Below, piece after piece: positions 1 to 64,000 of a DNA stretch of 64,000 nt. Location: contig JAPLXO010000004.1 in assembly GCA_026396065.1 (NCBI GenBank), forward strand, positions 18,387 through 82,386. The letters run 5' to 3'. Positions within the stretch are counted from its first letter, which is position 1. Every line of letters starts with the position of its first letter. Both the position numbers and the translations under genes were made by a program. This DNA is from Candidatus Nomurabacteria bacterium (GTDB taxonomy: Bacteria > Patescibacteriota > Minisyncoccia > Phycocordibacterales > UBA9973). The notes beneath the pieces are model-generated. The model did no database searches. It saw nothing but the letters and a program-made list of their open reading frames with translations, and had not been told where the DNA came from.

Positions 1-2851
1 TCTGATCAGTTTTTGATTCTGTTGTAGTGAAAGAATATTCTGGTTCAATGGTGTCTTTTGTAGCGTTAGGATCAATTTTAAAGGTGGCATTAGTAGGAGC
101 TACTTGTTTTTTCGATGTAGTAGGATTAACGGTGATTGATCCTGGGGTAAGTGTCGGAGCTATGAATGATTGGATTGGAGACCATTGGCAGAAGGTCATT
201 TTAGTAGCGCCGGCATTTTCTTTGAGAGGATCTGGGTCGTTCAAACATCTCTGACGCCAGAAATATTGTTGGCCAGGTACAAGCAATGGAAGTTCTACAG
301 AAACCTTACCTGTTAAATTACCATTAGCAATCACGGGCACAGGACCAAAAGAACCAAAATGAAGATCCTTTCTTGGTTCCCAAGAAGGTCCATAATTCTT
401 AGCAACTATTTCAAATTTATATTCTCCTTTAGTACCACCGAATGAAAGCGTTGATATTGTTTTGGATGGATTCTGTGAAATGCCTAGCACCGCTCCACCA
501 GTACTTTGATTAATAATTATCAAAGGTATACCAGATGTTAATACAAGCTGATTGTTTGCTTGAGGTGTTATGTTCATACCAGTAAGTGTAGTCATTTTAG
601 GGAAGAAGTCGTCTATGTTGGAATCGTAGTCATATAGACCAGTCAGGAATGCATTTTGTCTGATCAGATCGTCATTGGCATAATCATATGGTTGATCTGG
701 TGGATTATAGGGATAATATTTATTATTTTCGGTGTAATATCCATTTGCATATGCCACTTTTATATCAGAAATTCGACTCCACTCTAAAATATCTTTAAAC
801 TTATTAACCACCATTTTTCTGGAATCATAATTTTGATTTGGAATGATTTGTCGGGTGACATATAGATCAGAATATTGGTCTGGTGCTTCTCCTGTGCCTA
901 TTTGTGTCGTACTGGTTCCACTACCATTTATTGCAAGGCTTGCAGTATTAGTTTGAGTTGTTTGAGTGTTTGTTCCTATGCCACCAATCTGTGTAGTCGT
1001 TCCTGTTGTATTTGGAGTAATGGTAGGTGACGCATCAAGATTTGGTAATTTATCTAAGTCAGCAATATTTTCAGCTACATCTAGAACATATGCGGTGGCA
1101 GAAGCAGACTTGTTCCAAACTGGGAAATAAAATGAGAATGGTTCACGAGGAGCAGGAACCTCTATAATTCCGTCTTGATAATATTGCACATATACAGGAT
1201 TATTATTTTCATCAATACCTCTCACTCTCCAATATATGTACACATACGAAGGTACACCATTAGCATTATTCCCTCCGGGAATAGTTGCCTGACTTAGCTG
1301 TGCCCCTGGGCTTGAAGCAAAGTTATATTGAAACCCGGGTTTCCATTTGATTAAATCATCATCCATTTTTAAAGGAGCAGTCGGGTACATATCATTACTG
1401 ATGACATTTGTAGTGTGTTGAGAAACTCCACCAGCAGGACTGGTAAAATTAAATGTTGCTAAGTCTGTAAAGGGTGTCGAGTTTGGAAAAGGTGCATCAG
1501 AAAATTGAATTTCATATCTCCTCGCTGCATCAATTTTTTTCCAAGAGATAAATTCATATCCAGGACGATATCCACCTGTAGGCTTTCCATTAAAATAATA
1601 TCCATTATCACCAATACATAGAGGGGTTCCCGTGCCGACATCTGCTCCTCCACGAGCGAAATATATATGACCTACATTTACAGAGCAGTCGTAATAACGT
1701 GGGTCACCTGGGTGTGCTGGAGTAGTACTGTATGATGGAACTTGGATATTAAATGGATTCGCAGAATATCCATCACTGCCATGAAAAATCATATCACCAT
1801 GCACTCTAGCATTTTGCTGATCTACTGGATACACTGACCAGTTATAAGTGTTCAGACCGTATCCAGGGAATGTATAGCTCAAAGTTGTTACTGGTAAGAC
1901 AATATCGATTCCTCCATTAGGTAAACCGGTAGGTAATCCATCAATACCATTGTATGCGACAATATGTAAATGGTGCCCGGTTATTGCTGGCTGGCCTGCT
2001 GGCTGAGAAAAGGGTTTCCATTTTAATGTTACCGGCATTGAAGGCATAGATTCCGCTGGATTGCCAAGGGACCAATACGTTATGGGATATTCTTTTGCAT
2101 TATTTTGATTGTTTTCTTTATATGCTTCAAATATAGAACTGAGGGCTTTATTCCAGATATTTGAATGCGTGTATAAACTATCTGGTGGCCAAGCTAAGCT
2201 CTCATTTCCTCCGAAACCTGCTGGAAGTTTATAACTCGCTTGAATAAAACCTTTTGAGTCAATTTCAGTTGGATCTGCATCTGATGTTGAGTTTGAAGTT
2301 CCCACAATAAATGGATCATTATGTGGAAAAGAACCCAAAAATGGCTGCAGTATGTTTAAATCATATGGCCAACCAGAAACATTTACAGATCCGGTACCAC
2401 TATCATTTAAAATAGAACTTGGATTAGGAAAAGAAAGTGATGTATATTTGTTTGGTATAGAAGATAATTGAGGCAATGGATTGAGCATCGACATGTTTAT
2501 GGTTATAGGTGAAGCAATAACACCTCTATGAGGATTACCCCACCTTTGAGGGCCTCCTTTAACAGCATTTATTGATCCCTCTTTACCAAGAGAGTGGGCG
2601 TCCTCTGCGTTATAAGAAGGCATTCCTACTTCTGAGCATTTGCCAGCATGGGTTAATGAACACGTTGCATTATCATTGGTACAAGACCATACTATTACCT
2701 TAGGAGTGCCATCATCATATTCTTCTGGCACGCCTTGATATTCTGTACTATTTGTAGTACAGCCAAGTTGAATCGCGTAAATAAACTTCGCTCCACTCAA
2801 AACCAACACCATTATTAATAAGAACTTCGAGATATTTATAAATATTTTCAT
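1..2851 (-). CDS. Large secreted protein, partial: N-terminus at 2851, C-terminus beyond the window start. About 950 aa are visible, with a signal peptide (MKIFINISKFLLIMVLVLSGAKFIYA) and Thr/Asn/Gly-rich, beta-rich repeats.
   Basis: Continuous minus-strand reading frame from ATG at 2849-2851 to position 1, translated by eye. The last ~1.1 kb was re-checked codon by codon and has no stops. The ORF is absent from the track because it runs off the window edge. Function is unknown. Confidence 0.6.
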   Translation of the reverse strand, partial: MKIFINISKFLLIMVLVLSGAKFIYAIQLGCTTNSTEYQGVPEEYDDGTPKVIVWSCTNDNATCSLTHAGKCSEVGMPSYNAEDAHSLGKEGSINAVKGGPQRWGNPHRGVIASPITINMSMLNPLPQLSSIPNKYTSLSFPNPSSILNDSGTGSVNVSGWPYDLNILQPFLGSFPHNDPFIVGTSNSTSDADPTEIDSKGFIQASYKLPAGFGGNESLAWPPDSLYTHSNIWNKALSSIFEAYKENNQNNAKEYPITYWSLGNPAESMPSMPVTLKWKPFSQPAGQPAITGHHLHIVAYNGIDGLPTGLPNGGIDIVLPVTTLSYTFPGYGLNTYNWSVYPVDQQNARVHGDMIFHGSDGYSANPFNIQVPSYSTTPAHPGDPRYYDCSVNVGHIYFARGGADVGTGTPLCIGDNGYYFNGKPTGGYRPGYEFISWKKIDAARRYEIQFSDAPFPNSTPFTDLATFNFTSPAGGVSQHTTNVISNDMYPTAPLKMDDDLIKWKPGFQYNFASSPGAQLSQATIPGGNNANGVPSYVYIYWRVRGIDENNNPVYVQYYQDGIIEVPAPREPFSFYFPVWNKSASATAYVLDVAENIADLDKLPNLDASPTITPNTTGTTTQIGGIGTNTQTTQTNTASLAINGSGTSTTQIGTGEAPDQYSDLYVTRQIIPNQNYDSRKMVVNKFKDILEWSRISDIKVAYANGYYTENNKYYPYNPPDQPYDYANDDLIRQNAFLTGLYDYDSNIDDFFPKMTTLTGMNITPQANNQLVLTSGIPLIIINQSTGGAVLGISQNPSKTISTLSFGGTKGEYKFEIVAKNYGPSWEPRKDLHFGSFGPVPVIANGNLTGKVSVELPLLVPGQQYFWRQRCLNDPDPLKENAGATKMTFCQWSPIQSFIAPTLTPGSITVNPTTSKKQVAPTNATFKIDPNATKDTIEPEYSFTTTESKTDQ

Positions 2852-2917
2852 ATACTAAATAATACCATATTTTCAAAAATTACAACCCCCCCGTGGATAA
2901 CTGAAAATAAAAACAAA

Positions 2918-2940
2918 TGTCGGAGGGAAACACTCCGACA
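2918..2940. repeat. Solo REP-like hairpin (tgtcggag-ggaaaca-ctccgaca), preceded by an aacccccc tract.
   Basis: 8-bp perfect stem whose cggaggg core matches the REP hairpins flanking the RAYT gene at 3725 and 4409. The same aacccccc(c) tract precedes the left REP at 3697-3708. Confidence 0.5.
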
Positions 2941-2981
2941 TAAGGTTGCAGAAGAGAAATAAAATTCTAAAAAAGACAAAC

Positions 2982-3011
2982 AAAAAATCCCCATTCAGTT
3001 GGGGATTTTTT
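2982..3011. terminator. Bidirectional rho-independent terminator (tcccca-ttcagt-tgggga) flanked by A-run and T-run.
   Basis: Perfect 6-bp GC-containing stem with a T tract on both strands, lying between convergent genes ending at 3040 (minus) and the upstream large ORF. Confidence 0.55.
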
Positions 3012-3039
3012 GTTTGTCTCAAAAGAAACATGATTAAGT

Positions 3040-3654
3040 TTATCTGTTACCACCAAGTTTTTTTGTACAAGCGGCAACTTCATCATCAATACATTGCAGA
3101 TAATCTGGATATGAGAGATGACGACCACCACATAAATTAATAGCAAATTGTCGACAAAATCCACCATTTGGTGCTTTAAGATCTCCATTACTAGAAACAC
3201 CTTTTGAAATAGAACGATTATACCAATTATATAAAAAGGTTGAAGTTTCAACTTGTTGCTTTTTATCAAAAGCAAGAACAGCTTTTTTAAAATCATTTTG
3301 AAATTTTGTCTGTGCTGTAGTTAATGTTAATGTTGCTCCTGCTTGAGTAGCTCCTGTTCCTGTTACCGTATGTAAAGGAGGATTAATTGGATTTGCTAAA
3401 CAGGTTTGAAAAGTACCTCCAGCTGCATAACAATCATCAAGAGAAGCATACTCTGGAGGACAAGAACCATTAAGACAATAAGTAAAAGGTTGTGGAGTAG
3501 GAGGGACTATTGGAATACTTCCAACTACTGTTGCTGTCTGACTAGATTGTAAAATGAGAGAATCTTTAGCAACACCGAGAAGAACAAAGACCGCAAGACT
3601 AGCCACTACTACACCAGCACTAACGACTAAAAACTTTTTAATAGTATTTTGCAT
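3040..3654 (-). CDS. Secreted Cys-containing hypothetical protein (204 aa) with an N-terminal signal/TM.
   Basis: ORF with a hydrophobic N-terminus (FLVVSAGVVVASLAVFVLLGVA) and multiple Cys. No family recognised. Confidence 0.5.
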   Translation of the reverse strand: MQNTIKKFLVVSAGVVVASLAVFVLLGVAKDSLILQSSQTATVVGSIPIVPPTPQPFTYCLNGSCPPEYASLDDCYAAGGTFQTCLANPINPPLHTVTGTGATQAGATLTLTTAQTKFQNDFKKAVLAFDKKQQVETSTFLYNWYNRSISKGVSSNGDLKAPNGGFCRQFAINLCGGRHLSYPDYLQCIDDEVAACTKKLGGNR

Positions 3655-3724
3655 AAAATTTAATAATTTGACCTATTTTTAATAATATTGTAATTATAAC
3701 CCCCCCCCACAAAAATGCAAGACA

Positions 3725-3743
3725 GCGGAGGGTTCCCCTCCGC
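3725..3743. repeat. REP palindrome (gcggaggg-ttc-ccctccgc), left flank of RAYT.
   Basis: 8-bp perfect GC stem 27 bp upstream of the RAYT start. It is the reverse complement of the hairpin at 4409-4431. Confidence 0.7.
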
Positions 3744-3769
3744 CCTAAACTCTGTTATACTAAATATAT

Positions 3770-4396
3770 ATGTCTACAAGAAAACAATCTTTTGCAATAA
3801 ATGAATTTTATCATCTATATAATAGAGGAACTGAAAAAAGAACAATATTCTTAGAAAAGAAAGATTATGAACATTTCTTGTTTTTAATGCATATTTGTAA
3901 TACGAGCAAAAGTATTGAATTAAGGAAAATTGGTAAAAACTTTGATCGCAAGGAAACTTTAGTTAATATCGGAGCGTACTGTTTAATGCCAAATCATTTT
4001 CATATTTTAGGTTACGAAAAAATAGAAGGTGGAATTTCTAAGTACATGCTTAAACTATTAACTGCATACACAATGTATTTTAATAAAAAATACAAACGAA
4101 CAGGAAAACTATACGAAGGAGTATTTAAATCAATTCATGTAAACACGGACCGTTACTTGAAATACCTTTATTCTTATATACACCTGAACCCAGCAAAATT
4201 AGTTGATAAAAATTGGAAAGAAAACAAAAAAAGAAATACTGCTGAGTTATTAAATTATGTTTTTAATTATAAATATTCTAGCTTAGAAGAGTATTTAAAT
4301 TTAAATTTTAATATAGTAAATCAAAATCCATTTCCAAATTATTTTGGAAAACTAAATGATCATAAAAAAGAACTTTTTGAATGGTTAGAAATTTAA
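3770..4396 (+). CDS. REP-associated tyrosine transposase (RAYT), IS200-like Y1 HUH family.
   Basis: 208 aa with the HUH motif LMPNHFHIL and the catalytic Tyr region YSYIHLNPAKLV typical of RAYT/TnpA_REP (PF01797 family). Flanked by inverted REP hairpins. Confidence 0.75.
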   Translation: MSTRKQSFAINEFYHLYNRGTEKRTIFLEKKDYEHFLFLMHICNTSKSIELRKIGKNFDRKETLVNIGAYCLMPNHFHILGYEKIEGGISKYMLKLLTAYTMYFNKKYKRTGKLYEGVFKSIHVNTDRYLKYLYSYIHLNPAKLVDKNWKENKKRNTAELLNYVFNYKYSSLEEYLNLNFNIVNQNPFPNYFGKLNDHKKELFEWLEI

Positions 4397-4408
4397 AAAT
4401 AACAACGA

Positions 4409-4431
4409 GGGCGGAGGGGAACCCTCCGCCC
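4409..4431. repeat. REP palindrome (gggcggaggg-gaa-ccctccgccc), right flank of RAYT, inverted relative to the left copy.
   Basis: 10-bp perfect GC stem 13 bp downstream of the RAYT stop. Confidence 0.7.
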
Positions 4432-4468
4432 TAGCTCGATTATAATTTTAGGCATATAATTAAAATCT

Positions 4469-5053
4469 ATGGCAAATATAAATCAAAAACCTTCGAAGTT
4501 TATGTACAATCTTTTGCATGTGCTTCCAGCATTTGCAGATGAAAGTAAAAATGTTATTAATGTAATTGTCGAAGTTTCTGCAGGCAGTATAAATAAATAT
4601 GAAATTATCACTGAGTCTGGTCAATTGAAACTCGACCGTGTCGGCTACTCTTCCCTTTCGTATCCATTTACTTATGGGGCAATTCCAATGACTTGGGATT
4701 ATGATGGCGACCCTCTCGATGTAGAAATAGTAAACATTACAGAGCCACTCGTACCGGGATCATTGGTAGAAGCTAGAGTAATTGGTGTGATGAAATTCGT
4801 AGATGGTGGAGAAGTAGATGATAAAATCATAGCTGTTTTAAATGACGACAGACGTTCTGACCATATAAAACATGTCGACGACCTAGGTGAATACTTTAAA
4901 ACACAGACTAAATATTTCTGGGAAAATATAAAATTCTTAAAGAAACCAGGCACAGGAGTAGTAGAGACTTTCTACGGACCAGATGAAGCTATGAAAGTCC
5001 TCAAAGAATGCGAAGAAAAATATAAAAATGAATACGCTCCAAAATTAGAATAG
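4469..5053 (+). CDS. ppa: Inorganic pyrophosphatase (family I).
   Basis: 194 aa with the motifs VIVEVSAGS..KYE and DGDPLDVEIV characteristic of soluble family I PPase. Terminator hairpin at 5060-5092. Confidence 0.85.
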   Translation: MANINQKPSKFMYNLLHVLPAFADESKNVINVIVEVSAGSINKYEIITESGQLKLDRVGYSSLSYPFTYGAIPMTWDYDGDPLDVEIVNITEPLVPGSLVEARVIGVMKFVDGGEVDDKIIAVLNDDRRSDHIKHVDDLGEYFKTQTKYFWENIKFLKKPGTGVVETFYGPDEAMKVLKECEEKYKNEYAPKLE

Positions 5054-5134
5054 TAAAACAAAAAAATCCTTAATAATTTAAGGATTTTTTTATTGACATT
5101 TTGTCTTTTAAATGCTATATATAAATAGATTTTG

Positions 5135-5217
5135 GCACTTTGAAAAAAAAATTTTGGGAAATATTATTGCACTTTCAAGTACTTATATAAAGTATGAGTC
5201 TTTGAAAGTGTAATAAT
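5135..5217. promoter_or_regulatory. Candidate operator: three gcactttSaaR half-sites. These include a 17-bp inverted repeat (attattgcactttcaag / ctttgaaagtgtaataat) with a nested small palindrome in the 20-bp spacer.
   Basis: Seen directly in sequence. Located 25-100 bp upstream of the ORF starting at 5241. Confidence 0.4.
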
Positions 5218-5240
5218 GCACTAATCTCAAAAAATAAACC

Positions 5241-5576
5241 ATGGCGGTAGCAGAAATACAAAACACTGCGACAATTATAAAATATTTGTCGTATGAAATT
5301 TGCCGAATAATTCGGCGTCTAACAAAATACAAAATAAAGGGAGATAAAACCCTAAAACCAGGAGAAATTTGTTTAAATGTTGAAAATCTTGGAGAAACAC
5401 AAGTTTGGATAAGGATAAACAATGGATCACCTGAAGAAAAAGAGGAAATAGTCGAAGAATTAATAGAAACAATAGGTAAACAATTTGGCCCAAAAGCTAC
5501 AATAGAACCTACTGTGAAAACTTTAACAATTTCAATCGATGGCCTAAAAAACAAGCCATCAAAAAAGAAAAATTAG
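5241..5576 (+). CDS. Hypothetical protein (111 aa).
   Basis: Protein-like composition, ATG start, followed by a hairpin plus T-run terminator at ~5594-5625. The overlapping minus-strand ORF 5183..5554 is low-complexity S/F-rich and was rejected. Confidence 0.5.
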   Translation: MAVAEIQNTATIIKYLSYEICRIIRRLTKYKIKGDKTLKPGEICLNVENLGETQVWIRINNGSPEEKEEIVEELIETIGKQFGPKATIEPTVKTLTISIDGLKNKPSKKKN

Positions 5577-5720
5577 TAAAAATTTATCTAAAAAGCCCTG
5601 TTGCAGAAATGTAGCAGGGATTTTTATTTGTAAGATTTGCACATTTGAAACGGCATATATTAGTGTATAATAGAAAGTACAGTCGGTTTATTAGTAATTT
5701 ATTAGTTTAAAAATAATTGT

Positions 5721-6530
5721 ATGAAAAAATATTTAATTTTAAGTTTAGTTTTAGCTATGACTTTAGGTGTATCTGGTGTCACTCGTGCAGAAAATAATGG
5801 TAACGAGCAAGAACAAAATAGAAATCAAGTGCAACAAGATAGAAAAGATATGAGAAATAGTATACAAGATGCTAGAGAAGCATTGCGTGGCGATATTAAA
5901 GGAGAAAGAAGAGATTTAAGAGAAGGTGTAAGACAAGAAAGAGAAGATTTTAAAGATGGGAGAAAGGCTGAATTTGAAGCAATGAAAGCTGATGGAGAAG
6001 TAACTCCAGAAGAAAGAGCTACTTTCAAAGCAGGATTGGAAGCAGATAAAGTAGCACTAAAAGCTGATATAGAAGCTAAAAAATTATCATTTGAAACTGA
6101 AGTAAAAACAAGAAAAGAAGCTTTTAAAAAAGAAACTGAAGAAAAGAAAAGTGCTTGGAGAGAAGAAGCAGAAAAAGTAAGAACAGAAGGTTTAGCAAAT
6201 GCTATTTCAAATATAGAATCAGCTCAAGCAAGACTTTCTCTAAAACTAGTAGAGATGAGTGCAGCAGGGAAAAATGTAACAACAGCACAAACATCACTAG
6301 CTAGTTCAAAAACAAATCTAGAAACAGCAAAGACAAAATTAGCTGCACTTACAATACCTACTACAATGACAGCAGAAGCTTTTGCAGCAATCAAATTAAG
6401 TATAAATGATATAAAAAGTTCATTGATACTATCAAGAGGAGATTTGAACACTGCAATTAAATTAGCAAGATTAGCAAATACTCCTGTAGTACCAGCTTCA
6501 ACGACTACTCCACCCACAACGACTCAATAA
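5721..6530 (+). CDS. Secreted coiled-coil protein (signal peptide, E/K/R-rich, Thr-Pro tail).
   Basis: N-terminal signal MKKYLILSLVLAMTLGVSGVTRA. Highly charged repetitive body. Confidence 0.55.
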   Translation: MKKYLILSLVLAMTLGVSGVTRAENNGNEQEQNRNQVQQDRKDMRNSIQDAREALRGDIKGERRDLREGVRQEREDFKDGRKAEFEAMKADGEVTPEERATFKAGLEADKVALKADIEAKKLSFETEVKTRKEAFKKETEEKKSAWREEAEKVRTEGLANAISNIESAQARLSLKLVEMSAAGKNVTTAQTSLASSKTNLETAKTKLAALTIPTTMTAEAFAAIKLSINDIKSSLILSRGDLNTAIKLARLANTPVVPASTTTPPTTTQ

Positions 6531-6579
6531 TTATTATTAATTAAATTACGCTAAGCGTGATTTTACCAAATCAAATAAC

Positions 6580-6798
6580 ATGGAACAAAAATCAAATGGT
6601 GCATTAATAGGTTCAATAATTATAATAGTATTGTTAATTATTGGTGGAGTTTACCTTTATCAAACAAGTGTAAAACAAAAACTTGACCAAAAAAATACTC
6701 CAGCCACAGTACAAACACAATCTACTACAGATGAATTTTCAACATTAGAAAATGAAACAAATAATATAGATCTAAATAATATAGATAAAAACCTATAA
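6580..6798 (+). CDS. Small single-pass membrane protein (72 aa).
   Basis: TM helix LIGSIIIIVLLIIGGVYLY. Followed by the terminator at 6811-6840. Confidence 0.45.
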   Translation: MEQKSNGALIGSIIIIVLLIIGGVYLYQTSVKQKLDQKNTPATVQTQSTTDEFSTLENETNNIDLNNIDKNL

Positions 6799-6810
6799 AA
6801 AGTTTCTATT

Positions 6811-6840
6811 AAAAAATCCCCTTTAAAAGGGGATTTTTTA
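6811..6840. terminator. Rho-independent terminator (atcccctt-taaa-aggggat plus T-run).
   Basis: Perfect hairpin flanked by A-run and T-run. Confidence 0.6.
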
Positions 6841-6879
6841 ATTTTGACAAAAGAGAGCAATAAATATAATATGGGGAAT

Positions 6880-7935
6880 ATGAAAATAAATATAAAAAAA
6901 TTACCACAAAGCATGGTTGAAATAGAGGGCGAATTGGAAGCTGAAATTTTTGAGAGCTATTATACTAAGGCTTTAAAAAAAATTGGTGAAAATTTAGAAA
7001 TAGATGGTTTCCGTAAAGGTAAAGTACCTGAAAATATCTTAGTATCAAAAGTTCCAGAAATAAAAATTCTAGAAGAAATGGCAGAAATGGCTCTTGGTGA
7101 GAATTATGGAAAAATTTTAGATGAGAATAAAATTGACGCTATTTCACGACCAGAAATAATGATTACTAAATTAGCTAGAAATAATCCTCTCGGATTTAAT
7201 ATAAAAACTGCTATTTTACCAGAAGTTAAAATGGCTGATTATAAGGAAATTGCTAAAAAGGTTTTAAAGGAAATTCCAGAAGAGGATAAAAATATTGTTG
7301 TATCAGGTGATGAAGTAGAAAAAGTAATTTTAGATATTAGAAAATCTAGAGCACCAAGAGTAGAAGTAGCAGAAGGTGCTGAAGCAAAAGAAGGAGAAAA
7401 GGAATTAGAACCAGTACTTCCAGAACTAAATGATGAATTTGTAAAAGGTATGGGACCTTTTGAAAATGTTGATGATTTCAAGAAAAAACTCAAAGAAAAT
7501 TTGATACTAGAAAAAACAAATCAATCAAAAGAAAAAACAAGAATAAAAATGATTGAGGCAATCATTGAAAAATCAGAAATGGAATTACCAGAAATTTTAG
7601 TGAAATCAGAAACTGACAAAATCATTCACAGAATGCAGGGTGACATAGCACAGATGGGTTTGAAATTTGAAGATTATTTAGTTCACCTAAAAAAGACAAT
7701 TGATGAAATTCGTGCAGATTTCAGAAAAGATGCAGAGCAAAGATCCAGACTTTCTTTAGTTCTAGCTAATATTGCTAAATTGGAAAATATAAAACCAGCA
7801 GAAGAAGACATCGAGCACGAAGTTTCTCATATTTTAGAGACATACAAAGATGCGGATCCGGAAAGTGCTAGAATGCATACAGAAAACGTATTAACAAATG
7901 AAAAAGTTTTCCAATTCTTAGAAATACAACAATAG
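6880..7935 (+). CDS. tig: Trigger factor (short form).
   Basis: The hallmark GFRKGKVP motif lies ~45 aa from the ATG at 6880 (MKINIKK...). The track ORF begins at a TTG at 6844, so the start is uncertain. Classic tig-clpP neighbourhood. Confidence 0.75.
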   Translation: MKINIKKLPQSMVEIEGELEAEIFESYYTKALKKIGENLEIDGFRKGKVPENILVSKVPEIKILEEMAEMALGENYGKILDENKIDAISRPEIMITKLARNNPLGFNIKTAILPEVKMADYKEIAKKVLKEIPEEDKNIVVSGDEVEKVILDIRKSRAPRVEVAEGAEAKEGEKELEPVLPELNDEFVKGMGPFENVDDFKKKLKENLILEKTNQSKEKTRIKMIEAIIEKSEMELPEILVKSETDKIIHRMQGDIAQMGLKFEDYLVHLKKTIDEIRADFRKDAEQRSRLSLVLANIAKLENIKPAEEDIEHEVSHILETYKDADPESARMHTENVLTNEKVFQFLEIQQ

Positions 7936-8161
7936 ACAATAAATATAATTTTGCTATAATATGAACATGTTAAGAAAACAAAAAATCAACGTATTACCCG
8001 TACCCCCTACCAGCTTAATGGTGGTTGATTTTTGTGCTCAATAATAAACTCTAAAAGAATTTACTTGAACAAAAAAACCAGCTACCAAGCTGGATTTTTT
8101 GTTGTTTTGTAAATTAAATAATAGTTTAAAGATCCCCAGAAAAGGCTGGGTAGTAAAAAAG

Positions 8162-8338
8162 ATGAAAAAGATTAGAGAACAAATCATTTTCGGAGTAGCA
8201 ATCGTTATTATTATTATAATTATAATAATAGCAGTAGTAGCTACTTCACCGTACTGGATTCTAGGATTAATCCGCCTAAAATTAAAAGGTGACTTAAAGC
8301 CAGATGACTACGGTAAAAGTTGGGGTTCAGCAAGCTGA
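8162..8338 (+). CDS. Small membrane protein (hydrophobic VAIVIIIIIIIIAVVATS).
   Basis: ORF 8099..8338. The likely start is MKKIREQ at 8162. Confidence 0.35.
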   Translation: MKKIREQIIFGVAIVIIIIIIIIAVVATSPYWILGLIRLKLKGDLKPDDYGKSWGSAS

Positions 8339-8358
8339 AATTCCAACATCACATCAAA

Positions 8359-8395
8359 ATCCCTCACTAAAATATATAAAAGTGAGGGATTTTTT
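8359..8395. terminator. Rho-independent terminator (atccctcact...agtgagggat plus T-run).
   Basis: 10-bp perfect stem followed by TTTTTT. Confidence 0.6.
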
Positions 8396-8831
8396 ATTAC
8401 AAATATTCACTTGCAGAATTATTATAATCAGAATAGAATTTAATCAGGATAATTGTCGAAAGCTTTCATAGTGAAACTATTCTCGTTCCGAAAAAGAACA
8501 AGTACCACAAACGGACCGTCGTTTGTTAGGAAATAGTTTGGAGTAGCTATGATTAGGGAAGTTTTTATCGTCAGTTTCGATAATTCATAGTTCATCATGA
8601 GTTGGTCTTGGTTAGAAGTGTAAAGCAGTTAGGCCGTAAAATCGGTATTGGTAGAATACACCGCACCTGGATGGTATCTTTTGTCTATCACACTTTAATT
8701 GAACCGAAGGACACGACAATTTCTCAAAAGGTCATCATTAGCTTGATGACCTTTTTTATTTTGACTAAATAAGCTTTTTTTGATAAAATTTTAATTGATA
8801 TATATAGTACAAATCATTAAAAGAAATAACA

Positions 8832-9137
8832 ATGCGAAAAAACTCATTAGTATTAGAAGAGTTATCGACTAAAATAGGAGGTCTCTTCAAGAAAAATTCT
8901 CCGGAAAAAAATGCAGAGAGAATTGAATTAATAAAAAAATTACGGAAAGAGTGTGGACACAAGAAAGTAATAGAGACTGATATCGATGAAATCGATCACA
9001 GATTCTGTACTATTTGTGGTACACAAGAATATGGTCTCGGCCATAATGAATTAGTAAATTCAAGTAAACGGACTGTTAGTCCTGAAAAATACTTGGAAAT
9101 AAAAGAACAAAAAGAATTTCTGCTATTCAATGAATAG
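8832..9137 (+). CDS. Hypothetical protein with a CxxC...CxxC zinc-ribbon-like motif (101 aa).
   Basis: CGHKK...CTICG. Followed by the hairpin terminator at ~9140-9180. Confidence 0.45.
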   Translation: MRKNSLVLEELSTKIGGLFKKNSPEKNAERIELIKKLRKECGHKKVIETDIDEIDHRFCTICGTQEYGLGHNELVNSSKRTVSPEKYLEIKEQKEFLLFNE

Positions 9138-9223
9138 CCAACGCAATCCTTTTACCAAAAACGGGTTGCGTTTTTGGTTTTAAGGAGGTTGATTTGAAAT
9201 AAAATTAAGTATATTATTGAGTT

Positions 9224-9817
9224 ATGTTAATACCAACCGTTATAGAAAAAAGCCAATTTGGTGAGCGAGCGTATGATATTTACTCTCGTTTACTTCGTGA
9301 TCGTATTATTTTCCTTTCAGGACAAATAGACGACCACACAGCCAATATTATTATTGCTCAATTATTATTTTTAGAAAGTGAAGATCCTAAAAAAGATGTT
9401 TTCCTTTATGTGAACTCCCCTGGTGGCTCTGTCACTTCTACTATGGCCATCGTTGATACTATGAATCACATTCGCCCAGACATCGCGACATTTTGCGTAG
9501 GTATGGCAGCATCAGGTGCAGCTATTGTCCTCTCTGCTGGAAAGAAAGGCAAGAGATATATTTTGCCAAATGCTGAAGTCATGATTCACCAACCTTTAGG
9601 TGGCGTAGAAGGACAAGCCACAGATATCGCCATCTCTGCAAAACACATTTTGAAAACTCGTGATAATTTAAACAAACTCCTTGCGAAAAATACTGGCAAG
9701 ACCCTCGCTCAAATAGAAAAAGATGTCGAACGCGACTTCTACATGGATTCCGACGAAGCCAAAAAATACGGCATCATCGATGAAATAGTAACAAAGTCAA
9801 AAGCGACTCCTAAATAA
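9224..9817 (+). CDS. clpP: ATP-dependent Clp protease proteolytic subunit.
   Basis: 197 aa. Motifs [21 protein letters not shown] and the catalytic-Ser context [14 protein letters not shown], plus His in MIHQPLGG. Confidence 0.9.
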
Positions 9818-9840
9818 AAGAAAAATAAAAAATGAAACTA

Positions 9841-9887
9841 AAAAACTCCCTGCAAAATGAATTGCAGGAAGTTTTTTTATAATTTTT
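9841..9887. terminator. Terminator hairpin ctccctgcaa-aatgaa-ttgcaggaag plus T-run. A near-identical copy lies at 11245-11288.
   Basis: Hairpin plus T tract. Forms a repeat family with 11245-11288. Confidence 0.55.
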
Positions 9888-9892
9888 AAAGA

Positions 9893-10207
9893 TTATTCAT
9901 TAATCAAAACGAAAATCTTATTTAAGTGGGAAAAGAGTTTGTAAAACTCTTCAATGTGAATAGAACTCACTATCACTGAATCTTTTACCTTAATTAAGGC
10001 ACCTTCAAGTGGAAATAAGTTCTGATAAATTATCGTAACCTCTTCTTTATCACCAAACAAAGCGTGTATCTCTACTCCTCTTTGTGGTTTTTCAGTATTT
10101 TTTACGAAATTTATTGCGGATTTAAGTTCTGGGGCATTACTGCCTCCATGCTCTTTTGCTAGTTCCTTAAAACCAGCATAATTTCCTACATCAATTCTTG
10201 TTGTCAT
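9893..10207 (-). CDS. Hypothetical protein (104 aa).
   Basis: ORF with protein-like composition, co-directional with and 24 bp from the downstream gene. Confidence 0.45.
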   Translation of the reverse strand: MTTRIDVGNYAGFKELAKEHGGSNAPELKSAINFVKNTEKPQRGVEIHALFGDKEEVTIIYQNLFPLEGALIKVKDSVIVSSIHIEEFYKLFSHLNKIFVLINE

Positions 10208-10230
10208 GATTTACAAATTTTAATTGTTTA

Positions 10231-11058
10231 CTACTTGTGTATTATTAGTACACCATTTCGCCCCGAAGCAATTTCGTCTTCGTGGTAATACCGGTAATGA
10301 GACCAGTATGAATACTCTCCATCTTCATCTTTATCAGTTGCAGTATCTATGTCGTCATATACAATTTCACTATGTATACCAAACGCTTCGAACTGCGCAC
10401 TAATAATGTTTTTAATGGAAATTCCTCCATGTTTTTTACCCATGGGTACGCTAGCCTCACCATATTTATTGATAAGGTGATCTAAAATAATTTCATTATT
10501 TTTTCCATGCACCTCATCGTGTATGTCATAAATGAAACTGGAATGCCTAATTCCACAATGTAAGGAAATTTCAATGTCTTCGATAGAATACAAAGAAAGA
10601 TCCAGCAAACTGCCGACTACACCGTCATGAATACGTGGTGATGATTCGTCAGTTTTTCCTGTTAGGATTTTTTTCTTATCAATCACAGAATTTAATCCTG
10701 CATGACAAGTAAATACTTCTCCTTTTTCCAAATCACGACAAACTAATGTCGGGCAATCTGCTGACCGGAAAAGCACAGCTGTACCTTTTGGTAACAGCAA
10801 CCCTTCAGTAGGTAACGTCCACAAACTTAAACCATTTCTGAAACCAGCATCTTCGAATGCTTCTGGATCACTCAATGTGCCCAGAAAATCTGAAGTGCTC
10901 GGTAAATAACAGATTGTGATTTTTTCTTTGTTTAACATTCTGTGAATGTCTGTAAGATTCCAAAAACTATTTAACCAGTTTTTTTGTGATCCGAATACGT
11001 AAATACTAGTGTTCGCACTATGTAGCGAAACTTTTGGTAAAATTTCATTGCTGTTCAT
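10231..11058 (-). CDS. YfiH/PgeF-like (DUF152, purine nucleoside phosphorylase / laccase-domain) protein.
   Basis: 275 aa with an ADCPTLV motif and a CHAGL / HCGIRH arrangement resembling the ADCxP...HAGWRG...C motifs of the family. Assignment is moderate. Confidence 0.45.
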   Translation of the reverse strand: MNSNEILPKVSLHSANTSIYVFGSQKNWLNSFWNLTDIHRMLNKEKITICYLPSTSDFLGTLSDPEAFEDAGFRNGLSLWTLPTEGLLLPKGTAVLFRSADCPTLVCRDLEKGEVFTCHAGLNSVIDKKKILTGKTDESSPRIHDGVVGSLLDLSLYSIEDIEISLHCGIRHSSFIYDIHDEVHGKNNEIILDHLINKYGEASVPMGKKHGGISIKNIISAQFEAFGIHSEIVYDDIDTATDKDEDGEYSYWSHYRYYHEDEIASGRNGVLIIHK

Positions 11059-11244
11059 TTTTCAAATATTAAATTGTTTATTATTAATTTAGTTCAAGAT
11101 ATTATCACAATTCCCTATCAAAGGAACACTGATAATATCTCGACTAAAAACAATAAATACAAAATACTTGTCGAAGGGCTTTTTTTATAAAATTACATCA
11201 AATACTACGAAATGTCAATCATTCTAAAAATGCTAATAAAAATG

Positions 11245-11288
11245 AAAAAACTCCCTGCAAAATAAATTGCAGGGAGTTTTAAAAAAAA
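11245..11288. terminator. Terminator hairpin ctccctgcaa-aataaa-ttgcagggag, a copy of the 9841 element.
   Basis: Perfect 10-bp stem and T-run. Immediately downstream of the pepD-like stop on the minus strand. Confidence 0.55.
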
Positions 11289-11302
11289 TATTCTTTGAAG
11301 AA

Positions 11303-12844
11303 TTATATGCTTTTAAGTAAAAGCAATAAATACTTCCAAACGCGTTCACAAGAATCCACGTCTACCCATTCTCCGGTAGTGTGAACATCCCCCATCGTAG
11401 GCCCAAAAGAGATTATTTCAACACCTTTCAACTTGTTTGAAATAACTCCGCACTCAAGTCCTCCATGAGTACTTGTTACAACCGGTTTCGCATCAAACAT
11501 TACTTCCCACTGTTGTACAGCCGTTTTTAACAATGGTGTATCAAACTGTGGAATCCATCCAGGATAACCACTACTAATTTTTGTTTTAGCTCCGTAATAA
11601 TGGAACATGCCTTTAATAATTTCACCAATCCCTTTTAGTTGGGTTTGATTAGAGCTACGGTACATGCAAGAGATAGCGATCTTGCGTCCTTTCATTTCTA
11701 CAATTGCAAGATTGTTTGATGTTTGAACTAACTTTTTATCTTCTTTTTGTTTAGATCTCACCCCGTGTGGTAACTGTATCAGTATTTCTAGAAAATCTTT
11801 GGTGGAGTTTTCGTCCATCATTTTTTCTTTTAGAATAATGCCTACACGTGCAACTTCAGTTTTTATCGGCTCTTTTGGCCACACCATCTTCACAGCTTCA
11901 AACTGTTTTTGTAGTATTTCCAAAAAATTTTCAGCGTCTTCTTCCGGTAGCACTACTGTAGCTTTTGCTGACACCGGTATAGCATTGTCTTTTTCACCAC
12001 CGGAAAAACTTACAAGGTGCATCTTAATTTCACCAAGAGTATTCATGTTGAATTTTCCTAAATCAGTTAGGATTATGGCAAGGTCTTTTATAGCATTCCC
12101 ACGTTCTTTCTGAATTTCAGCCCCTGAGTGACCACCGACAAAGTCGGACAATTCAATATTAAATTTACAATACCCACTAGGAGTATTAATAAATTTTGGT
12201 TTAAACAAACCATTGATTCTTGATCCCCCAGCACAACCCACCGTGAATTCACCCTCCTCTTCGCTATCGAGGTTGATAAATTTTGTACTTTTAATCGAAC
12301 TAAAATCGAATCCAATTGCGCCGACAAGGCCAACTTCTTCGGTAGCAGTGAATAAAAGCTCAAGTGGACCGTGTTCTATGTCGCGGTTAGTCAAAATTTC
12401 CAACATGTAGCTAATAGCTATTCCGTTGTCAGCACCTAAAGTAGTGCCGATTGCCTTTAAAACATTTTCCGTTTTGAAAAAAAGTTCAATAGGGAAAATT
12501 TCTTTTTTTAACCCCTTGTCTTTCACTTCCACCATGTCAATGTGGCCTTGAAGACAAACAGATGGAATATGTTCAAACCCTTTTGAGGCAGGAACCGTAA
12601 CCAAGACATTATTCCACTTGTCTTTGATTACTTCTAATCCATTTTTTTTAGCCAGGTCCTCTATCACCGAGGCGATAGGGCCTTCGTTCCAAGAACCTCT
12701 TGGAGTTGCGCATAAGGTCTCAAAATGACGCCAAAATGGCAGTTTTTTCTTGAGCGGACTCAATAAAACTCCATTTTTTGTAATTACTTCTTCAGCTCTC
12801 GCTGCTTCGGTGTCTTGCACCGGTACTGTGTCTGTTTCTTTCAC
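11303..12844 (-). CDS. pepD: M20-family aminoacyl-histidine dipeptidase (PepD-like).
   Basis: 513 aa. LQGHIDMV (GHxDxV metal ligand) and GADNGIAI motifs. Length matches Xaa-His dipeptidase. Confidence 0.7.
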   Translation of the reverse strand: MKETDTVPVQDTEAARAEEVITKNGVLLSPLKKKLPFWRHFETLCATPRGSWNEGPIASVIEDLAKKNGLEVIKDKWNNVLVTVPASKGFEHIPSVCLQGHIDMVEVKDKGLKKEIFPIELFFKTENVLKAIGTTLGADNGIAISYMLEILTNRDIEHGPLELLFTATEEVGLVGAIGFDFSSIKSTKFINLDSEEEGEFTVGCAGGSRINGLFKPKFINTPSGYCKFNIELSDFVGGHSGAEIQKERGNAIKDLAIILTDLGKFNMNTLGEIKMHLVSFSGGEKDNAIPVSAKATVVLPEEDAENFLEILQKQFEAVKMVWPKEPIKTEVARVGIILKEKMMDENSTKDFLEILIQLPHGVRSKQKEDKKLVQTSNNLAIVEMKGRKIAISCMYRSSNQTQLKGIGEIIKGMFHYYGAKTKISSGYPGWIPQFDTPLLKTAVQQWEVMFDAKPVVTSTHGGLECGVISNKLKGVEIISFGPTMGDVHTTGEWVDVDSCERVWKYLLLLLKSI

Positions 12845-13205
12845 TTTGTTTTTTTTAAAAATGTTTATACTAACTTTTTTTTACTCACTTTCTCAATACC
12901 CGTAAAGAAACTGGGAAAGTGAGTAAAATAGAGAAATATAGACAACTCATTGTCGAAGGGCTTTTTTTATAAAATTACATCAAAGGATGGCTTTTGTCAA
13001 CAAGGTAAAATCCACTATTTTCAGACCATAGACAAACAAGAAATATTTTGTTATATTAAACATGTGAGATTTACAAATTTTATTTAAATTGGTTTTTAGG
13101 AATATATCATATATTATGAAGGGCTTAAAAGTTTTCAAAAATTTACTCAGTTACAAAATGGAAATCCCAATATAGCGGTGTGTTCTTATAAGCTGACACA
13201 AGCTT

Positions 13206-14735
13206 ATGAGTTTAACAATAAAACTTTTGATCGGGGCCGGCGTGCTCTTTTTCGGAGTTGGTTTAGGATACTATCTCCGAGTGATCATCGCTTTAGGTAA
13301 AAAGCGATCTATCGAAATCGACATCAAAGATATGATGGTCGGAGCAAGAGAAGAATCACAAAGAATTTTAGATGAAGCAAAAAAGAAGTCAGAGGCTACT
13401 CTAGAAGAATTAAAAGAAGAAGAAAAAAAGAAGTCGGAAGAATTTAAAGAAACAGAAAAAAGACTTATCAAAAAAGATGAGCTTCTAGACGCGCGCCAAG
13501 TAGAAATAGATAAAGAAGTCGAAAATATAAAATCAAAAGTAGAAGATATAAAAAAGATTCAAGAACGTGTTGAGAACGCGCAAGCTGAAAAAATGCTGGC
13601 ATTAGAAAAAGTTGCAAAATTGACGACAGAAGAAGCAAAAGAAGAACTTTTGAAAGACATTGAAAAAAAATATGAAGAAGATATTTTAGTTCGCATGGTC
13701 AAATTAGAAAATTCTGCTACAGAAAAACTCGACCGTCGCGCAAAAGACATCCTCTCCACTTCTATTCAACGTCTTGCTGCAAGTACTGCTTCAGAATTAA
13801 TGACTACAGTCATCACAATTCCAAACAATGAAATAAAAGGAAAGATTATCGGTAAAGAAGGACGAAATATCCGTGCTTTCGAACGTGCTTCTGGAGTCGA
13901 GCTTATTGTAGACGACACACCAGGCACAATCGTAATTTCATCTTTCGATCCTATTCGCCGACAAGTAGCTCGCGTAGCACTTGAAAATTTAATTCTTGAT
14001 GGAAGAATTCAACCAGCAAAAATTGAAGAGTTGGTTGAAAAAGCAAAAGAAGAAATTAATAAAATTATTAAAGAAAAAGGAGAACAAGCCGTTTACGAAT
14101 GTGGAATCTTCAACTTTGATCCTCGTATCGTAGCTATTATTGGTCGCCTTTACTTCAGAACAAGTTATGGGCAAAATGTCTTGCAACACTCTATAGAAAT
14201 GGCACACATAGCTGGAATGCTCGCCGAAGAACTCGGTGCTGATGTAGCGATATCAAAAGCTGGAGCTCTAGTGCACGACATTGGTAAAGCTCTCGACCAC
14301 GAAGTGCAAGGCACACATATTGAAATCGGTATGCGTATTCTTCAAAAGTTTGGTGCTGATGAACGCATCATCACTGCAATGAAATCTCACCATGAAGACT
14401 ATCCTTATGAAACTATTGAATCAGTAATCGTACAGACAGCTGATGCTATCTCTGGTGGTCGTCCTGGAGCTCGACGTGACTCTGTAGAGAACTATTTGAA
14501 ACGTTTACAAGAATTAGAAGCATTAGTGAATGGATTCACTGGTGTCGAAAAATCTTATGCTCTTGCAGCAGGGCGTGAAGTGAGAATCTTCGTAACCCCA
14601 GAAAAAGTTTCCGACGCTGAAGCAAAACTCATGGCTCGTGAAATCGCAAATAAAATAGAACAAGAATTGAAATACCCTGGAGAAATCAAGGTTACTATGA
14701 TCCGAGAAAGTAGAATCATAGAATACGCTAGATAG
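13206..14735 (+). CDS. rny: Ribonuclease Y.
   Basis: 509 aa. N-terminal TM, coiled-coil, KH domain (GKIIGKEGRNIRAFE) and HD domain (HSIEMAHIAGMLAEELG...LVHDIGK). Confidence 0.9.
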   Translation: MSLTIKLLIGAGVLFFGVGLGYYLRVIIALGKKRSIEIDIKDMMVGAREESQRILDEAKKKSEATLEELKEEEKKKSEEFKETEKRLIKKDELLDARQVEIDKEVENIKSKVEDIKKIQERVENAQAEKMLALEKVAKLTTEEAKEELLKDIEKKYEEDILVRMVKLENSATEKLDRRAKDILSTSIQRLAASTASELMTTVITIPNNEIKGKIIGKEGRNIRAFERASGVELIVDDTPGTIVISSFDPIRRQVARVALENLILDGRIQPAKIEELVEKAKEEINKIIKEKGEQAVYECGIFNFDPRIVAIIGRLYFRTSYGQNVLQHSIEMAHIAGMLAEELGADVAISKAGALVHDIGKALDHEVQGTHIEIGMRILQKFGADERIITAMKSHHEDYPYETIESVIVQTADAISGGRPGARRDSVENYLKRLQELEALVNGFTGVEKSYALAAGREVRIFVTPEKVSDAEAKLMAREIANKIEQELKYPGEIKVTMIRESRIIEYAR

Positions 14736-14781
14736 AAAAGTTAAAAAAAAGGCCTGTATCGTAAAACGAACAGGTCTTTTT

Positions 14782-15402
14782 TTAATCCATTTGCAATAAT
14801 TTAAAAATAATTATTGCAAATACAACAGTTAGGAATCCAAGGAGTAGCTTATGTGTGTTAAAATCTTGAACCCATTCAGGATCACCTTTATCCATTATTT
14901 TTTCTGTAAAGATAAAACATCCATATTCTTTATCAAAACGACAAAGAATATGAAGTTTATTTTTATTCTTACAAATAAATTCCTTGTTTGGAATTTGGTG
15001 TGCTTTTGATAAATCAATAAAGTGAATTCCTTTTATTGTTTTATCATTCAAGCCGATAGTATTAAAAGTTTGCACTTCTCTACTATATCTGTTAAATCCT
15101 AGTGTAGGATTTTTTTTATCCCTAATGTAAACTACTCTCGTTTTTGGATTCTTGTAACGAAATGTTTTTATACTGTCGGGTAAAATAATTCTTTCAATTT
15201 GAATTATCTGGAAAGCTGTATCTTTTTTTACAATTTTCCATTCTTCATTTTGAATACTATCTATCATTTTTGGAGGTTTAATACAACCAGCTAAACTTGC
15301 AAAAAATAGTCCGAGAAGTATGCCGCCACCAATACCTAGTAGAAGTGCTATTACCGTCATAACCTTAACGATAATTTTTTTTAATTTTCTGAATTTTTTC
15401 AT
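14782..15402 (-). CDS. Membrane-anchored hypothetical protein (206 aa).
   Basis: N-terminal TM VMTVIALLLGIGGGILLGLFFASLAG and C-terminal TM. Confidence 0.45.
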   Translation of the reverse strand: MKKFRKLKKIIVKVMTVIALLLGIGGGILLGLFFASLAGCIKPPKMIDSIQNEEWKIVKKDTAFQIIQIERIILPDSIKTFRYKNPKTRVVYIRDKKNPTLGFNRYSREVQTFNTIGLNDKTIKGIHFIDLSKAHQIPNKEFICKNKNKLHILCRFDKEYGCFIFTEKIMDKGDPEWVQDFNTHKLLLGFLTVVFAIIIFKLLQMD

Positions 15403-15669
15403 TTTTTTTTATTTAGGTGAAACTTAGTTAAAATTACTTCACACACCAAGTTGATAGGCAAAGTAATTTCAACTAAAATAACCATTTTTAAAAGAACAAG
15501 ATCTATACTCTATTAAAACTTTACGTTTTTTCACAAAAAAGTCAAATAAAAAAAAGTATTAAAGCTATTGCCTAAAAAAACCCTTGATATATAATGTATA
15601 GGTAAATTAGCCACCGTAAATCGGGGCAAGGTCGAAAGATTTTTATTAAAAAATAATCAAATTAAATAT

Positions 15670-15942
15670 ATGAATAAGCAAGATTTAGTTGAATTTGTAC
15701 ACGGCAAAATGGGTGGTACAAAGGTAGCAGCTGAAGAAATCGTAAGTGGAATGTTTGATGCAATCATCGGCACAATGAAAAAAGGTGGTGAAGTATCAAT
15801 CGCTGGCTTCGGAATCTTCTCTGTAAAACCTCGTGCAGCTAGAATGGCTCGTAATCCAAAAACTGGAGAACAAGTCAAAGTAGCAGCTACAAAGGTTCCA
15901 AAGTTTCGTGCATCAAAAGGTTTGAAAGACGCAGTTAAATAG
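15670..15942 (+). CDS. hup: HU family DNA-binding protein.
   Basis: 90 aa. MNKQDLV...GFGIFSVKPRAARMARNPKTGE, the classic HU arm. Confidence 0.9.
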   Translation: MNKQDLVEFVHGKMGGTKVAAEEIVSGMFDAIIGTMKKGGEVSIAGFGIFSVKPRAARMARNPKTGEQVKVAATKVPKFRASKGLKDAVK

Positions 15943-16107
15943 TATTTGTCTCGAGACAAAGTGTAAAAGCCCAAAGCGAAAGCGGAGGGCTTTTATGTTT
16001 TTGATATATGAAAGTCATTTGCAATTTATAAATAAACATGGTACAATATGTGTCGATATGGTTATCAAAATGGTAACAAATTGTATCTTTAACAAAAAAA
16101 ATAAAAA

Positions 16108-16968
16108 TTGGAAAATAAAAAAGAAGAATCAAAAAGCCTTACTAACGTAAGTGGCTCTCTTCCTAAATATCTCAAGGAAATAGAAAAGGAAGAAAAATTG
16201 ACAGTTGAGCAAGAAAATCAACTTTCAGAAGAAATCAGAAACGGGAGCGCTCTTTCGTTAGAAAAATTAATTAAATCAAACTTACGTTTAGTGAAAACGG
16301 TAGCAGATCAGTTTAAAAGACAAGGAATGTTATTGCAAGATTTAATTAATGAAGGCAACCTAGGCTTAATTGAGGCGGCAAAAAGCTTTGATGAAAGAAG
16401 GGGTTTTGTTTTTAAAGTGCACGCTACAAGGGAAATTAAAAAATCTATCCGTGATGCATTAATGAAAAAAACAAAAATCATTAGGTTACCGTTTAATGAA
16501 ATTACCTCAAAAAAACAAATTGAGGACACAAAAGAAAATTTTATTAAAGAATTCGGTTATGAGGCCAGCACTGAAGAGCTATCAGCTATCTTAGGAAAAA
16601 ATGAGGAAGATATATCTGATACGATGTATTTCTCACAGGAGACAATTTTAGCTGACTCCCCTATCGATGAAGAAAACACGTTACTGGACACCCTGTCAGA
16701 CACAGCAACTCCCACAGGAGAAACTTTTTTGATAGATGAATCATTAAAAAAAGAAATTGAGCGAGCACTCAAGAATCTTAAAAACCCACGCCAAGTCGAA
16801 GTTTTAAAATTATTTTTCGGCTTTGACGAAGGTATTAACTGGACGCTTGAATCAATTGGGTCAAAATTTAATCTGACTCGTGAATCAGCTAGGCAGATTA
16901 AAGAAAAGGCGATTAAACGCCTTAGAAAGCAACCAAACATACCGTTGCTAAAAAGCTATCTGGGATAA
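16108..16968 (+). CDS. RNA polymerase sigma factor, sigma-70 family.
   Basis: Region 2 (LIKSNLRLV...LINEGNLGLIEAAKSFDERRGFVF...ATREIKKSIRDAL) and region 4 HTH (IGSKFNLTRESARQIKEKAIKRLRK). TTG start in the track; start uncertain. Confidence 0.8.
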   Translation: MENKKEESKSLTNVSGSLPKYLKEIEKEEKLTVEQENQLSEEIRNGSALSLEKLIKSNLRLVKTVADQFKRQGMLLQDLINEGNLGLIEAAKSFDERRGFVFKVHATREIKKSIRDALMKKTKIIRLPFNEITSKKQIEDTKENFIKEFGYEASTEELSAILGKNEEDISDTMYFSQETILADSPIDEENTLLDTLSDTATPTGETFLIDESLKKEIERALKNLKNPRQVEVLKLFFGFDEGINWTLESIGSKFNLTRESARQIKEKAIKRLRKQPNIPLLKSYLG

Positions 16969-17166
16969 TTCCCAACAACTCCCCTCACCGTGAAAATGGT
17001 GTGGGGAGATTTTGTTTTTTGTGCGGGATAAGAGAGTCGGTCACTTATAAATTTCTACTGAAATTTTATGCGACCCCGGCTCGGCGCGTCCGCCTCCGCC
17101 TTTCTCCTCACTTCCCCATCACAAAACAAAATCGCCGAGGACATGCCTCGGCTCATTTGTTTTTTG

Positions 17167-17237
17167 TGCGGGATAAGAGAGTCGAACTCTTCACCACAGT
17201 TTGGAAAACTGTTGTTTTACCGATAAACTAATCCCGC
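17167..17237 (-). tRNA. tRNA-Gly (anticodon TCC), 71 nt.
   Basis: Cloverleaf by hand: acceptor GCGGGAT/ATCCCGC, anticodon stem ACAGT/ACTGT with loop TTTCCAA, T-arm AAGAG-TTCGACT-CTCTT. CCA not encoded. Confidence 0.8.
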
Positions 17238-17300
17238 AATAGTTATATATTAGCATTTTATTTGTAAAAAGCCAGATATTTTGACAAAGTATTAGATGGA

Positions 17301-17702
17301 TTGTTTAATATTGACTTTTGGATTAATGGGGTGTATAATATACACATGAATGAAAATATAAATTTAGAAACAAAACCTTTAATAACACGAAAAGAAAGAA
17401 TTTTAAAAGCTCAGCAAGCTGAGACATTTGAAGATATAGATCCTGAAACAAAAAAAGATATTTTAGAGATTGCAGAAAAAAATATAACAGGCACACTAAA
17501 ACCACTCAGTTTTACTAAATTTTATAAATTTTCAACATATAAAAATAAAGGTGATTACAAACCTTATATGGATACAATGATGGAATATGCAACTACAGAA
17601 TTTAAAGAAATACTAAAAGAAGAATTAGAAAAAATAGATACAAAATTTATTCCAGCAAAAAAATTAGTGGAACAGTACGAAAAAGAAAGCGATAAAAACT
17701 AA
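17301..17702 (+). CDS. Hypothetical protein (133 aa from TTG; 118 aa if the ATG at 17346 is used).
   Basis: Charged protein-like ORF. Terminator at 17706-17732 (atcccgcaattgcgggat plus T-run). Confidence 0.45.
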   Translation: MFNIDFWINGVYNIHMNENINLETKPLITRKERILKAQQAETFEDIDPETKKDILEIAEKNITGTLKPLSFTKFYKFSTYKNKGDYKPYMDTMMEYATTEFKEILKEELEKIDTKFIPAKKLVEQYEKESDKN

Positions 17703-17897
17703 ACTAAAAATCCCGCAATTGCGGGATTTTTAGTTTTAAAAGTCGGGCTGCTGGGAATCGGCTATTACATAGCCAGGTGCTTTTCTACCTCGCTACGCTC
17801 GTACAGAAAAGCCTTTCGATATCCCAATAAAAGCAAATCAATTTGCTTTCTCCAGCCCAAACAAAAACAAACAGGTTTTACCTGTTTGTTTTTTAGT

Positions 17898-17968
17898 TCG
17901 GGCTGCTGGGAATCGAACCCAGTCAACGTGTTCCCAAAACACGTGTACTACCGGTATACTACAGCCCG
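17898..17968 (-). tRNA. tRNA-Pro (anticodon TGG), 71 nt.
   Basis: Acceptor CGGGCTG/CAGCCCG, anticodon stem CGTGT/ACACG with loop TTTGGGA, T-arm CTGGG-TTCGATT-CCCAG. Confidence 0.8.
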
Positions 17969-18006
17969 TTACAAAACAAGCTTAACATATTTGAGCAAAA
18001 AAACAA

Positions 18007-18438
18007 TTATTTATTTAAATTATCTAAATAAGTAGAATAAATAGGATAAAATTTTTCTACTTCGTCTTTAAGTTTATTTAATTCAACTTCAAAATCTGGC
18101 GAATCAAAATCCATATTCCCTAGTTCACTCTCCTTCTGTATTAAAGGAGAAATTTGATTCCAAATTTCTTTATCAAAACCACGAGAACCGACACCAAATA
18201 AATTTATAATGAATTTTAAATTTTGAAATTTAGTTTGAATTGATTCGTTTGAATCATCAAGTTCTTTCAATTTTCCTGCAATTACCCTTTTCCAATTATT
18301 TTTTGTTTTAGTAGGATCTGTACTTTCTCCCCTATCAGAAGGTATTAAATCATCAGAAAGTTTTCCTATATGCTCGTTCATAGGTGTGCCTAAAAAATGA
18401 ACTGGGCCAGTATTTTTTTTGTTATTTTCTATAGACAC
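18007..18438 (-). CDS. Hypothetical protein (143 aa).
   Basis: ORF co-directional with yraN and 12 bp downstream of it. Confidence 0.45.
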   Translation of the reverse strand: MSIENNKKNTGPVHFLGTPMNEHIGKLSDDLIPSDRGESTDPTKTKNNWKRVIAGKLKELDDSNESIQTKFQNLKFIINLFGVGSRGFDKEIWNQISPLIQKESELGNMDFDSPDFEVELNKLKDEVEKFYPIYSTYLDNLNK

Positions 18439-18450
18439 AACAATATATTA

Positions 18451-18855
18451 CTACAAAATTACATCTCTGACCACTTTTACTCTAGCCTTCTTTGTTTTCA
18501 TGTCCATAAAGACAACAATCAGATCAAACTGCCATTCTACGTTCTCTGGAACTTTTTTAGCTATTAAATACGTCTGAATTGTCCTTGAGAGACGCTTTAG
18601 CTTCCAAGGGTGCATATTATCTTCTGGTTTATACTGATCTAATGTTTCACGTTTAACACTTAGATCTCGTGTCACAGCCTTAACCTCCACAAAATGTATC
18701 CGACTTCCCTCCTGTGCTACAATATCTATCTCACCATACTTTCGAGTATAGTTTCTATCTAGAATAGAAAAACCTTGTTTCACGAGAAACTTACAAGCAA
18801 TATTTTCTCCCATTTCCCCTATCTTCTGTGTTTCAGAAGTAAATACTTTAGGCAT
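18451..18855 (-). CDS. yraN: YraN family (UPF0102) predicted endonuclease.
   Basis: 134 aa. GEMGENIACKFLVKQGFSILDRNYTRKYGEIDIVAQEGSRIHFVEVKA matches the YraN signature. Confidence 0.75.
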   Translation of the reverse strand: MPKVFTSETQKIGEMGENIACKFLVKQGFSILDRNYTRKYGEIDIVAQEGSRIHFVEVKAVTRDLSVKRETLDQYKPEDNMHPWKLKRLSRTIQTYLIAKKVPENVEWQFDLIVVFMDMKTKKARVKVVRDVIL

Positions 18856-18914
18856 TACTATAATTATACTACTCTAATAAAAATATCAAAAATGTTTCAT
18901 GAATAACACCTTTG

Positions 18915-18936
18915 AAGTGTTTCACGTGAAACACTT
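18915..18936. promoter_or_regulatory. 22-bp perfect palindrome aagtgtttcacgtgaaacactt, ~60 bp upstream of the yraN operon start.
   Basis: Seen in sequence. A perfect DnaA-box consensus TTATCCACA also occurs at 19060-19068 in the same intergenic region. Confidence 0.4.
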
Positions 18937-19176
18937 TACTATAAAAAAGCTGTTTTTATGTCTTTTATATAAAATGTCTTTATAATATAAGCTAGAATGG
19001 AAATTAACTACTTAAATAAACAGATAAATATATGTCCTTTATACACAATACCCCCACAGTTATCCACAGTTTTAGATAAAATCCTTACAAAATAAGGAAT
19101 AAACAAAAGGACAACTTGCTAAGTTTTTGAATTGATTTCGTTGTGAATCCGAGCTGATTAGGCTAGTACTTAAATG

Positions 19177-19248
19177 TGCACCCGGAGGGATTCGAACCCC
19201 CAACAACTGCTTCGAAGGCAGGCATGATATCCATTTCACTACGGGTGC
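19177..19248 (-). tRNA. tRNA-Arg (anticodon TCG), 72 nt.
   Basis: Acceptor GCACCCG/CGGGTGC, anticodon loop CTTCGAA, T-arm GGGGG-TTCGAAT-CCCTC. There is one C·T mismatch at the top of the anticodon stem. Confidence 0.65.
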
Positions 19249-19430
19249 AGTAAATGTCTTATAAGTATAAGCTAAATAAAGAATTAAGTAAATCAATAAT
19301 TTTGCATTAGAAATAAAAAAGTATATAATACATGTATAAAATTTTATAAATTAGCCACGCGTTTATGGTTTAGTGATTTATCATGCCACCGAGCTACGTT
19401 TAGGTTTCAATATTAAGAGTTAAGATAAAA

Positions 19431-19501
19431 GCGGTTATGGTTTAGTGGTAGAACACGTCCTTGCCAAGGATGAGACGGGAGTTCGATTCTCCCTAGCCGC
19501 A
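19431..19501 (+). tRNA. tRNA-Gly (anticodon GCC), 71 nt.
   Basis: Acceptor GCGGTTA/TAGCCGC, anticodon stem CGTCC/GGATG with loop TTGCCAA, T-arm GGGAG-TTCGATT-CTCCC. Confidence 0.8.
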
Positions 19502-19521
19502 CACAAAGAAGAATTAGCAAA

Positions 19522-21039
19522 GTGGAAACACTTACAAAGAACTTAATAGGGAAAGTACCTGAAAAGGTTTTAAATATTTTAACTACTTTAGAAAAAGGAG
19601 GTTTTGAAGCGTACCTAGTCGGTGGATGTGTTAGAGACATGATCATCGGAAGGGAACCAAAAGACTGGGACATTACGACAAATGCGACCCCTGAGCAAAT
19701 AATACCTTTGTTTGAGAAAACTATCTATGAAAACAAGTTCGGGACAGTAGGAGTGTGTGTTATTCGTGAAACAACAGGGGAGGATGTTTCACAAGAAACC
19801 AAATACGACATAATTGAGGTGACACCTTATAGAATAGAAGGCTTATATAGCGATAAAAGACACCCAGACGAGGTTAAATTCAGTCAAAGGATAGAAGATG
19901 ACTTAAAAAGACGCGACTTCACTATAAACGCATTAGCCCTAAATTCTAAAGGACACCTAGTAGATCTATTTGAAGGTATAAAGGACATTCAAAATAAAAC
20001 TATCCGTACAGTAGGAGATGCAAAAGAAAGGTTTAATGAAGATGCTTTGCGATTAATTCGTGCTGTGAGGTTTTCCACAGAATTGGATTTCGTAATTTCT
20101 CACGAGACAATTTCTGCAATTGTGGAAAACTCTGCATTAATAAAAAATATTTCTTTTGAAAGAATTCGTGATGAATTTTCAAAAATAATTATGTCTAAAT
20201 ATCCGATGACAGGCATCGGTATGCTTTCAAAATTAAAATTGTTGCAACATATTATTCCTGAACTCGAAGAAGGAATTAATTGTGAACAAAAAGGCGAACA
20301 CATTTATGATGTCTTCGAACATATCTTGCACGCGCTCGGACACGCAGCAGATAAAAAAGAGCCTTTAGATATAAGGCTCTCTGCGCTCTTTCACGATATA
20401 GGGAAGCCACGCACCCGCAGATGGGACGGCACAAAAGCTGGAGGAAAAGGGAAGTACACTTTCTACGGACACGAAGTCGTCGGTGCACGAATGGTAAAAA
20501 AAATAATGGAGCGATTAAAATTCCCTGGAGATATTTCAGAGAAAGTAGAAAAATTAGTTCGCTATCATATGTTCTTCTCTGACACAGAAACGATTACACT
20601 TTCTGCTGTGCGCAGAGTAATTGTAAATGTGGGGAAAACTAATATTTGGGATTTAATGAAAGTTCGCGAATGTGACCGTGTCGGTATGAAGAAAAAAGAA
20701 GCTCCTTACAGACTTCGCAAATATCATGCAATGATCGAAGAATGCTTGCGTGATCCTATCTCTGTTTCACAATTAAAAATAGATGGTACTATTCTAATGA
20801 ATGAACTCGGTATAAAACCCGGTCCTAAAATGGGCTTTATTTTAAATGCTTTATTGGAAGAAGTCCTTGATGACCCGAGTAAAAATGTCCGTGAATACCT
20901 CGATGTCCGTGTGGCTAAATTAAATTCTCTATCGGACACAGACCTCAAAGCTCTCGGAGAAAAAGCAAAAGAAAAGAAAGAGGAACTCGAAGAAAAAGAA
21001 GTTTTGCAATTACACAAAAAACATGGTGTAACGAAATAA
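19522..21039 (+). CDS. cca: CCA-adding tRNA nucleotidyltransferase (PolyA-pol head domain plus HD domain).
   Basis: 505 aa. GGCVRDMIIGREPKDWDITT head-domain motif and the HD motif ALFHDIGKP. GTG start. Confidence 0.8.
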   Translation: METLTKNLIGKVPEKVLNILTTLEKGGFEAYLVGGCVRDMIIGREPKDWDITTNATPEQIIPLFEKTIYENKFGTVGVCVIRETTGEDVSQETKYDIIEVTPYRIEGLYSDKRHPDEVKFSQRIEDDLKRRDFTINALALNSKGHLVDLFEGIKDIQNKTIRTVGDAKERFNEDALRLIRAVRFSTELDFVISHETISAIVENSALIKNISFERIRDEFSKIIMSKYPMTGIGMLSKLKLLQHIIPELEEGINCEQKGEHIYDVFEHILHALGHAADKKEPLDIRLSALFHDIGKPRTRRWDGTKAGGKGKYTFYGHEVVGARMVKKIMERLKFPGDISEKVEKLVRYHMFFSDTETITLSAVRRVIVNVGKTNIWDLMKVRECDRVGMKKKEAPYRLRKYHAMIEECLRDPISVSQLKIDGTILMNELGIKPGPKMGFILNALLEEVLDDPSKNVREYLDVRVAKLNSLSDTDLKALGEKAKEKKEELEEKEVLQLHKKHGVTK

Positions 21040-21078
21040 AAAAAAGAGTCTCCATTGTTGTCACAATGAACGACTCTT

Positions 21079-21609
21079 TTAGAAAAAATGTTTTAAAAAT
21101 TCTAGTCCATAGAAAAATCCGGACAAGACTACTACCGCCAAAAGATTATTTAAAAATGAACTTAACACAGCCAATATCCAAACTCGGGGAGTTCGAATTC
21201 CATTATATAAATAATATCCATTGCGATAATACAAAACTACTACCATTGGGTCCCAAAACAAAAAGAAAATTAGTAATATATATCTACCTTTGTTTGCCCA
21301 TTTACCAATAGCTTTAGTAATTGGATTTTGTTTTTCCATAGTTGTTGATTGTTCTTGTGCTTCTTTGAGTGCTTCGATTAAAAGCCAGTCGATTTTTATT
21401 ATGTCATAAACAAAAATAGTTATAACAAAAAGAGCAACAGAGCTTCCAAACAAAACTAAAATACTCCACCAAAAACTAAAATGACAAACAATATAAGGAC
21501 ACAAGATCAAACCGTATGATAAATTTATCATCCTATGTATTACAAACCCAATACCGAATATGCCAATTTTTTTAAGGTTTGACAGAACCCAGTTTTTTAA
21601 ATTTTCCAA
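21079..21609 (-). CDS. Polytopic membrane hypothetical protein (176 aa).
   Basis: Several hydrophobic helices. Confidence 0.45.
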   Translation of the reverse strand: MENLKNWVLSNLKKIGIFGIGFVIHRMINLSYGLILCPYIVCHFSFWWSILVLFGSSVALFVITIFVYDIIKIDWLLIEALKEAQEQSTTMEKQNPITKAIGKWANKGRYILLIFFLFWDPMVVVLYYRNGYYLYNGIRTPRVWILAVLSSFLNNLLAVVVLSGFFYGLEFLKHFF

Positions 21610-21752
21610 GGTTCCTCCTTTTTTAATATGTTAAATAACTCTGTAAACTATACAGCCATACTAGCACAATTTTATTTATTTAAAAGAAATATAACTTTTA
21701 TCAAAAAATAAAAAAACCGACTAGAATAAATCTGAGTCGGTTTTTTGATGCG

Positions 21753-21876
21753 TGCACTTGATGGGACTCGAACCCATACACCATGAATCTACACTACTTG
21801 TTTGGACCAAATAGAATAAACCAGGACTTACCCAGATCCTAATTCTGGAGCTCTACCAATTGTTAGCTACAAATGC
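21753..21876 (-). tRNA. Atypical tRNA-Leu(TAG)-like gene, 124 nt, with a ~54-nt insertion between the anticodon stem and the T-arm.
   Basis: By hand: acceptor GCATTTG/CAAGTGC (one G·U pair), D-arm, perfect anticodon stem CCAGA/TCTGG with loop ATTAGGA, canonical T-arm ATGGG-TTCGAGT-CCCAT. The 54 nt between them is far longer than a class II variable arm. Confidence 0.5.
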
Positions 21877-21887
21877 ATTCCATAACA

Positions 21888-22232
21888 CTACTGACGTTTT
21901 TTTAATTTAAAATACTTTACAATTTTAAAAATAAATTCATCAATAGTGAGATACTCGTGTGAAAACTTTTGTTCTTTTGAAATCTTTTTTCCTTCTTTTA
22001 CTTCTTTATCAGTGAAAATACCAAAACCAAAACCTTTTCCTCTAACAGTAGAAAAAATAATGAACTTTGCTTTTGGCTTCTTTTCCATTTCGTAAAAATA
22101 GAAATTAAGGGTTAAATTAAGTTCTTGAAGCTCATCAGGAGCCAAAAACAAACGGAACATTTTCACAACTGTTTCTATTCTTTCTTTGCCCGAAACAGTG
22201 GCAACTGGTGCGTAAGTAAAATAACTTTTCAT
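21888..22232 (-). CDS. Hypothetical protein (114 aa).
   Basis: ORF. No family recognised. Confidence 0.4.
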   Translation of the reverse strand: MKSYFTYAPVATVSGKERIETVVKMFRLFLAPDELQELNLTLNFYFYEMEKKPKAKFIIFSTVRGKGFGFGIFTDKEVKEGKKISKEQKFSHEYLTIDEFIFKIVKYFKLKKRQ

Positions 22233-22391
22233 TGTATATAATTTTTAAAGAACAGCAACATTGCTGTTCTGATATAAAGATATCAACCGTGCAATATATT
22301 TATTTTTTGATATAATGAGTATATTAGAAATATGTTGATATATAAGGCTTTTTTGTAATAAATACAAATTTGTTCGTCTAAAGTAACAAAA

Positions 22392-23180
22392 ATGAACCAA
22401 AAGATTATAGAAAAAATACAAAAAATAGGGCTTTCTGATAAGGAGGCAAGAGTATATTTATACTTACTCGCCTCGCAAGGCGCATACCCCTCAAAGGTAG
22501 CCACTGAAACACGCCTCAATAGAAGCACAGTATATAAAATACTCACTGGGCTCTCAATTAAAGGCCTCGCGACAGAGATTGAGCATGGTAAAAAAATATT
22601 TTACCAGCCAGAATCATTGAATAAATTAAAGAGGTATATGGATTATCAAATTGAACGCGCAGAAAATGCCAAAGAATCTGCGATTAAGATGATGCCTGAG
22701 CTCGAGGAACTCTTTGCAAAAGCAGATAACCCAAAAGTTTCTTTCTATAAAGGAAAAGAACAAGTTATCGAGGCATATCTACGCCATGTGCAAGTCGAAA
22801 AGCCATATAGAATGACTGCTTTTGCGAATGTTCAATACATTACAAAGTTCTTACCGGAGAAAGTATTTAATTTTTACAAGAAAGAAAAGACGCGTATTGG
22901 TATAACTGCACGAGGAGTAACCTCTTCAAGCCCTTACAGTCACCAGTTCCAAAAAGATATCTATAGCAAGGTAAAGAGAAGTATTCGTCCAGAATTACGT
23001 TTTATCCCAGAACAACTTTTCCCATTCTCAGCAGAAATGACGATGTTTGATCATAATAAAGTCTCTATAGTAAAATTCGATGAGCAAAACCCTATCGCTA
23101 TAGTCATAGAAGACAAAATGGTGCATGACATGATGAATATGTTATTTGAATTCGTCTGGAAACGAGCAGAGAAAAAATAA
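22392..23180 (+). CDS. TrmB-family transcriptional regulator (paralog 1).
   Basis: N-terminal wHTH (IGLSDKEARVYLYLLASQGAYPSKVATETRLNRSTVYKIL) typical of TrmB. Shares a C-terminal domain with the 25773 paralog (VSFYKGKEQV / VLFYEGKEGL). Confidence 0.65.
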   Translation: MNQKIIEKIQKIGLSDKEARVYLYLLASQGAYPSKVATETRLNRSTVYKILTGLSIKGLATEIEHGKKIFYQPESLNKLKRYMDYQIERAENAKESAIKMMPELEELFAKADNPKVSFYKGKEQVIEAYLRHVQVEKPYRMTAFANVQYITKFLPEKVFNFYKKEKTRIGITARGVTSSSPYSHQFQKDIYSKVKRSIRPELRFIPEQLFPFSAEMTMFDHNKVSIVKFDEQNPIAIVIEDKMVHDMMNMLFEFVWKRAEKK

Positions 23181-23195
23181 CTTATAGTGGATTTA

Positions 23196-23870
23196 TTAAA
23201 TAGTCATATGGCTTTGTTTCCATTTTGAGACATCAGCCCAGTCAGAAAATTTTTCAACTGAAGTAATAGTAATATTGTAGGCATTTTTCGGATGCTGATC
23301 AAAGAAATATCTATGTAAATCATCAGATATAAGTACTGCTTTCTTATCTAGAGTATCAATATTTAGCTTGTAAATAATTGGATTATACTCACCATTTTCA
23401 ACTATATTTTCTCTTATAAGAAATTTGTTATCAATCGTACAATCGGTGTAAATAATATTTCTATTAACAAACCCGAAACCCAAGTTACAAAAAGATATTT
23501 TTTCTAATCCAGTATCTAAGTCGTATACTTTCGTCTCACGAACAAGTGAAGTTCCAAGGTCAGCAATAATGTATTTATCATCTTGTGTTACGTAATTAAT
23601 GATCATATGATACGCATCAACTTTTTTTAATAAGATAGTTTTATTTGTATTTTTATCTAAAACTTTTACATCATGTAAAATAGAATCGTTGTTTGCATCA
23701 GCATCAACTATTTCTACTGCAAGTCTAGGGTTACCAATGTCTAATGTTTTTGGAGTAATTTTATTTATTTGAATAGCCTGATCTACCACTTTTTTACCAA
23801 AGAAATGCTGGGAAACAATTAATCCCGCAAAAACTAAAATAAGTACGATAATTACTTTTTTCATACACAT
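23196..23870 (-). CDS. Secreted or membrane-anchored hypothetical protein (224 aa).
   Basis: N-terminal signal/TM MCMKKVIIVLILVFAGLIVS. Co-directional with, and downstream of, the Cys-rich gene. Confidence 0.5.
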   Translation of the reverse strand: MCMKKVIIVLILVFAGLIVSQHFFGKKVVDQAIQINKITPKTLDIGNPRLAVEIVDADANNDSILHDVKVLDKNTNKTILLKKVDAYHMIINYVTQDDKYIIADLGTSLVRETKVYDLDTGLEKISFCNLGFGFVNRNIIYTDCTIDNKFLIRENIVENGEYNPIIYKLNIDTLDKKAVLISDDLHRYFFDQHPKNAYNITITSVEKFSDWADVSKWKQSHMTI

Positions 23871-23936
23871 ATAATACCATAGAAGTATGTGGTGAAATAA
23901 AAAACTCTTAATAAATTTATTAAGAGTTTTTTATTG

Positions 23937-25670
23937 CTATGAAACTTCTTGTTGATAGCAGGATTCACAGTAGACTATTTCTTTTCGGTCGGGGGAGTAT
24001 GAAGTTTCAAACTTTACATCACAATGATTTTCACCGTGAATATGATTTTTTAATTCACACATACAAGACCTTGGATAAAGTTTTCTCGGATTTCTTTTTG
24101 CCATACGAGCACGGTGACGACATTCGAAATCTTTGTGTGGAAGTGGAATATTCATTCGCTTATAAAAGTCGAGTTCCATTTTTGTAATACGAAAATTTTT
24201 ATCACACTCTTCACAAACCAGAATTTCATTTAAAAAATTATCATCTACGTTTTCAATACTGTTTGGCACTTCACCTTTTTTAATAGTTTCTTTACCATAG
24301 GTGCCTGTAGTTTTTTCTTGCCAAGAAAATCCACGCTTCAATGCCTCTTCTTTTGTGAGAGGGAATAAATCATGAGCCAATGTTTCGTTATAACCAAAAG
24401 GAGAAATGTCTGGAGAAAAATATTGCCCCCAGGTACCATCTTGTTTTAATTGATTTTCAATTTGTTCTTTTAATTTAAGATATTCTTCTTTTGAATATTC
24501 TTTATTTAGAATCATATTATTTCCTTTTCGAATAGCAGTGCAACCAAAAGAATTTGTCAAGTTATAGCAATTATCACAATAGTCTAAGTCAGTAGAATAG
24601 AAAACGAAAACACAATTTTTAGATCGGCTTAACTGCATTGCACCCATAATATTATAATTAAATTCGCATTTATAATAATAATTATTGCAATCCATACTAT
24701 CTGTAGGATTTTCAGAGTCGGTCATATAAGAACAATTTTTTGCATCATAAGTATCATAGAGCATTACACCTTGATGACAATTATGTAAATAATCTCCAGA
24801 GACATCATGGCATTTTGTTTGGCAAGCAAATTTTCTAACTGTCTCCTTTTTTAATTCTTCAAATTCTTTTTTGGCTTGTTCGATGTTTTCATAACTAGAA
24901 AAAATCTCTGCTTTTTTCTTTTCATATTCTTCTTTAGAATATTTTACATTAAAAATAGCATTTGAAACATTGCGTCCATTCGTGCAGAAAATACAATTGT
25001 TTGAATTGCGCATATTGTAGCAGAAGAGTAAATCACTAGATTCTTGGCATTGCTCAGAATACATACACTTGAAACACTTTCGGCTATCGATAGTCTCATA
25101 GCAAAGCTCTGATTCGTGTAAAAATGCACAGTCCACACAGCCTTTATTTCTCTGTAACAATCTTCCATACAAACAATCTTCATTGTAATCCGCGGCGAAA
25201 ATTAAATAACAATCTTTATTTTCTGCAGAGCCATTTGTATAATCACTGCGGACATTGTTGTGAATCATAATGCCTAGGCGTGGTGTTTCTTTTACTAAAT
25301 CATTAAACTGTTCAAAAAAAGATTTGTTTAAATCATAATTTTTTCCAAAACTTTTTGGATCCCAATTGTCACTCCACCAACATTCGTAACAATATACATT
25401 GTATGGAGACTCTGGCGCATAAACAGAAATAAAATCTTTTTCACAAAGACCACAGGGACGTTTATAAAAAGTCCTTTCATTACGAAAAACCAATCGCCTT
25501 GCCATACGGCAATCAGGGCAGTAGAGAGGTGGCGCAGTTTTCACTTGCTCATAAAAAGTGAGGTCTGCATCTCGTATTTCAAATTCCTTTTCACAACTTT
25601 TACAATTTTTTATAATCATAATTACTAAAGTATATACTAATGCACTATATTTGTCAAGGATATTCGTCAT
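23937..25670 (-). CDS. Cysteine-rich cytoplasmic protein (577 aa, ~55 Cys) with duplicated N- and C-terminal zinc-ribbon modules.
   Basis: N-terminal CKSCEKEFEI...FYEQV...YCPDCR and C-terminal CEECDKNFRI...FYKRMN...CRHR repeat the same pattern. The interior holds dozens of CxxC / NCxFC units. No signal peptide. Confidence 0.6.
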   Translation of the reverse strand: MTNILDKYSALVYTLVIMIIKNCKSCEKEFEIRDADLTFYEQVKTAPPLYCPDCRMARRLVFRNERTFYKRPCGLCEKDFISVYAPESPYNVYCYECWWSDNWDPKSFGKNYDLNKSFFEQFNDLVKETPRLGIMIHNNVRSDYTNGSAENKDCYLIFAADYNEDCLYGRLLQRNKGCVDCAFLHESELCYETIDSRKCFKCMYSEQCQESSDLLFCYNMRNSNNCIFCTNGRNVSNAIFNVKYSKEEYEKKKAEIFSSYENIEQAKKEFEELKKETVRKFACQTKCHDVSGDYLHNCHQGVMLYDTYDAKNCSYMTDSENPTDSMDCNNYYYKCEFNYNIMGAMQLSRSKNCVFVFYSTDLDYCDNCYNLTNSFGCTAIRKGNNMILNKEYSKEEYLKLKEQIENQLKQDGTWGQYFSPDISPFGYNETLAHDLFPLTKEEALKRGFSWQEKTTGTYGKETIKKGEVPNSIENVDDNFLNEILVCEECDKNFRITKMELDFYKRMNIPLPHKDFECRHRARMAKRNPRKLYPRSCMCELKNHIHGENHCDVKFETSYSPDRKEIVYCESCYQQEVS

Positions 25671-25772
25671 AAAGTATCAGAACAAGCTATATATATTAAG
25701 GTATAATAGAAGTATTAAAAATAGTGTGGGATGAGCTTGACACAGATATAGCAAACAATATATACTTAAAAA

Positions 25773-26555
25773 GTGAAAAAGGAATTGTCCCCAATTGAAA
25801 AACAGCTCAAAATAATAGGTCTTTCAGAAAACGAAATCGTGATGTATGTCGCACTCCTTGAACTCGGAAAAGGAACAGTTTCACAAATATCTCGAAAAGC
25901 ATTTTTAAATAGAACGACAGGCTATGATGTTTTGGATAGATTAGTATCTAAAAATCTTATCAGTATTTCTGGTAAAGAACCGAAACAAGAATATGTAGCG
26001 GAATCTCCAGACAATGTCGGAAAATTAATTACCGAAGAACTCGAAAGAAGGCAAAGTGAATTAAACGAAGCAAAAAAAATAATTCCTGAATTAAAATCCA
26101 TTCATAATGTAGTAAACAGACCAAAAGTTTTATTTTACGAAGGAAAGGAAGGTTTGAAACAAGTATATGAAGATACATTAACTTCGACAGAACCAATTCG
26201 AGCATATGCAAGTGTAGAAAATATGCACGCAGGATTACCTGGATATTTCCCTGAATACTATAAACGCCGAGCAAAAAAAGGAATCGCTATTCGTGCTGTG
26301 GTGCCAAATAGTGAAACGGGAAGGGAAAGAAAAATTTTCGACAAGGCAGAAATGCGTGAGACAGCACTCGTGCCGACAGATATGTGCAATTTTATTCCTG
26401 AAATAAATATCTACGATAACAAAGTAATGATCGCATCGTGGCGAGAAAAGCTCGGCATCATTATTGAATCAGCGGAAATTGCCGATGCGATGAAAAAAAT
26501 ATATGAACTCGCTTGGGCAGAGGCAAAGAGATTAGACTCTGAAATTAAAAATTAA
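25773..26555 (+). CDS. TrmB-family transcriptional regulator (paralog 2).
   Basis: wHTH IIGLSENEIVMYVALLELGKGTVSQISRKAFLNRTTGYDVLDRL. GTG start. Confidence 0.65.
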   Translation: MKKELSPIEKQLKIIGLSENEIVMYVALLELGKGTVSQISRKAFLNRTTGYDVLDRLVSKNLISISGKEPKQEYVAESPDNVGKLITEELERRQSELNEAKKIIPELKSIHNVVNRPKVLFYEGKEGLKQVYEDTLTSTEPIRAYASVENMHAGLPGYFPEYYKRRAKKGIAIRAVVPNSETGRERKIFDKAEMRETALVPTDMCNFIPEINIYDNKVMIASWREKLGIIIESAEIADAMKKIYELAWAEAKRLDSEIKN

Positions 26556-26579
26556 TTAATTTATGCTAATATAAAAAAT

Positions 26580-27356
26580 ATGAAAATTGGTATATTTGAT
26601 TCAGGGGTAGGGGGGTTATTGATAGCGAAATCTATTCGTAAGACTCTACCACAATATGACTATGTATATTTAGGGGACACAAAGCGCGTACCATATGGCA
26701 ACCGAAGCCATGAAACGATTTTGGAATTCACTCGTGAAGCTGTGAAATACCTTTTTGAAAAAGAAAATTGCGGGTTGATAATAATAGCTTGCAATACGGC
26801 ATCAGCTCAAGCTTTGCACGAATTGCAAATTGAATATAAAAACAAAAAAATTCTCGGTGTAATAATTCCAGTAGCAGAAGAATCTATAAATTTTAAAAAA
26901 ATTGGTATCCTCGCTACTTCAGCTACAGTATCTTCAAACACTTTCCCTAGAGAAATAAAAGAAGTAAATAAAAATGCTAAAGTTTTTCAAAATCCTGCAC
27001 CAATGCTAGTACCACTAGCTGAAAGTGGAGAAAATAAAAATGCTTTACCTTTTATTAAGGAATATTTAAAACCTCTTTTAGCAAAAAAAATAGATGCACT
27101 TATTTTGGGATGCACGCATTACCCTATATATAAAAAAGAAATAAAAAAAATATTACCAAAGAATATTAAAATAATTTCTCAAGACGAAATAATCCCAAAA
27201 AAATTAAAAAACTATTTACAAAGACATACGGAAGTAGAAAACAAACTTTCTAAAAATGGAAAAGCAAAAATTCTTGTGACGGACAAAACAAAAAATATAG
27301 AATTTCTCGCCCATAAATGGTTTGGCAAAGAAAGCCTGAGTTTAATCGAAATTTAG
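26580..27356 (+). CDS. murI: Glutamate racemase.
   Basis: 258 aa. IGIFDSGVGGL, YLGDTKRVPYG, IACNTASA and GCTHYP motifs. Confidence 0.85.
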   Translation: MKIGIFDSGVGGLLIAKSIRKTLPQYDYVYLGDTKRVPYGNRSHETILEFTREAVKYLFEKENCGLIIIACNTASAQALHELQIEYKNKKILGVIIPVAEESINFKKIGILATSATVSSNTFPREIKEVNKNAKVFQNPAPMLVPLAESGENKNALPFIKEYLKPLLAKKIDALILGCTHYPIYKKEIKKILPKNIKIISQDEIIPKKLKNYLQRHTEVENKLSKNGKAKILVTDKTKNIEFLAHKWFGKESLSLIEI

Positions 27357-27423
27357 AAAAAAAATACCCGCCAATCAATTTAATGATTAAGCGGGATAAG
27401 TTTTTTAATAGGGGTGCGTAGTT

Positions 27424-27891
27424 CTACACTACTCTCTTCATTTTTTTATCTACAGAAGAGGCGCTGGTTTTTTTGGTCGGTAATGCCACTTTGGCATTTT
27501 TAGAAAAAAGATTAGCAGCAGGAACTGGTGATTTTGCTGCATCCTGCCATTCTCCATTCACATTTTTGGCAATCTTTGGACCAAACTTGGCAATTGCTAC
27601 TTTCCAAGCATAAGCTTCTTTATACCCATCTCTTGCTTCAAGGGCAAGAAGATGAGCATCAAGTTTTGGTCTTTTTTGTACCTCTTTTTTGAAACGTTCT
27701 TCTACCTGCCCAGGAGACAATGTAGTGACTTTTTTTACTGTTGCAGTAATTTTTCTAGTGACAGCTTCTCTGCCAAAATTTTTATTAAAACTTTTTACTG
27801 CTTTTTTTACCGCTTTTTTACTACGATGAATTACTCTTTCCAAATTACTGTACCTTTTGGATCTAGGTTTTGTTTGTGCTACTTTTGCCAT
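27424..27891 (-). CDS. Highly basic Lys/Ala-rich hypothetical protein (155 aa).
   Basis: ORF with K/R/A-rich composition, possibly nucleic-acid binding. No family recognised. Confidence 0.4.
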   Translation of the reverse strand: MAKVAQTKPRSKRYSNLERVIHRSKKAVKKAVKSFNKNFGREAVTRKITATVKKVTTLSPGQVEERFKKEVQKRPKLDAHLLALEARDGYKEAYAWKVAIAKFGPKIAKNVNGEWQDAAKSPVPAANLFSKNAKVALPTKKTSASSVDKKMKRVV

Positions 27892-28033
27892 GATTTTTCT
27901 ATTCTTTTTTAAAAGGTTAAATTTTTGTTTATTGAAACAAAAATAACCGGACTATCCGATATATTTGTATATTAGCATGTATATTTTAATAAGTCAAATT
28001 TGATTCATTAAAAATATAAATACAATATAACTT

Positions 28034-28813
28034 TTAATTTAAATCAAGATAAATAGGGCAGTGGTCCGAACCCATATAATCGGAAAGCATTCCTGTATTT
28101 TTAACTTTAGGAATAATTTTTTCATCTATAAAAAAATAATCAATTCTCCAGCCCACATTCCTAGTTCGTGATGCAGTCTTTTGATCCCAATATGTGTACA
28201 CATCTTTTTTATTTGGATTTAAATATCTATATATATCTATAAATTTATTTTTTATTACTTTTGTAATCCATGCACGTTCTATCGGAAGGAAGCCGGTATT
28301 TTCTTCGTTAGCTTTTGGTCGAGCAAGGTCGACGGCTTCATGCGCAGTATTGATGTCTCCACAAAAAATAACATTCTCTCCATTTTTGCGAAGTTTTAAA
28401 ATAAATTTCAAAAATGCATCGTAAAATTCTAATTTGTATTCAAGGCGATGCGGACCAGACCCACCATTTGGATAATATCCACATATAATAGTGTAATCTT
28501 CAAACTTCGCACCGACTATACGACCTTCATCATCAAATTTTTTAATGCCCATACCGTAAAAAATTTCTTTTGGTTTTAATTCACTCTTTATATACATTCC
28601 AACTCCACTATAACCTTTTCTTAATTTTGAATATGAAAAATAACTTTCATAACCTTTTATATTTCGCACATCGACAGGTAACTGATCTGGCTCGACTTTC
28701 GTTTCTTGCAAACACAAAACATCTGGCTTGTATTTTTTAAATAGAGGGGTTAGGTGTCCTTGCTTCGCTGTCGCTCGTAAGCCATTTGTATTCCAAGAAA
28801 TTATCTTTGTCAT
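28034..28813 (-). CDS. xth: Exodeoxyribonuclease III / AP endonuclease.
   Basis: 259 aa. SWNTNGLR, LCLQETK, CGDINTAHE and GSDHCP motifs of the ExoIII/EEP family. Confidence 0.85.
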   Translation of the reverse strand: MTKIISWNTNGLRATAKQGHLTPLFKKYKPDVLCLQETKVEPDQLPVDVRNIKGYESYFSYSKLRKGYSGVGMYIKSELKPKEIFYGMGIKKFDDEGRIVGAKFEDYTIICGYYPNGGSGPHRLEYKLEFYDAFLKFILKLRKNGENVIFCGDINTAHEAVDLARPKANEENTGFLPIERAWITKVIKNKFIDIYRYLNPNKKDVYTYWDQKTASRTRNVGWRIDYFFIDEKIIPKVKNTGMLSDYMGSDHCPIYLDLN

Positions 28814-29257
28814 ATATAGCTATAATAGCATAACCCCACCCCAATGCTAAAGCATTTTCCCCTCCCCATTTTTTGCAGAAAATGGGGAGGGGGCAGGGAG
28901 AGGGGTGAGTTATGCACTTTTGCTCTTGCCTAGTGTAAAAAATAGGAGCACAATTAATGTGTAATCTTTTTCATGCCCAAAGGCTTCCTGCATGTTCCGC
29001 GAAGATATGCGGGGAGCTAATGGCTTAAAAGATTTGTTCTTTTGAACCAATTTTCTTACGAAAGTGAGAAATAAAAATATAAGGGTTAGTAGTTGATTGA
29101 TTGTGATTGTTGGGTCAAAGGCTTGCACAGTTCTCGTGCTGTGCAAGCTAATGATTCTTTTAATCATTACAAATGTTTTAGAGAAATCTAACAACTATCC
29201 GCCCAAACATAAAAATCAGCCCTACTCTTTTGTATGGCTGTTTTTTTGTCTACTTAA

Positions 29258-30205
29258 TTATTTTTTACTATGAAATTTCTTATGGACTTCGAGAAGTTGC
29301 TTGTCAGTCACGTGAGTATAAATTTGAGTAGTAGCGATATTGGAATGCCCTAGCATCATTTGCACACTCCGGATATCTGCACCATTTGAAAGTAAATCAG
29401 TGGCGAAGCAGTGCCTCACCACGTGCGGGGTAACTTTTTTTGAAATACCAGCCATCGTGGCATATTGTTTTACAATTCTTTCTATCGATCGGCGAGTGAG
29501 AGCTTTCGTATCGAAAACATCATCACCATTTTTATTTTTTGTTTTTTGTGTCACTTCTTTGCCGACTTGGATAAACAAAGCTTCACTCATATCTTTTCTT
29601 TTTGCTAAATACGCCTTCACTGCATTTCGTGCATCTTCGGAAATAAAAACCACCCGAACCTTTCCACCTTTTCCACGAATAGAATATTCATCTACACTCA
29701 AATCCAAATCACTAGTGAGAGAGCAAAGTTCTGACACACGAAGACCCGTAGAAAAAAGTAATTCGAGAATTGCTTTATCACGGAGAGATTTCAAATCATT
29801 ATCTTTCGGCGCATTTAATAATCTAGTAAGTTCAGCGGGGGAAATGAGGTCGAGGGATCGCTCTTGAACTTTGGCGAGCTCTATCTTGTCAGCATGGAGG
29901 GATGTGATATCTCTCTTTGCTAAGAATTTTAAAAATACACGAAGTGCTATCAAATAATAATTCTGAGTTTTTTTAGATAAAGTTTTTCCTGTCGCTCTAT
30001 TATTACCAGTAGACTGTCTATTCAGCCAGAGACGAAATTCACGAACAACTTGGTCGGTAATTTCTTTCGCATTTTGTATCTTTGTATATTCAAAAAACCG
30101 AGTGAGGTAGTGCCCATAATTTTCGACAGTTTTAATACTGGAACCTTTTTCAATTTCCAAATATTCTAAAAATTGTCTTTTTAAGTTTTCTATCTCGGAT
30201 GCCAT
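29258..30205 (-). CDS. xerC: Tyrosine site-specific recombinase, XerC/XerD family.
   Basis: 315 aa. N-terminal SAM-like domain. C-terminal catalytic R...HxxR...Y with VRHCFATDLL and LGHSNIATTQIYTHV. Confidence 0.8.
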   Translation of the reverse strand: MASEIENLKRQFLEYLEIEKGSSIKTVENYGHYLTRFFEYTKIQNAKEITDQVVREFRLWLNRQSTGNNRATGKTLSKKTQNYYLIALRVFLKFLAKRDITSLHADKIELAKVQERSLDLISPAELTRLLNAPKDNDLKSLRDKAILELLFSTGLRVSELCSLTSDLDLSVDEYSIRGKGGKVRVVFISEDARNAVKAYLAKRKDMSEALFIQVGKEVTQKTKNKNGDDVFDTKALTRRSIERIVKQYATMAGISKKVTPHVVRHCFATDLLSNGADIRSVQMMLGHSNIATTQIYTHVTDKQLLEVHKKFHSKK

Positions 30206-30329
30206 ATATATAGTATATCAAAATTAACCAAAATATTGTGCGACATAGATAGGTTGACTTACTCTATATATAGATGTAAATTACAAATACAATTCTTTAA
30301 CAAATATAAACCCCTTAAACTAATTAATT

Positions 30330-31049
30330 ATGAAAAGTTTAATAACCTTTTACCGATTCTCATTAGTAATGGGTGTCGTTTTATTTATTGCTTTACCAAT
30401 CACAATTCAGCATATGTTGGTAGACAATGGCCGAATGCTCGGCAAAGAATTTGCATTCATTTGCAAAAAACTTCTGTGGGCATTTGGTGGTGAGTTAACT
30501 ATTGATGGAAAATTTCCTAAAAATAGTGAGAAAATGGTTGTGATGATAAATCACACATCAAGACTCGATATTATTTTAACGACAATTTACTTCAACGGTG
30601 AACTTGGAATACCTGTAGTCGCCAAAAAATTATTTTGGATACCAATCCTTCGGTTTTGGTTAAAAAGAAACAATGCTATTGGTGTAAACAGAAAAGACCC
30701 ACGTGATTGGGTTAGAGTTTACAAAGAAATGGAAAAAGTTTTGCAAGAAGGGAAATATCATCTTTTCATTTGTCCTGAAGGGGAAAGAAGCCTTACAAGA
30801 GAAATGCTTCCTTTTAAATTGGCGATATTTAAGTTAGTAGCCAAACACAACAAGACTATTCTTCCAGTTTCTGTAATCGGTGCTTTTGAAGTAAGTAGCA
30901 AAAAAGACCTGTTCATTGTACCTGGACCAATTTTTATGGTAAACAAAGAAATCATAAAAGTAAAAGATAGGACAAAAGAAGAATTAGCAAAAGTAACAAA
31001 GGAGGAGATTCAATATCAAATTGATCTCTGTAGAAGGAATTATTTTTGA
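30330..31049 (+). CDS. plsC: 1-acyl-sn-glycerol-3-phosphate acyltransferase (lysophospholipid acyltransferase family).
   Basis: 239 aa. N-terminal TM, NHTSRLD (HX4D motif) and CPEGER motif. Confidence 0.7.
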   Translation: MKSLITFYRFSLVMGVVLFIALPITIQHMLVDNGRMLGKEFAFICKKLLWAFGGELTIDGKFPKNSEKMVVMINHTSRLDIILTTIYFNGELGIPVVAKKLFWIPILRFWLKRNNAIGVNRKDPRDWVRVYKEMEKVLQEGKYHLFICPEGERSLTREMLPFKLAIFKLVAKHNKTILPVSVIGAFEVSSKKDLFIVPGPIFMVNKEIIKVKDRTKEELAKVTKEEIQYQIDLCRRNYF

Positions 31050-31131
31050 AAACTACCCCGCCAAAAACGGGGTATTTTCTTTTTTATAGATAAAAACCTC
31101 AAACTTGCAAAAGTTCAGAGCTTATGCTAGT

Positions 31132-31404
31132 ATGAAAAACATGTTAGCAACAAAGAAAAAACAAACAGTTATCAAAAAGCACCAAAAACACGATAAAGAT
31201 ACGGGTTCTTCCCAAGTCCAAATCGCTATTTTATCTACACAAATAGACGAATTAGCAAAGCACCTGAAGAAGCACAAAAAAGACAATCATTCTCGCCGTG
31301 GACTTATCAAGATGGTTGCCGATCGCCGAACACACCTGAAATACCTACAACGAAAAGACAAGGCTGCGTACGACTCAATAATGAAAAAAATGGAATTAGC
31401 TTAA
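31132..31404 (+). CDS. rpsO: 30S ribosomal protein S15.
   Basis: TGSSQVQIAILSTQIDELAKHLKKHKKDNHSRRGL matches the S15 signature. The ATG at 31132 gives 91 aa; the track ORF starts at an upstream TTG at 31105. Confidence 0.85.
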   Translation: MKNMLATKKKQTVIKKHQKHDKDTGSSQVQIAILSTQIDELAKHLKKHKKDNHSRRGLIKMVADRRTHLKYLQRKDKAAYDSIMKKMELA

Positions 31405-31469
31405 ACTTCAAAATCCCCATTAGGGGATTTTGTTTTTTACGGCAAGAAAATAGTATATAATTAAAACAT

Positions 31470-31985
31470 ATGGCAATAATAAAACACAAAGAACAACGCG
31501 TCGCAGTATTTATCGATACACAAAATGTCTATCATAGTGCCCGCAACCTCTATCACGCTCGCGTGAACTTCGGAAATATTTTGAAAGACGTAGTAGCAGG
31601 ACGCAAACTCGTGCGTGCGGTAGCATACGTCATCACGACCGAAGCAGGGGATGAAAATAAATTTTTCGAAGCATTAAATAAAATCGGAATTGAAACTAAA
31701 ACAAAAGATTTACAAATCTTTGCTGGTGGTGCAAAAAAAGCAGATTGGGATGTCGGCCTCGCCATGGATGTGATCAAAATGGCGCCAAAGCTCGATGCAG
31801 TCGTCATTGTTTCTGGTGATGGGGATTTTATTCCACTCGTAGAATATTTACAAACTATCGGTGTGCAAGTCGAAGTCGCTTCATTCGGAAAATCAACTTC
31901 AGGAAAATTAAAAGAAGTCGTTGACGAATTCGTCGACCTATCTGTTAATCCTAGAAAGTATTTGATTGGGGGTGGAGGGAAATAG
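31470..31985 (+). CDS. NYN domain (LabA-like, PIN-like) protein.
   Basis: 171 aa. VAVFIDTQNVYHSA...VIVSGDGDFIPLVEYLQ, typical of DUF88/NYN. Confidence 0.7.
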   Translation: MAIIKHKEQRVAVFIDTQNVYHSARNLYHARVNFGNILKDVVAGRKLVRAVAYVITTEAGDENKFFEALNKIGIETKTKDLQIFAGGAKKADWDVGLAMDVIKMAPKLDAVVIVSGDGDFIPLVEYLQTIGVQVEVASFGKSTSGKLKEVVDEFVDLSVNPRKYLIGGGGK

Positions 31986-31992
31986 AATTTAA

Positions 31993-32113
31993 ATACAACC
32001 CCCTAGCCCCCTTATCAGGGGGAACAAAATACAGAATACAATTTTTTAATACAACCCTAAATCCCTTATCAGGGACTTTAATACAAATACAACCCCAACC
32101 CCTTGTCAGGGGC
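31993..32113. repeat. Three tandem copies of a G/C palindromic mini-repeat (atacaacccc...cccYttRtcaRggg), immediately upstream of the DUF559 gene.
   Basis: Units at 31993-32025, 32049-32076 and 32087-32113. Each begins atacaaccc and carries a hairpin (cccccttatcaggggg, cccttatcaggg, ccccttgtcagggg). Confidence 0.7.
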
Positions 32114-32124
32114 TAAACTCAAAA

Positions 32125-32496
32125 ATGCAAAAGTATAAATTTCTTCCGTATAACAAGGAATTAATATTGAGAGCAAAAGAACTTCGTAAAAAACAAACAG
32201 AAGCTGAAATAAAATTCTGGAATAAAATTTTAAAAAGTGAAAAATTAAAGAATTTTAAATTTACAACACAGAAACCAATTGATAACTTTATTGTAGATTT
32301 TTATTGTTCAAGTCTAAAACTCATTATAGAAATAGATGGAGATATTCATAAGTTTCAAAAAGCTCGAGACAAGGAACGCGATAATATTTTAAAACAAAAA
32401 TTTGGATTGAAAATTTTAAGATATACGAATGATGAGATTTTGAATAATTCTGAATTTGTTTTGGAAGATTTGGTGAAGAGGATAAATACAAATTAA
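32125..32496 (+). CDS. DUF559 (PF04480, Vsr/restriction-endonuclease-like fold) protein.
   Basis: 123 aa. LRKKQTEAEIKFWNKIL...FKFTTQKPIDNFIVDFYCSSLKLIIEIDGDIH...RDKERDNILKQKFGLKILRYTNDEI matches the DUF559 signature. Confidence 0.75.
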   Translation: MQKYKFLPYNKELILRAKELRKKQTEAEIKFWNKILKSEKLKNFKFTTQKPIDNFIVDFYCSSLKLIIEIDGDIHKFQKARDKERDNILKQKFGLKILRYTNDEILNNSEFVLEDLVKRINTN

Positions 32497-32497
32497 G

Positions 32498-32628
32498 ATA
32501 CAACCCATCCCTAACCCTTCCCTTATCAAGGAAGGGAAACCTTCGTTCAATTAAGTAAATAAATTACTAAACTTTATTAGCAAGAAAAGTCCCCTGATAA
32601 GGGGATTTAGGGGTTGTGTTTTGTATTC
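32498..32628. repeat. Two more copies of the same palindromic mini-repeat family, mutually inverted, immediately downstream of DUF559.
   Basis: 32498-32542 (atacaacccatccctaacccttcccttatcaaggaagggaaacc) and 32589-32628 (the reverse complement of acaacccctaaatccccttatcagggg). Confidence 0.65.
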
Positions 32629-32784
32629 CTATTTGACAAAACTTCTTTAAATAAGTTATTATATAAATAATCTAGTTATTTGAAAAATTTGTTAAATTAT
32701 AGTTATTGGGTTTTCTTTGCTTATTTTATAGTAAGTTAAGATGACCTAATAAAAATAATTACTAACAACTAAATAAAAAATAAA

Positions 32785-33348
32785 ATGACAATACTAAACG
32801 GCCCTACAGATTTTGAAAATATTTCAAAAAAAGATTTGTTAAAAAGAATTCAAAACAGAAAAGATCCAATAAATTTTGAAAAGGTAGATTTTAAAAGAGA
32901 CAAAAAGACTAATAGGCAAATACTTCAATTATTTCATCAATTTATTAACTCTCCTGGCTTGCATGAAATTTTACTTTGGTATAAAAGTCAAAGTGCTTTA
33001 CTTGCTATATATAAAGATATCAACAAAGGTGTATTAAAATTTTATGGATGCAACAGACACATAGAACACCACGACAGTAATATAGAATATATTATTAAAT
33101 GGTTTTTACACAGAATACTTTACGACAATGGTAAGAATAAAGAATTAGTTGATAGATATACATTGGCACTTTGTGCTATTGGTCCCATACCTCTTATTAG
33201 CAGAGAAGAGAGAGGAAATATTTACCAGGGACACGAAATTAACTATTATTGTAATGTAGCGACTTTTAAAGTTTCTATTTCCAATGAACAAATATTTTTA
33301 GCAAGAAATATTTTAAGGTTGATTAACAACAAAGAACTTTTAAACTAA
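32785..33348 (+). CDS. Hypothetical protein (187 aa).
   Basis: ORF with a terminator hairpin at ~33360-33400. No family recognised. Confidence 0.45.
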   Translation: MTILNGPTDFENISKKDLLKRIQNRKDPINFEKVDFKRDKKTNRQILQLFHQFINSPGLHEILLWYKSQSALLAIYKDINKGVLKFYGCNRHIEHHDSNIEYIIKWFLHRILYDNGKNKELVDRYTLALCAIGPIPLISREERGNIYQGHEINYYCNVATFKVSISNEQIFLARNILRLINNKELLN

Positions 33349-33612
33349 ATGCTATTTTATTTTAAAAACCTCGCTTCATTTATAATGAGACGAGGTTTTT
33401 ACTTTTTAACCCCAAAATGCTAGTATAATCAATATATTTAACAGTTAATCAGTTTGTCTTCAAACACACAGTAATGTTCACCAAAAGTCGATTAACGCCA
33501 TTCGACTACACTCATGGTAAAGAACAATACTTTAGTTTGGAGATAAACTAAACTTTTTCTTTCCCTCTCTAAATCTTTGATTTGGGGAGGGTCAGGGAGG
33601 GGTAAATAAAAT

Positions 33613-35733
33613 ATGCAAAAAAAAGAGTACGAAGTAGAAATCGGTGGAAAAATTATGACCGCTATTTTTTCAGATCTAGCTGACCAAGCACACGGTAGTG
33701 TGATGTTGAAATACGGCGAGACTATAGTATTAGCGACAGCTTGTATGAGCAAAGACAAGCAAGCAGGTTTAGGATTTTTTAATCTCACAGTTGATTACGC
33801 AGAAAAATTTTATGCGACAGGAAAAATCCTCGGATCACAATATGTTCGTCGTGAAGGTAAACCATCAAATGAAGCGATCCTCGCATCTCGTGTTATCGAC
33901 AGAACTATCCGTCCACTCTTCGATCAAAATCTTCGTCATGCAGTGCAAGTGATTGTCACTGTTATTGCTTGTGATGACAATGATCCAGCGATGCTAGCTG
34001 TGAATGCTGCATCACTCGCACTCGTCGTTTCAAATATTCCATGGAAGGGACCGATTGGTTGTGTGAGAATTGGAAAGTATGATGACGATAATTTAGTAGT
34101 GAATGCTTCAACTACAAAAAGACAAGAAGAGTATCCTTACAAATTTGACCTAACAGTTTGTGGAAGAGAGGGAACAATAAATATGATCGAGGCTGCAGCT
34201 CGCCAAGCAAGAGAAGAAGAGCTGACACTCGCATTAGAAACAGCAAGTAAAGAAGTTACAAAATTAGAAGATTTCCAAAAGAAGATCCAAGCTGAAATCG
34301 GAAAAACAAAAAGAGAAATAATTCACGACAAAATTAGTGAAGAGTCTGTCACATTATTCAAAGAAAATATTTTACCAAAAATGGAAGCTGCTATTTTCGC
34401 AGGGGCAGGGAAAGCAAAGATTGATGAATTGCATTCTATCTGGAACGAACTAGTAAAAGAAAAATACGCCGGCAGTGATAGAAAAGATTTTCAACTCGAG
34501 GATGATATTTTTGATGAGACAGAAAATGATATGCTTCACGAAAAAGCAATCAAAGAAAATCGCCGTGCCGATGGTCGCGCAATGGATGAAGTGCGTGAGC
34601 TCTATGCACAAGCCGGAGGACTTTCAAAAATTTTACACGGCTCAGGAATATTTTATCGTGGAGGTACACATGTGCTTTCTGCACTCACACTCGGTGGCCC
34701 AGATGACAAGCAAGAAGTGAATGGAATGGATTTGCAAGCATCACGCCGATTTATGCATCACTACAATTTTCCTCCTTTCTCTGCCGGAGAACCTGGAAGA
34801 AGTGGTTTCACAAATCGTCGCGAAGTAGGACACGGAGCACTAGCAGAAAAAGCATTGATGATGGTCTTACCAGAAAAAGAAATTTTCCCTTACACTATTC
34901 GTATTGTTTCTGAATCGACTGCATCAAACGGTTCTACTTCTCAAGCAAGTATTTGTGCGTCGACTCTCGCACTCATGGATGCTGGTGTACCAATAAAAAA
35001 TCCAGTCGCTGGAATCGCGATGGGACTGATGTATGAAAATGACAATGCTTACAAAATTTTGACAGATATCCAAGGTCCAGAAGATCACCACGGTGATATG
35101 GATTTCAAAGTCGCAGGAACACGCGAAGGAATCACAGCGATACAGCTCGATGTGAAAGTCGATGGTGTCTCAATAAAAATTCTTTCTGAAGCAATGGCGC
35201 AAAGTAAAAAAGCTCGGCTCACAATTCTCGATACTATTGAAAAAGAAATTGCGAAACCTCGTGATCATATTTCTCCAAATGCTCCGGAAATTTTGATAAT
35301 TAAAATTAGACCTGACCAAATCGGTGGAGTCATCGGTTCTGGTGGAAAAATAATTAAAGATATTAAAGAGAGAAGTGGCGCTGAGGTAACTATTGAAGAT
35401 GATGGAACCGTATATTTCACTGGTCGTGATGGCTCTGCAGGAAAAGCTAAAAAGATTGTCGAGGAAATGACACACGAATTTAAAGTAGGAGAAATCTTAC
35501 AAGGTGAAGTAGTAAAAATTGCAGACTTCGGTGCATTCGTAAGATTAAATGATTTCACAGACGGAATGGTTCACATTTCTGAAATTGCACCTTTCCGTGT
35601 AGAACGTGTAGCTGATATAATAAAAGAAGGTATGATCGTGCCAGTAAAAGTAATCGGCATCGATCCTGTCCGTGGAAAAACTTCTCTATCTATAAAAGAA
35701 GCTGATCCTACATTCTTTAAACCAAAAGTTTAA
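33613..35733 (+). CDS. pnp: Polyribonucleotide nucleotidyltransferase (PNPase).
   Basis: 706 aa. Two RNase PH domains, KH (IGGVIGSGGKIIKDI) and S1 (GEVVKIADFGAFVRL) domains, and HHGDMDFKVAGT. Confidence 0.9.
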   Translation: MQKKEYEVEIGGKIMTAIFSDLADQAHGSVMLKYGETIVLATACMSKDKQAGLGFFNLTVDYAEKFYATGKILGSQYVRREGKPSNEAILASRVIDRTIRPLFDQNLRHAVQVIVTVIACDDNDPAMLAVNAASLALVVSNIPWKGPIGCVRIGKYDDDNLVVNASTTKRQEEYPYKFDLTVCGREGTINMIEAAARQAREEELTLALETASKEVTKLEDFQKKIQAEIGKTKREIIHDKISEESVTLFKENILPKMEAAIFAGAGKAKIDELHSIWNELVKEKYAGSDRKDFQLEDDIFDETENDMLHEKAIKENRRADGRAMDEVRELYAQAGGLSKILHGSGIFYRGGTHVLSALTLGGPDDKQEVNGMDLQASRRFMHHYNFPPFSAGEPGRSGFTNRREVGHGALAEKALMMVLPEKEIFPYTIRIVSESTASNGSTSQASICASTLALMDAGVPIKNPVAGIAMGLMYENDNAYKILTDIQGPEDHHGDMDFKVAGTREGITAIQLDVKVDGVSIKILSEAMAQSKKARLTILDTIEKEIAKPRDHISPNAPEILIIKIRPDQIGGVIGSGGKIIKDIKERSGAEVTIEDDGTVYFTGRDGSAGKAKKIVEEMTHEFKVGEILQGEVVKIADFGAFVRLNDFTDGMVHISEIAPFRVERVADIIKEGMIVPVKVIGIDPVRGKTSLSIKEADPTFFKPKV

Positions 35734-35737
35734 CAAC

Positions 35738-36628
35738 ATGGAAAACGAAAAAGAAATTCCAAAATCAAGTCCATCTACAGAAATAGAAGCTCCTCAAAAA
35801 AGTGGAGTTACTAGAACATATGCGGAAGATTTAGCATATGCTATGGACCATGTAGAAGGTGATTTAATTAAAAAAATAATTAAAGAACAAGAACAAATAG
35901 GTGAAGAGCAAGAAAATCTTTCCCCTCAATCTAAAAAAAATAAAGTTCTAATGATAGTAAGCGGTGTTTTAATTCTATCTGCTGTAGTTTTATTTTTTCT
36001 ATTAGCAAATTTTGGTGCTAAGATTTTTACTATCACACTAAAAACACAATCTACACCATTAATTTTTGCTGATAAAAGCCAATTTCTACCAGTAGACGGA
36101 CTTTCAAAAGATGAAATCATTCAAAAAATAAAAAGTGGAGTATCAAACACAATTGTAAAAAATGGTGGTATTGAAGCAATATACTTAACAGAAGGACAAC
36201 AAATAGTAGGACTAAAAAGGTTTATAAAACTTATCAAGGCAAACGTTCCACTTGAAATGAGCGACTATACTACAGAAAATTTTATGATTGGAGCTTTCAA
36301 TGGTAATACAAAAGATTTATTTATTTTAATAAAAGTAAATTCATTTACAGATGTTTTCCCTGGAATAAAAGCTTGGGAAAATAAAATGTTTAGTGATATT
36401 GGTGACCTTTTTGGAACTCCTACAAATATTGATACAAATTATTTACTAACAAAAGATTTTGAGGATGAAGTCGTAGGAAACAAAAATGCCAGAGTCTTAA
36501 ATACAAATGATGGTAAACCAGTATTAAAATATGTTTTTGCAAACGACACATCTGTAATAGTGATCGCAAATGATGAAGCCGTGAATGAAATCATGCTGCG
36601 ACTCTCTGCAGGACAAATTAGAAAATAA
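35738..36628 (+). CDS. Single-pass membrane hypothetical protein (296 aa).
   Basis: TM MIVSGVLILSAVVLFFLLANF. 4 bp downstream of the pnp stop. Confidence 0.45.
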   Translation: MENEKEIPKSSPSTEIEAPQKSGVTRTYAEDLAYAMDHVEGDLIKKIIKEQEQIGEEQENLSPQSKKNKVLMIVSGVLILSAVVLFFLLANFGAKIFTITLKTQSTPLIFADKSQFLPVDGLSKDEIIQKIKSGVSNTIVKNGGIEAIYLTEGQQIVGLKRFIKLIKANVPLEMSDYTTENFMIGAFNGNTKDLFILIKVNSFTDVFPGIKAWENKMFSDIGDLFGTPTNIDTNYLLTKDFEDEVVGNKNARVLNTNDGKPVLKYVFANDTSVIVIANDEAVNEIMLRLSAGQIRK

Positions 36629-36663
36629 TTTGCGAAAAAAAACTGAAATGCTATCATGTTGAT

Positions 36664-37023
36664 ATGCCATTAAATAAACAAAAAATTAAAGAGAAGCTAG
36701 AAAAAGAAAGGGATTTACTCGTTGAAGAAATGAAGGATATGGGCAAATTAAACCCAGAGACAGGTGAGTGGGAAGCACAGCCAGAAGCACAAGATTTTCC
36801 AGAATCCGACCAAAATGACCAAGCTGATAGATTTGAAGATTTTGAAAGTAGAAGCTCTATGATTAAAGATTTATCAAACAGACTAAACAATATCTTATTT
36901 GCACTTAAAAATATAAACAAAGCATCATTCGGAAGGTGCGAAGTTTGTGGAAAAGATATCGAACTAGCCCGAATGGAAGCAAACCCAGCAGCAAAGACTT
37001 GTAAGAAGCATTTAGAAAGTTAA
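36664..37023 (+). CDS. DksA/TraR family C4-type zinc-finger protein.
   Basis: 119 aa. Coiled-coil N-terminus and C-terminal GRCEVCGKDIELARMEANPAAKTCKKH (CxxC-17-CxxC). Confidence 0.7.
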   Translation: MPLNKQKIKEKLEKERDLLVEEMKDMGKLNPETGEWEAQPEAQDFPESDQNDQADRFEDFESRSSMIKDLSNRLNNILFALKNINKASFGRCEVCGKDIELARMEANPAAKTCKKHLES

Positions 37024-37093
37024 GAAATAAAAATACCCATAACTGGGTATTTTTATTTTACTTTAAATAACATATTGCTATAATTTAAATTAT

Positions 37094-38665
37094 ATGAGTT
37101 TCGCAAAAGTTTATTCTGCACAAATAAATTTACTCTCTGGAAATATCGTTACCATCGAAGTCGACCTTTCTCGCGGTTTGAATGCTTTCACTATTGTCGG
37201 CCTTCCAGACAAAGCCGTGGATGAAAGTCGTGACCGCGTCGGAAGCGCTTTAAAAAATTCTGGTTATGAATCACCAAAAAGTAAAAATCAGAAAACTATT
37301 GTTTCTCTAGCACCAGCCGATTTAAAAAAAGAAGGACCGTATTTTGACCTAGGTATTGCTGTGGCATATTTACTAGCGACAAATGAAATAAAATTTAATC
37401 CGGAAAATAAAATTTTCCTTGGTGAGCTATCACTCAATGGGGATTTGAAAAGTATTCGTGGAGTTTTACCACTGGTCCAAGAAGCCAAGAAGCAAGGTTT
37501 TGAAGAAATTTACCTACCAACAGAAAATGCTCTCGAGGCAGCACTCGTAGATGGAATAAAAATCTTCGGTGCGAATAATTTAAAACAGGTGATTGATCAT
37601 ATTGATGAAAGTAAAATTCAATTAGAAGAAGACGACGATGAAATTAGAAAAACAAAAAAGAAAATAAATGTTCAACCAAAAACAGAAATAATTTTTGAAA
37701 AGATAATTACTAATGCAGACTTTTCAGATATACGCGGACAAGAAGGTGCAAAGAGAGGATTGGAAATTGCAGCTGCAGGTGGACACAACATAGCTATGTC
37801 AGGCCCGCCCGGTACAGGAAAGACAATGCTAGCGCGAGCATTTAGTGGCCTTCTTCCTGATCTCAGTATTGATGAAGTTTTAGAAATTACAGGAATACAT
37901 TCCATTGTAGGAGCAAACGGTGGAGAGCTTGTAAAAAATGCACCATTTCGTGCACCACATCACACTTCATCTTATGTTTCACTCATCGGGGGAGGAACAT
38001 TTCCAAAACCAGGTGAAGTTACTCTCGCACATCGTGGAGTTTTATTCCTTGATGAATTTCCAGAATTTGATAAAAGAGTAATGGAAAGTTTGCGTCAGCC
38101 ACTCGAAGATAATATAGTCACAATTTCTCGCGCCAAAGGTACAGCTGTTTTTCCATCCAATTTTATTTTAGTCGCAGCCATGAATCCTTGCCCATGTGGC
38201 AACCAAGGCAACAAACAAAAAGCCTGTATCTGCAAACAAAATGATTTAGATAGATATAAAAGAAAACTTTCAGGCCCAATTATGGATCGCATAGATTTAT
38301 GGATCACTGTCAGTAATATAGATTACAAAAAACTCGGCGAAGAAGGTACTGGAGAAAAAAGTAATACTATTCGTGAAAGAGTAGAGAGTGCTAGAAAAAT
38401 TCAAAAAGAGAGATTTGCAAAAGCTGGCAGAAAAATAAATTCAAATAGTGAAATGAATGTGAAAGATTTAACATCGCTTATTAAACTTTCAGACGAAGTA
38501 AGAAAAATTTTGGAAGATAGCTCAGAACGTCTCGCGCTATCTGCTCGTGCTTATCATCGTGTCATAAAAATAGCCCGCACGATCGCAGACTTGGAAAATT
38601 CTATTGAGATTGAGAAGAATCATATTTTAGAAGCGATACAATATCGCCCTAAAGTTCAAAACTAA
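37094..38665 (+). CDS. comM: YifB/ComM family Mg-chelatase-like AAA+ ATPase.
   Basis: 523 aa. Lon-protease-like N-terminal domain (TIVGLPDKAVDESRDRV) and Walker A GPPGTGKTMLA. Confidence 0.85.
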   Translation: MSFAKVYSAQINLLSGNIVTIEVDLSRGLNAFTIVGLPDKAVDESRDRVGSALKNSGYESPKSKNQKTIVSLAPADLKKEGPYFDLGIAVAYLLATNEIKFNPENKIFLGELSLNGDLKSIRGVLPLVQEAKKQGFEEIYLPTENALEAALVDGIKIFGANNLKQVIDHIDESKIQLEEDDDEIRKTKKKINVQPKTEIIFEKIITNADFSDIRGQEGAKRGLEIAAAGGHNIAMSGPPGTGKTMLARAFSGLLPDLSIDEVLEITGIHSIVGANGGELVKNAPFRAPHHTSSYVSLIGGGTFPKPGEVTLAHRGVLFLDEFPEFDKRVMESLRQPLEDNIVTISRAKGTAVFPSNFILVAAMNPCPCGNQGNKQKACICKQNDLDRYKRKLSGPIMDRIDLWITVSNIDYKKLGEEGTGEKSNTIRERVESARKIQKERFAKAGRKINSNSEMNVKDLTSLIKLSDEVRKILEDSSERLALSARAYHRVIKIARTIADLENSIEIEKNHILEAIQYRPKVQN

Positions 38666-39753
38666 TTTTTTGCCCAAGATTTATCCCAACCTGGGTTCCA
38701 ACCTCCACGTACTTCAAAGTGTAAATGATTTCCGAAAGAGTGACCAGTGTTACCTACAAAACCAATTACTTGTCCTTGGTAAACATTATCCCCAATAGAG
38801 ACATTTAATTTTGATTGGTGTGCATAATATGTCTGCATTCCATTTGGGTGTGAAATGATAACCAAGTTTCCAAATCCACCATTTTTACCATATCTAGCAA
38901 AAATCACTCTTCCAGCTGCGGCGGCATGTATAGGGGTACCAGCGACATGACAACTAAGATCCACAGCAGTACCATCATGTATTCCTTGAGTAGTATCACA
39001 TCCAGGAAGAGGATTTACGAAATATCCTTCACTAGATCTCATTTGAGATTTATTTTTATTTGAAGGTAAACGTCCACCTTGTTTTACTTTTTTACTTTGA
39101 GAAACACTATTTGGAACTTCAGCTCCTGGGATAACGAGTTCATCCCCCACAAGAATACCTTTATCTCCAATATCATTAAAAGAAGTAATATCCTCTATAT
39201 CTACACCGTAAAGCTTCGCAATACCTTTCAAGGTTTGATTTTTTGCGACTACATGGATTACTCCTGAAACTGGTGGAATAAGCAAAAGCTCACCTTCAAC
39301 TAAAGGAGCGCCTTTTTTACGTTCATTTGCCCAATCTATAGTATTAACAGAAATATCAAACATTTTAGCAATATCAGCTATTTTATCTCCTTTTCTAACA
39401 ACATATACACCTATTTCATCGGCTGATGTATCAGCTTGGTCAGAATTTTGACCCATTGCACTAGTATTTGGTACTAGTGAGTTATTATTTATATTTACTT
39501 CTTCTCCCAACTTCACAGAATTCTTATCTTTTGAATCAGTTACGATAGACATTGGTGAGATTTTTGATTCCAATGCTGTATTTTGAGAGCTATTAGTATT
39601 GTCTGAAACAGAATCACTAGCAAAAACCTCGGTATTTAGGCCAAGACTAGAAATAAAACTAGCATTTGCTGTGCGAGTAGACACAAAAACAACCCCAAAC
39701 AACACAAAAAGGGCAAAAATGGCTAAGGCAGTTTTAAATTGAGTATTCTTCAT
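38662..39753 (-). CDS. Secreted M23 family metallopeptidase with two LysM domains.
   Basis: 363 aa. Signal peptide, LysM motifs (VRKGDKIADIAKMF..; NQTLKGIAKLYGV..) and M23 motifs (HAAAAGRV..., GNTGHSFGNHLHFEV). Confidence 0.8.
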   Translation of the reverse strand: MKNTQFKTALAIFALFVLFGVVFVSTRTANASFISSLGLNTEVFASDSVSDNTNSSQNTALESKISPMSIVTDSKDKNSVKLGEEVNINNNSLVPNTSAMGQNSDQADTSADEIGVYVVRKGDKIADIAKMFDISVNTIDWANERKKGAPLVEGELLLIPPVSGVIHVVAKNQTLKGIAKLYGVDIEDITSFNDIGDKGILVGDELVIPGAEVPNSVSQSKKVKQGGRLPSNKNKSQMRSSEGYFVNPLPGCDTTQGIHDGTAVDLSCHVAGTPIHAAAAGRVIFARYGKNGGFGNLVIISHPNGMQTYYAHQSKLNVSIGDNVYQGQVIGFVGNTGHSFGNHLHFEVRGGWNPGWDKSWAKN

Positions 39754-39917
39754 AAGATATATAGTCTTTTCTAGCTTTCAGCCATGTCTTTCGTCCATCT
39801 AATCTGTATATATTAAGGGTACCGCTTTGGGGTACCTTAGTCAATAGACATGTTAATAACCCTGTGTTTAAAATTTAGGGCAACAAAAAGACCAAGTAAA
39901 ATAAGGTTTAAAAGTGC

Positions 39918-39946
39918 TTGACAAATGACTTCGATAATGCTATACT
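39918..39946 (+). promoter_or_regulatory. Consensus sigma-70 promoter: TTGACA, 17 bp spacer, TATACT.
   Basis: ttgaca aatgacttcgataatgc tatact read directly. About 170 nt upstream of the ATG at 40120, leaving a leader with a 7-bp hairpin (ggaacac...gtgttcc). Confidence 0.5.
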
Positions 39947-40119
39947 ATCTAGAGTAGGGTATGTTCTTTAAATAAATTGTTTTTGTGGTGTAGGGAACAC
40001 CTTGGACGGAAATTCTTCTTTCTAAAGTGTTCCTTATACAGATTATCGTATATTTAACCTTGATGATTCCCAGTAAAGGAATCAAAAACAAAAAATATAT
40101 ATTTAATACACAAAAAACA

Positions 40120-40593
40120 ATGAGAAAATTAATTTTAATTATCGCAGTGTTGTTCACAACAGCAACAATTTGCAACGCGCAAAAAAGCAAATCTTCTGAC
40201 AAAAAAACCTCAACAGCAGTAGCTGAAGCTGACAAAAAAATTGCTGAGATGAGAAAAGAGATTACAGATGCAGAAGATGCAAAAGTAGCAGCGGAAGCAA
40301 AAGCCGCAGCCGCAGAAGCAAAAGTTGCAGCAGCAGAAGAAAAAGCAAAAGTAGCAGAACAGGCAAAAACAGATTTGCTGGCCTATGGAAACAAAACAGT
40401 ACAGCAGATCGACAGCTTAAATGCTCAGCTGCTAAAAGCAAAAACTGTTTCAAAAGGAAACATCTACCGTCCTGTAAAAGGAAAACTGCTGTTGAACTAC
40501 AAAGACAGCACGGCATACTATGTGAAAAGCGACAGTGCCCAGTTTGTTGACCAAATCCCACAAGGATTTAAGCACAAAGCGGGAGCACGCTAA
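40120..40593 (+). CDS. Lipoprotein-like secreted Ala/Lys/Glu-rich protein (157 aa from the ATG at 40120) in a locally GC-elevated segment.
   Basis: Signal peptide MRKLILIIAVLFTTATICNAQ (lipobox-like TIC). Codon usage rich in GCA/GCC/GCG, unlike the rest of the window. The track ORF starts at 40027. Confidence 0.5.
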   Translation: MRKLILIIAVLFTTATICNAQKSKSSDKKTSTAVAEADKKIAEMRKEITDAEDAKVAAEAKAAAAEAKVAAAEEKAKVAEQAKTDLLAYGNKTVQQIDSLNAQLLKAKTVSKGNIYRPVKGKLLLNYKDSTAYYVKSDSAQFVDQIPQGFKHKAGAR

Positions 40594-40675
40594 GCCCCAA
40601 AAGACGAACATCGACAATAAGGCCGGAACCCCACAAGGAACCGGTCTTAATCTTTTATAAGGCAATTATGCTAAA

Positions 40676-42268
40676 ATGGAAATGATGGAAATTTTTAGAA
40701 AAAAAAATACATTAGATGACGCAAGTGCACAAATTTTAATAAATAAGCAAATTGAAAATGCTTTGGCTTCTTTGCCTGTAGGTAAAGATAAAAAAGCTCA
40801 CGTTTTTGAACATTTAGAAAAAGCATACGGAAAATCTTTAGCAGAACAAATAATTTCATCTTTACCAAAAGATTTTTTCCAAGAAATCCCAATACCAAAT
40901 CCAGTCACTCCACCAGTACCCCTTGCAGCAACTCCATCACCAACACCGATTCCTGAAAATACAAATAATTTAAGTGAAAAACAAAAAACAGAACTTTATT
41001 TTAAAAAAGCTATGGCGGATATTTCTGCTCGTGTAGAATCTTTTCCAGAAGCAGAAAGAGATGCAAAATTCAAAGAAATTTTAAAAAATGAATATGGTGT
41101 AACACAAGAAAAAATAAAAGAATTTGATGCGAGTGGAAAAGGATTCAAGTGGTTTATGCGTGGAGGGCAAGCAGTGACTATTTTAGTCGCTTCACTTTTA
41201 ATATATAAAGACAGAAAAAACGAAAATACAAATGAAGAAATTAAAACTCCTACACAAAAAGAAATTTCAGTTCTAATAAAAAAGGTAATAGTAAAAAAAC
41301 CTAAAATAAAACTAGAAATTCCAAAAGAAAAAGAAATGCCACCTGTGAATATAAGATTCGATGAAAAACTATATGAATCTTTGCCAGCACAAGGAAAAGA
41401 TGTATATAAATACTACGCAGAAAATGATCCTACACCAGGCCGAGGATATATGATTTTAGATAAAGATAATGCGAAAGAATATATTTTCGATGGAGAAAAC
41501 AAACTCATGACCATAATGACAGTAGGTTTTGGCAAAACTCCTGGTGATGCACAAAATACTTCTAATAAATATAATGAAGGTAATATGACGACACCAGCTG
41601 GTGTATATTTACTATCAAAAGCCACAGTGCCAGAAGACATCTTAGAATATGGAAAATTACAATACTCAATGTTTGGAATATCTGTACTAGGTAATAGTGA
41701 ATTTATAAAAGAACATCAGACATATAAAGGACATGGTGAACTCGGACCAAGAACACTAAAACTGGAATCATTAACACCCTCAGACAATCCTTTTTCAAAC
41801 GGATGTATCAATGCAGACTCAGTAGAATTTAAAAAAAATATTTCTCCAAATTTTGAAGGAGATTATGGAGAATTAATTTTTGTATTACAAGATAAAAAAG
41901 GCAGAGATAGTGGGATAAAATTTGATGTAAAATGGCTGACAAAACAAATAGCCCCAATGATTCTAGAAATGGCCGACAAAGAAGAAAAAATATTCAAACA
42001 AAGAGCAAATGAGACAAGGCCAATAATCCAAAAGACGGAAGATGAGAAATCTCGTCTTGAAAAGAGACAAGTTGAATTAAACGCTGAATACCAAAAAGAC
42101 AAAAGTACAAAGAAAGAAAAAGAAATAGAAAAAATTAAAAAAGAAATAAAAGAAAAAATAGATGCGTTAGGGGAATATAGAAAAGTTTTCAACAAAGCAG
42201 ACCAGAAAATAGGGAGGATAGACACAAAGAGAAATGCAGCAAAAAGAATTCTAGAAAAGGCGATTTAA
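40676..42268 (+). CDS. Membrane-anchored protein with an L,D-transpeptidase (YkuD)-like catalytic motif.
   Basis: 530 aa. TM VTILVASLLIY. HGELGPRTLKLES...SNGCINAD resembles the His...Ser-x-Gly-Cys active site of YkuD domains. Coiled-coil C-terminus. Confidence 0.45.
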   Translation: MEMMEIFRKKNTLDDASAQILINKQIENALASLPVGKDKKAHVFEHLEKAYGKSLAEQIISSLPKDFFQEIPIPNPVTPPVPLAATPSPTPIPENTNNLSEKQKTELYFKKAMADISARVESFPEAERDAKFKEILKNEYGVTQEKIKEFDASGKGFKWFMRGGQAVTILVASLLIYKDRKNENTNEEIKTPTQKEISVLIKKVIVKKPKIKLEIPKEKEMPPVNIRFDEKLYESLPAQGKDVYKYYAENDPTPGRGYMILDKDNAKEYIFDGENKLMTIMTVGFGKTPGDAQNTSNKYNEGNMTTPAGVYLLSKATVPEDILEYGKLQYSMFGISVLGNSEFIKEHQTYKGHGELGPRTLKLESLTPSDNPFSNGCINADSVEFKKNISPNFEGDYGELIFVLQDKKGRDSGIKFDVKWLTKQIAPMILEMADKEEKIFKQRANETRPIIQKTEDEKSRLEKRQVELNAEYQKDKSTKKEKEIEKIKKEIKEKIDALGEYRKVFNKADQKIGRIDTKRNAAKRILEKAI

Positions 42269-42397
42269 AAGTCGTCTTTTCTGTTTTTTACTCATTGACA
42301 AAATCAGTCAAATATTATATACTGCTCGAGTAACAAATAAAATCGTGTAAAGCTATGAAAAGCTTGATATAATTATTAATTATAACTAAATAAATTT

Positions 42398-45300
42398 ATG
42401 ACTATGGAAAAACCAAAATTTGATGATGTAGCTAAACGCAAGATTGCCCTTGCAGCAGAGATAGACCAAAAAATGAAAGAGTCAGAAACTCTAGAATTTT
42501 CTTTACCTACTTTAATTGGAAAAGACCATGATGACCAAGAAGAATCTCTTAAAAGTGTAAAAAAACAAATAAAGAAATTAAAAGCTGAACAAAGTAGCTT
42601 GCTCTTAGGAGATAAACAAAAAGAAGCAAAAAGAACTAGAACCTTGAATTCTCACGAAGCATTTAATGATAGTGTAATAGTAGAAAAAGAAGTGGAGCTT
42701 CTAACTCTTGAGCTTAATCTCACAAAAGATTTACCTAAAGAATTTCAAGATCTTCAGATTGAACAAAAATTATTTGCACTTCAAAACTTGAAAAAGCGTG
42801 TAGTGGACATTGTAAAATCGGAAGCAGAGACACAATATTCAGAATATTTAAAAACAAAAATTGGTGGAGTAGTATCTTCCGATAGTAAACTAAAAAACCT
42901 AGCAAATAAAATAAAAATGGGTGGAGTATCTCTTGTAGAGACTACGAAAAAAATAACAGAGTTAAAAGATTTAGAGACTGAAATTTTCAAAGAATTACGT
43001 GAGACAGAAGAAGGAGAACAATTAATCACTGAAGATCTTTCAGTTTTGTCTAATATGGCAAAAGAAAGAACATTATTTACTACTAGTAAAAATGGAGAGC
43101 AGAATCAGGTTAGAGTTAGTTATCACGCTGAATTAAATATTCAAGACCGTACACCAGAGGAAGATGAGGCTGTTTCTAATTTTAATTGGGCTGCAAACAA
43201 ATTCCGTGAAATGCCAGACGAATGGGGACAAGCAGAAGCAAAATCTAAATGGGTAAAATGGGCATATTCTGGTAACAGAGAAAAATATGAAAAAGCAAAA
43301 GCTGAATATGAGACTGCTAAAGCAGAAATTTTAAATATAAAAATAAAAAGAGAATTACCAGATGAAAAAGGTAAATCAATGCTAGAAGTTGGTATTCTTG
43401 ATAACCAAATCAAAATGGACCAGCTTATGAATACTCACCCAGAGTTTCAAAAGGAAATAGACCAGCTTGGTGCAGATGCTAGCGCTATGGGTTGGGTAAA
43501 AACTGTTTCAAGTAAAATATTTAGTAGTAAAGGATTTACAAATGTAGGACTAGCAGGATTGGGATTCGGTACTAGAATGATGGCAAAGGGTGCTGCATTT
43601 GCATCTGGCTCTACAATAATCACTGCTGTAGCTGCACCTGTAATAGGTGGAGTTCTTGGTGGTATTCGAGGAAAAATTCGCGGACAATCTACATTGGCTG
43701 AAAAGCAAATGAAGGCTCGTCATGGACAAAAAGATGAGAGTGCTGAAGCACAAAATACTGTCGATGCAAAAAATCTAGTAAAGAAATTGGAAGATTTATC
43801 TAGAAAATTGGAACAAGTTCAAAATGATCCTAATGCAGTAGTAAAAATGGTAAAAGGTGGCGACATAATTGAAATTGATGGAAAAAGAATGAAAGTAGCA
43901 AGTGTAAAATCTAATGGAGAAGTCACTCTATTTCCAGAAGATGAGCACGTATATGAAAAGAAATTGCCAACTACATATCCTAATCTTGGAACTTTGAAAG
44001 AACAAGCAGAATGGCTTTTTAACAACAAAGTTGATCTTTTTGATACAGATGGAAATAAAGAAGAGATAGAATCAGCAGATGATATATATCCATACATGGT
44101 GGAACAATTTGAAAATTCAAGTAAGGTACGAGTAGATAAAATACCAACCACATTTGGTGTAGGAGAAGATAAGACTGAGGTTGAAATGCTAGCAATCTTG
44201 GAAGCAAACCTTGTAGACCAAATTAAAAGAAGAGTGGAATACACACAAGACAAAATAACAGATGGACGTGTAAACTTTGGTGAAGCAAAATCTGCATTCA
44301 ATAATCAATTGAATTTGATCACTGGAATAAATAATGCATTGGTACATGCTGTAAGTATGGAAAAATCTGTGCGTGAAGATATTGATGCTAGATTAGCAAA
44401 ATTACTTTCTTATAAAGAAAAGCAAATAGATGAGGCGCAAGAAAAATTTATTAAGAAACAAATAAAAACAGGGATGATTGTAGGTGCTACTGCTTCCACA
44501 CTCGGTTATGGTGTACGATGGTTTGGAGAAACTATGGGCTGGTGGGGAGGTCATGCAGAAAATGCTGTAGCTGGAGCAAATGTTGTAGAAAAAGAAGAAG
44601 TTGTAAAAATTGTAAATGAAAATACTCCTGCAGATACTTCTGAAGGTTTCATGACTCGCACAGGGAAGTGGCTAGGAGAAATGTGGGATAAAATTTCTGG
44701 AGTAGAAGATGCAAAAGAAGCAAAAATACATGCAGAAGAAGCTATAAAAGAAGCTACTAAAATAAAAAATGATTCAATAGCACATGCAAATGCAGAAGCA
44801 ATTGCAAAAGTAAAAGCACAACTTCTAAAAGATTCTACTGACACTTACAATTCAAAAATTAAAGCTGTATCAGATTCTACTGATGCATATAATGCTAGTG
44901 AAGCTGGAAAAATAAAAGCTGTTGCTGATTCAACTGATACTTACAATGCAAACCTTGCAGATGAAGCACAAGCAGCTGAAATGGCAGAAAAGTTTTCTGG
45001 TATTCAGACCGGCGAAGAAAAACAAATTATTTTAAACAATTTAGACCAGAAAAATATAGATAATCTTACACCAGATCAAATAAAGAATCTTACTAACCTT
45101 TCAGGAGAAAGTGTGGCAAAACTTAATAATCTTGATAGTGCCTCTATTGATAGAATTTCAAGAATTAGTGACATTACAAAAATCAACGATGCAATAAATA
45201 ATGTCAGCGACGATCCTTTCTGGCAAAAGTTGGAAGGACTTTCAAAAGAAGCGCAAGATAAAATTTCTGATAAACTAAGTGAAAATAATGTTTTGAAAGA

Positions 45301-46807
45301 TCTTTCTCGTGAAGAAATAGAAAAATTTGCAAAGCTCGACAGTGCTACAGTAAATAATATGTCCACATTAAATGGACCTGAACTTGCAAAAGCAATTGAT
45401 GAAGCAAAAATAACAGCAGAACCAAGTACAGGAACTGTAGAAAAAGTAGCAGCAGCAACTACAACAGGTACAAAGACTGCAGAAAAGGTAGCCGAGGCAG
45501 TAGCGACAGAAGCAAAAGAAGCTGCTGGTCCTCGTGGAGCACAAATAGATTTCTCTGTTACACTTGGAAAAAATGGTGTACCACCAAATCTAGAAACTGC
45601 TTTCAACGAAATTGCTGCAGATAAAATGCCATTGCCAGAAAGTGGAATTATTGATGAACAATTTGCTACAAAGAGTTTGAATACTGCAGCAAACTTGGTC
45701 CAACTCACAGAAGGCAATAGTGTAGCAGGCGTAGATGCGCAAGAATTTGCAAAAGCAGTCAGCTTCAAAGGTGGAATACTCGAAATTAAAGATCACGAAA
45801 AGTTCAACGAAATTCTTGAAAAATTATCAAAGCATAGTGATGAATTGTGGGATAAGGGAGCACTACAAGGTAAAGGTGCAGCAATCTCATATATAGACAA
45901 AATAAGTCCAAAATCTTGGTTGAAAATAATGCATGCCGATGGTTTGCATGAATTACCAGATGAAGCTCACACACCTACTGGTATCATTGGCCACGAAGGA
46001 ATTACTGCAGAAAATATAAAAGATTTTCATAATAGTGAAATGGTACAAAAAGCAATTGTACTAGAACAAGCTGAAGTCGACAATTATCCTGCAGATGAAG
46101 AGCAACTAGCTTTCACTGGAGAAAAATACACGCCTGAATCTGAATTCGAATACAAAGCTCCTGTAGAAAATGTTAAAGCTGAAGATACGGGATTCTTCGA
46201 TAAAGCCACAAAAGAAATGTCTGACCAAAGGACTGCAATAGAAAGAAATGTCACACCAGATGCTACACCATCTGAAAGAGTAATGACAATGAATGAATAC
46301 GCGGACAAATACAACAAAGCACCAAAAGTAAATCCTGCTGATCATGCAAAAGATAATACAGGAAGTAGTAAAGGTGGTGCAAAAAGTGGTGCTACTGTTG
46401 AAACAACAAAAGGATTAAAGGTAACCCCAGATGAAAATAATCACTTTGGTGTAAAAACAGATGATCTTTCAAAACATGTCCTTCCTGTAAACCATGGCAA
46501 TATAGAAGAATTAAAAACTCTAAGTAAGAGTAGTACTTCTTGGAAGAATATAAGAGGTGTGCCAGCAAAAACTTTCTTAGCAATGAACAAAGCAGATTTA
46601 CCAGAAAAATGGATGGTACCTTATTATGAGTATCTACATAAAATGAAAGATCTTACTGGCTTAGAACCAAGAGGTGAGTCTGCATCAGGAAAACCACCTA
46701 TTACAGTAGAACAGTATATGCAAAGTGGTCTAGAAAAAGCTTATTCTGAAAAAGGAATAAATGGAGTACCTGGTCACAGAAGTGATTATAGAAAATTAAA
46801 GTTATAA
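42398..46807 (+). CDS. Giant coiled-coil / membrane-associated hypothetical protein (1469 aa).
   Basis: Long ORF with a central hydrophobic Gly/Ala-rich segment (GLAGLGFGTRMMAKGAAFASGSTIITAVAAPVIGGVLGG) and extensive charged coiled-coil regions. Confidence 0.6.
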   Translation: MTMEKPKFDDVAKRKIALAAEIDQKMKESETLEFSLPTLIGKDHDDQEESLKSVKKQIKKLKAEQSSLLLGDKQKEAKRTRTLNSHEAFNDSVIVEKEVELLTLELNLTKDLPKEFQDLQIEQKLFALQNLKKRVVDIVKSEAETQYSEYLKTKIGGVVSSDSKLKNLANKIKMGGVSLVETTKKITELKDLETEIFKELRETEEGEQLITEDLSVLSNMAKERTLFTTSKNGEQNQVRVSYHAELNIQDRTPEEDEAVSNFNWAANKFREMPDEWGQAEAKSKWVKWAYSGNREKYEKAKAEYETAKAEILNIKIKRELPDEKGKSMLEVGILDNQIKMDQLMNTHPEFQKEIDQLGADASAMGWVKTVSSKIFSSKGFTNVGLAGLGFGTRMMAKGAAFASGSTIITAVAAPVIGGVLGGIRGKIRGQSTLAEKQMKARHGQKDESAEAQNTVDAKNLVKKLEDLSRKLEQVQNDPNAVVKMVKGGDIIEIDGKRMKVASVKSNGEVTLFPEDEHVYEKKLPTTYPNLGTLKEQAEWLFNNKVDLFDTDGNKEEIESADDIYPYMVEQFENSSKVRVDKIPTTFGVGEDKTEVEMLAILEANLVDQIKRRVEYTQDKITDGRVNFGEAKSAFNNQLNLITGINNALVHAVSMEKSVREDIDARLAKLLSYKEKQIDEAQEKFIKKQIKTGMIVGATASTLGYGVRWFGETMGWWGGHAENAVAGANVVEKEEVVKIVNENTPADTSEGFMTRTGKWLGEMWDKISGVEDAKEAKIHAEEAIKEATKIKNDSIAHANAEAIAKVKAQLLKDSTDTYNSKIKAVSDSTDAYNASEAGKIKAVADSTDTYNANLADEAQAAEMAEKFSGIQTGEEKQIILNNLDQKNIDNLTPDQIKNLTNLSGESVAKLNNLDSASIDRISRISDITKINDAINNVSDDPFWQKLEGLSKEAQDKISDKLSENNVLKDLSREEIEKFAKLDSATVNNMSTLNGPELAKAIDEAKITAEPSTGTVEKVAAATTTGTKTAEKVAEAVATEAKEAAGPRGAQIDFSVTLGKNGVPPNLETAFNEIAADKMPLPESGIIDEQFATKSLNTAANLVQLTEGNSVAGVDAQEFAKAVSFKGGILEIKDHEKFNEILEKLSKHSDELWDKGALQGKGAAISYIDKISPKSWLKIMHADGLHELPDEAHTPTGIIGHEGITAENIKDFHNSEMVQKAIVLEQAEVDNYPADEEQLAFTGEKYTPESEFEYKAPVENVKAEDTGFFDKATKEMSDQRTAIERNVTPDATPSERVMTMNEYADKYNKAPKVNPADHAKDNTGSSKGGAKSGATVETTKGLKVTPDENNHFGVKTDDLSKHVLPVNHGNIEELKTLSKSSTSWKNIRGVPAKTFLAMNKADLPEKWMVPYYEYLHKMKDLTGLEPRGESASGKPPITVEQYMQSGLEKAYSEKGINGVPGHRSDYRKLKL

Positions 46808-46826
46808 ATATGTTATAGTGTTTGTC

Positions 46827-48863
46827 ATGGACGAACATCTAGCAGGTCTAAATAGTTCACAAAAAGAAGCGGCTCTTCACACTGATGGGCCGCTTCTTAT
46901 TGTCGCGGGAGCAGGTGCTGGGAAAACTAAAACCATTACACATAGAATAGTAAATTTAATAAAGACTGGTATAGAGCCAAATAAAATTCTGGCTGTAACT
47001 TTTACAAATAAATCTGCAAAAGAAATGCGTGAAAGAATTTTGAATGAAATTGAGAAAAATGCCAAAGGAAATATTGAGCAAAATACTATACCTTTTGTAT
47101 CTACTTTTCACTCACTCGGTGTATATATAATCAAAGAAAATTCACGACTTTTAGGTGTCACTAGACATTTTACAATATTAGATGAAGGAGATTCACTTTC
47201 TATAATAAAAGAAGCTTTGAAAGAAAATGACTTAGACCCAAAGCAATATGAGCCAAAAAGAATGAAAGGCATTATTAGCCGTGAAAAAGGAAAGTTTACA
47301 AAAATGGAAGAGTATTTTGAAAATGCTACAGATTATCTGCCTAGAATTGTCGCACGTATTTGGAAAAGTTATGAAGCAAAAAAACTAAAAGAAAATGCAT
47401 TAGATTTTGATGATTTACTTTTAAAAGCTACGACATTATTAAAAGAAAATTTAGAAGTTCGTAAAATGTATCAAGACCGATGGAGCCATATACATATAGA
47501 TGAGTATCAGGATACAAATGAAGCTCAATATATAATGAGTAAATTACTTTCTGAAAAACACAAAAATATTTGTGTAGTGGGAGATGCTGATCAAAACATT
47601 TATTCTTGGCGTGGAGCAAATTTAAAAAATATTTTATCTTTTGAAAAAGATTATCCAAATGCAAAAATAGTATTACTGGAAGAAAATTATCGTTCCACAA
47701 AAAATATTTTAGAAGCAGCAAATACAATAATAAAGAAAAATAAATATCGTCCTGATAAAAATTTATTTACTTCAAATCCTGTCGGTGAAAAAATTTCATT
47801 ACATGAGGCTCTCGAGGAAACAGAAGAGGCGGACTTTATTGCATGTAAAATTTTAGAAATAGCAGACAGGCAAAATGTTCTTGAGAAAAGCATTGCGCAG
47901 ACTGACGAGCCGAGCACAGCAATTTCCCAGCAGGGAAATATGCGCGCTTTTCGAGAAAATATTTTGCCTGTCTGGTCAGATATTGCAATTTTGTATCGAG
48001 CAAACTTTCAATCTCGTGTACTAGAAGAAGCGATGCTACGTTACAATATTCCATATCAAGTTCTAGGCGTAAAATTTTTTGAAAGAAAAGAAATAAAAGA
48101 CACATTAGCATATTTGCGTGCAGCAATGAATCCAGAAAGCTTATCTGATATAAAAAGAATTATAAATTTCCCTGCACGTGGAATAGGCAAGACGACTTTA
48201 GCAAAACTTTTTGCTGGAGAGAAAGAAAATCTACCAATAAAAATGCAAATTAAAATTCGCGATTTTTATGAATTGTTAGAAGATACAAAAGAACAAATAC
48301 AAACTAGGACTGCATCAGAAGTAATAAAATATATAATCAAAAAATCGTGTATAGAAGATGAATTAAAAAACGGAGATGAAGAAGAATTGGAACGTCTAGA
48401 AAACATAAAAGAGCTTGCTACGCTTGCATTAAAATACGACAATTTGGAAAATGGACTCGGTGTAGAAAAGCTTATTGAGGATGCATCACTAGCCTCCGAT
48501 CAAGATTCTATAATGATTACCAATGAAAAACCAGAAAAGATTAATGCTGTTAAATTAATGACTGTTCACGCTTCAAAAGGACTGGAATTTAAATATGTTT
48601 TTGTCACAGGACTCGAAGAAGGACTTTTCCCAAATCAGCGTGATACTGAAAATAAATCAGCAGAAGATAGCGAAGAAGAGCGTAGACTTTTTTACGTAGC
48701 TATCACTCGTGCACGTGAAAAACTATTTTTATCATATGCAAACTTTAGAACTATTTTTGGTGAAAGAAGAATAAACACACCATCACAATTCATAGGAGAT
48801 ATACCAGCTGATATAATAGAAAAGGGGGATGAAGATCCAAATGTAAAAACTATTTATATATAA
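46827..48863 (+). CDS. pcrA: ATP-dependent DNA helicase, UvrD/PcrA family.
   Basis: Motif I GPLLIVAGAGAGKTKTITHRI, motif II HIHIDEYQDTN, and VHASKGLEF / YVAITRAR motifs. The ATG at 46827 is preferred over the GTG at 46818. Confidence 0.85.
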   Translation: MDEHLAGLNSSQKEAALHTDGPLLIVAGAGAGKTKTITHRIVNLIKTGIEPNKILAVTFTNKSAKEMRERILNEIEKNAKGNIEQNTIPFVSTFHSLGVYIIKENSRLLGVTRHFTILDEGDSLSIIKEALKENDLDPKQYEPKRMKGIISREKGKFTKMEEYFENATDYLPRIVARIWKSYEAKKLKENALDFDDLLLKATTLLKENLEVRKMYQDRWSHIHIDEYQDTNEAQYIMSKLLSEKHKNICVVGDADQNIYSWRGANLKNILSFEKDYPNAKIVLLEENYRSTKNILEAANTIIKKNKYRPDKNLFTSNPVGEKISLHEALEETEEADFIACKILEIADRQNVLEKSIAQTDEPSTAISQQGNMRAFRENILPVWSDIAILYRANFQSRVLEEAMLRYNIPYQVLGVKFFERKEIKDTLAYLRAAMNPESLSDIKRIINFPARGIGKTTLAKLFAGEKENLPIKMQIKIRDFYELLEDTKEQIQTRTASEVIKYIIKKSCIEDELKNGDEEELERLENIKELATLALKYDNLENGLGVEKLIEDASLASDQDSIMITNEKPEKINAVKLMTVHASKGLEFKYVFVTGLEEGLFPNQRDTENKSAEDSEEERRLFYVAITRAREKLFLSYANFRTIFGERRINTPSQFIGDIPADIIEKGDEDPNVKTIYI

Positions 48864-48864
48864 A

Positions 48865-49692
48865 ATGGAAAATAAAACAAAAATACACAAAGCAAAAAAA
48901 TCATTAGGGCAAAACTTTTTAAAATCAGTTCCTGCACTCACAGCAATAGTGAAATCTGGTGAGATTAATAATGCTGATACTATTTTAGAAATTGGTCCGG
49001 GTAAAGGAGCATTGACTGAAAAACTTTTGGAAGTTGCAGGAAAAGTTATTGCTGTAGAAAAAGATCGTGACCTTTTAGAATTTTTACAAACAAAATTTTC
49101 AGAAGAAATAAAAAATAAAAAACTGATTTTAATTAATGAAGATATTTTAGAATATAATTTAAAAATAAAAAATTACAAAATTATCGCAAATATTCCATAC
49201 AACATTACCGGAGCAATTTTGAAAAAGTTTTTAACAGATGAAAATCAACCAGAGAGAATGGTATTAATGGTGCAAAATGAAGTGGCAAAAAGAATTGTAG
49301 CCCGTGATGGAAGTGAAAGTATTTTATCAATTTCCGTAAAAGCATATGGAAACCCAAAAATTATTATGAAGGTGCCTGCACGATATTTTTCACCAGCACC
49401 AAAAGTAGACTCTGCAATTATTGCTATCACAAATATAAATAGAAATAATTTTCACCCCATCCCAACCTCCCCCTTAGCAAAGGGGGAGGGGAATTCTTTG
49501 GAAGAAAAATTCTGGAAAATAGTAAAAGCTGGCTTTGCTCATAAAAGAAAAATGTTAATGGGAAATTTAAAAGAATTTGATAAAAAAATAGATTGGCTCA
49601 GTATATTAACTAAGTTAAACATATCAATAAAATCTCGTGCAGAAGAATTGACACTAAACAATTGGCTTGAAATTACAAAAATGGTACAATAA
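48865..49692 (+). CDS. rsmA: 16S rRNA (adenine1518/1519-N6)-dimethyltransferase RsmA/KsgA, carrying an in-frame palindromic-repeat insertion.
   Basis: SLGQNFLKS, SAM-binding ILEIGPGKGALT and NIPYNIT motifs. An extra segment NFHPIPTSPLAKGEGN is encoded by a G/C hairpin repeat at 49453-49493. Confidence 0.85.
   Translation: MENKTKIHKAKKSLGQNFLKSVPALTAIVKSGEINNADTILEIGPGKGALTEKLLEVAGKVIAVEKDRDLLEFLQTKFSEEIKNKKLILINEDILEYNLKIKNYKIIANIPYNITGAILKKFLTDENQPERMVLMVQNEVAKRIVARDGSESILSISVKAYGNPKIIMKVPARYFSPAPKVDSAIIAITNINRNNFHPIPTSPLAKGEGNSLEEKFWKIVKAGFAHKRKMLMGNLKEFDKKIDWLSILTKLNISIKSRAEELTLNNWLEITKMVQ
49453..49493. repeat. Copy of the DUF559-associated palindromic mini-repeat family (caccccatcccaacctcccccttagcaaagggggaggggaa), inside the rsmA coding sequence.
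   Basis: 9-bp perfect stem ctccccctt/aagggggag at 49467-49488. The prefix cccatccc.a.c matches the unit at 32498-32542. Confidence 0.65.
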
Positions 49693-49696
49693 CTAC

Positions 49697-50206
49697 ATGA
49701 AAAAAGGTTTTTATATTTTAATTTTGACAGCTTTCATTTTAATGATTGGTATCAATGTGCATAAAAAAATCGACCAAGTATATGCGTCTGAAGGTGGAGA
49801 TACCGGTGGATCTTCTGACCAGCTTATGGCTGGAGAAATACAAGATTGGCAAGGAACTAGTGGACTAGTATCAAGAGAAATAGAAAGTTATGAAAATGCA
49901 GAATATACATGCATGATGGAAGGTACATCTATTACAATAACACCAATGGGTGAATTGGAAGGTGAACCAAAAGATTATTTTATACCTTCTGATGTTAATT
50001 CAGAAACTGGAAATACTCTACAGTCTGGAGAAATAATTATTGGTCTTTACCAGGGTACCACAGAAATTACCTGCCAACAAGACTATGAGCCTTGGGATAG
50101 TGTACAAGTAAAATTAAACACAATAAACTTTTTTGGTAATTCTCCATACATATCTCCAGCATCAGCCGGGGGTGGAGATATGTCAACGACAAACGGAACT
50201 GCATAA
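49697..50206 (+). CDS. Secreted hypothetical protein (signal peptide MKKGFYILILTAFILMIGINV).
   Basis: The ATG at 49697 lies just after the rsmA stop. The track ORF begins at a TTG at 49667. Confidence 0.5.
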   Translation: MKKGFYILILTAFILMIGINVHKKIDQVYASEGGDTGGSSDQLMAGEIQDWQGTSGLVSREIESYENAEYTCMMEGTSITITPMGELEGEPKDYFIPSDVNSETGNTLQSGEIIIGLYQGTTEITCQQDYEPWDSVQVKLNTINFFGNSPYISPASAGGGDMSTTNGTA

Positions 50207-50219
50207 TTATATTTTAAAA

Positions 50220-51176
50220 ATGATACAAATTAACAAAGAAAAAATTTCAAAGTATTTACCAAGTAAAAAGATAGCAATAATAGGCATTATTTGTATTGTC
50301 GTATTGACAATACTATATTTTTTCTTTCATGCATCACAAAAAGCAAAATATTTATCAGAAAATGAAAAAAATTCTTTATTATTAAACATTGGGAATAGCA
50401 CTATCAATGATCTTGTAGCAAAAGACTCAGATGGTGATGGCATACAAGACTGGCAAGAAAACCTTTGGGGTACAGACAAAAATAATACAAATACATTTAA
50501 TGGTATTTCAGATGCAGATTATATAGCAAAGAAAAAAGAAGGGTTAAATACAGCGGAAGATACTGCTGGTGTAAATCTTACAGAAACAGAAAAATTCTCT
50601 AGAGAATTTTTCTCTGCTTTTACAGCAATGAAAACTACAGAAGGAGTAGATGTAAACTTAGTAAATAATTTTGCTGAATCTTTAGGGCAAAACCTAGTAA
50701 ATCCATCTATTATAGATAAGTATACTGACAAAGATATTAAAAAAGATGACAGTGGAGATCAAGCACAGAGAGAAGAATATTATCTTTTAGTAGCTGAAAC
50801 ATATGATAAATACCAAGCTAAGGGTATGGGGAAAGAGCTAGAAATATTAGGTGACTCTTTGGCTACGTATTCAGCGACAGGAACACCAGACTCAGTAGAT
50901 GAATTAGAAAGTTTTGCTACAGCTTATCAAGATTTTGCATCAGAGCTTATGACACTTTCTGTACCAGCAGACCTAGCTACATATCATTTAAAAATAGTAA
51001 ATAGTGCAAATAACACAGGCATAAGTGTCAGCCATATGGCAAAAATCATAAATGATCCTATCGTAGCTGTATCTGGTCTTGCAGAATATCAAAAATACGA
51101 AGAAGCTTTCACCTTGGCAGCAAATGCTCTGGAGACAACATTACCCAAAGATGCTACAATAAGTATTGGAATTTAG
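50220..51176 (+). CDS. Single-pass membrane / periplasmic hypothetical protein.
   Basis: Start MIQINKEK with TM IAIIGIICIVVLTILYFFF. The track ORF 50133..51176 overlaps the upstream gene, so the ATG at 50220 is preferred. Confidence 0.5.
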   Translation: MIQINKEKISKYLPSKKIAIIGIICIVVLTILYFFFHASQKAKYLSENEKNSLLLNIGNSTINDLVAKDSDGDGIQDWQENLWGTDKNNTNTFNGISDADYIAKKKEGLNTAEDTAGVNLTETEKFSREFFSAFTAMKTTEGVDVNLVNNFAESLGQNLVNPSIIDKYTDKDIKKDDSGDQAQREEYYLLVAETYDKYQAKGMGKELEILGDSLATYSATGTPDSVDELESFATAYQDFASELMTLSVPADLATYHLKIVNSANNTGISVSHMAKIINDPIVAVSGLAEYQKYEEAFTLAANALETTLPKDATISIGI

Positions 51177-51209
51177 AAAAACAACACAAGTATAATTTTG
51201 CAAACTTAA

Positions 51210-54107
51210 ATGATTTCTATTAATAAAATATTTAAAAATATACTTTACTCAATTCTTTTAATAAACATCGTAATGATGCCTTATTTTGCATTAATACCTG
51301 ATGCTTATGCCTTTAACTTAACAAGTGGTGAACAATCAAACATAAAAGGTATCGCTGGATATATACATTACCTAGCACCAAAAATAGTAAGACTGCCTGG
51401 ATGTAGAGACATCATAGGAGTAGGTAATGGTGCCATTTTTGCTAAAATAAAAAATTCAGCTCTTGGAAAGAAGATTACAAAAAAATTAAATGACAAAATA
51501 AAAACAACAGCATCAAGCGCCCTAAGTAAAGCTGCTGGAAAATTGGGTGTAGGTTCTAAAAGTATAAAAGTCTCTCTTATCGAGACTGATCGTCAGCTTT
51601 TGTCAGATACAGCAGACAATACAGGAGACACTGCAAAAGAAACAAAAAAAATGTCATCAAAACAGCTTTGTCTAGATGGTATTGGTAAGTTAATTGCAAA
51701 ATTACTTCTAAAGAATATGACTATCAGTATGGTGAACTGGATAAATACTGGATATGAAGGCAAGCCATCTTTTGTGCAAAATCCAGGAAAGTTTCTAGAA
51801 AAAATAGGCCAACAAGAAATATTAAAATTTGGTAATGTAGTAGCTGATGTAAAATTATTCCCATATGGAAAAGATTTTATGAGGAATCAAGCTATAGCTG
51901 CCCTTCAAAACACTTTTTCTACTAGGGCACAATCAAACCTGGCTCGGCTTATGGCAGAAGATAGTGGATATACACCAGCTCAATTTAAACTTGATTTCAG
52001 AAATGGTGGATGGGGTGCATGGACAGCCCTCACTCAATCTCCTGGTAATAATGCATTTAGTTTTAATTTAATTGCTTCAGAAGAAATAGCTAAAAAAACA
52101 AAAGGTACTACAGAAGAATACACAGCACCTGGAGTACAAGCAAGGATAAGTATTTCAGATGCACAAGGATTTTTAAATATGGATCGTTGTAAAAAAGAAT
52201 GGATGCAAGAAGAAGATACAATGAATGGCGGAACTAAACTCACTGATCCAGCCAGATATGAAACAAATCATAAAATTACAAGAGCTGAAGAAGCTAAATT
52301 CCAAGCAGAAGGAACTCCTCACACAGGAAATTATGGCCATTGTGCTGAATGGGAAACAGTCACACCTGGTATGATGGTGTCTAATGCTGCAAAAAAAACG
52401 GGTGAGTGGGCAGCAGACAATATCTGGGATGCAAAAGATTTGAATGATTCCCTTATGGTTATATTAGATGCCGTAGTAACCAAATTTACAAGTGACTTGC
52501 AAAGAAAACAAGGTTATGCTGGACTTATTGATGGTGCTGGTTCTTCATCTTCTGATGATTCAAACAACGAGGGAGACTCTTTGACTTCTTATGATCAAAC
52601 AGATAAAGATTTCTCAACAGACGAGATAGAAGGTACTTTCTTAGCAGACAATCCTACTTTCAATGTACGTACAGACATCACACAAGCAATGATAGATGAC
52701 CAGCGTACATTTGTACAAAAACTAAAAGATCAAAATAGAGAACTTTTCTCTACAATTCCTACAAATGGGATTCCATATTTCACTGGTAATTACGGACTAA
52801 TACCAATAGTACACCAGCTTGATTTTTGTATCCCAGGACCACACCCAGGATGGGAAGATGGGGCAGATACAAAACTAGAAAATTTGAAAGATGACAACAT
52901 AGTAGATGTAGGTGGTATGAATTTTATGGAAATTGGTACATTGCTTGGTGGTCAGGAAGCAGAAAGTATGAAAGGGTTGTTGGATGCTAGTATTGCAGGT
53001 AGTATGGCTGATCTTAGTGGTACACTTACACCTGTAAACTTTGATCTTATATATTCACTTGGTAATGGTGGTGTAACTCTTTCACAAGAAGAAGCAAGAA
53101 AATATTATCATCAAAAAATACAAAACATGCTAGGTTTGAATGCACATAAAGATATGGCTATTGAAACTTATGATGACACAATAAATATTATCGATACGGC
53201 ATTCCAAGGATTTTTGCAAGTCGTACACAACGTCTTTAATCCATTAGTAATGCCATCATCACTACGAGAAGCAAATACAGAATTTGAAGCATTAGATAGT
53301 TACAATAAATTATATGAAAATAATAAGACAAATATAGCTACTAAAAATAACACAATAGTGAGACTAATAGGAGTAAAAAATGCAATAGCTACAATAAATG
53401 CTGACCCAAATACACCACCAGGAAGTGCTGCTTCTGAGGCAGCATTGAAGCCTTGGATTTCAGCTTTTGCGAGACTTGCCCCAGACCTAATGACAGGTAA
53501 CGATATCGCAAAAGCAGATGGTATTGTAAAAGATATAATAGATAAAGAAAAATATATTTATAATGAATTGTTGAAAGGTTCTGTAGGTTGTGAACAAGAA
53601 TTGTCAAAACCTGCTACAGCATTAGATCCAAATAAATTACCTCAATTAGTTTTAAATGGAATAAGATTTCCTTACCCACTTCCTGTTTTATATGACTATA
53701 ACAGTATCGGACACCTTGCACCATTACCTGATCCATTAGGTTCAATCCTTTATGATGGCGTAGGAAGTTATACTCCATACACAAACACTCAAGCTTATTG
53801 GAACAAACTTAATCCATATCCAAACCATTACAATGAACCATATAATTCAATGAATGCTATTATTCCATATAATCACTATTGGACAGAATTATCTTGGGCT
53901 GCATTCAACGGTTTCCCTGGTGGACCAGGCGTAAATGAACTTTGTGGATATGTTTTAGCGTATCCAGATACGCACCTGCAACCTACACCATGTGACGGTT
54001 CTTCTGGTCCTACAATAATACACATAAGTGGAGTATTAAATGCCGATTATGCAAATGCAAGTGGTGTTACATTAGATGTACTTGAACATCAATTAGGTTT
54101 GTATTAG
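51210..54107 (+). CDS. Large secreted hypothetical protein (965 aa) with a signal peptide.
   Basis: Signal peptide IFKNILYSILLINIVMMPYFALIPDAYA. Part of the T4SS-like surface-protein block. Confidence 0.6.
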   Translation: MISINKIFKNILYSILLINIVMMPYFALIPDAYAFNLTSGEQSNIKGIAGYIHYLAPKIVRLPGCRDIIGVGNGAIFAKIKNSALGKKITKKLNDKIKTTASSALSKAAGKLGVGSKSIKVSLIETDRQLLSDTADNTGDTAKETKKMSSKQLCLDGIGKLIAKLLLKNMTISMVNWINTGYEGKPSFVQNPGKFLEKIGQQEILKFGNVVADVKLFPYGKDFMRNQAIAALQNTFSTRAQSNLARLMAEDSGYTPAQFKLDFRNGGWGAWTALTQSPGNNAFSFNLIASEEIAKKTKGTTEEYTAPGVQARISISDAQGFLNMDRCKKEWMQEEDTMNGGTKLTDPARYETNHKITRAEEAKFQAEGTPHTGNYGHCAEWETVTPGMMVSNAAKKTGEWAADNIWDAKDLNDSLMVILDAVVTKFTSDLQRKQGYAGLIDGAGSSSSDDSNNEGDSLTSYDQTDKDFSTDEIEGTFLADNPTFNVRTDITQAMIDDQRTFVQKLKDQNRELFSTIPTNGIPYFTGNYGLIPIVHQLDFCIPGPHPGWEDGADTKLENLKDDNIVDVGGMNFMEIGTLLGGQEAESMKGLLDASIAGSMADLSGTLTPVNFDLIYSLGNGGVTLSQEEARKYYHQKIQNMLGLNAHKDMAIETYDDTINIIDTAFQGFLQVVHNVFNPLVMPSSLREANTEFEALDSYNKLYENNKTNIATKNNTIVRLIGVKNAIATINADPNTPPGSAASEAALKPWISAFARLAPDLMTGNDIAKADGIVKDIIDKEKYIYNELLKGSVGCEQELSKPATALDPNKLPQLVLNGIRFPYPLPVLYDYNSIGHLAPLPDPLGSILYDGVGSYTPYTNTQAYWNKLNPYPNHYNEPYNSMNAIIPYNHYWTELSWAAFNGFPGGPGVNELCGYVLAYPDTHLQPTPCDGSSGPTIIHISGVLNADYANASGVTLDVLEHQLGLY

Positions 54108-54145
54108 AAAATTAAAACTTTGTTAGCAAAAGACAGAAAGAAAAA

Positions 54146-57100
54146 ATGAAAAATATATATAAAAAAATAATATTAGCACTGATTGTAATAATAGTTGTAA
54201 CTCTAAGTATAAATAAAATTGCAAATGCTACTGGTGAACCATTAGTCGTTACTGATCCCGCGACTGAACAAACACCAACCACAATGAAAGTTCATGGCTC
54301 GGTAATAAATACAAATTTAGAACATCCATATCTTTGGTTTGAAGTTAGTCAAAGCCAGACAGACCTACTTAGTGGTTTAAATCCGCAGGCAGTCTATGTA
54401 AATGTTGTTGGTTTACCATCATACTCTATGATAGCACCACCAGTATACTCGATTACTCTTGGAAATATTTTTTTTAATTTAACACCTAACACAATATACT
54501 ATTTTAGATTTTGCGCATCAAATCAATACGGTACATATTGTGCAAGTCCTTTAAGTACAGCAACTCTTGTGGGTAATAGTGGTGGTGGTTCTGGTGGTTC
54601 TGGTGGTGGCAATCAAAACAATGCACCTGTAAATATTTCAAATGTAACCACATACGCACCAGCACAAAGTGTCACTGATACTTCTGCAATACTTCACGGC
54701 TCAGCAACAGTTACTGGGGGAGGTAATTCTTCTGGATATTTTCGTTATTCTAAAGTTACAATTCCTCCAATTTCATGTAATGATATTTTCGGTTCAGAAA
54801 TGGTAGCCACAAGGGAAGTGTCTCTTGCTGATTGGGTAAATGGTTCAGATTTTTATAAAAGTATACCAGACACTTCTTTCTCATCTAACAGTACTGCAAA
54901 TAATTTAGAACCAAATACAAAATATGCATATTGTGCAATAGTTTCAAATGATGCCCCAAACAACACTGGTAGACCACCTCAAATAAGGTATGGAGGAGTC
55001 CAAACATTTACTACACTTCCTTGTCCGCTAAACAATCCTACATGTCAATCAATAATTATAAATACAGATGATCCTTTTGTGGTAAATTCTTCTTCTGTAA
55101 ATCTAAACGGAAGTTATAATTCAAACAAAGCTATTAAAACTTGGTTTGAATATAAAAAAGACACAGATTCGAGCTGGATATCAACACCAAAAAATCTTAA
55201 TCAGGCTCAAAGTGCTGGTGAATATAATGCAAATTTATCTAGCTTGACAGCAAGCACACTATACAATGTTCGTGCTGCAGCAGAAGAATACACAAATGGA
55301 GTACTCGTCCCACCTATTTATTATGGTGATGTTGTAAATTTTCAAACCGCTGAACCAGATGGACCAGGAGTAATTGTCGGTGGACCAGAAGATGGTGCTA
55401 CTTATATCCCAGTTTATAATAATGATGATGGTTTGGTAAATGATATTGGTTTAGATAATGGTTCTGGATTAGACAATAATAATGGCAATGGTAACGATAA
55501 TGGTAATGGTTTAGGATCTGATAATGGTAATGGTAATGCTGGAGGTGAAAGCTCACAATGCCCTACACTTACATTGGCAAATGTTCCAAATCAAACAGTT
55601 CAAACCGGGTCAATACTTTCTTTTTCAAACTATGCTTGTGGATCAAATGGACAAGCTGTGACATATACAGCTACAGGATTACCAGCAGGCGCTACACTTA
55701 GCTCATCTGGAATATTTTCTTGGAATACAGGAGCTCTACCAATACCAGCAATAAATACTTATACATTTACAATTAATGCTAGTGCTCATGCAGTAAGTAG
55801 CACAGGTGCTACCACTACTACAATTGTTTATGCAGCACCTATTACTGTGACTGTAGATGTTGTACCAGTTCCACCAGATTGCTCTACTCTTAGAATAAAC
55901 TCAATAGAAAGCCAAACTATTTTCCTAGGTCAAACCGGTATTTTTAATATGAGTTCTTGTGGAGCAAACGGACAAACAGTAACTTATTTACCTACTAATG
56001 GTTTACCGAGTGGAGCAGTATTGACTCCAGCAGGAGCATTTTCATGGACACCATTAGCAAGTCAGATCAATGTTTACAATGTTACTATCAGTGCAAGTAC
56101 ACCTACCCAAGATCCAGTATCGATAACTGTACATATTAATGTTTCTCAATTTAATAGTTCTGGTGGAGGGGGTGGTGGAGGTCAATGTACAAGATTAGCA
56201 TTATCAGCTATAGGTATTCAGACCGTGCAAGCTGGATCTAGTTTAGCTTTCTCTGCTTATGCTTGTGGATCAAACGGAGAAACTGTCACATATCGTGCTA
56301 CAAATTTACCGAGTGGAGCCACATTCACACCAGATGGAATATTTTCTTGGAATACAGATGAAGATCAAGTAGATAGTTATGCAATTGTTATTAGCGCTGA
56401 CACTCCTTCTCAATATGCAGCACCTGTAACAGTACAAATAATAGTGACAGAAATACCTTTAGATTGTCCTGTCTTAAAAATTAATCCAATACAAACTCAA
56501 AATGTTACTGCTGGTCAAAACGTAGCTTTTTACGCAACTGTATGTGGAGATAATGGAGAAGTGGTTACTTATACTATGACTGATTTACCAGACGGAGCAG
56601 GATATAGTCAGCAAGCTGGATTATTTTTATGGACACCTACAACAAATCAAGCAAACAGTACTGGCTATAATGTAAAAGTAAATGCAAATACAAACACACA
56701 AGATGCAACAGAAAAAATAGTGCATATAAATGTTGCTCCAGCTATGAATGGTCTTGGAAATAATAATGGTAGCACAGGGGGTGACAATAGTTCACAATGC
56801 ACAACACTTACATTGGCTAATATTCCAAATCAAACTGTCCAAGCAGGATCAGGTCTATCATTTTCAGCTTATGCATGTGGATCAAATGGACAAGCTGTGA
56901 CATATACAGCTACAGGATTACCAGCAGGCGCTACACTTAGCTCATCTGGAATATTTTCTTGGAATACTACAACACAACAAGTAGGTACTTACACATTTAC
57001 AATTGGTGCCAGTGCTCATGCTGTAAATAGTATGGGAGCTAGTACCTCTACAATTATTTATGCTACACCAATCACTGTTACCATAGATGTAACACCAATC

Positions 57101-57997
57101 CCACTCGACTGCCCAATATTAAGAATTAATCCAATACAAAATCAATCTGTTGTAGTGGGTCAAACAGATGTTTTCAATGTCACTTCTTGTGGATCAAACG
57201 GAGAAACAGTCACATATTCTGCTACAGGATTACCGACAAATGCTACACTCACTCCAGCTGGATATTTTTCTTGGACACCAGTTGCAAGTCAAATTAATAT
57301 TTACAATATTACAATTAATGCAAGGACACCAAACCAAGATACAGTAACAACAAGAGTGCACATCAGTGTCACATTGCCAAGTGTGGGAATCGCTGACAAT
57401 GGAACAATAAGTGGATGTGTAGACACAAATGGAATACTTACTGATTGTATTATTACTGGAGGAGTAAATATTGATGGTACACTTACTGTGACTGTAAATG
57501 GAATAACTTATGTAAATACTGGTGGATCAAATACAAACGGAGTTACTACAGGGGGGACTACAGTAATAATATCTGTAAATGGAAATAGAACTGGAATGCT
57601 AGGAACACCGGGAACAATAGTACCAGCTATTGGTGCAGTAGCTATTCCACCTATAGATGATGTGGTGGGATATCAAGAAGGAATCGAAAATGTTTTCTAT
57701 AGACAAATAGTAGGTAATATTCCTTTTGCAAAACTGTACGGATATAGAGATGGAAATGATTTAAACGTCTTTGCTGGAATTCTTTCTCACACATTCGCAC
57801 AAATGTTTGGTTATGTGAATGGAGGCGGAAGAGAAATTCGAGTTAGTATTGCAAACATTGCTGCATACAGATTAGGATTCAAAAATGGTAGTCTAGCTGT
57901 TTATGAATATTATGACAACCATTTAACAGGTATATCTACACTTACAAGAAACTTCAAGAGTGCTTTTGACTACGAGTACTATTTCAAAAAGAAATAA
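54146..57997 (+). CDS. Giant surface protein (1283 aa) with an N-terminal TM/signal, a Gly/Ser linker and at least six repeated putative-Ig-like domains.
   Basis: Repeats of the form CGSNGQAVTYTATGLPAGATLSSSGIFSWNT, resembling He_PIG putative Ig domains. A 92-nt exact DNA repeat occurs at 55637-55728 and 56876-56967. Confidence 0.65.
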   Translation: MKNIYKKIILALIVIIVVTLSINKIANATGEPLVVTDPATEQTPTTMKVHGSVINTNLEHPYLWFEVSQSQTDLLSGLNPQAVYVNVVGLPSYSMIAPPVYSITLGNIFFNLTPNTIYYFRFCASNQYGTYCASPLSTATLVGNSGGGSGGSGGGNQNNAPVNISNVTTYAPAQSVTDTSAILHGSATVTGGGNSSGYFRYSKVTIPPISCNDIFGSEMVATREVSLADWVNGSDFYKSIPDTSFSSNSTANNLEPNTKYAYCAIVSNDAPNNTGRPPQIRYGGVQTFTTLPCPLNNPTCQSIIINTDDPFVVNSSSVNLNGSYNSNKAIKTWFEYKKDTDSSWISTPKNLNQAQSAGEYNANLSSLTASTLYNVRAAAEEYTNGVLVPPIYYGDVVNFQTAEPDGPGVIVGGPEDGATYIPVYNNDDGLVNDIGLDNGSGLDNNNGNGNDNGNGLGSDNGNGNAGGESSQCPTLTLANVPNQTVQTGSILSFSNYACGSNGQAVTYTATGLPAGATLSSSGIFSWNTGALPIPAINTYTFTINASAHAVSSTGATTTTIVYAAPITVTVDVVPVPPDCSTLRINSIESQTIFLGQTGIFNMSSCGANGQTVTYLPTNGLPSGAVLTPAGAFSWTPLASQINVYNVTISASTPTQDPVSITVHINVSQFNSSGGGGGGGQCTRLALSAIGIQTVQAGSSLAFSAYACGSNGETVTYRATNLPSGATFTPDGIFSWNTDEDQVDSYAIVISADTPSQYAAPVTVQIIVTEIPLDCPVLKINPIQTQNVTAGQNVAFYATVCGDNGEVVTYTMTDLPDGAGYSQQAGLFLWTPTTNQANSTGYNVKVNANTNTQDATEKIVHINVAPAMNGLGNNNGSTGGDNSSQCTTLTLANIPNQTVQAGSGLSFSAYACGSNGQAVTYTATGLPAGATLSSSGIFSWNTTTQQVGTYTFTIGASAHAVNSMGASTSTIIYATPITVTIDVTPIPLDCPILRINPIQNQSVVVGQTDVFNVTSCGSNGETVTYSATGLPTNATLTPAGYFSWTPVASQINIYNITINARTPNQDTVTTRVHISVTLPSVGIADNGTISGCVDTNGILTDCIITGGVNIDGTLTVTVNGITYVNTGGSNTNGVTTGGTTVIISVNGNRTGMLGTPGTIVPAIGAVAIPPIDDVVGYQEGIENVFYRQIVGNIPFAKLYGYRDGNDLNVFAGILSHTFAQMFGYVNGGGREIRVSIANIAAYRLGFKNGSLAVYEYYDNHLTGISTLTRNFKSAFDYEYYFKKK

Positions 57998-58041
57998 ATT
58001 CCTTTCAAAACATAAATATAGTATAATAGATACATAATTTA

Positions 58042-60648
58042 ATGAGAAAAAATTTTGTAGCAAAAATAGTAATATCATTTATTGCACTAGGCATTTTCTT
58101 ATTACCAATTTCTGCAACTTTTCAAAATTCTAATGGTATTCTTGCTGTAAAATCAAAAACAAATATTGCATTGGCAGATCCTTCTACTGTAGATTGGTGG
58201 TATGAATACAATACTGCTGCTGGAGTAGATACTATTGTCGGACCAAATAATAAAGCAGATTGTCTTAGTGATTATGGGCTCACTGTAGTAGGAGGGGCAT
58301 CACCAGTACGAACTTGTTTTGAATCAGCATCCACGCCTACATTAACGAGTACGCAATTAGTAACTACAGAATCTTGCCCACAAGGACAAGAGGGAACACC
58401 ACCAAACTGTAAAAAAATTATTCCAAAAAGTTATAGTTTGGGTTGTTCTTTGACAGATGGATGGGATGGAATTGGTGGATGTATTGCAGCTTTGACATAC
58501 TATGTTGTTTTCGTACCTGCAGCAGCCCTTGCAAGACTGGCTGGTTATTTTTTAGATTTCTTTGTTTATTATTCTACGAATAGCTCGTCTTATACAAATG
58601 GTTTTATTTCTACTGGTTGGGCTGTGGTACGCGATATTGCAAATATATTTTTTATAATTGCCCTTTTGTATGTGGCAATAAAAACAATATTAGGAATGGG
58701 TCATGATGGAAAGAAAATGATTGGTTATATTGTAGTCGTCGCACTTTTAATAAATTTTTCTTTATTTTTTACTCAAGTCATAATCGATGGATCAAATATC
58801 TTAGCAAAGGTATTTTACAATCACATAACAAATATAGATAAAAATGGTAAACCGCTAGATCCTAACATGGGAGCTGCTGGAGGACAAAAATCTATCTCTG
58901 TTAGTATTGTTGCAGGATTCAACCCAAAAGACATAATTGATGAAGAGTCATATCATAGTGTAGGTAGCGCAGACGGTACAGGTGGAATAGGTATGTTTAT
59001 TTTTATTACATTACTGGCTGCGGCACTTTGTGTTTATATTGCATTTATATTTTTTAGTGTTGGGCTCTTATTTGTAGGTAGAGTGGTGGCTCTTTGGATA
59101 TCTATGATTTTTTCTCCTTTAGCTTTTGCATCTTACACAATGCCTATTGATATCCCTGGATTTGGACACAAAGAATGGTGGAAAGAACTTTTGAGTAATG
59201 CATTTTTAGCACCATTATTTATATTCATGCTTTATATTATTTTACTTTTCATTGAAGGATTAAAGAAAATAACTTATGGCACAGCTGATCCAAACGCAAC
59301 TTTTTTTGATAAAGCAATGCATGTGATAATACCATTTATCATTATTGTCGTTCTTCTTATGAAAGCAAAAGAGTTGGCAATAAAATATTCTGGAGAAATG
59401 GGAGCTATGTTTGCAAAAGCTGGTGGAGCTATCAGTGGAGCAGTAGTCGGTGGTGCAATTGGTGTCGGTGCATTAGCAGCTAGATCTACTTTGGGTAGAG
59501 CAAGTAATGCACTAGGAAATTCAAAAATGATGCAGACATGGGAAGCAAAAGGTTGGGGTGGCGGTGCTGTACGAAAAATGTTTGAAAAGGGTGGAAAGGC
59601 TAGCTTTGATGTTCGTGGAACAGGACTTACTAGCGGTGTAGGTAGTGCGGCAAAAGGTGGCTTTGCAGGAGCTAAAGAAAGACAAATTGCAGAAAGGTTG
59701 AATAGAGCAAAATCTTTGGAGGCAGGAGAAAATAGTAAAGAAAAACAAGATGTTTACAAAGCACAAGCAGCTGTGAAGGAAGCAGAAGCAAATCCAAAAG
59801 TACAAGAAGAAATCCGACAAGCAAATATTGTTATTAAGAATGCAGATATTGCTATTGATGCTCAGAAAGAAAAAGTGGCAGATGCAGAGAAGAAGGTAGC
59901 AGATGCAGATAAAGATATTAAAGAAGGAGAAAATGATATTGCAGACGGAGAAAGACAGGCAAAAGTCGTAAGTGATCAACTTGGTAAACTTACTAAGGCC
60001 GACCTTGATGGTGAAAAGGGAAATGAACTAAGAGCAGAACTAGAAGCAGCTAAAAATAAAATGAAGGGTGGTCAATCTAAGAAAGATGCAGCAAGAGAAT
60101 TAAAAGAAAAACCAGGAGGTTTGTTGGAACAATTGAAAACAGAAAAAGCTGAACTAAAACGATTAGACCAAGAACAGAACGGAAATAAAGGTGAAATGGC
60201 AAATGCTCAGAAACTTATTACATCAGGTGAGGCAGATATGGCAGCAGCAGGAAATGACTCAGCAAGAAAAGCTGCAGCTCAAGCAAAAATAGATGCAGGT
60301 AAGGCGGCAATGGCACTTGCAGACGGAAACAGAGGAAAACTAAAGAGAGCAGAAAAACCAATTGAAGATGCAAAATTAGCAGAGAAAAAAGCTAAATTAA
60401 TACTGGAAACACATAATATAGAGATAAGACAAGTATATGCTACTACTACAGAGAGTGATCTTCATCAAATTATATCTGTAATTTCTGGAGAAAGTACTGA
60501 TGCAAATACTGAGTCTGCAAACAAGATAAGGGCACAGTTTAGTGGAGGTGGAAGCCACTCATCACCAACACCTGCACCAGCAGCAAAACCGACAGTATCT
60601 GCACCAGCAGCAAAAGTAACAGTAAAAGCAGATGATCATCATAAGTAA
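58042..60648 (+). CDS. Polytopic membrane protein with a long charged C-terminal coiled-coil. Candidate VirB6/TrbL-like T4SS channel component.
   Basis: Signal/TM1, then ~8 TM helices between residues ~150 and 480, then a ~390-aa hydrophilic K/E/A-rich tail. The architecture matches VirB6-like proteins of Gram-positive-type T4SS (e.g. TcpH-like). Lies near PrgI-like and VirB4 genes. Confidence 0.5.
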   Translation: MRKNFVAKIVISFIALGIFLLPISATFQNSNGILAVKSKTNIALADPSTVDWWYEYNTAAGVDTIVGPNNKADCLSDYGLTVVGGASPVRTCFESASTPTLTSTQLVTTESCPQGQEGTPPNCKKIIPKSYSLGCSLTDGWDGIGGCIAALTYYVVFVPAAALARLAGYFLDFFVYYSTNSSSYTNGFISTGWAVVRDIANIFFIIALLYVAIKTILGMGHDGKKMIGYIVVVALLINFSLFFTQVIIDGSNILAKVFYNHITNIDKNGKPLDPNMGAAGGQKSISVSIVAGFNPKDIIDEESYHSVGSADGTGGIGMFIFITLLAAALCVYIAFIFFSVGLLFVGRVVALWISMIFSPLAFASYTMPIDIPGFGHKEWWKELLSNAFLAPLFIFMLYIILLFIEGLKKITYGTADPNATFFDKAMHVIIPFIIIVVLLMKAKELAIKYSGEMGAMFAKAGGAISGAVVGGAIGVGALAARSTLGRASNALGNSKMMQTWEAKGWGGGAVRKMFEKGGKASFDVRGTGLTSGVGSAAKGGFAGAKERQIAERLNRAKSLEAGENSKEKQDVYKAQAAVKEAEANPKVQEEIRQANIVIKNADIAIDAQKEKVADAEKKVADADKDIKEGENDIADGERQAKVVSDQLGKLTKADLDGEKGNELRAELEAAKNKMKGGQSKKDAARELKEKPGGLLEQLKTEKAELKRLDQEQNGNKGEMANAQKLITSGEADMAAAGNDSARKAAAQAKIDAGKAAMALADGNRGKLKRAEKPIEDAKLAEKKAKLILETHNIEIRQVYATTTESDLHQIISVISGESTDANTESANKIRAQFSGGGSHSSPTPAPAAKPTVSAPAAKVTVKADDHHK

Positions 60649-60674
60649 AAAAGTAAACAGTAACAAACAAATTT

Positions 60675-61142
60675 ATGACAGAAGAATTAAAACAAAAAAT
60701 TAAAGAGCAATTGTTAACACTACCAAAAGACTCTCAGCAAGCATTGGAATCTTTCGATTGGATTTTAGAAACAGAAAAGATAGCAAAGGAACACAATATA
60801 CCTGAAGAAAATTCAAGTAAAATAGCCACGGAAATCGTTCTGATTTTGTGCAGATATGAATATAGTGGAGCTTTAGCTGATAATATAGCAGAAAATGTAA
60901 GTATAAATAAAAAAGAAGCAGAAGAGATTACACAAAAGATATTAAAAAGAATTTTAAAACCAATAAGTGACAAAAGAATTGAAATAATTAAACAAAACAT
61001 AAAAACAAAAATTCCTACTTGGGATAAATGGATGAAATTTGTACTGTCTGGTGGAGATTATTCTGTTTTTGGTGATAGCCAATTTTCTAAAACAATGATA
61101 GAACCAAAATTAATAAATACAAGGGGAAACCTTGTGATATAA
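60675..61142 (+). CDS. Hypothetical cytoplasmic protein (155 aa), paralogous at its N-terminus to the next gene.
   Basis: LPKDSQQALESFDW versus LPEETRQSIDNVDW in the 61150 ORF. Confidence 0.45.
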   Translation: MTEELKQKIKEQLLTLPKDSQQALESFDWILETEKIAKEHNIPEENSSKIATEIVLILCRYEYSGALADNIAENVSINKKEAEEITQKILKRILKPISDKRIEIIKQNIKTKIPTWDKWMKFVLSGGDYSVFGDSQFSKTMIEPKLINTRGNLVI

Positions 61143-61149
61143 TAAATAT

Positions 61150-61980
61150 ATGATAATGGATTTATTACAAATAAAGATCGAGAAGGCAAAGGCATTATTG
61201 CCAGAAGAAACAAGACAATCAATAGACAATGTTGATTGGAGACAAGCAATCTTAGATATAAAAACAAAAAAAGGTTTTAATTTAGACCAATTGGAAAACC
61301 TAGAAATAGAAACAGAGCTTCTTCTTTGTGGTCTTTTAGACCCAAAAGAATATCCAAAACAACTTCAAAGTAAACTTGGAATTACAGATAATGAAGCTCA
61401 AGAGTTGGTAAATGACATGAATGAACACGCTTTCAAAAAAATTCGTGATGAATTTATGAAAATTACCGATAAACAAAATACAGAATTATTAAAACACAGA
61501 GCTGAAATAGCAAAAGAAATCCCTGTAGAAAAAATTCCAATTAAAATAGTTACACCAGATCAAACACAGACAAAAGAAGATACATCCATTTTAAAAACAG
61601 CTGGAATAGAAATAACCCCGGCTTCTTTTAAGAAAGAAGTAGCTAGTGACATATCAGAAAAAAGAGATGATATGATAAAAGATTTAGAGCAACCAGAATT
61701 GATCAATAAACAAGAAGTAAAAACAAAAATAGGAATAGAAACAATAAATAAAATATTACCGACAATATCAAATTCAAAACTTTCTGGAAGCTTTCAAATA
61801 CCGACAGCAAAGACAGAGTACTCACTAGGTAATATGACAAAAAACACAGAAATAAAAGAGTTGACTCCAAATAAAAATCTAGCTGAAATGGAGATATCTA
61901 CACCAAAAGAAAACACAATCACAAGACCGAAAATACCAGGAGTTGACCCGTACTTGATGCCGATAGATGACGAAAAATAG
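61150..61980 (+). CDS. Hypothetical protein (276 aa), N-terminal paralog of the 60675 ORF.
   Basis: ORF in the T4SS-like cluster. Confidence 0.45.
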   Translation: MIMDLLQIKIEKAKALLPEETRQSIDNVDWRQAILDIKTKKGFNLDQLENLEIETELLLCGLLDPKEYPKQLQSKLGITDNEAQELVNDMNEHAFKKIRDEFMKITDKQNTELLKHRAEIAKEIPVEKIPIKIVTPDQTQTKEDTSILKTAGIEITPASFKKEVASDISEKRDDMIKDLEQPELINKQEVKTKIGIETINKILPTISNSKLSGSFQIPTAKTEYSLGNMTKNTEIKELTPNKNLAEMEISTPKENTITRPKIPGVDPYLMPIDDEK

Positions 61981-62013
61981 TAACTAGACAATAAAACCTA
62001 GAAACTAATTAAT

Positions 62014-62460
62014 ATGCAATTTAAAGTACCACAATTTTTAGATATAGAAGATAAAATATTTGGTCCATTTACCTTTAGACAATTTGCGTACTTAGCAGGA
62101 GGTGGTGGATTATGTTTTGTCATATACAGAGCATTACCTTGGTATTTTGCTATTTTTTTAATTTTACCACTTGCAGGCCTTTCTTTAATGCTAACGTTTT
62201 ATAAAATAAACAACAAGCCTTTCCTTAATGTAATAGAATCAGCTTTCAAATATGCTTTTGCAAGTAAACTCTACATTTGGAAAAGAAGAATGAAAAAGAA
62301 AGAAGATCAAGAAAAAGAAGCGCAAGTAGCGGAAGATAAAAAAATAGAAATGCGAGGTGCTACACCGCTTGGAACAAGCAGATTAAAAGATTTATCTTGG
62401 AGTTTAGATGTATTAGATGTAAAAAAGGGGAATGAAGATGAATTAAAAAACACACAATAA
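62014..62460 (+). CDS. Small two-TM membrane protein, PrgI/VirB3-like candidate.
   Basis: 148 aa. N-terminal FLDIEDKIFGPFTFRQFAYLAGGGGLCFVIY...YFAIFLILPLAGLSLMLTFY hairpin. Immediately upstream of VirB4, the usual position of VirB3/PrgI. Confidence 0.4.
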   Translation: MQFKVPQFLDIEDKIFGPFTFRQFAYLAGGGGLCFVIYRALPWYFAIFLILPLAGLSLMLTFYKINNKPFLNVIESAFKYAFASKLYIWKRRMKKKEDQEKEAQVAEDKKIEMRGATPLGTSRLKDLSWSLDVLDVKKGNEDELKNTQ

Positions 62461-62464
62461 TTAT

Positions 62465-63130
62465 ATGGCATTATCAGCAAAAGCAACTCAAGAGTTTGTA
62501 CCTATCAAGGAAGTCCGTGATGGTATTGTAGTTATGAAAGATGGTCAATTGCGAGCCATCGTTTTAGCTAATTCCACAAACCTTTCTTTAAAATCTGAAG
62601 AAGAACAAAAGGCTACAATAATGCAATTCCAGTCTTTTCTAAATACAATCGACTTTCCAATACAAATAGTAGTGCAATCTAGACGCCTAGACATAAGACC
62701 ATATTTACTTCTTTTAGAAAACAGAATGAAAGCTCAGACAGAACCATTACTTAAAATACAAACAAAGGAATATATGCAGTTCATAAGAAATTTTACTGAA
62801 ACCACAAACATAATGACAAAAAATTTCTTCATCATAGTTCCATATAGTGTGGAAAAAATGGTGACTAGTAGTAGTGGAGGAATTTTTAGTAGATTTTTTT
62901 CTAAACAAACCAAGGCAATGGAAAAGGAAGCTCAAACAAAAGATTTTGAAGAAAAAAGATCTCAGCTTGATCAGAGAATAGGTGTGATAGAGCAAGGTTT
63001 GGCACGATGCGGTATTAAATCAGTAGAACTTGGTACAGAAGAAGTGGTAGAAGTATTTTATAAAGTATTTAATCCAGGAGAAATAGAGGGTAAGATAAAT
63101 TTAAGCCAAGGAGAAGAAAAAAAGCTATAA
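62465..63130 (+). CDS. virB4: VirB4/TrbE-family N-terminal segment (221 aa) as a separate ORF, ending in a double stop TAA TAA.
   Basis: FVPIKEVRDGIVVMKDGQLRAIVLANSTNLSLKSEEEQKATIMQFQSFLNTIDFPIQIVVQSRRLD matches the conserved N-terminus of Gram-positive VirB4 homologues (TraE/PrgJ/TrsE type). Confidence 0.6.
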   Translation: MALSAKATQEFVPIKEVRDGIVVMKDGQLRAIVLANSTNLSLKSEEEQKATIMQFQSFLNTIDFPIQIVVQSRRLDIRPYLLLLENRMKAQTEPLLKIQTKEYMQFIRNFTETTNIMTKNFFIIVPYSVEKMVTSSSGGIFSRFFSKQTKAMEKEAQTKDFEEKRSQLDQRIGVIEQGLARCGIKSVELGTEEVVEVFYKVFNPGEIEGKINLSQGEEKKL

Positions 63131-63152
63131 TAAAACAAACAGTTATAAATAT

Positions 63153-64000
63153 ATGGGAATTTTAGATAAATTATTAGGAAGAAAAACTAGCGGAAAAGAT
63201 GCTGTAAAAGCATCTGTTTTACCAGTACTACCCCAAGAAATATATGAGTCAGCTGTTATGGAGCTTCAAGATATTATTGCTCCTTCAGCTTTAAAAATAG
63301 AACCAAAAGCATTAAACTTAGGGGATAAAATCGCTAGAACTTTTTTTGTCATTTCTTATCCTAGATTTCTAACAGAAAATTGGTTTTCTCCAATTATAAA
63401 CTTGGATAAAGTTTTTGATGTAGCAATTTTTATACACCCAATAGATACTTCTCTAGCTTTAAGACAATTTCAAAAGAAAGTTGCCGAAGTGCAAAGTCAG
63501 ATTAATGAACGTGAATCAAAAGGAATGGTGCGTGATCCAATGCTCGATACAGCAAACCAAGATCTCGAAGGTCTTCGAGACAGCTTGATGCAAGCACAAG
63601 AAAAAATGTTTGATGTTGGATTATACATCACAATATATGCTGATAATGACCTAGAACTTTTTAAAATTGAAAGTGAGATAAAATCTATTCTAGAATCAAA
63701 ACTTATTTATTTAAAACCAGCATTATTCCAACAAGATGATGGTTTTAAGAGTATTATTCCACTAGGCAACGATCTTTTGAGTGTTCACCAAAAATTAAAT
63801 TCAGAACCACTTTCTAGTATTTTTCCATTCGTTTCTTTCGACTTAACATCTGATAAAGGAATACTATATGGATTAAATAGACACAATTCATCTATGGTTA
63901 TTTTTGATAGATTTTCATTAGAAAATTACAATTCCGTAACTTTTGCAAAATCTGGATCTGGAAAATCTTATTGTACAAAGTTAGAAATCTTGCGTAGTTT
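63153..64000 (+). CDS. virB4: VirB4/TrbE-family conjugal-transfer ATPase, C-terminal portion (partial: Walker A reached, runs off the window).
   Basis: IFPFVSFDLTSDKGILYGLNRHNSSMVIFDRF...NSVTFAKSGSGKSY is the pre-Walker-A region plus the Walker A of VirB4. The ATG at 63153 is in the +1 frame relative to the upstream fragment. Confidence 0.75.
   Translation, partial: MGILDKLLGRKTSGKDAVKASVLPVLPQEIYESAVMELQDIIAPSALKIEPKALNLGDKIARTFFVISYPRFLTENWFSPIINLDKVFDVAIFIHPIDTSLALRQFQKKVAEVQSQINERESKGMVRDPMLDTANQDLEGLRDSLMQAQEKMFDVGLYITIYADNDLELFKIESEIKSILESKLIYLKPALFQQDDGFKSIIPLGNDLLSVHQKLNSEPLSSIFPFVSFDLTSDKGILYGLNRHNSSMVIFDRFSLENYNSVTFAKSGSGKSYCTKLEILRS

Follow-up and report, generated by a model that had tools for sequence, protein, structure and literature searches.

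The locus was analysed within a 64,000-nt stretch of Candidatus Nomurabacteria DNA (the window). Its central feature is a minus-strand ORF (23937..25670), present as an earlier note on this DNA had described, whose product has the highest Cys share in the window (6.4%), approximately ten times the median of 0.65% over 53 ORFs. The product contains 37 cysteines, 10 CxxC motifs and one NCxFC motif, instead of the ∼55 cysteines and dozens of CxxC or NCxFC units that had been claimed; that observation is therefore partly confirmed, with an overstated Cys-rich description. A hydrophobic N-terminus was looked for and not found, in line with the reported lack of a signal peptide. Homologues begin at the residue equivalent to M18, a sigma-70-type promoter (11/12 match) sits within the first 17 codons of the ORF, and an ATG at 25619 is kept in upstream alignments of orthologous loci. 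These features indicate that the first 17 codons are probably untranslated and that the gene probably encodes 560 residues from ATG 25619, so the ORF stands but probably not its full-length 577-residue translation.

Table 1. Genes, protein modules and predicted regulatory elements at the Cys-rich gene locus (positions in the window)
Feature	Position	Strand	Basis
TrmB_A, TrmB-family paralogue, 262 aa	22392..23180	+	Pfam TrmB 49.8 bits
Signal-anchor protein gene, 224 aa	23196..23870	-	Single N-terminal hydrophobic segment
Intrinsic-terminator-like hairpin, directly 3' of the Cys-rich gene stop	23896..23935	-	RNA fold
Cys-rich gene, 560 aa (probable start)	23937..25619 (stop 23937-23939)	-	ORF and revised start
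C-terminal double zinc finger (predicted), aa 466-560, duplicate of N-terminal module	23940..24224	-	hhalign 99.7%
Acidic helical linker domain, aa 397-465	24225..24431	-	G, P, Y-N-E, P, W nearly invariant
β-Solenoid 2 and helix, aa 263-396	24432..24833	-	hhalign of solenoid 1 versus 2, 99.9%, E 4.5e-33
β-Solenoid 1, N-x-K-Y-S-K-E-E-Y motif and helix, aa 121-262	24834..25259	-	Cys ladder period 3/9/12 residues
N-terminal double zinc finger (predicted), aa 1-95	25335..25619	-	Cys conservation, Pfam zf_Tbcl, pLDDT >90
Cys-rich gene sigma-70-type promoter, TTGACA (25657), 17 nt, TATACT (ends 25629)	25629..25657	-	11/12 scan
Inter-promoter region, two conserved boxes in inverted orientation	25668..25727	.	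Footprint, 23 distinct regions
TrmB_B sigma-70-type promoter, TTGACA, 18 nt, TATACT	25737..25766	+	Promoter scan, orthologous loci
TrmB_B, TrmB-family regulator, 260 aa	25773..26555	+	Pfam TrmB 51.3 bits

The Cys-rich gene is flanked by two TrmB-family paralogues, one divergent (TrmB_B) and one convergent (TrmB_A), as had been recognized. Both contain an N-terminal winged-helix domain (PF01978) that scores above the Pfam gathering cut-off of 25.6 bits, and a full-length alignment of the two gives 29% identity (E 8e-28). In neither regulator did the C-terminal half, where TrmB and TrmBL1 have a sugar-binding effector domain, yield a Pfam match, and the NCBIfam TrmB, TrmBL1 and TrmBL2 equivalogs gave 16–28 bits against cut-offs of 500–650. 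The only PDB match of TrmB_A, over residues 5–119, is a weak one to TrmBL2 (5bpd; E 1.3e-3). A TrmB_B orthologue (61–76% identity) lies upstream in divergent orientation in 36 of ∼65 orthologous loci, and TrmB_B is a conserved partner of the Cys-rich gene in the window clade. A relative of TrmB_A was found in a single locus (L021) among those compared, and the proposed linkage to TrmB regulators holds for TrmB_B and not for TrmB_A. Beyond the close clade, the proximity of TrmB genes cannot be told apart statistically from background (4/72 near versus 1/42 far; p 0.39).

On the downstream side, the terminator-like hairpin consists of an 18-bp stem followed by a U-run (dG -17.3 kcal/mol, z -9.3, 0/200 shuffles). 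The neighbouring gene, described as encoding a signal-peptide protein, does specify one N-terminal hydrophobic segment and is probably transcribed from a separate promoter (TGgTATTAT). Of 83 loci, only L023 contains a homologue of it, at a non-adjacent position. Because the hairpin separates the two genes and the neighbour is not conserved, the suggested co-operonic arrangement with a secreted protein is doubtful. Between the Cys-rich gene and the gene for the CCA-adding enzyme, a ∼2.9-kb stretch contains TrmB_A, the signal-anchor gene, orf114, orf176 and a tRNA-like gene; in many orthologous loci, the two genes that flank this stretch are separated by just 0–50 bp. TrmB_A and the signal-anchor gene are genome-specific insertions rather than conserved neighbours, and the idea of a dedicated module bracketed by two TrmB genes and including a secreted protein is not supported; the earlier interpretation as a whole is borne out in part.

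On the upstream side, the two promoters are arranged back to back, and in a phylogenetic footprint of 23 distinct orthologous regions the stretch that runs from one -35 element to the other measures an unvarying 91 nt. The -35 element of the Cys-rich gene is invariant and its -10 element is conserved in orthologous loci; because only 9 nt separate the -10 element from the ATG, the mRNA is predicted to be leaderless or nearly so. For TrmB_B, the corresponding distance to GTG 25773 is 6 nt. The trmB-side box (consensus ACAAAATT; ACACTATT in the window, 25720–25727) adjoins the trmB -35 element, and the Cys-side box (consensus TxTTTTG; CTTTATG in the window, 25668–25674) lies ∼10 nt upstream of the Cys-side -35 element. 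In this region, where a search for a TrmB operator had been proposed, the two inverted boxes are candidates for TrmB_B operators or for UP-like elements. In 20 of 28 orthologous loci with the divergent promoter (approximately three quarters), the Cys-rich gene does not come directly after it, and 16 of those 20 have a variable small gene in between, so the promoter does not serve this gene exclusively.

The Cys-rich protein adopts a pseudo-symmetric layout, in which a double finger, two successive units of solenoid plus helix, an acidic helical domain and another double finger follow each other. The terminal segments had been reported as ∼60-residue internal duplicates, and the duplication is real and larger (residues 3–82 versus 466–556; hhalign of family sub-alignments, 99.7%, E 6e-26). 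Each end carries a double zinc finger in which a zf_Tbcl-like unit is followed by a zf_Tbcl_2-like one. At the N-terminus, the zf_Tbcl-like finger (ZnA; CxxC-x24-CxxC) uses the C6, C9, C34 and C37 residues (94–98% conserved), and the zf_Tbcl_2-like finger (ZnB; CxxC-x17-CxxC) uses C56, C59, C77 and C80 (62–89%); a conserved WWSDxWDP tail follows. This module is modelled by AF2 with a pLDDT of >90. At the C-terminus, the ligands are C469, C472, (C497) and C500 in the first finger (66–99% conserved in the family) and C519, C533, C551 and C554 in the second (98–99%). The window clade has Asp at position 497, with invariant His residues nearby in the alignment, and a C-C-(H)-C variant (HKDFECRH) of the first C-terminal finger. 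Across the four fingers, the first ligand is 89–99% conserved and the remaining ligands 51–99%. The termini thus carry four conserved Cys4-type sites, one of them C-C-H-C-like, with the two CxxC pairs, or four zinc ligands, per finger that characterize zf_Tbcl and zf_Tbcl_2. The fingers of the window protein score below the Pfam cut-offs (zf_Tbcl, 17.6 bits versus a gathering cut-off of 24), and zf_Tbcl and zf_Tbcl_2 match 23 and 18 of 57 family members, respectively (E<0.01), a few of them with scores above the cut-off (26.6 and 25.2 bits). The prediction that the termini are zinc-binding modules is supported.

The central part is also internally duplicated (residues 121–239 versus 269–387), a feature absent from the earlier note, and consists of two Cys-ladder β-solenoids, each followed by a helix. 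The N-x-K-Y-S-K-E-E-Y motif is conserved in the first solenoid segment, and the second solenoid region is the most variable in the family; over this region, the mean identity between distant members and the window protein is 27%. Conserved aromatic residues (Tyr, Phe and Trp) are spread over the whole protein. The AF2 model (pLDDT 82.9, pTM 0.84; pLDDT 60–75 in the central region), together with profile comparisons, gives this zinc-finger/solenoid architecture, for which structure prediction had been proposed.

A homologue search returned 3519 matches, the best at 65–83% identity and all annotated as hypothetical, and full-length matching clusters (50% identity) number 3657, 2678 and 1424 at E<1e-3, 1e-10 and 1e-30, respectively. 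The Cys-rich protein is cytoplasmic and belongs to a very large family of paralogues that extends across the Patescibacteria and is uncharacterised. Pfam, NCBIfam, PDB-type and homologue searches found no characterised relative. The absence of a recognisable enzymatic motif noted previously is borne out, and clear homology to a characterised family, the result that would have spoken against the earlier proposal, was not encountered among the homologues.

The family is tightly linked, in tandem arrays, to a split ATPase module that comprises a two-TM DUF8128 protein, a small two-TM protein and a soluble VirD4/TraD-like ATPase. In L060, L077 and L079, the ATPase gene immediately precedes family genes in the same orientation; in L075 it immediately follows a fragment of a family gene, and in L019, L073 and L074 it is located nearby. 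Viewed from the ATPase side, all seven of seven loci, picked solely on the length of sequence available and not fully independent because they are related by descent, contain the genes for DUF8128, the small TM protein and the ATPase, followed by one to at least four family genes (hmmsearch scores 480–745). The array paralogues behind the ATPase have diverged (34–54% identity), and window-type copies (66–73%) are found inside the clusters of L060, L019 and L077. The ATPase contains the nucleotide-binding and all-alpha domains of TrwB/TraD/VirD4 coupling proteins (T4CPs), with scores of 39–41 bits for TrwB_AAD_bind (cut-off 20.5), 29.6 for T4SS-DNA_transf (20.1) and 28.1 for TraG-D_C (22), and it matches TrwB in the PDB at E 1.9e-4; its scores are far below the NCBIfam cut-offs. 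A TM segment corresponding to the T4CP membrane anchor was not found in the 482-residue ATPase. DUF8128 is fused to the ATPase in L019. No ATPase, DUF8128 or related gene was found within the 64-kb window, so the window copy is linked to the ATPase by family membership only. The linkage, which emerged from the neighbourhood comparison that the earlier note had suggested, is the strongest contextual signal for the family and had been missed. It provides a first testable clue to what orphan VirD4/TraD-like ATPases act on. Patescibacteria are reported to encode 5713 VirD4-like T4CPs, mostly far from virB4, and few relaxases (PMC12102498).

We propose, with a probability somewhat below one half (∼0.45), that the Cys-rich protein acts as a rigid adaptor, stabilised by zinc, or as a client of the split ATPase module, here under TrmB control. 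We infer this mechanism from co-localisation, which is not interaction. The two terminal double fingers would serve as binding ends, for protein or nucleic acid, and the variable solenoids would confer specificity on each paralogue. TrmB_B would control transcription of the Cys-rich gene and of its own gene through sites that overlap or adjoin the two -35 elements, and the Cys-rich gene mRNA would end at the hairpin, independently of the signal-anchor gene.

The terminal modules also bear on a possible but unlikely alternative, a stand-alone nucleic-acid-binding protein with no tie to the ATPase, in which Arg-rich helices grip DNA or RNA at two points and the solenoids act as a spacer. Such helices follow the fingers (CRxxRRLxxRNER and CRHRARMAKRNPRK), and the terminal modules, which are better conserved than any other part, are mildly basic (family pI 7.6 and, at the C-terminus, 8.7), with an acidic remainder. 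Treble-clef fingers often bind nucleic acids. Because T4CP-type ATPases act on DNA, DNA-binding partners also fit the ATPase linkage.

Translocation of the family members as effectors or pilots, passed by the VirD4-like ATPase to the Patescibacteria type IV secretion system (T4SS) and into host cells, is improbable. A classical T4SS signal is an unstructured segment with a positive charge, whereas the C-terminus here is a folded zinc finger, in which a median of 6 residues follow the last CxxC and the net charge over the last 25 residues is on average -2.1 in the family and -2 in the window protein; no classical signal was found at the C-terminus of the family. The window-type orthologue is as conserved as its housekeeping neighbours (63–83% versus 55–76%). 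The one to at least four diverged paralogues directly after the ATPase do resemble an effector repertoire. Moreover, a T4CP gene usually lies beside its substrate (relaxase) gene in conjugation, and relaxases are rare or nearly absent in Patescibacteria (PMC12102498). However, most of the T4CP genes lie far from virB4, and the T4CP was not essential in Southlakia.

A metal-storage or redox protein, whose central CxxC units would bind Zn, Fe or Fe-S or cycle between thiol and disulfide, is distinctly improbable. Its 37 cysteines, CxxC units every 9–12 residues and the CxxCxxCxxC run of 101/150 family members would suit such a role, and the host lineage is anaerobic. However, the run is lacking in the window protein, and the central Cys columns are 30–93% conserved, with S, V, L, I and T as substitutes and no co-varying pair at phi ≥ 0.5. 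The central cysteines behave as core-packing residues rather than metal ligands, and the fold matches β-solenoid cores, including Cys-rich antifreeze helices. The radical-SAM CxxxCxxC, as previously stated, and ferredoxin CxxCxxCxxxC(P) motifs are absent in the window protein and occur in only 6/150 and 5/150 members, and the Cys share and many aromatic residues are unlike those of metallothioneins. The suggested metal-binding scaffold is supported for the terminal zinc modules, and the idea of metal storage or redox is weakened. A left-handed β-helix enzyme (acyltransferase or gamma-carbonic-anhydrase-like) with zinc-finger decoration is highly implausible, since 57 family members gave no Hexapep (PF00132) or other enzymatic Pfam or NCBIfam match, catalytic trimer-interface residues were not found, the best structural match is the non-enzymatic curli solenoid, and the conservation of polar residues follows the repeat, as expected of structural positions.

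In comparison with known systems, the window regulators resemble Thermococcales TrmB/TrmBL2 in PF01978, in the ∼260-residue length of TrmBL2 and in the weak 5bpd match, but have no detected sugar-binding domain and belong to a bacterial host (Patescibacteria). The 'probable treble clef' families zf_Tbcl (PF13451) and zf_Tbcl_2 (PF23477) share the CxxC...CxxC ligand pattern; the former is matched by the first finger of each terminal module and the latter by the second C-terminal finger. These Pfam entries have no assigned function, and here they occur in fixed tandem, twice, flanking ∼370 solenoid residues. LIM domains (CRP1/CRP2; 1ctl and 1cxx) likewise consist of two small tandem zinc fingers, and the LIM tandem is a protein-binding unit. 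The local resemblance in the second finger (W-x-x-x-C ... x-V-Y-C-x-x-C-Y) is weak (E 0.11), and a LIM assignment was rejected because the contiguous consensus C-x2-C-x16-23-H-x2-C-x2-C-x2-C-x16-21-C-x2-(C/H/D) differs from the ZnA and ZnB patterns separated by 18 residues. The β-helical antifreeze proteins (Tenebrio 1ezg and spruce budworm 1m8n) and curli CsgA (8c50) share 5–7% sequence identity with the Cys-rich protein; they are secreted proteins, with disulfide bonds in the antifreeze ones, whereas the Cys-rich protein is cytoplasmic and combines two solenoids, a helix after each, with zinc fingers at both ends. T4CPs (TrwB/TraD/VirD4) are flanked by relaxase or adaptor genes, and the family genes, which encode no relaxase, HUH or known adaptor domain, likewise directly follow an ATPase with the TrwB_AAD_bind, T4SS-DNA_transf and TraG-D_C domains. 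In contrast to T4CPs, this ATPase is a soluble protein; DUF8128 and the small TM protein, each encoded by a separate gene, would form its membrane part.

The four ORFs described in the earlier note are present in this region of the window, and the product of one of them, the Cys gene, has by far the highest cysteine content among the 53 window ORFs (6.4%; median 0.65%). The Cys protein contains 37 cysteines and 10 CxxC motifs in place of the ~55 cysteines and dozens of motifs first counted, and the overall observation is real, if overstated. The start codon of the Cys gene is probably shifted to the ATG at 25619, yielding a 560-aa protein, because homologues begin at the M18 position, an 11/12 sigma-70-type promoter lies inside the first 17 codons of the longer ORF, and that ATG and the promoter align in orthologous loci. 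As previously stated, the Cys protein has no signal peptide; a hydrophobic N-terminus is absent in both the long and the short versions. The 224-aa neighbour has one hydrophobic N-terminal segment. The Cys gene is the single family copy in the window.

Features of the Cys-gene region in window coordinates
Feature	Position	Strand	Description
tRNA-like gene	21753..21876	-	Rfam tRNA match, 41.8 bits (gathering 29), spans 124 nt
Putative genome-specific insertion	21079..23870
Inverted repeat	22249..22270		perfect, 10 bp, 2-nt spacer; AGAACAGCAA CA TTGCTGTTCT; candidate operator
TTTGT-N12-ACAAA dyad	22369..22390		perfect; ends 1 nt before TrmB_A ATG; candidate operator
TrmB_A	22392..23180	+	ORF
224-aa signal-anchor protein	23196..23870	-	ORF
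Hairpin	23896..23935		18 bp and U-run, directly after Cys stop; dG -17.3 kcal/mol, z -9.3
Cys-rich ORF as first described	23937..25670	-	ORF
Cys gene, probable extent	23937..25619	-	560 aa
Cys-gene promoter	TTGACA 25657, TATACT ending 25629	-	17-nt spacing; 11/12 sigma-70-type match
TrmB_B	25773..26555	+	ORF

The family of the Cys protein comprises 3519 matches in a 90%-clustered database, and the best 120 of these, at about 66-83% identity, are all unnamed or 'hypothetical'. Clustering at 50% identity with end-to-end alignment yields 3657, 2678 and 1424 clusters at E<1e-3, 1e-10 and 1e-30, respectively. All 80 retrieved genome loci belong to Patescibacteria (Nomura-, Paceibacterota, Staskawicz-, Peri-, Peregrini- and Kerfeldbacteria), which form a large share of bacterial diversity and depend on host cells. 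Many genomes carry tandem old paralogues that are 34-54% identical, and all domains are retained across the paralogues. No relatives were found in viral contigs. Scans of the Cys protein with Pfam, NCBIfam, PHROGs and PADLOC returned nothing over cut-offs, single and profile sequence searches of the PDB gave chance-level matches only, and Foldseek found no PDB match at E<1. A profile of the N-terminal finger module, used to look for domain fusions, hit nothing but fragments of this family, and nothing relevant turned up in the literature on the Pfam names, on DUF8128, or on TrmB in Patescibacteria. Judged by these searches, the Cys protein is outside every characterised family; it belongs to a huge Patescibacteria family that is unstudied.

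With genetic code 11, the family array in a Peribacteria contig (CAZDFH010000001.1) falls apart into numerous 60-390-aa ORFs; the array is either pseudogenised or its stop codons are read differently there. In JBAXPX010000005.1, one genome carries two close orthologues of the window copy with 72-74% identity. One is found in the Xer-Exo-MurI-Cys-CCA context, and the other follows PNPase - DksA-like - ComM/YifB, another conserved arrangement, which recurs in loci L010, L015 and L034.

The recurring neighbour of the family arrays is a soluble ATPase that matches TrwB_AAD_bind, T4SS-DNA_transf, TraG-D_C and DUF87 over Pfam cut-offs. The ATPase gene is located immediately upstream of family genes on the same strand in three retrieved loci (L060, L077 and L079), directly behind a family gene fragment in L075, and nearby in L019, L073 and L074. 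A total of 6046 relatives of the ATPase were found at E<1e-10; the best 120 of them share 72-94% identity and come from many candidate phyla. In a test from the ATPase side using seven loci (L084-L090) picked solely for long contigs, all seven contained from one to at least four full-length family genes after the ATPase on the same strand, with hmmsearch scores of 480-745. These loci represent seven Patescibacteria lineages and have the gene order SecD - SecF - sigma70_r4/HARE-HTH protein - DUF8128 - ~170-aa protein - ATPase - family genes (SecD to ATPase at 553..7449 in L084); in L088, a GIY-YIG ORF is inserted before the ATPase. Two TM segments lie at the N-terminus of DUF8128 and two at that of the ~170-aa protein; the ATPase is free of TM segments, and a 935-aa protein in L019 (9178..11985) fuses a DUF8128-like region to a VirD4-like ATPase. 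This distribution of TM segments and the fusion suggest a coupling protein that is split into separate membrane and motor parts, with DUF8128 as the membrane part. Close orthologues of the window copy (66-73% identity) are found inside ATPase clusters in L060, L019 and L077; no ATPase or DUF8128 gene is located within the window. The ATPase-adjacent copies were also considered as one subfamily, which was rejected because they are only 32-45% identical to one another.

Patescibacteria encode VirD4-like coupling ATPases by the thousand, with no assigned role or substrates (PMC12102498). In 2918 Patescibacteria genomes, a 2025 survey found 5713 VirD4-like T4CPs, only 148 of them near virB4, and relaxases are almost absent (PMC12102498). 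The position of the family behind such orphan coupling-type ATPases is conserved and gives the most informative lead. The family could, with a probability of roughly one in five, be the missing partner set of orphan VirD4/TraD-like ATPases, comprising paralogue-specific adaptors, DNA-pilot proteins or translocated effectors that replace relaxases, with TrmB-type regulators selecting the expressed copies.

The Cys protein has a well-predicted, uncharacterised architecture, in which two double zinc fingers are arranged around two Cys-ladder solenoids, each solenoid being followed by a helix, with an acidic helical domain before the second double finger. This family architecture is new, and no solved structure exists for a relative. 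The internal duplication of the termini, already noticed in the sequence, is borne out by profile-profile comparison of family sub-alignments (residues 3-82 versus 466-556; 99.7% probability, E 6e-26) and spans ~80-90 residues, longer than first reported. The first finger of each terminal module consists of CxxC-x24-CxxC and a following Arg-rich helix and matches Pfam zf_Tbcl, and the second finger (CxxC-x17-CxxC) matches zf_Tbcl_2. These entries are matched by 23 and 18 of 57 diverse family members, respectively (E<0.01); the window Cys protein reaches 17.6 bits against zf_Tbcl, under the 24-bit cut-off. A second internal duplication, overlooked earlier, forms the centre (residues 121-239 versus 269-387; 99.9%, E 4.5e-33), and solenoid 2 is the region with the lowest conservation in the family.

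From this architecture and the genomic context, the favoured reading is that the Cys protein would act as a rigid adaptor or client, stabilised by zinc, of the split VirD4-like ATPase. The double fingers at its two ends, equivalent to each other, would do the binding, paralogue-specific surfaces would lie on the variable solenoids, and the stand-alone window copy would be controlled by TrmB_B. Alternatively, the Cys protein may be a stand-alone nucleic-acid binder, as its terminal modules are basic, but their charge is small. A translocated effector would fit the family arrays that adjoin the T4CP, whereas the C-terminus of the Cys protein is a folded, acidic zinc finger. An LbH-type enzyme is a further, improbable rival explanation.

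Cysteine conservation was computed over 150 representatives of the 50%-identity clusters. In the terminal fingers, conservation is 89-99% at the first ligand of each finger and 51 to 99% at the other ligands. The central cysteines come in runs with a spacing of three residues and an overall period of 9-12 residues, their columns are 30-93% conserved with Ser, Val, Leu, Ile or Thr as substitutes, and among the representatives co-variation between two columns never reaches phi >= 0.5. Because of this periodicity, variable conservation, substitution pattern and lack of co-variation, the central cysteines show the behaviour of core-ladder residues of the solenoid rather than of obligate metal ligands; co-varying metal-ligand sets were rejected on the last point. 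A CxxCxxCxxC run is found in 101 of the 150 members and is missing in the window Cys protein. Radical-SAM motifs, as previously stated, and ferredoxin motifs are absent from the Cys protein. About four structural zinc ions per chain are expected from the cysteine conservation at the termini and in the centre and from the absent motifs, and metal storage or redox activity, an idea of the earlier note, is unlikely on the same grounds.

In the close clade, the gene order is Xer - ExoIII - (MurI) - (TrmB_B) - Cys gene - CCA-adding enzyme, and a TrmB_B orthologue (61-76% identity) is upstream and divergent in 36 loci. The two promoters stand back to back, the -35 to -35 span being fixed at 91 nt in 23 distinct regions, and an ATTTTG-type box is conserved ~8-10 nt upstream of each -35. 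A TTTGT-N12-ACAAA dyad was rejected as a TrmB operator here because it largely corresponds to the -35 hexamer and upstream ATTTTG box of both promoters. Since the -10 elements end 9 nt before ATG 25619 and 6 nt before the GTG start codon of TrmB_B, both mRNAs appear to be leaderless or nearly so; no Shine-Dalgarno sequence is present at either start. The divergent promoter is conserved without being dedicated to the Cys gene, because the Cys gene comes first behind it in only 8 of the 28 promoter-carrying loci (29%), likewise in the window. In the other 20 loci, a variable small gene (16 loci) or a gap of 250-710 nt without a called gene (4 loci) lies in between. The intervening genes encode 69-349 aa and belong to several unrelated families (L001, L004, L005, L008, L011, L013, L016, L023-L025, L030, L031, L039, L053, L062 and L066); in L002, outside the 28-locus count, the gene (5559..5921) encodes a Cro/C1-type HTH protein. 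A palindrome, CTTTATAAAG, followed by a TG-extended -10-like TATTAT is conserved ~35-45 nt upstream of the Cys-gene ATG in L008, L011, L016, L030, L036, L039, L064 and other loci in which the Cys gene does not directly follow the divergent promoter, and may be a second promoter or operator.

The proposal of a dedicated module bracketed by TrmB regulators holds in part for TrmB_B but fails for both TrmB_A and the signal-anchor protein, which are not conserved neighbours of the Cys gene. A stretch of ~2.9 kb with TrmB_A, the 224-aa protein, orf176 (four TM segments), orf114 and the tRNA-like gene separates the Cys and CCA-enzyme genes, which are only 0-50 bp apart in many relatives (e.g. L009, L028, L037 and L045). 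The whole stretch resembles a genome-specific insertion, and the tRNA-like gene inside it could mark an insertion site. The tRNA-like gene has a UAG (Leu) anticodon loop and ~51 nt in the variable-arm position; ARAGORN made no call on it. Co-transcription of the Cys gene with the supposedly secreted protein is doubtful because a terminator hairpin lies between the two genes. The two candidate TrmB_A operators lie upstream of its start, the inverted repeat being in the divergent orf114/TrmB_A intergenic region. TrmB-like genes also occur inside arrays of distant loci (L073, L074, L080 and L082), with a second pair in L021/L029; beyond the close clade, they show no significant enrichment around family genes (p 0.39).

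The family, with >1400 diverged clusters and arrays directly behind the ATPase, is a concrete candidate for the substrate or partner of this ATPase, which opens the role of the ATPase to experiment. For the study of TrmB-type regulation in bacteria, the two conserved promoters, placed back to back and probably leaderless, form a simple system. If the family is the partner set of the orphan ATPases, it would define a new class of zinc-finger/beta-solenoid proteins recognised by a split, membrane-tethered ATPase. Among known systems, the fingers of the Cys protein belong marginally to the 'probable treble clef' Pfam entries zf_Tbcl and zf_Tbcl_2, which have no known function, and their resemblance to LIM domains is not significant. 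The solenoids are similar to Cys-rich antifreeze helices and curli in fold only. TrmB_A and TrmB_B have the DNA-binding domain of TrmB with no sugar-binding domain detected in either, and resemble TrmBL2 in their short length.

Follow-up and report, generated by a model that had tools for sequence, protein, structure and literature searches.

Two questions are raised by the stretch between rpsO and pnp in this Nomurabacteria genome: what came to separate the two genes, and what connects a small endonuclease-like gene in the gap to the palindromic repeats around it? Pfam searches returned the order rpsO, NYN, DUF559, 187-aa ORF, pnp described in the original prediction (Table 1; the window is the whole 64-kb stretch of DNA analysed). 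Its view that three accessory genes split rpsO and pnp stood for the DUF559 cassette and the 187-aa ORF, but not for the NYN gene, which is also present between rpsO and pnp in relatives (L001, L003 and L204-L207). In L204 (PNPase 84-91 % identical group) the order is rpsO-NYN-pnp and the NYN-pnp gap holds a terminator and the pnp leader, nothing else. L205-L207, with PNPases in the same identity range, have rpsO, NYN and pnp plus other inserts; besides the cassette, the inserts seen in the NYN-pnp gap are a DGR together with a toxin-antitoxin pair, and RadC. Because the order rpsO-NYN-pnp, with or without inserts, recurs in relatives, NYN is regarded as conserved in the clade. It is a resident gene of this Nomurabacteria clade and no member of an islet, and the insertion hotspot is the NYN-pnp gap.

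Table 1 Features of the rpsO-pnp locus and of the orphan repeat arm in rsmA (window positions)
Feature	Position	Strand	Remarks
rpsO (ribosomal protein S15), left flank	31132..31404	+	Pfam Ribosomal_S15, E 3e-29
Terminator hairpin of rpsO	31409-31432		Terminator-like site
NYN-domain (LabA-like) gene	31470..31985	+	Pfam NYN, E 1.5e-34
Arm U1	31993..32022	+	ATACAA-CCCCC-TAG-CCCCC-TTATCA-GGGGG
Arm U2	32049..32075	+	ATACAA-CCC-TAAAT-CCC-TTATCA-GGG; shortest stem
Arm U3	32087..32112	+	ATACAA-CCCC-AA-CCCC-TTGTCA-GGGG; ends 12 nt 5' of the DUF559 ATG
DUF559 gene (YcjD-family, Vsr-like PD-(D/E)XK), 123 aa	32125..32496	+	PF04480, E 9e-32
Arm D1	32498..32536	+	ATACAA-CCCATCCC-TAA-CCCTTCC(C)-TTATCA(A)-GGAAGGG; starts 2 nt past the DUF559 stop codon
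Arm D2, inverted	32590..32619	-	+ strand reads (T)CCCC-TGATAA-GGGG(A)-TTTA-GGGG-TTGTGT
Promoter-like TTGACA-N18-TATTAT	32633..32662	+	Straight after arm D2; 11/12 consensus matches
187-aa orphan ORF	32785..33348	+	Inside hypervariable slot (about 32659-33395)
pnp promoter and about 200-nt leader	33398..33612	+	Insert ends at its left edge
pnp (polynucleotide phosphorylase), right flank	33613..35733	+	Pfam RNase_PH, KH, S1
Orphan arm CCCCATCC-CAA-CCTCCCCC-TTAGCAAA-GGGGGAGG	49453..49491	+	In frame in rsmA (48865-49692); encodes HPIPTSPLAKGEG

The segment 31993-32626 reads as a cassette of ~0.63 kb, in which the DUF559 gene is embedded in copies (arms) of a repeat apparently of the triplex-type BoxC/PIT/TM class. 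Relatives carrying the same genes without repeats would have spoken against the original prediction: arms are present together with DUF559 in L001 and L003, and a locus with DUF559 between rpsO and pnp and no arms was not seen. Among the four syntenic loci without DUF559 (L204-L207, 48 kb in all), three have no arms and L207 has one weak match of the arm detector, about 2.3 kb downstream of pnp. In L001 and L003 the slot beside the cassette is filled by unrelated DNA with unrelated ORFs (of 100 and 67 aa, respectively), and the 187-aa ORF that occupies it in the window matched no family when compared with Pfam, PADLOC and NCBIfam. Inspection by eye suggests a hairpin at 33363-33397 as the terminator of this ORF. 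The TTGACAAAAC box of the promoter-like site is kept in L001 and L003, as are the pnp promoter and leader (83-86 %, blastn), motifs of which are also readable in the empty-site relative L204. The cassette, with the hypervariable slot on its downstream side (occupied here by the 187-aa ORF), would have entered the NYN-pnp hotspot in the common ancestor of the three sampled Nomurabacteria genomes.

All five arms that had been described, three upstream of the DUF559 gene and two mutually inverted copies downstream, were located. D1 and D2 form a REPIN-like inverted doublet; U1 is the inverted-repeat partner of D2 and is 84 % complementary to 32591-32621. The stem and third block of D2 are altered jointly in L001 and L003 (CCCC to CCTCC). 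With one mismatch allowed, CCCTTRTCARGG occurs five times in the 64-kb window, each time at the DUF559 locus (mean in shuffles 0.51; 0/100 shuffles reach 5). All four copies of ATACAACCC in the window likewise lie there, with 0.33 expected, and a generic arm detector found 5 arms in the window against a total of 1 over 20 shuffled windows. The G/C tracts of the arms are indeed atypical for their AT-rich surroundings, as had been claimed, since local GC is only 31-35 %. A comparison of the arms with Rfam gave no match, even with E values as high as 5 allowed. Because the TGATAA hairpin resembles the anticodon arm of tRNA-Ile, a tRNA-like element was considered; it was rejected as ARAGORN reported no tRNA or tmRNA in 31000-34000.

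The repeat had been called a hairpin. A hairpin stem is present, but the arms are more than hairpins. In all five window arms, and in the rsmA arm, the plan is X1, 2-5 nt, X2, loop, X2', where X2 and X2' make the hairpin and X1 is the mirror image of X2. Across the arm family X1 mirrors X2 in 144 cases and copies it directly in 13, which rules out a direct repeat or alternative hairpins. Since X1 mirrors X2, the third block of the G-rich strand can join the folded hairpin in a purine-motif triplex. Opposite T:A pairs the X1 base is T in 223 cases, A in 140, G in 5 and C in 11, and opposite C:G pairs it is C in 1400/1506. These counts fit the triplet code G*G-C, A*A-T or T*A-T (third block against hairpin). 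A pyrimidine-motif triplex on the C strand is disfavoured as the main reading because A is common where only T would fit, while the purine motif on the G strand accommodates both T and A. ViennaRNA folded the hairpin part of the arms alone.

By these features the window arms appear to have the architecture of the BoxC/PIT/TM intrastrand-triplex class, with the proviso that the published ITxF search required a triplex-motif stem of at least 6 nt (PMC4666352) and that four of the five stems, at 3-5 bp, lie under this minimum. Stems are 7-8 nt in D1, 8 in the rsmA arm, 5 in U1, 4 in U3 and D2, and 3 in U2. In the literature, triplex formation is documented for the E. coli TMECO only, as a stable class II triplex in vitro (PMC4666352). 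DMS footprinting did not detect a stable triplex in vivo (Holder et al. 2015, PMC4666352); the window arms may form one in vivo. The ATACAAC lead-in was imposed by the search pattern; outside this pattern the conserved part is 'AA' before X1. Loop and terminus of the arms vary by lineage and the architecture is retained. No conserved nick tag like the GTAG of REPs was found in the arms.

Knowledge of BoxC/PIT/TM repeats in E. coli goes back to the 1990s, and they are abundant in many bacteria, with hundreds in Microcystis. To our knowledge they had no assigned function, origin or partner protein. The repeats (TM; TMECO in E. coli) of E. coli, cyanobacteria and others were surveyed by Holder et al. 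(2015, PMC4666352), who refer to older reports on BoxC and to studies of PIT elements by Maher and colleagues; the survey states that neither mobility genes nor shared flanking functions were found, and it reports no associated protein. Both these repeats and the present arms consist of a C-stem, loop, G-stem, short loop (often TTA) and second G-stem, have A or T opposite A:T pairs in the second G-stem, occur as two arm types paired in inverted doublets, and are mostly intergenic, at loci that are hypervariable. The window arms differ from TMECO in stem length (3-8 nt versus 9), in the TTRTCA loop and in the (AT)ACAA lead-in, and some of the present arms lie in frame inside genes. The repeat is not the DUF559 gene's "own" family, as the original prediction had it, since it belongs to a widespread and already described class. 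A genome-specific REP family is ruled out by the same pattern in at least 120 loci across several phyla.

The DUF559 protein matches PF04480 with 109.7 bits (cut-off 20.6) over profile positions 4-108 of 109. The catalytic residues D58, E69, D71 and H75 (VDF...E-x-D-G..H core) are invariant among 25 homologues. The AF2 model (pLDDT 89.9) has a restriction-endonuclease-like fold. Its best PDB match is 3HRL (sequence profile E 7e-23, structure E 8e-6), followed by the homing endonuclease I-Bth0305I (3R3P; probability 1.0, TM-scores 0.60/0.74), and Vsr is weaker (probability 0.84). All three share the fold class with the window protein. Vsr, a member of a different Pfam family, makes its nicks at T:G mismatches within Dcm sites; I-Bth0305I is encoded by an intron and, unlike the DUF559 protein, has extra DNA-binding domains. 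The DUF559 domain is very widespread. The structure solved for it, 3HRL (NGO0050), is without an assigned function; the gene for NGO0050 in N. gonorrhoeae also bears triplex-type arms on its flanks. NCBIfam PRK09767, the E. coli YcjD equivalog, scored 70.2 bits (cut-off 218); the window protein is of the same Pfam family as YcjD and is not the E. coli orthologue. With regard to a defence system, PADLOC gave only weak partial matches on DUF559 (DpdF, mREase_II); with regard to a phage origin, the repeat pattern had 0 matches in viral contigs and DUF559 had 2 weak phage matches. We know of no strand-transfer activity for a 123-aa PD-(D/E)XK nuclease, so any mobility would require host repair.

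The link between DUF559 and the arms is general and extends from a candidate-phylum bacterium to cyanobacteria and E. coli. Among 80 DUF559 loci, picked by protein pattern alone and unselected for arms, 66 have an arm within 150 nt of the gene and 41 have arms on both sides. Arm density is 6.5/kb within 150 nt of DUF559 and 0.09/kb beyond 500 nt, a 72-fold enrichment that agrees with the proposed co-localisation; among 53 other ORFs taken as a control, only 1 has an arm close to one of its ends. Arms are placed in a stereotyped way, with one overlapping or adjoining the DUF559 stop codon and an inverted one a further 40-100 nt downstream. Arms are also found 7-30 nt before the ATG. Annotated DUF559 homologues often translate arms as terminal peptides, for example ...NTTPP, PLSGR and SPDKGR. 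All five named organisms that were examined show the pairing (E. coli K-12, N. gonorrhoeae, Azospirillum, Pseudanabaena and PCC 7002), and Synechocystis B12, with a single upstream arm, is a weaker case. When 531 ORFs beside arms were clustered, DUF559 was the only recurrent accessory family (12 loci) and neither a transposase family nor a Y1 family recurred. Conversely, 116/159 arm-pattern matches, among the matches listed, have no DUF559 within the retrieved locus, which spanned 8 kb or less. The DUF559 gene itself is patchy and insert-like, and occurs in varied housekeeping contexts. A literature search found no paper linking DUF559 (PF04480, ycjD) to these repeats, and the link is a new element relative to published BoxC/PIT/TM work. 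The original idea of an endonuclease-like gene tied to palindromic mini-repeats in a REP/RAYT-like manner was borne out, as an association, by every test run.

Many arms stand alone. The arm in rsmA is missing at this site in the orthologues P0242, P0248, P0249, P0262 and P0267, and the DNA alignment shows it as a 33-nt insertion. Near-identical arms occupy differing sites of rsmA in the window and in a sister genome, with none in L210. The rsmA arm belongs to the loop subfamily TTAGCAAA, as opposed to TTRTCA in the DUF559-flanking arms. Of 294 arm calls, some overlapping, 67 are in frame inside long ORFs (including rsmA, ligA and recJ), and many orphan arms sit just past stop codons. Inverted doublets have the ends CAACCCC...GGGGTTG. 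As arms occur as orphans and in frame in genes, and differ between sister genomes, they are considered mobile. No target-site duplication was evident at the rsmA insertions or the cassette edges, and of the features of MITEs a transposase was not found beside arms among the clustered neighbours. Orphan arms are not readily explained as decayed DUF559 cassettes, few DUF559 fragments being found near them; loss of DUF559 by recombination between flanking arms is possible.

The resemblance to REP/REPIN-RAYT systems ('REPtrons') lies in one small nuclease-type gene amid dispersed G/C-rich extragenic palindromes, in singletons and inverted doublets far from the gene, and in lineage-specific repeats that far outnumber the genes. 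It is one of functional analogy only: RAYT is an HUH/Y1 single-strand transposase while DUF559 is Vsr-like PD-(D/E)XK with no Y1 domain beside the arms, and a REP is a simple hairpin tagged by GTAG or CGTC while the present arms add a third, mirrored block to the hairpin and lack a strong tag. Rickettsia palindromic elements (RPEs) are likewise small palindromes in frame in housekeeping genes, where they add short peptides to loops that tolerate them. At about 100-150 bp, RPEs are confined to Rickettsia, and we know of no nuclease or triplex architecture associated with them.

On balance, and by analogy with RAYT for REP/REPIN, we cautiously favour the reading that the locus holds a DUF559 cassette in triplex-type arms, inserted at a hotspot, with DUF559 as the partner enzyme of the arms. 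The arms would be small mobile repeats, also occurring singly, as inverted doublets and in frame within genes. DUF559 would recognise an arm in its folded state, probably while the DNA is transiently single-stranded, and make a nick next to it; the nick could start copying, repair-mediated spread or maintenance of arms. The DUF559 gene would travel along with the arms because it lies between them. As the pairing holds from a candidate phylum to cyanobacteria and E. coli, DUF559 is the first testable candidate for a mover or maintainer of these repeats, and with the link both sides gain a specific hypothesis, testable in E. coli K-12 (ycjD versus TMECO). If true, it would be a second repeat-plus-nuclease partnership beside REP/RAYT, mechanistically distinct (Vsr-like nuclease, non-B DNA), and would account for short Pro/Gly-rich peptide insertions in candidate-phyla and cyanobacterial proteins. 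More tentatively, and we would sooner doubt than adopt this, YcjD/DUF559 might be the missing, structure-specific partner of BoxC/PIT/TM repeats, recognising the triplex or else the hairpin plus third strand, and forming with arms a new class of very small autonomous mobile elements of ~0.6 kb, of which the scattered arms of 30-100 nt, those within protein-coding genes among them, would be non-autonomous derivatives, from candidate phyla to cyanobacteria, Neisseria and E. coli.

It is also conceivable, if rather unlikely, that the association is passive, unstable, recombinogenic triplex repeats repeatedly capturing, duplicating or retaining small dispensable genes or DUF559 homing into repeat sites, with no action on the arms. 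TM loci are hypervariable (Holder et al., PMC4666352), the slot by the cassette is swapped for unrelated DNA in sister genomes, the NYN-pnp gap accepts other inserts, the eef operon is replaced by ycjD in E. coli, and the majority of the listed arms have no DUF559 nearby. Instability alone, however, predicts no single recurrent family among all small genes. It predicts neither the stereotyped register of a stop-codon arm and an inverted arm nor a linkage that lasts across phyla while arm sequence shifts by lineage, and the other hotspot inserts (L205-L207) arrived without arms. DUF559 as a guardian, a host nuclease that clears triplexes or hairpins, or repairs deaminated C in C-tracts in a Vsr-like way, and so sustains replication without any spreading, we judge unlikely. 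Its Vsr-like fold, the block of DNA polymerase by PIT elements in vitro (PMC4666352) and the 13-30 TMECOs tolerated in ycjD-carrying E. coli groups, against 1-2 in B2, are in line with such a role, yet a repair enzyme acting in trans need not be encoded amid repeats, while 83 % of DUF559 genes are arm-flanked, and the gene is patchy and insert-like. This role overlaps the 'maintain' half of the partner-enzyme reading and the two are hard to part by sequence alone.

The position of arms before the ATG and at the stop codon of DUF559, the terminator-like score of some arms on the minus strand and the many orphan arms directly past stop codons would suit cis-regulatory modules, that is, 5' and 3' hairpins that terminate, stabilise or translationally control the transcript of DUF559 and, likewise, of other genes. 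We find this improbable: PIT elements had no promoter or terminator activity in E. coli (cited in PMC4666352), and a plain hairpin role leaves the conserved mirror third block, the in-frame insertions (rsmA, ligA, recJ) and the site differences between sister genomes unexplained. An integron-like arrangement, with the palindromic doublets as attC-like sites and DUF559 and the 187-aa ORF as cassettes, is very improbable. The terminal heptamers resemble the R''/R' boxes of attC in our own reading (ATACAAC ~ RYYYAAC, GTTGTAT ~ GTTRRRY) and small promoter-poor ORFs have palindromes between them, but once the search pattern is left aside the heptamer is not conserved, there is no IntI, and a nearby XerC/D-like gene is kept in all relatives with or without the cassette. 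Arms are, moreover, about 30 nt, often single and in frame within genes.

In favour of the partner-enzyme reading, TMECO #9 of E. coli lies 168 nt downstream of ycjD, with a chance of about 0.003. TMECOs number 13-30 in ycjD-carrying phylogroups, 1-13 in the other groups and 1-2 in B2; groups D, E and F have 6-13 although they are without ycjD in the phylogroup-level data, and the correlation is confounded by phylogeny. The TMECO consensus CCCTCNCCC-N3-6-GGGNGAGGG-N3-GGGNGAGGG has no match in the window, and exact matches occur, among the loci examined, only in L041, L171 and the E. coli locus L212. Relaxed BoxC-like units (CCCCTCTCC...GGAGAGGGG-TTA-GGGGTGAGG), nearly identical to the E. coli type A, are present in 27 loci, including a sister genome of the window.

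DUF559 genes (PF04480, YcjD family), which code for Vsr-like PD-(D/E)XK nucleases, are generally linked to a family of short repeats. Each repeat copy, here called an arm, consists of a block X1, a spacer and a hairpin X2-loop-X2'. In a sample of 80 metagenome DUF559 loci, picked by protein pattern alone (39-71% identity, mostly from outside the candidate phyla), an arm lay within 150 nt of a DUF559 gene end in 66 loci and on both sides in 41. Arm density was 6.5/kb near DUF559 versus 0.09/kb beyond 500 nt, and of the control ORFs from the same loci 1/53 had an arm near an end. The REP/RAYT-like tie between gene and repeat put forward in the original prediction thus holds as an association. 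Candidate-phyla relatives share a stereotyped layout: one arm precedes the ATG by 7-30 nt, a second is located at the stop codon, and an inverted one follows after another 40-100 nt. The genes on either side of such cassettes are housekeeping genes of various kinds (dnaE/pth, smc, an S1-domain gene, murG), and terminal extensions of annotated DUF559 homologues (PLSGR, PLIRGG, SPDKGR, ...NTTPP) are translated arms. Loop and terminus vary by lineage, with the architecture retained. One example is GAT-CCCCCC-TAA-CCCCCC-TTAATAA-GGGGGG, in GATC-ended arms for which nearby GCGATCGC motifs suggest a cyanobacterial source.

Pfam searches bore out the predicted rpsO, NYN, DUF559 and pnp genes of the window, while the 187-aa ORF had no family match in Pfam, PADLOC or NCBIfam. 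The DUF559 protein of the window has an identical counterpart in a Candidatus Nomurabacteria metagenome-assembled genome. The conserved pnp leader is presumably an autoregulatory pnp 5' UTR. A weak Rfam UptR match at 31363-31431 (31.5 bits, gathering score 100), which coincides with the rpsO terminator hairpin, is probably meaningless.

Features of the rpsO-pnp locus and the rsmA gene in the window
Feature	Position	Strand	Basis or remark
rpsO	31132-31404	+	Pfam
NYN-domain gene	31470-31985	+	Pfam
Arm, upstream of DUF559	31993-32022	+	
Arm, upstream of DUF559	32049-32075	+	
Arm, upstream of DUF559	32087-32112	+	
DUF559 gene	32125-32496	+	Pfam
Arm beginning 2 nt past DUF559 stop codon	32498-32536	+	
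Inverted arm, downstream of DUF559	32590-32619	-	
Promoter-like site TTGACA-N18-TATTAT, near consensus, directly after last arm	32633-32662	+	
187-aa ORF	32785-33348	+	
pnp promoter (TGCTAGTATAAT) and leader of ~200 nt	33398-33612	+	kept in relatives
pnp	33613-35733	+	Pfam
In-frame orphan arm in rsmA (48865-49692), encoding HPIPTSPLAKGEG	49453-49491	+	DNA alignment

The repeat family predicted around DUF559 was recovered as five copies, in numbers far over chance within the 64-kb window. The core CCCTTRTCARGG (at most 1 mismatch) occurs five times in the window (0.5 expected) and ATACAACCC four times (0.3 expected), all at the DUF559 locus, around which G+C is 31-35%. Rfam and ARAGORN returned nothing for the arms. 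The arms in the window read (AT)ACAA, X1, 2-5 nt, X2, TTRTCA, X2', in which X2 and X2' form the short G/C hairpin and X1 is a second C-rich block. In the sister genomes the inverted arm has changed from CCCC/GGGG to CCTCC/GGAGG; since X1 is altered along with the stem, all three blocks are under joint constraint. The same anatomy was analyzed family-wide in 547 arms that a generic detector had picked up. Among arms with an asymmetric X2, X1 mirrors X2 in 144, copies it directly in 13 and fits both equally in 43. Facing a C:G pair of the hairpin, X1 has C at 1400 of 1506 positions, and facing a T:A pair it has T (223) or A (140), G (5) and C (11) being almost absent. Taken on the G-rich strand, these preferences spell out the purine-motif triplet code G*G-C, A*A-T, T*A-T.

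This repeat class has already been described, as intrastrand triplex motifs, formerly BoxC and PIT elements (Holder et al. 2015, PMC4666352). Their block order is exactly that of the arms in the window, they comprise two types pairing as inverted doublets, and CD and NMR show that they fold in vitro as a class II triplex (PMC4666352). E. coli K-12 harbours 23 and cyanobacteria hundreds of these motifs, which mark hypervariable loci; the authors found no mobility genes nearby and no shared function of flanking genes (PMC4666352). The arms in the window do not match the E. coli consensus motif (TMECO). Units that differ little from E. coli type A are present in 27 fetched loci, some of them from a sister genome.

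Comparison of the rpsO-pnp interval showed that arms and DUF559 are present or absent together. Two sister genomes (PNPase 95-96% identical) share with the window the series rpsO, NYN, DUF559 cassette, variable ORF, pnp, and their arms are the same. Four PNPase relatives without DUF559 (L204-L207) have no arms in this interval. In L204 (PNPase 91% identical) the genes run rpsO-NYN-pnp, and a terminator plus the pnp promoter and leader are all that the NYN-pnp gap contains. L205 has a 583-aa ORF inserted between rpsO and NYN. The inserts of L206, a diversity-generating retroelement (bAvd and RT) together with RelB/YafQ, and of L207, RadC and an 82-aa ORF, are in the NYN-pnp gap. From these layouts it follows that NYN is resident and that the NYN-pnp gap is a hotspot, and from their comparison with the sister genomes that arms come and go together with DUF559. 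Of the three accessory genes predicted to split rpsO and pnp, DUF559 and the 187-aa ORF therefore stand and NYN does not. The DUF559 cassette is 82-85% identical across the window and both sister genomes. Both sister genomes have unrelated DNA, with ORFs of 100 and 67 aa, in place of the adjoining 0.74 kb that includes the 187-aa ORF. The TTGACA-N18-TATTAT site upstream, which would drive this variable DNA, is conserved.

Arms also turn over away from DUF559. The arm in rsmA of the window is, at DNA level, a 33-nt in-frame insertion in the inter-domain linker of RsmA. In one sister genome a near-identical arm occupies another position in rsmA, and another fetched locus (L210) has neither arm. 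Other relatives lack both or contain different arm-derived insertions, and arm-encoded insertions differ at several loop positions among RsmA orthologues. An rsmA-type arm (CCTCCCCC, TTAGCGAA) lies inside a xerC/D-like integrase gene of one sister genome (GCA_026395995, L003 3363-3397), and the orthologue in the window (29258-30205) has no arm. These differences indicate that arms are mobile on a short timescale.

A scan of one genome per species found the exact arm pattern at at least 120 loci. Among the matches listed, hosts include Nomurabacteria, Saccharibacteria, Paceibacterota, Poribacteria, Desulfuromonadaceae, Sideroxydans, Nitrospiraceae and others, often with several loci per genome. 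A DUF559 gene lies within 300 nt of only 38 of the 159 arm matches listed, and for 116 of the 159 the fetched locus contains no DUF559 gene, which makes most arms orphans. These frequently form inverted doublets 85-100 nt long, in some cases with a BoxC-like module nested inside. Among 294 partly overlapping arm calls, 67 lie in frame within long ORFs and encode peptides like PxPPLxKGE or PPDKGxxGG, for instance in LigA and RecJ. At L064 (1989-2087) three tandem 36-nt arms (TPLTPLIKGENS x3) are in frame in a gene for an NAD-dependent DNA ligase. Poribacteria MAG Plut_88888 has at least seven copies of a longer repeat (L006, L010, L018, L019, L036, L046, L050) with ~150 nt conserved flanks, which embeds an arm identical to the commonest candidate-phyla arm (ATACAACCCCCTAAATCCCCCTTATCAGGG); no DUF559 gene was found at these seven fetched loci.

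By analogy, a REP/RAYT-like partnership of DUF559 and arms is the best-supported reading. DUF559 would recognise arms in their folded form and nick next to them, and a DUF559 gene between arms would be an autonomous unit. The data show the linkage of DUF559 and arms, the arm anatomy and arm turnover; specificity of DUF559 for arms, a triplex in vivo and a route of arm spread are what we infer. Four residues (D58, E69, D71, H75) are invariant in 25 DUF559 homologues. A PDB profile search gave 3HRL, the structure of the DUF559 protein NGO0050, as sole match (E 7e-23). 3HRL is also the best match of the AF2 model (pLDDT 89.9), followed by the catalytic domain of homing endonuclease I-Bth0305I, Vsr being weaker. 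DUF559 is the sole recurrent accessory protein family around orphan arms (12 loci), and no recurrent transposase family was found beside them. Rival explanations are that DUF559 genes are passively captured at unstable loci, that DUF559 has a guardian or repair role, that the arms act in cis-regulation, or that the unit is an integron cassette. The DUF559 family is rare in phages and present on some plasmids. No paper linking DUF559 or ycjD to triplex repeats was found in a literature search made without most subscription journals.

The linkage of DUF559 and arms can be followed in named organisms. E. coli K-12 ycjD (NC_000913.3, 1351407-1351760, - strand) terminates in a BoxC-like C-stem (CCCTCTCCC-TGA). 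Behind it come a duplicated piece of the ycjD 3' end and, 168 nt downstream of ycjD, TMECO #9 (1351204-1351239); the chance that one of 18 TMECO loci falls so close to a given gene is ~0.003. The gene is single-copy in 3378 of 5426 complete E. coli genomes. Strains of Holder's Table S7 were assigned to A/B1/C by their presumed phylogroup. TMECOs number 13-30 per strain in those assigned to A/B1/C, 1-13 in the rest and 1-2 in B2 (Holder Table S7, PMC4666352). In place of eefRABCD, ycjD is reported from phylogroups A, B1 and C and, as independent cases, from ST69 and ST182 (PMC12817139). TMECO numbers thus track the phylogroups carrying ycjD, over very few independent evolutionary events, which is compatible with a partnership.

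Arms of the same architecture flank DUF559 in N. gonorrhoeae (the 3HRL gene), Azospirillum brasilense, Pseudanabaena and Picosynechococcus PCC 7002 pAQ6; Synechocystis B12, with a single upstream arm, is a weaker case. Downstream of the N. gonorrhoeae gene, triplex-type arms recur with a period of ~281 nt (L213, 2005-2699). On plasmid pAQ6 (L211, 18400-27730) DUF559 and dense arm arrays are located in a defence-like cluster, with the DUF499 gene on one side and the DUF1156 gene on the other; further arms lie within the DUF1156 ORF.

Follow-up and report, generated by a model that had tools for sequence, protein, structure and literature searches.

A 39-nt palindromic repeat inserted in frame in the rsmA gene of a Nomurabacteria genome, and its likely place in a family of REP-like hairpins

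The rRNA dimethyltransferase gene rsmA (ksgA) of a Candidatus Nomurabacteria genome carries a 39-nt hairpin element, which was inserted, in the lineage of this genome, into the part of the gene that codes for the linker between its two protein domains. The most likely reading, to which we assign a probability of about 0.8, is that the insert belongs, as a single copy, to a family of short palindromic repeats, rich in GC, that behave like REP elements or MITEs, whereas mobilisation of the family by a DUF559 nuclease is inferred and has not been shown. Under this reading, about two ancestral loop codons would have been lost during insertion, and the insert would be translated as a Pro/Gly-rich loop extension of 13 residues, for which there are no experimental translation data. 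The copy would be tolerated as a near-neutral passenger, with selection sparing only frame-preserving insertions in loops. The family may in turn have been spread by, or along with, the gene of the DUF559 nuclease, bracketed by forward and inverted hairpins as a RAYT gene is by REPs. The enzyme may act on the hairpin in a transposase-like or homing manner, or copies may alternatively spread by repair templated from existing ones. In what follows, the window is the whole 64,000-nt stretch of DNA analysed.

An in-frame hairpin in the linker of RsmA

The host gene and the parts of the element are the following:

48865 to 49692, plus strand: rsmA/ksgA, host of the insert (275 aa), supported by Pfam RrnaAD and PDB KsgA matches.
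49453 to 49491, plus strand: inserted element of 39 nt or 13 codons, encoding H197 to G209 (HPIPTSPLAKGEG), missing in the closest orthologues, matched in another Nomurabacteria genome (L002) and top match of the family profile.
49453 to 49465, plus strand: C-rich leader of the element, CACCCCATCCCAA, kept in family members elsewhere.
49466 to 49489, plus strand: perfect 10-bp hairpin, CCTCCCCCTT / AAGGGGGAGG, with loop AGCA, seen in sequence and folding.

The host is a full-length RsmA/KsgA 16S rRNA dimethyltransferase that meets the criterion of its family. The Pfam model RrnaAD (PF00398) covers residues 8-274 of the 275-aa ORF with E = 1.1e-53, PDB structures of KsgA match the product at 4e-31, and an identical database protein, from a Ca. 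Nomurabacteria MAG, is named RsmA. Moreover, the SAM-binding and NxPY motifs are intact, and no orthologue in the alignment departs from LEIGPGKGALT or NIPYNI. A preliminary description, made from the sequence alone, had called this methyltransferase essential. Although conserved universally, KsgA/RsmA can be dispensed with in E. coli, and the term was therefore an overstatement.

The same description had placed a 41-nt repeat with a 9-bp stem at 49453-49493 of the rsmA ORF, where the plus strand reads CACCCCATCCCAACCTCCCCCTTAGCAAAGGGGGAGGGGAA, without loss of the frame. This held, with the unit refined to 39 nt (49453-49491) and the 9-bp arms CTCCCCCTT and AAGGGGGAG (49467-49475 and 49480-49488) extended to a perfect stem of 10 bp (49466-49475 paired with 49480-49489) around the loop AGCA. 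No match for the hairpin was found in 100 dinucleotide-preserving shuffles, and the local DNA fold of the element has a z-score of -3.5, with none of 200 shuffles folding as well. The strong internal mRNA stem that had also been proposed is perfect over its 10 bp, and the RNA fold has a z of -2.25. The GC content at the insert is about 0.6, against 0.30 for the rsmA gene. The 13 codons contain no stop in the frame used, so that the peptide NFHPIPTSPLAKGEGN is encoded between VDSAIIAI and FWKIVKAGFAHKRK in an unbroken reading frame; the predicted protein sequence here includes NNFHPIPTSPLAK.

The position of the insert corresponds to the linker that joins the methyltransferase domain and the C-terminal helical domain. 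A structural model of RsmA (mean pLDDT of 84) shows residues 200-207 with pLDDT below 50, and depicts the insert as a low-confidence coil preceded by a strand (183-189) and followed by a helix (209-223). As predicted by this model, the insert occupies a flexible surface loop between the two domains. The surface loop suggested beforehand was thus supported.

Empty sites, recurrent inserts and a second family

The nearest orthologues of the gene (261-262 aa, about 75% identical) lack the insert and have at this point a loop about 11 aa shorter, reading NISRENF-N-KNN-IKEEKFW where the window has NINRNNF-HPIPTSPLAKGEG-NSLEEKFW. At the DNA level, the empty site of one of the orthologous loci (L004) is AATAATTTT / AAAAATAAAAAC / TTAGAG. 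Another Nomurabacteria genome, L002, contains the element in a different loop of rsmA, after INEDILE, as CACCCCCTCCCAACCTCCCCCTTGGCGAAGGGGGAGGGGAA, identical to the window element at 38 of 41 nt and read in the same frame. Empty sites are reciprocal, since the linker of L002 is empty and so is, in the window genome, the loop that is occupied in L002. In the lineage of the Nomurabacteria source genome, rsmA thus received a 39-nt copy in the part that codes for the linker, in line with the insertion that the preliminary description had claimed. Loops of the same length with unrelated DNA in the relatives would have refuted it, and the closest orthologues present the opposite. No target-site duplication is evident at the rsmA junctions, which cannot be cleanly defined because the nearest genomes with an empty site have diverged by about 25-30%; the chemistry of the insertion therefore remains unknown.

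Insertions of this kind recur among relatives. In-frame inserts of at least 6 aa were found in 41 of 74 rsmA orthologues, 63 inserts altogether, at loop sites. Most have a GC content of 0.45-0.83, compared with 0.27-0.44 for their host genes, and most fold strongly, with a minority of AT-rich inserts (sites 99, 101, 202 and 234) whose GC goes down to 0.19. When the insertion sites of the orthologues are placed on the rsmA model they fall in loops, and the domain linker has been struck repeatedly in many genomes, that loop being filled by unrelated sequences in different genomes. The earlier judgement that such tolerance is unusual held in part: it is true in general, but not in a clade with inserts in more than half of the rsmA genes considered.

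Could the insert be an artefact of assembly or binning, or else be bypassed by the ribosome instead of being translated? The genome is a MAG, and bypass elements presumed to derive from GC clusters have been mentioned for yeast mitochondria (PMC4464245). Both possibilities are nevertheless very unlikely. An independent Logan assembly agrees with the region without a mismatch across 3,455 nt, and dozens of MAGs produced by unrelated studies carry similar rsmA inserts, so that an assembly artefact was rejected. Translational bypass was rejected as well, since a single uninterrupted frame is kept in 80 of 80 rsmA orthologues, every insert being a stop-free multiple of three, which bypassing would not need.

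A second palindromic element, from an unrelated family, is found in the window:

47866 to 47971, plus strand: palindromic element of about 106 nt, in frame in pcrA/uvrD (46818 to 48863), supported by a break in the PcrA alignment and by folding.

The alignment to the PcrA structure 1pjr breaks at query residues 348-383, and the DNA of the element folds at -42.7 kcal/mol. Members of its family lie in frame in the rsmA genes of L010, L014, L030 and L066, and the inner hairpin shows compensatory changes among them. Rfam has no family for either the rsmA or the pcrA element. A sub-threshold match to RF03531 at 48645-48742 was discarded as ordinary pcrA coding sequence, some 700 nt downstream of the pcrA insert. 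Altogether, in related genomes, the hairpin family and at least one other are found in loops of housekeeping genes, rsmA among them. As a separate observation, two unrelated families of elements are present in adjacent genes of the window, pcrA and rsmA.

Pairs of orthologues with an insert at the same site offer a puzzling panorama. The nucleotide identity of the insert reaches 92% between L027 and L051 against 69% for the host gene (76% against 51% at third positions), 99% against 87% between L010 and L014, and 82% against 64% between L041 and L069, in comparisons that rest on short stretches (33-87 nt). Same-site inserts are better conserved than their hosts, which a purely neutral passenger does not predict, and this excess may possibly mean that the hairpin is under constraint, that gene conversion is at work or that insertion at a specific site has been repeated. 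In this regard, a first rival explanation is that the insert has been exapted, either through an mRNA stem acting in cis (by pausing between domains or protecting the transcript) or through a Pro/Gly loop that alters RsmA on the small subunit, and that selection retains it. In its favour are the excess conservation, third codon positions included, the perfect 10-bp stem and the repeated occupation of the domain linker in many genomes. On the other hand, presence is patchy and the closest relatives have no insert at all at the linker site, that loop holds unrelated sequences from one genome to another, L002 has the same element in another loop, copies elsewhere are mostly intergenic, and the conservation, measured on such short stretches, could equally be explained by gene conversion or recent independent insertion. 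We regard exaptation as unlikely.

The hairpin family and the DUF559 gene

An nhmmer profile of the family was built exclusively from genomes other than that of the window, using a loop-anchored alignment in which copies were oriented by their leader; MAFFT alignments were unsuited, as differing loop lengths put the right arms out of register. The rsmA copy is the top match of the window (23.3 bits, E = 2.8e-6), the best of 30 shuffles reaching 11.1. Just two window matches attain 12 bits, at 49449-49492 and 32503-37, with weaker hairpins at 32007, 32099 and 32591, and all matches other than that in rsmA flank a DUF559 gene (32125 to 32496). With so few family copies, the window gives no sign of a recent burst. 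Exact and 3-mismatch searches of the window for the 41-mer and for the stem returned the rsmA copy alone, and the prefix motif CCCATCCCNANC is not significant by itself (2 matches against 0.85 expected); family membership therefore rests on the profile search, and the family cannot be recognised by simple pattern matching.

These data bear on another rival, that of a native low-complexity loop whose likeness to the repeat arose by chance or convergence. The length of the KsgA linker does vary between phyla, and the prefix motif has no weight alone. This explanation is all but excluded by the 38 of 41 nt shared with the element at another site in L002, a profile score far over the shuffles, the shorter loop of the closest orthologues and a GC of 0.6 within a gene of 0.30.

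The family is defined by a leader (A)CAACCCC.TCCC.AACC followed by a hairpin of a C-run and a G-run, in a unit of about 35-40 nt that starts with (A)CA(A/C)CCCC and ends with GGAGG(GG); the rsmA copy qualifies, with a profile score above shuffles. The leader is conserved as AACCCC.TCCCAACC in members from other genomes and metagenomes. Within 706 kb of sequence around rsmA, the profile gave 37 matches, 8 of them between genes and 29 inside ORFs of 150 aa or more. As judged by the leader, 22 copies in ORFs are in sense and 7 in antisense orientation (p = 0.008), the copies not being independent. Further in-gene copies include one in a topoisomerase-like gene. The exact leader and stem of the rsmA subtype were also present in 24 metagenome contigs (35-63% GC), where copies are mostly intergenic, just past stop codons. 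Two other ideas were abandoned. One was that, read on the sense strand, the C-rich arm invariably precedes its partner, which is trivially true of any palindrome. The other was a design free of stops in all frames: 4 of the 6 frames of the element are open, whereas random 39-mers drawn from the window have 3.2 open frames on average.

The candidate partner of the family and the hairpins around it are listed below:

32125 to 32496, plus strand: DUF559 gene (Vsr-like PD-(D/E)xK), candidate partner; Pfam DUF559 8.6e-32, PDB 3hrl 1e-15.
31993 to 32025, plus strand: forward hairpin copy 1 upstream of DUF559, ATACAACCCCCTAGCCCCCTTATCAGGGGGAAC; borderline profile match of 11.1 bits.
32050 to 32076, plus strand: forward hairpin copy 2 upstream of DUF559, TACAACCCTAAATCCCTTATCAGGGAC; seen in the sequence, below the profile threshold.
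32087 to 32113, plus strand: forward hairpin copy 3 upstream of DUF559, ATACAACCCCAACCCCTTGTCAGGGGC; weak profile match of 5.3 bits.
32498 to 32541, plus strand: forward hairpin directly past the DUF559 stop codon, ATACAACCCATCCCTAACCCTTCCCTTATCAAGGAAGGGAAACC; 15.3 bits, E = 0.0011, above 30 of 30 shuffles.
32589 to 32619, minus strand: reverse hairpin downstream of DUF559, ACACAACCCCTAAATCCCCTTATCAGGGGAC on that strand; weak profile match of 7.6 bits.

The PDB entry 3hrl is described as an 'endonuclease-like protein', and PMC3424549 places DUF559 in one group with Vsr and a homing endonuclease of a group I intron. Family hairpins bracket DUF559 homologues in 8 loci. The hairpin directly past the stop codon is also found in L111, L113, L119, L121 and L122, and the reverse copy recurs 40-73 nt downstream in other DUF559 loci; the sequence of a DUF559-proximal hairpin is ACAACCCATCCCTAACCCTTCCCTTATCAAGGAAGGG. 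Matches within 200 nt of 8 DUF559 genes number 20 in 3.5 kb, compared with 5 in 118 kb, an enrichment of about 134-fold (p = 8e-27). The same bracketing layout occurs in Geomobilimonas (Desulfuromonadota) and in Gracilibacteria, in genomes of 33% to 61% GC, and the gene neighbourhoods of DUF559 differ from genome to genome. No recognised transposase family was found in the DUF559 cassette, the outer hairpin copies of which are inverted. Gene callers, for their part, read the hairpins as coding, which gives DUF559 proteins spurious extensions at the N or C terminus.

A loop T[AG]TCA is present in 20 of 20 DUF559-proximal copies and in 5 of 27 in-ORF copies. The rsmA copy, which lies 17 kb from the DUF559 gene of the window, has AGCA instead, and it accordingly represents a related subtype, as opposed to a new copy of the repeats that flank DUF559 locally. 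The association with DUF559 proposed in the preliminary description thus held at the level of the family, by the profile and the enrichment, with a different subtype of loop. No convincing DUF559 was found near the 24 metagenome copies of the rsmA type, where the sole match is a marginal short ORF (L095, E = 0.0016) at a distance of some 700 nt, and none in 80 rsmA neighbourhoods, so that a direct link of the rsmA subtype to DUF559 has not been shown.

A last rival remains possible in this respect, namely that the copy was pasted by break repair or replication slippage from another hairpin (ectopic gene conversion) without any involvement of DUF559, the hairpins adjacent to that gene serving the gene itself, for example as regulatory sequences, terminators or homing sites. 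This would fit the lack of a visible target-site duplication and the loss of about two loop codons at the junction, the rsmA-type copies with variable loops away from DUF559 in the 24 metagenome and 80 rsmA loci, the distinct loop signatures of DUF559-proximal and in-gene copies, the high conservation of same-site inserts, as expected from concerted evolution, and the description of yeast mitochondrial GC clusters as mobile and recombination-associated (PMC4464245). Against it, leader and stem are common to DUF559-proximal and dispersed copies, as seen when the hairpin of L122, TACAACCCCTCCCGACCTCCCCTTATCAGGGGAGGAA, is compared with the window copy. Moreover, the bracketing layout is conserved from genomes of 33% to genomes of 61% GC and resembles systems of element plus enzyme such as REP/RAYT. 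A mobile repeat family spread by or along with DUF559 remains our preferred reading.

A bolder version of it, which we hold to be possible but less likely than not, would make DUF559 the dedicated enzyme of a multi-phylum hairpin system, a Vsr-like counterpart of REP/RAYT recognising hairpins via their leader and T(A/G)TCA loop. Together with at least one other palindromic family, these hairpins would routinely colonise coding sequence in CPR genomes, which are dense in genes and rich in AT. Many of the loop insertions of housekeeping proteins, such as RsmA, PcrA and those resembling topoisomerases, would then come from them, and gene conversion or structural constraint would keep them conserved beyond their hosts.

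Related systems and significance

The closest parallels are the Rickettsia palindromic elements or RPEs (Ogata et al. 2000, as summarised in PMC10969869), palindromes dispersed over a small, AT-rich genome and found in frame in housekeeping genes that are unrelated to one another, which add a peptide at fold-compatible positions and have copies in non-coding DNA as well. RPEs are, however, about 100-150 bp long, restricted to Rickettsia and without a known partner enzyme, whereas the rsmA element has 39 nt, a simple leader with a C-run/G-run hairpin, a distribution over CPR and other phyla, and a DUF559-linked family. It agrees with RPEs in being an in-frame palindrome at fold-compatible sites, but neither in a length of about 100-150 bp nor in a Rickettsia host; the pcrA element, of about 106 nt, is nearer to RPEs in size.

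With REP/REPIN-RAYT systems the family shares imperfect palindromes of 20-40 nt and a small gene bracketed by direct and inverted copies (PMC3337134, PMC3733652); its metagenome copies, like REPs, lie mostly in short gaps past genes and often in clusters. Unlike in those systems, the bracketed gene is a Vsr-like PD-(D/E)xK DUF559 and not a RAYT, a tyrosine (HUH) transposase of the IS200/IS605 type. The GTAG/CGTC tetranucleotide head of REPs (PMC3733652) is missing, and classical REPs are extragenic, in contrast with the rsmA copy and 29 of the 37 copies near rsmA, which are inside ORFs. Compared with MITEs, the hairpin arms are the only inverted repeat, and no target-site duplication is visible at the rsmA junctions. 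The GC clusters of yeast mitochondria (PMC4464245) are likewise GC-rich palindromes (30-80 bp) in a very AT-rich genome, mostly non-coding and forming tandem arrays, and some have entered rps3/VAR1, a gene related to translation whose product they alter in size. They differ in their eukaryotic organelle, their sequences and the absence of any dedicated flanking nuclease gene described in PMC4464245. As for the homing endonucleases of Vsr/EDxHD type, to whose clade DUF559 belongs (PMC3424549), the fold family and the varied genomic sites, like those of selfish genes, are common features, but DUF559 has no intron or intein context, and conserved flanking hairpins are not a known feature of Vsr or of those enzymes. 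Our literature searches found nothing relevant linking DUF559 to repeats or palindromes, nor on palindromic elements, MITEs or REPs in CPR or Parcubacteria, which does not prove that no description exists.

Selfish palindromes inserted in frame have been a textbook curiosity of Rickettsia and yeast mitochondria, and they now appear to be common in a large uncultured radiation of bacteria. This bears on the origin of many lineage-specific insertions in CPR proteins and, through the spurious terminal extensions of DUF559 proteins, on annotation. It also poses a population-genetic puzzle, as inserts at the same site outconserve their host genes, for which constraint, gene conversion or site-specific reinsertion could be the explanation. 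Finally, the bracketing and the enrichment lead to a testable hypothesis for DUF559, a widespread domain of unknown function: in the absence of binding or cleavage data, it is inferred that this protein may bind or cut a specific hairpin.

The hairpin element of the rsmA gene

The gene for the rRNA methyltransferase RsmA, whose identical protein is named in the source database as coming from a Candidatus Nomurabacteria metagenome-assembled genome, carries a GC-rich hairpin within an AT-rich window (GC ~30-39%):

48865..49692, + strand: rsmA open reading frame, 275 aa, matching Pfam RrnaAD over its whole length (E = 1.1e-53) and also solved KsgA structures
49466-49475 and 49480-49489, + strand: arms of the rsmA hairpin, CCTCCCCCTT and AAGGGGGAGG, with loop AGCA

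A preliminary description had proposed a 41-nt palindromic repeat lying in frame inside rsmA/ksgA, and the observation was correct: the 41 nt were found at 49453-49493, the stem is even longer than claimed (a perfect 10-bp pairing), and the stretch is translated in frame as NFHPIPTSPLAKGEGN. No counterpart of the repeat or its stem arose in dinucleotide-preserving shuffles, and the DNA fold at the element reached z = -3.5, with 0 of 200 shuffles folding equally well.

The protein is 9-12 residues longer than the solved KsgA structures at the linker between the methyltransferase and C-terminal helical domains. Its nearest orthologues in a database of 5.8 billion proteins, ~75% identical and 261-262 aa long, read ...NISRENFN-KNN-IKEEKFW... 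at this linker, and the window reads ...NINRNNF-HPIPTSPLAKGEG-NS-LEEKFW.... At the DNA level, the closest empty site is that of the rsmA locus L004, AATAGAAATAATTTT AAAAATAAAAAC TTAGAGGAAAAATTCTGG, which in the window corresponds to AATAGAAATAATTTT, 39 nt, AATTCT and TTGGAAGAAAAATTCTGG; the most suitable boundaries are thus those of a 39-nt insert of 13 codons (49453-49491, H197-G209), and about two codons of the loop have been lost. Insertion was settled by comparison with L002, the rsmA locus of another Nomurabacteria genome, where CACCCCCTCCCAACCTCCCCCTTGGCGAAGGGGGAGGGGAA, identical to the window element at 38 of 41 nt and translated in the same frame as HPLPTSPLAKGEG, occupies another loop, after INEDILE. 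The empty sites are reciprocal, the linker in L002 and the INEDILE site in the window, so that an origin of the stretch by chance, by convergence or as a native loop is excluded. An assembler artefact is unlikely, since an independent Logan assembly of run SRR20698644 matches the window without a difference across 3,455 nt, insert included.

In-frame inserts of rsmA and pcrA

From species-representative genomes we took 80 loci orthologous to rsmA, and aligned the proteins of 73 of them with that of the window. Counting inserts of at least 6 aa, 63 lineage-specific cases appeared in 41 of the 74 aligned genes, recurring at a few spots (window residues ~57, ~100, ~147 and ~197-209), all of them loops when mapped on an AlphaFold model (mean pLDDT 84) of the window protein. 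The window insert itself is modelled as a coil linking strand 183-189 to helix 209-223, and its residues 200-207 (pLDDT < 50) are the lowest-confidence internal residues of the model. Most inserts have a GC of 0.45-0.83 and fold strongly, in host genes with a GC of 0.27-0.44; a smaller set, at sites 99, 101, 202 and 234, is AT-rich, with a GC as low as 0.19, and is possibly non-palindromic.

All 80 genes consist of a single frame without interruption, and therefore each surviving insert is a multiple of three without a stop. This pattern argues against translational bypass and is consistent with the inserts being read through under purifying selection. Moreover, same-site inserts in pairs of diverged genomes are much better conserved than the host gene, as in the rsmA loci L027/L051 (92% versus 69% nucleotide identity, with 76% versus 51% at third codon positions), L010/L014 (99% versus 87%) and L041/L069 (82% versus 64%), although these comparisons rest on short stretches. 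Possible explanations of this excess are constraint acting on the hairpin, gene conversion and recurrent site-specific insertion, any of which would suffice.

A second element was found in the gene just upstream of rsmA:

46818..48863, + strand: pcrA/uvrD
47866-47971, + strand: palindromic element of ~106 nt, in frame in pcrA/uvrD, encoding the extra residues

Alignment with the PcrA of G. stearothermophilus (1pjr) breaks at residues 348-383, where the window protein has ~31-35 extra residues (...LEKSIAQTDEPSTAISQQGNMRAFRENIL...). The element folds at -42.7 kcal/mol into a long outer stem with inner hairpins, and belongs to a different family, unrelated to the rsmA hairpin. Members of this second family occur in frame in the rsmA genes of L010, L014, L030 and L066, and a related family in those of L004, L024, L037, L058 and L076, with compensatory changes in the inner hairpin (ATTTCCC/GGGAAAT, AATTTTC/GAAAATT, ATTCGCC/GGCGAAT). 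Rfam holds no family for either the rsmA hairpin or the pcrA element.

Other features of the window include two strong GC hairpins of another kind, GCGGAGGGTTCCCCTCCGC and AGGGCGGAGGGGAACCCTCCGCCCT (3725-3743 and 4408-4432), mutually inverted and bracketing ~660 nt, with no long ORF across them. At 21753-21876 (- strand), Rfam calls a 124-nt tRNA-Leu(UAG)-like tRNA (41.8 bits), whose variable region includes ~51 nt of AT-rich sequence and which is not reported by ARAGORN. A very long ORF contains, at 55550-57369, several direct repeats of 150-256 nt that have diverged (60-89% identity), from which a repeat-domain protein would be inferred.

The hairpin family and the DUF559 gene

A loop-anchored profile of the family was built from 30 copies, none from the window genome, oriented through their C-rich leader. 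In the window the rsmA copy ranked first (23.3 bits, E = 2.8e-6; best score in 30 block-shuffled windows, 11.1 bits), and all the next-ranked matches flank a DUF559 gene (32125..32496, + strand), with 15.3 bits at 32503-32537 and weaker scores at 32007, 32099 and 32591. Two further spots were observed: a C-rich leader with hairpin CACCCCTCTCCCTGCCCCCTCCCCATTTTCTGCAAAAAATGGGGAGGGG at 28860-28918 (- strand), intergenic and adjoining an exonuclease III-like gene, which resembles a degenerate relative missed by the profile, and a weak leader-only match, TTTACCCCTCCCTGACCCTCCCC, at 33584-33606 (- strand) within a 98-aa minus-strand ORF, possibly left over from another copy.

In the 706 kb of the window plus the 80 loci, 37 matches reached at least 12 bits: 22 sense and 7 antisense in ORFs of at least 150 aa, and 8 intergenic. 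Copies within ORFs use all three reading frames. The element is not specially built to be open: 4 of its 6 frames lack a stop, where random 39-mers average 3.2 such frames.

When public metagenomes were scanned for CCCAACCTCCCCCTTNNNNAAGGGGGAGG, 24 contigs (GC 35-63%) were retrieved, with a shared and strikingly conserved leader, AACCCC(C/T)(T/A)CCCAACC. Most of these copies occupy short gaps between genes, a few nucleotides past a stop codon and often beside other hairpins, the same placement as that of REP elements. Some occur in genes, such as the topoisomerase-like Toprim region of contig L097 (Ga0209542_10032857), where at ~6990-7050 the in-frame element, NPHPTSPLRKGEAKKGV, is followed by a second hairpin.

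The window DUF559 protein (Pfam 8.6e-32; 3hrl, 'endonuclease-like protein', 1e-15) has many CPR homologues, and in a survey of PD-(D/E)XK proteins (PMC3424549) DUF559 shares its group with Vsr and the homing endonuclease of a group I intron. In eight DUF559 loci (the window, L105, L111, L113, L119, L121, L122 and L124), representing at least four distinct genomic sites, 20 family matches fall no more than 200 nt from the gene, a zone totalling 3.5 kb, versus 5 in the other 118 kb, a 134-fold enrichment (binomial p = 8e-27, optimistic because several loci are syntenic). The copies are arranged in a stereotyped way: one forward copy lies 5-60 nt before the start codon, another overlaps or closely follows the 3' end, and a reverse copy lies ~40-70 nt downstream. 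In L105, whose DUF559 gene sits elsewhere, two hairpins (21.7 bits forward, 10.8 bits reverse) were also seen at 9153-9233 between NYN-domain and S15 genes, close to the location of the DUF559 cassette in the window and L111. Outside Paceibacteria, two more genes are bracketed by family hairpins:

L125:3001-3510: DUF559 gene of Geomobilimonas luticola
L126:2940-3410: DUF559 gene of Gracilibacteria

A near-identical hairpin, TAACCCCTCCCGACCTCCCCTTGTCAGGGGAGG, and an identical layout are shared by Geomobilimonas (61% GC), where the gene is inserted within a cobalamin biosynthesis operon, and Gracilibacteria. Gene callers translate these hairpins as N- or C-terminal DUF559 extensions (APSPDKGREGEG, KAPLPDKGGAGGG), probably an annotation artefact.

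Mobilisation, known systems and overall reading

The loop T(A/G)TCA is present in 20/20 DUF559-proximal copies versus 5/27 copies in ORFs (Fisher p = 9e-9), and the rsmA copy has AGCA. Neither the 80 rsmA neighbourhoods nor the 24 metagenome loci that carry a stem of the rsmA type yielded a convincing DUF559 gene (the sole match being a marginal short ORF in contig L095), and no target-site duplication is visible at the rsmA element. Mobilisation of the hairpins by DUF559 is therefore only an inference from layout, and a serious alternative is ectopic gene conversion, in which copies would spread through repair that uses another copy as template.

In behaviour, the element most resembles the Rickettsia palindromic elements, found in frame at fold-compatible positions of many unrelated genes (PMC10969869), although size, sequence and host all differ. 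Also close are the GC clusters of yeast mitochondria, GC-rich palindromes of 30-80 bp in AT-rich DNA, including rps3/VAR1 (PMC4464245). In layout, REP/RAYT systems come nearest, being described as a gene with direct and inverted copies of a dispersed short palindrome on its flanks, but the DUF559 protein has a different fold, its gene is no RAYT and the REP GTAG/CGTC head is absent from the rsmA-type element. The rsmA element thus belongs to none of these systems, and our incomplete literature search revealed nothing on palindromic elements inside genes of CPR bacteria or on DUF559-associated hairpins.

Altogether, the rsmA finding is real, and is the visible part of a larger, apparently undescribed pattern. 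A bolder reading, still open but in our view less likely than not, is that DUF559 may be the enzyme behind a hairpin-repeat system spanning several phyla and remodelling the protein loops of CPR bacteria.
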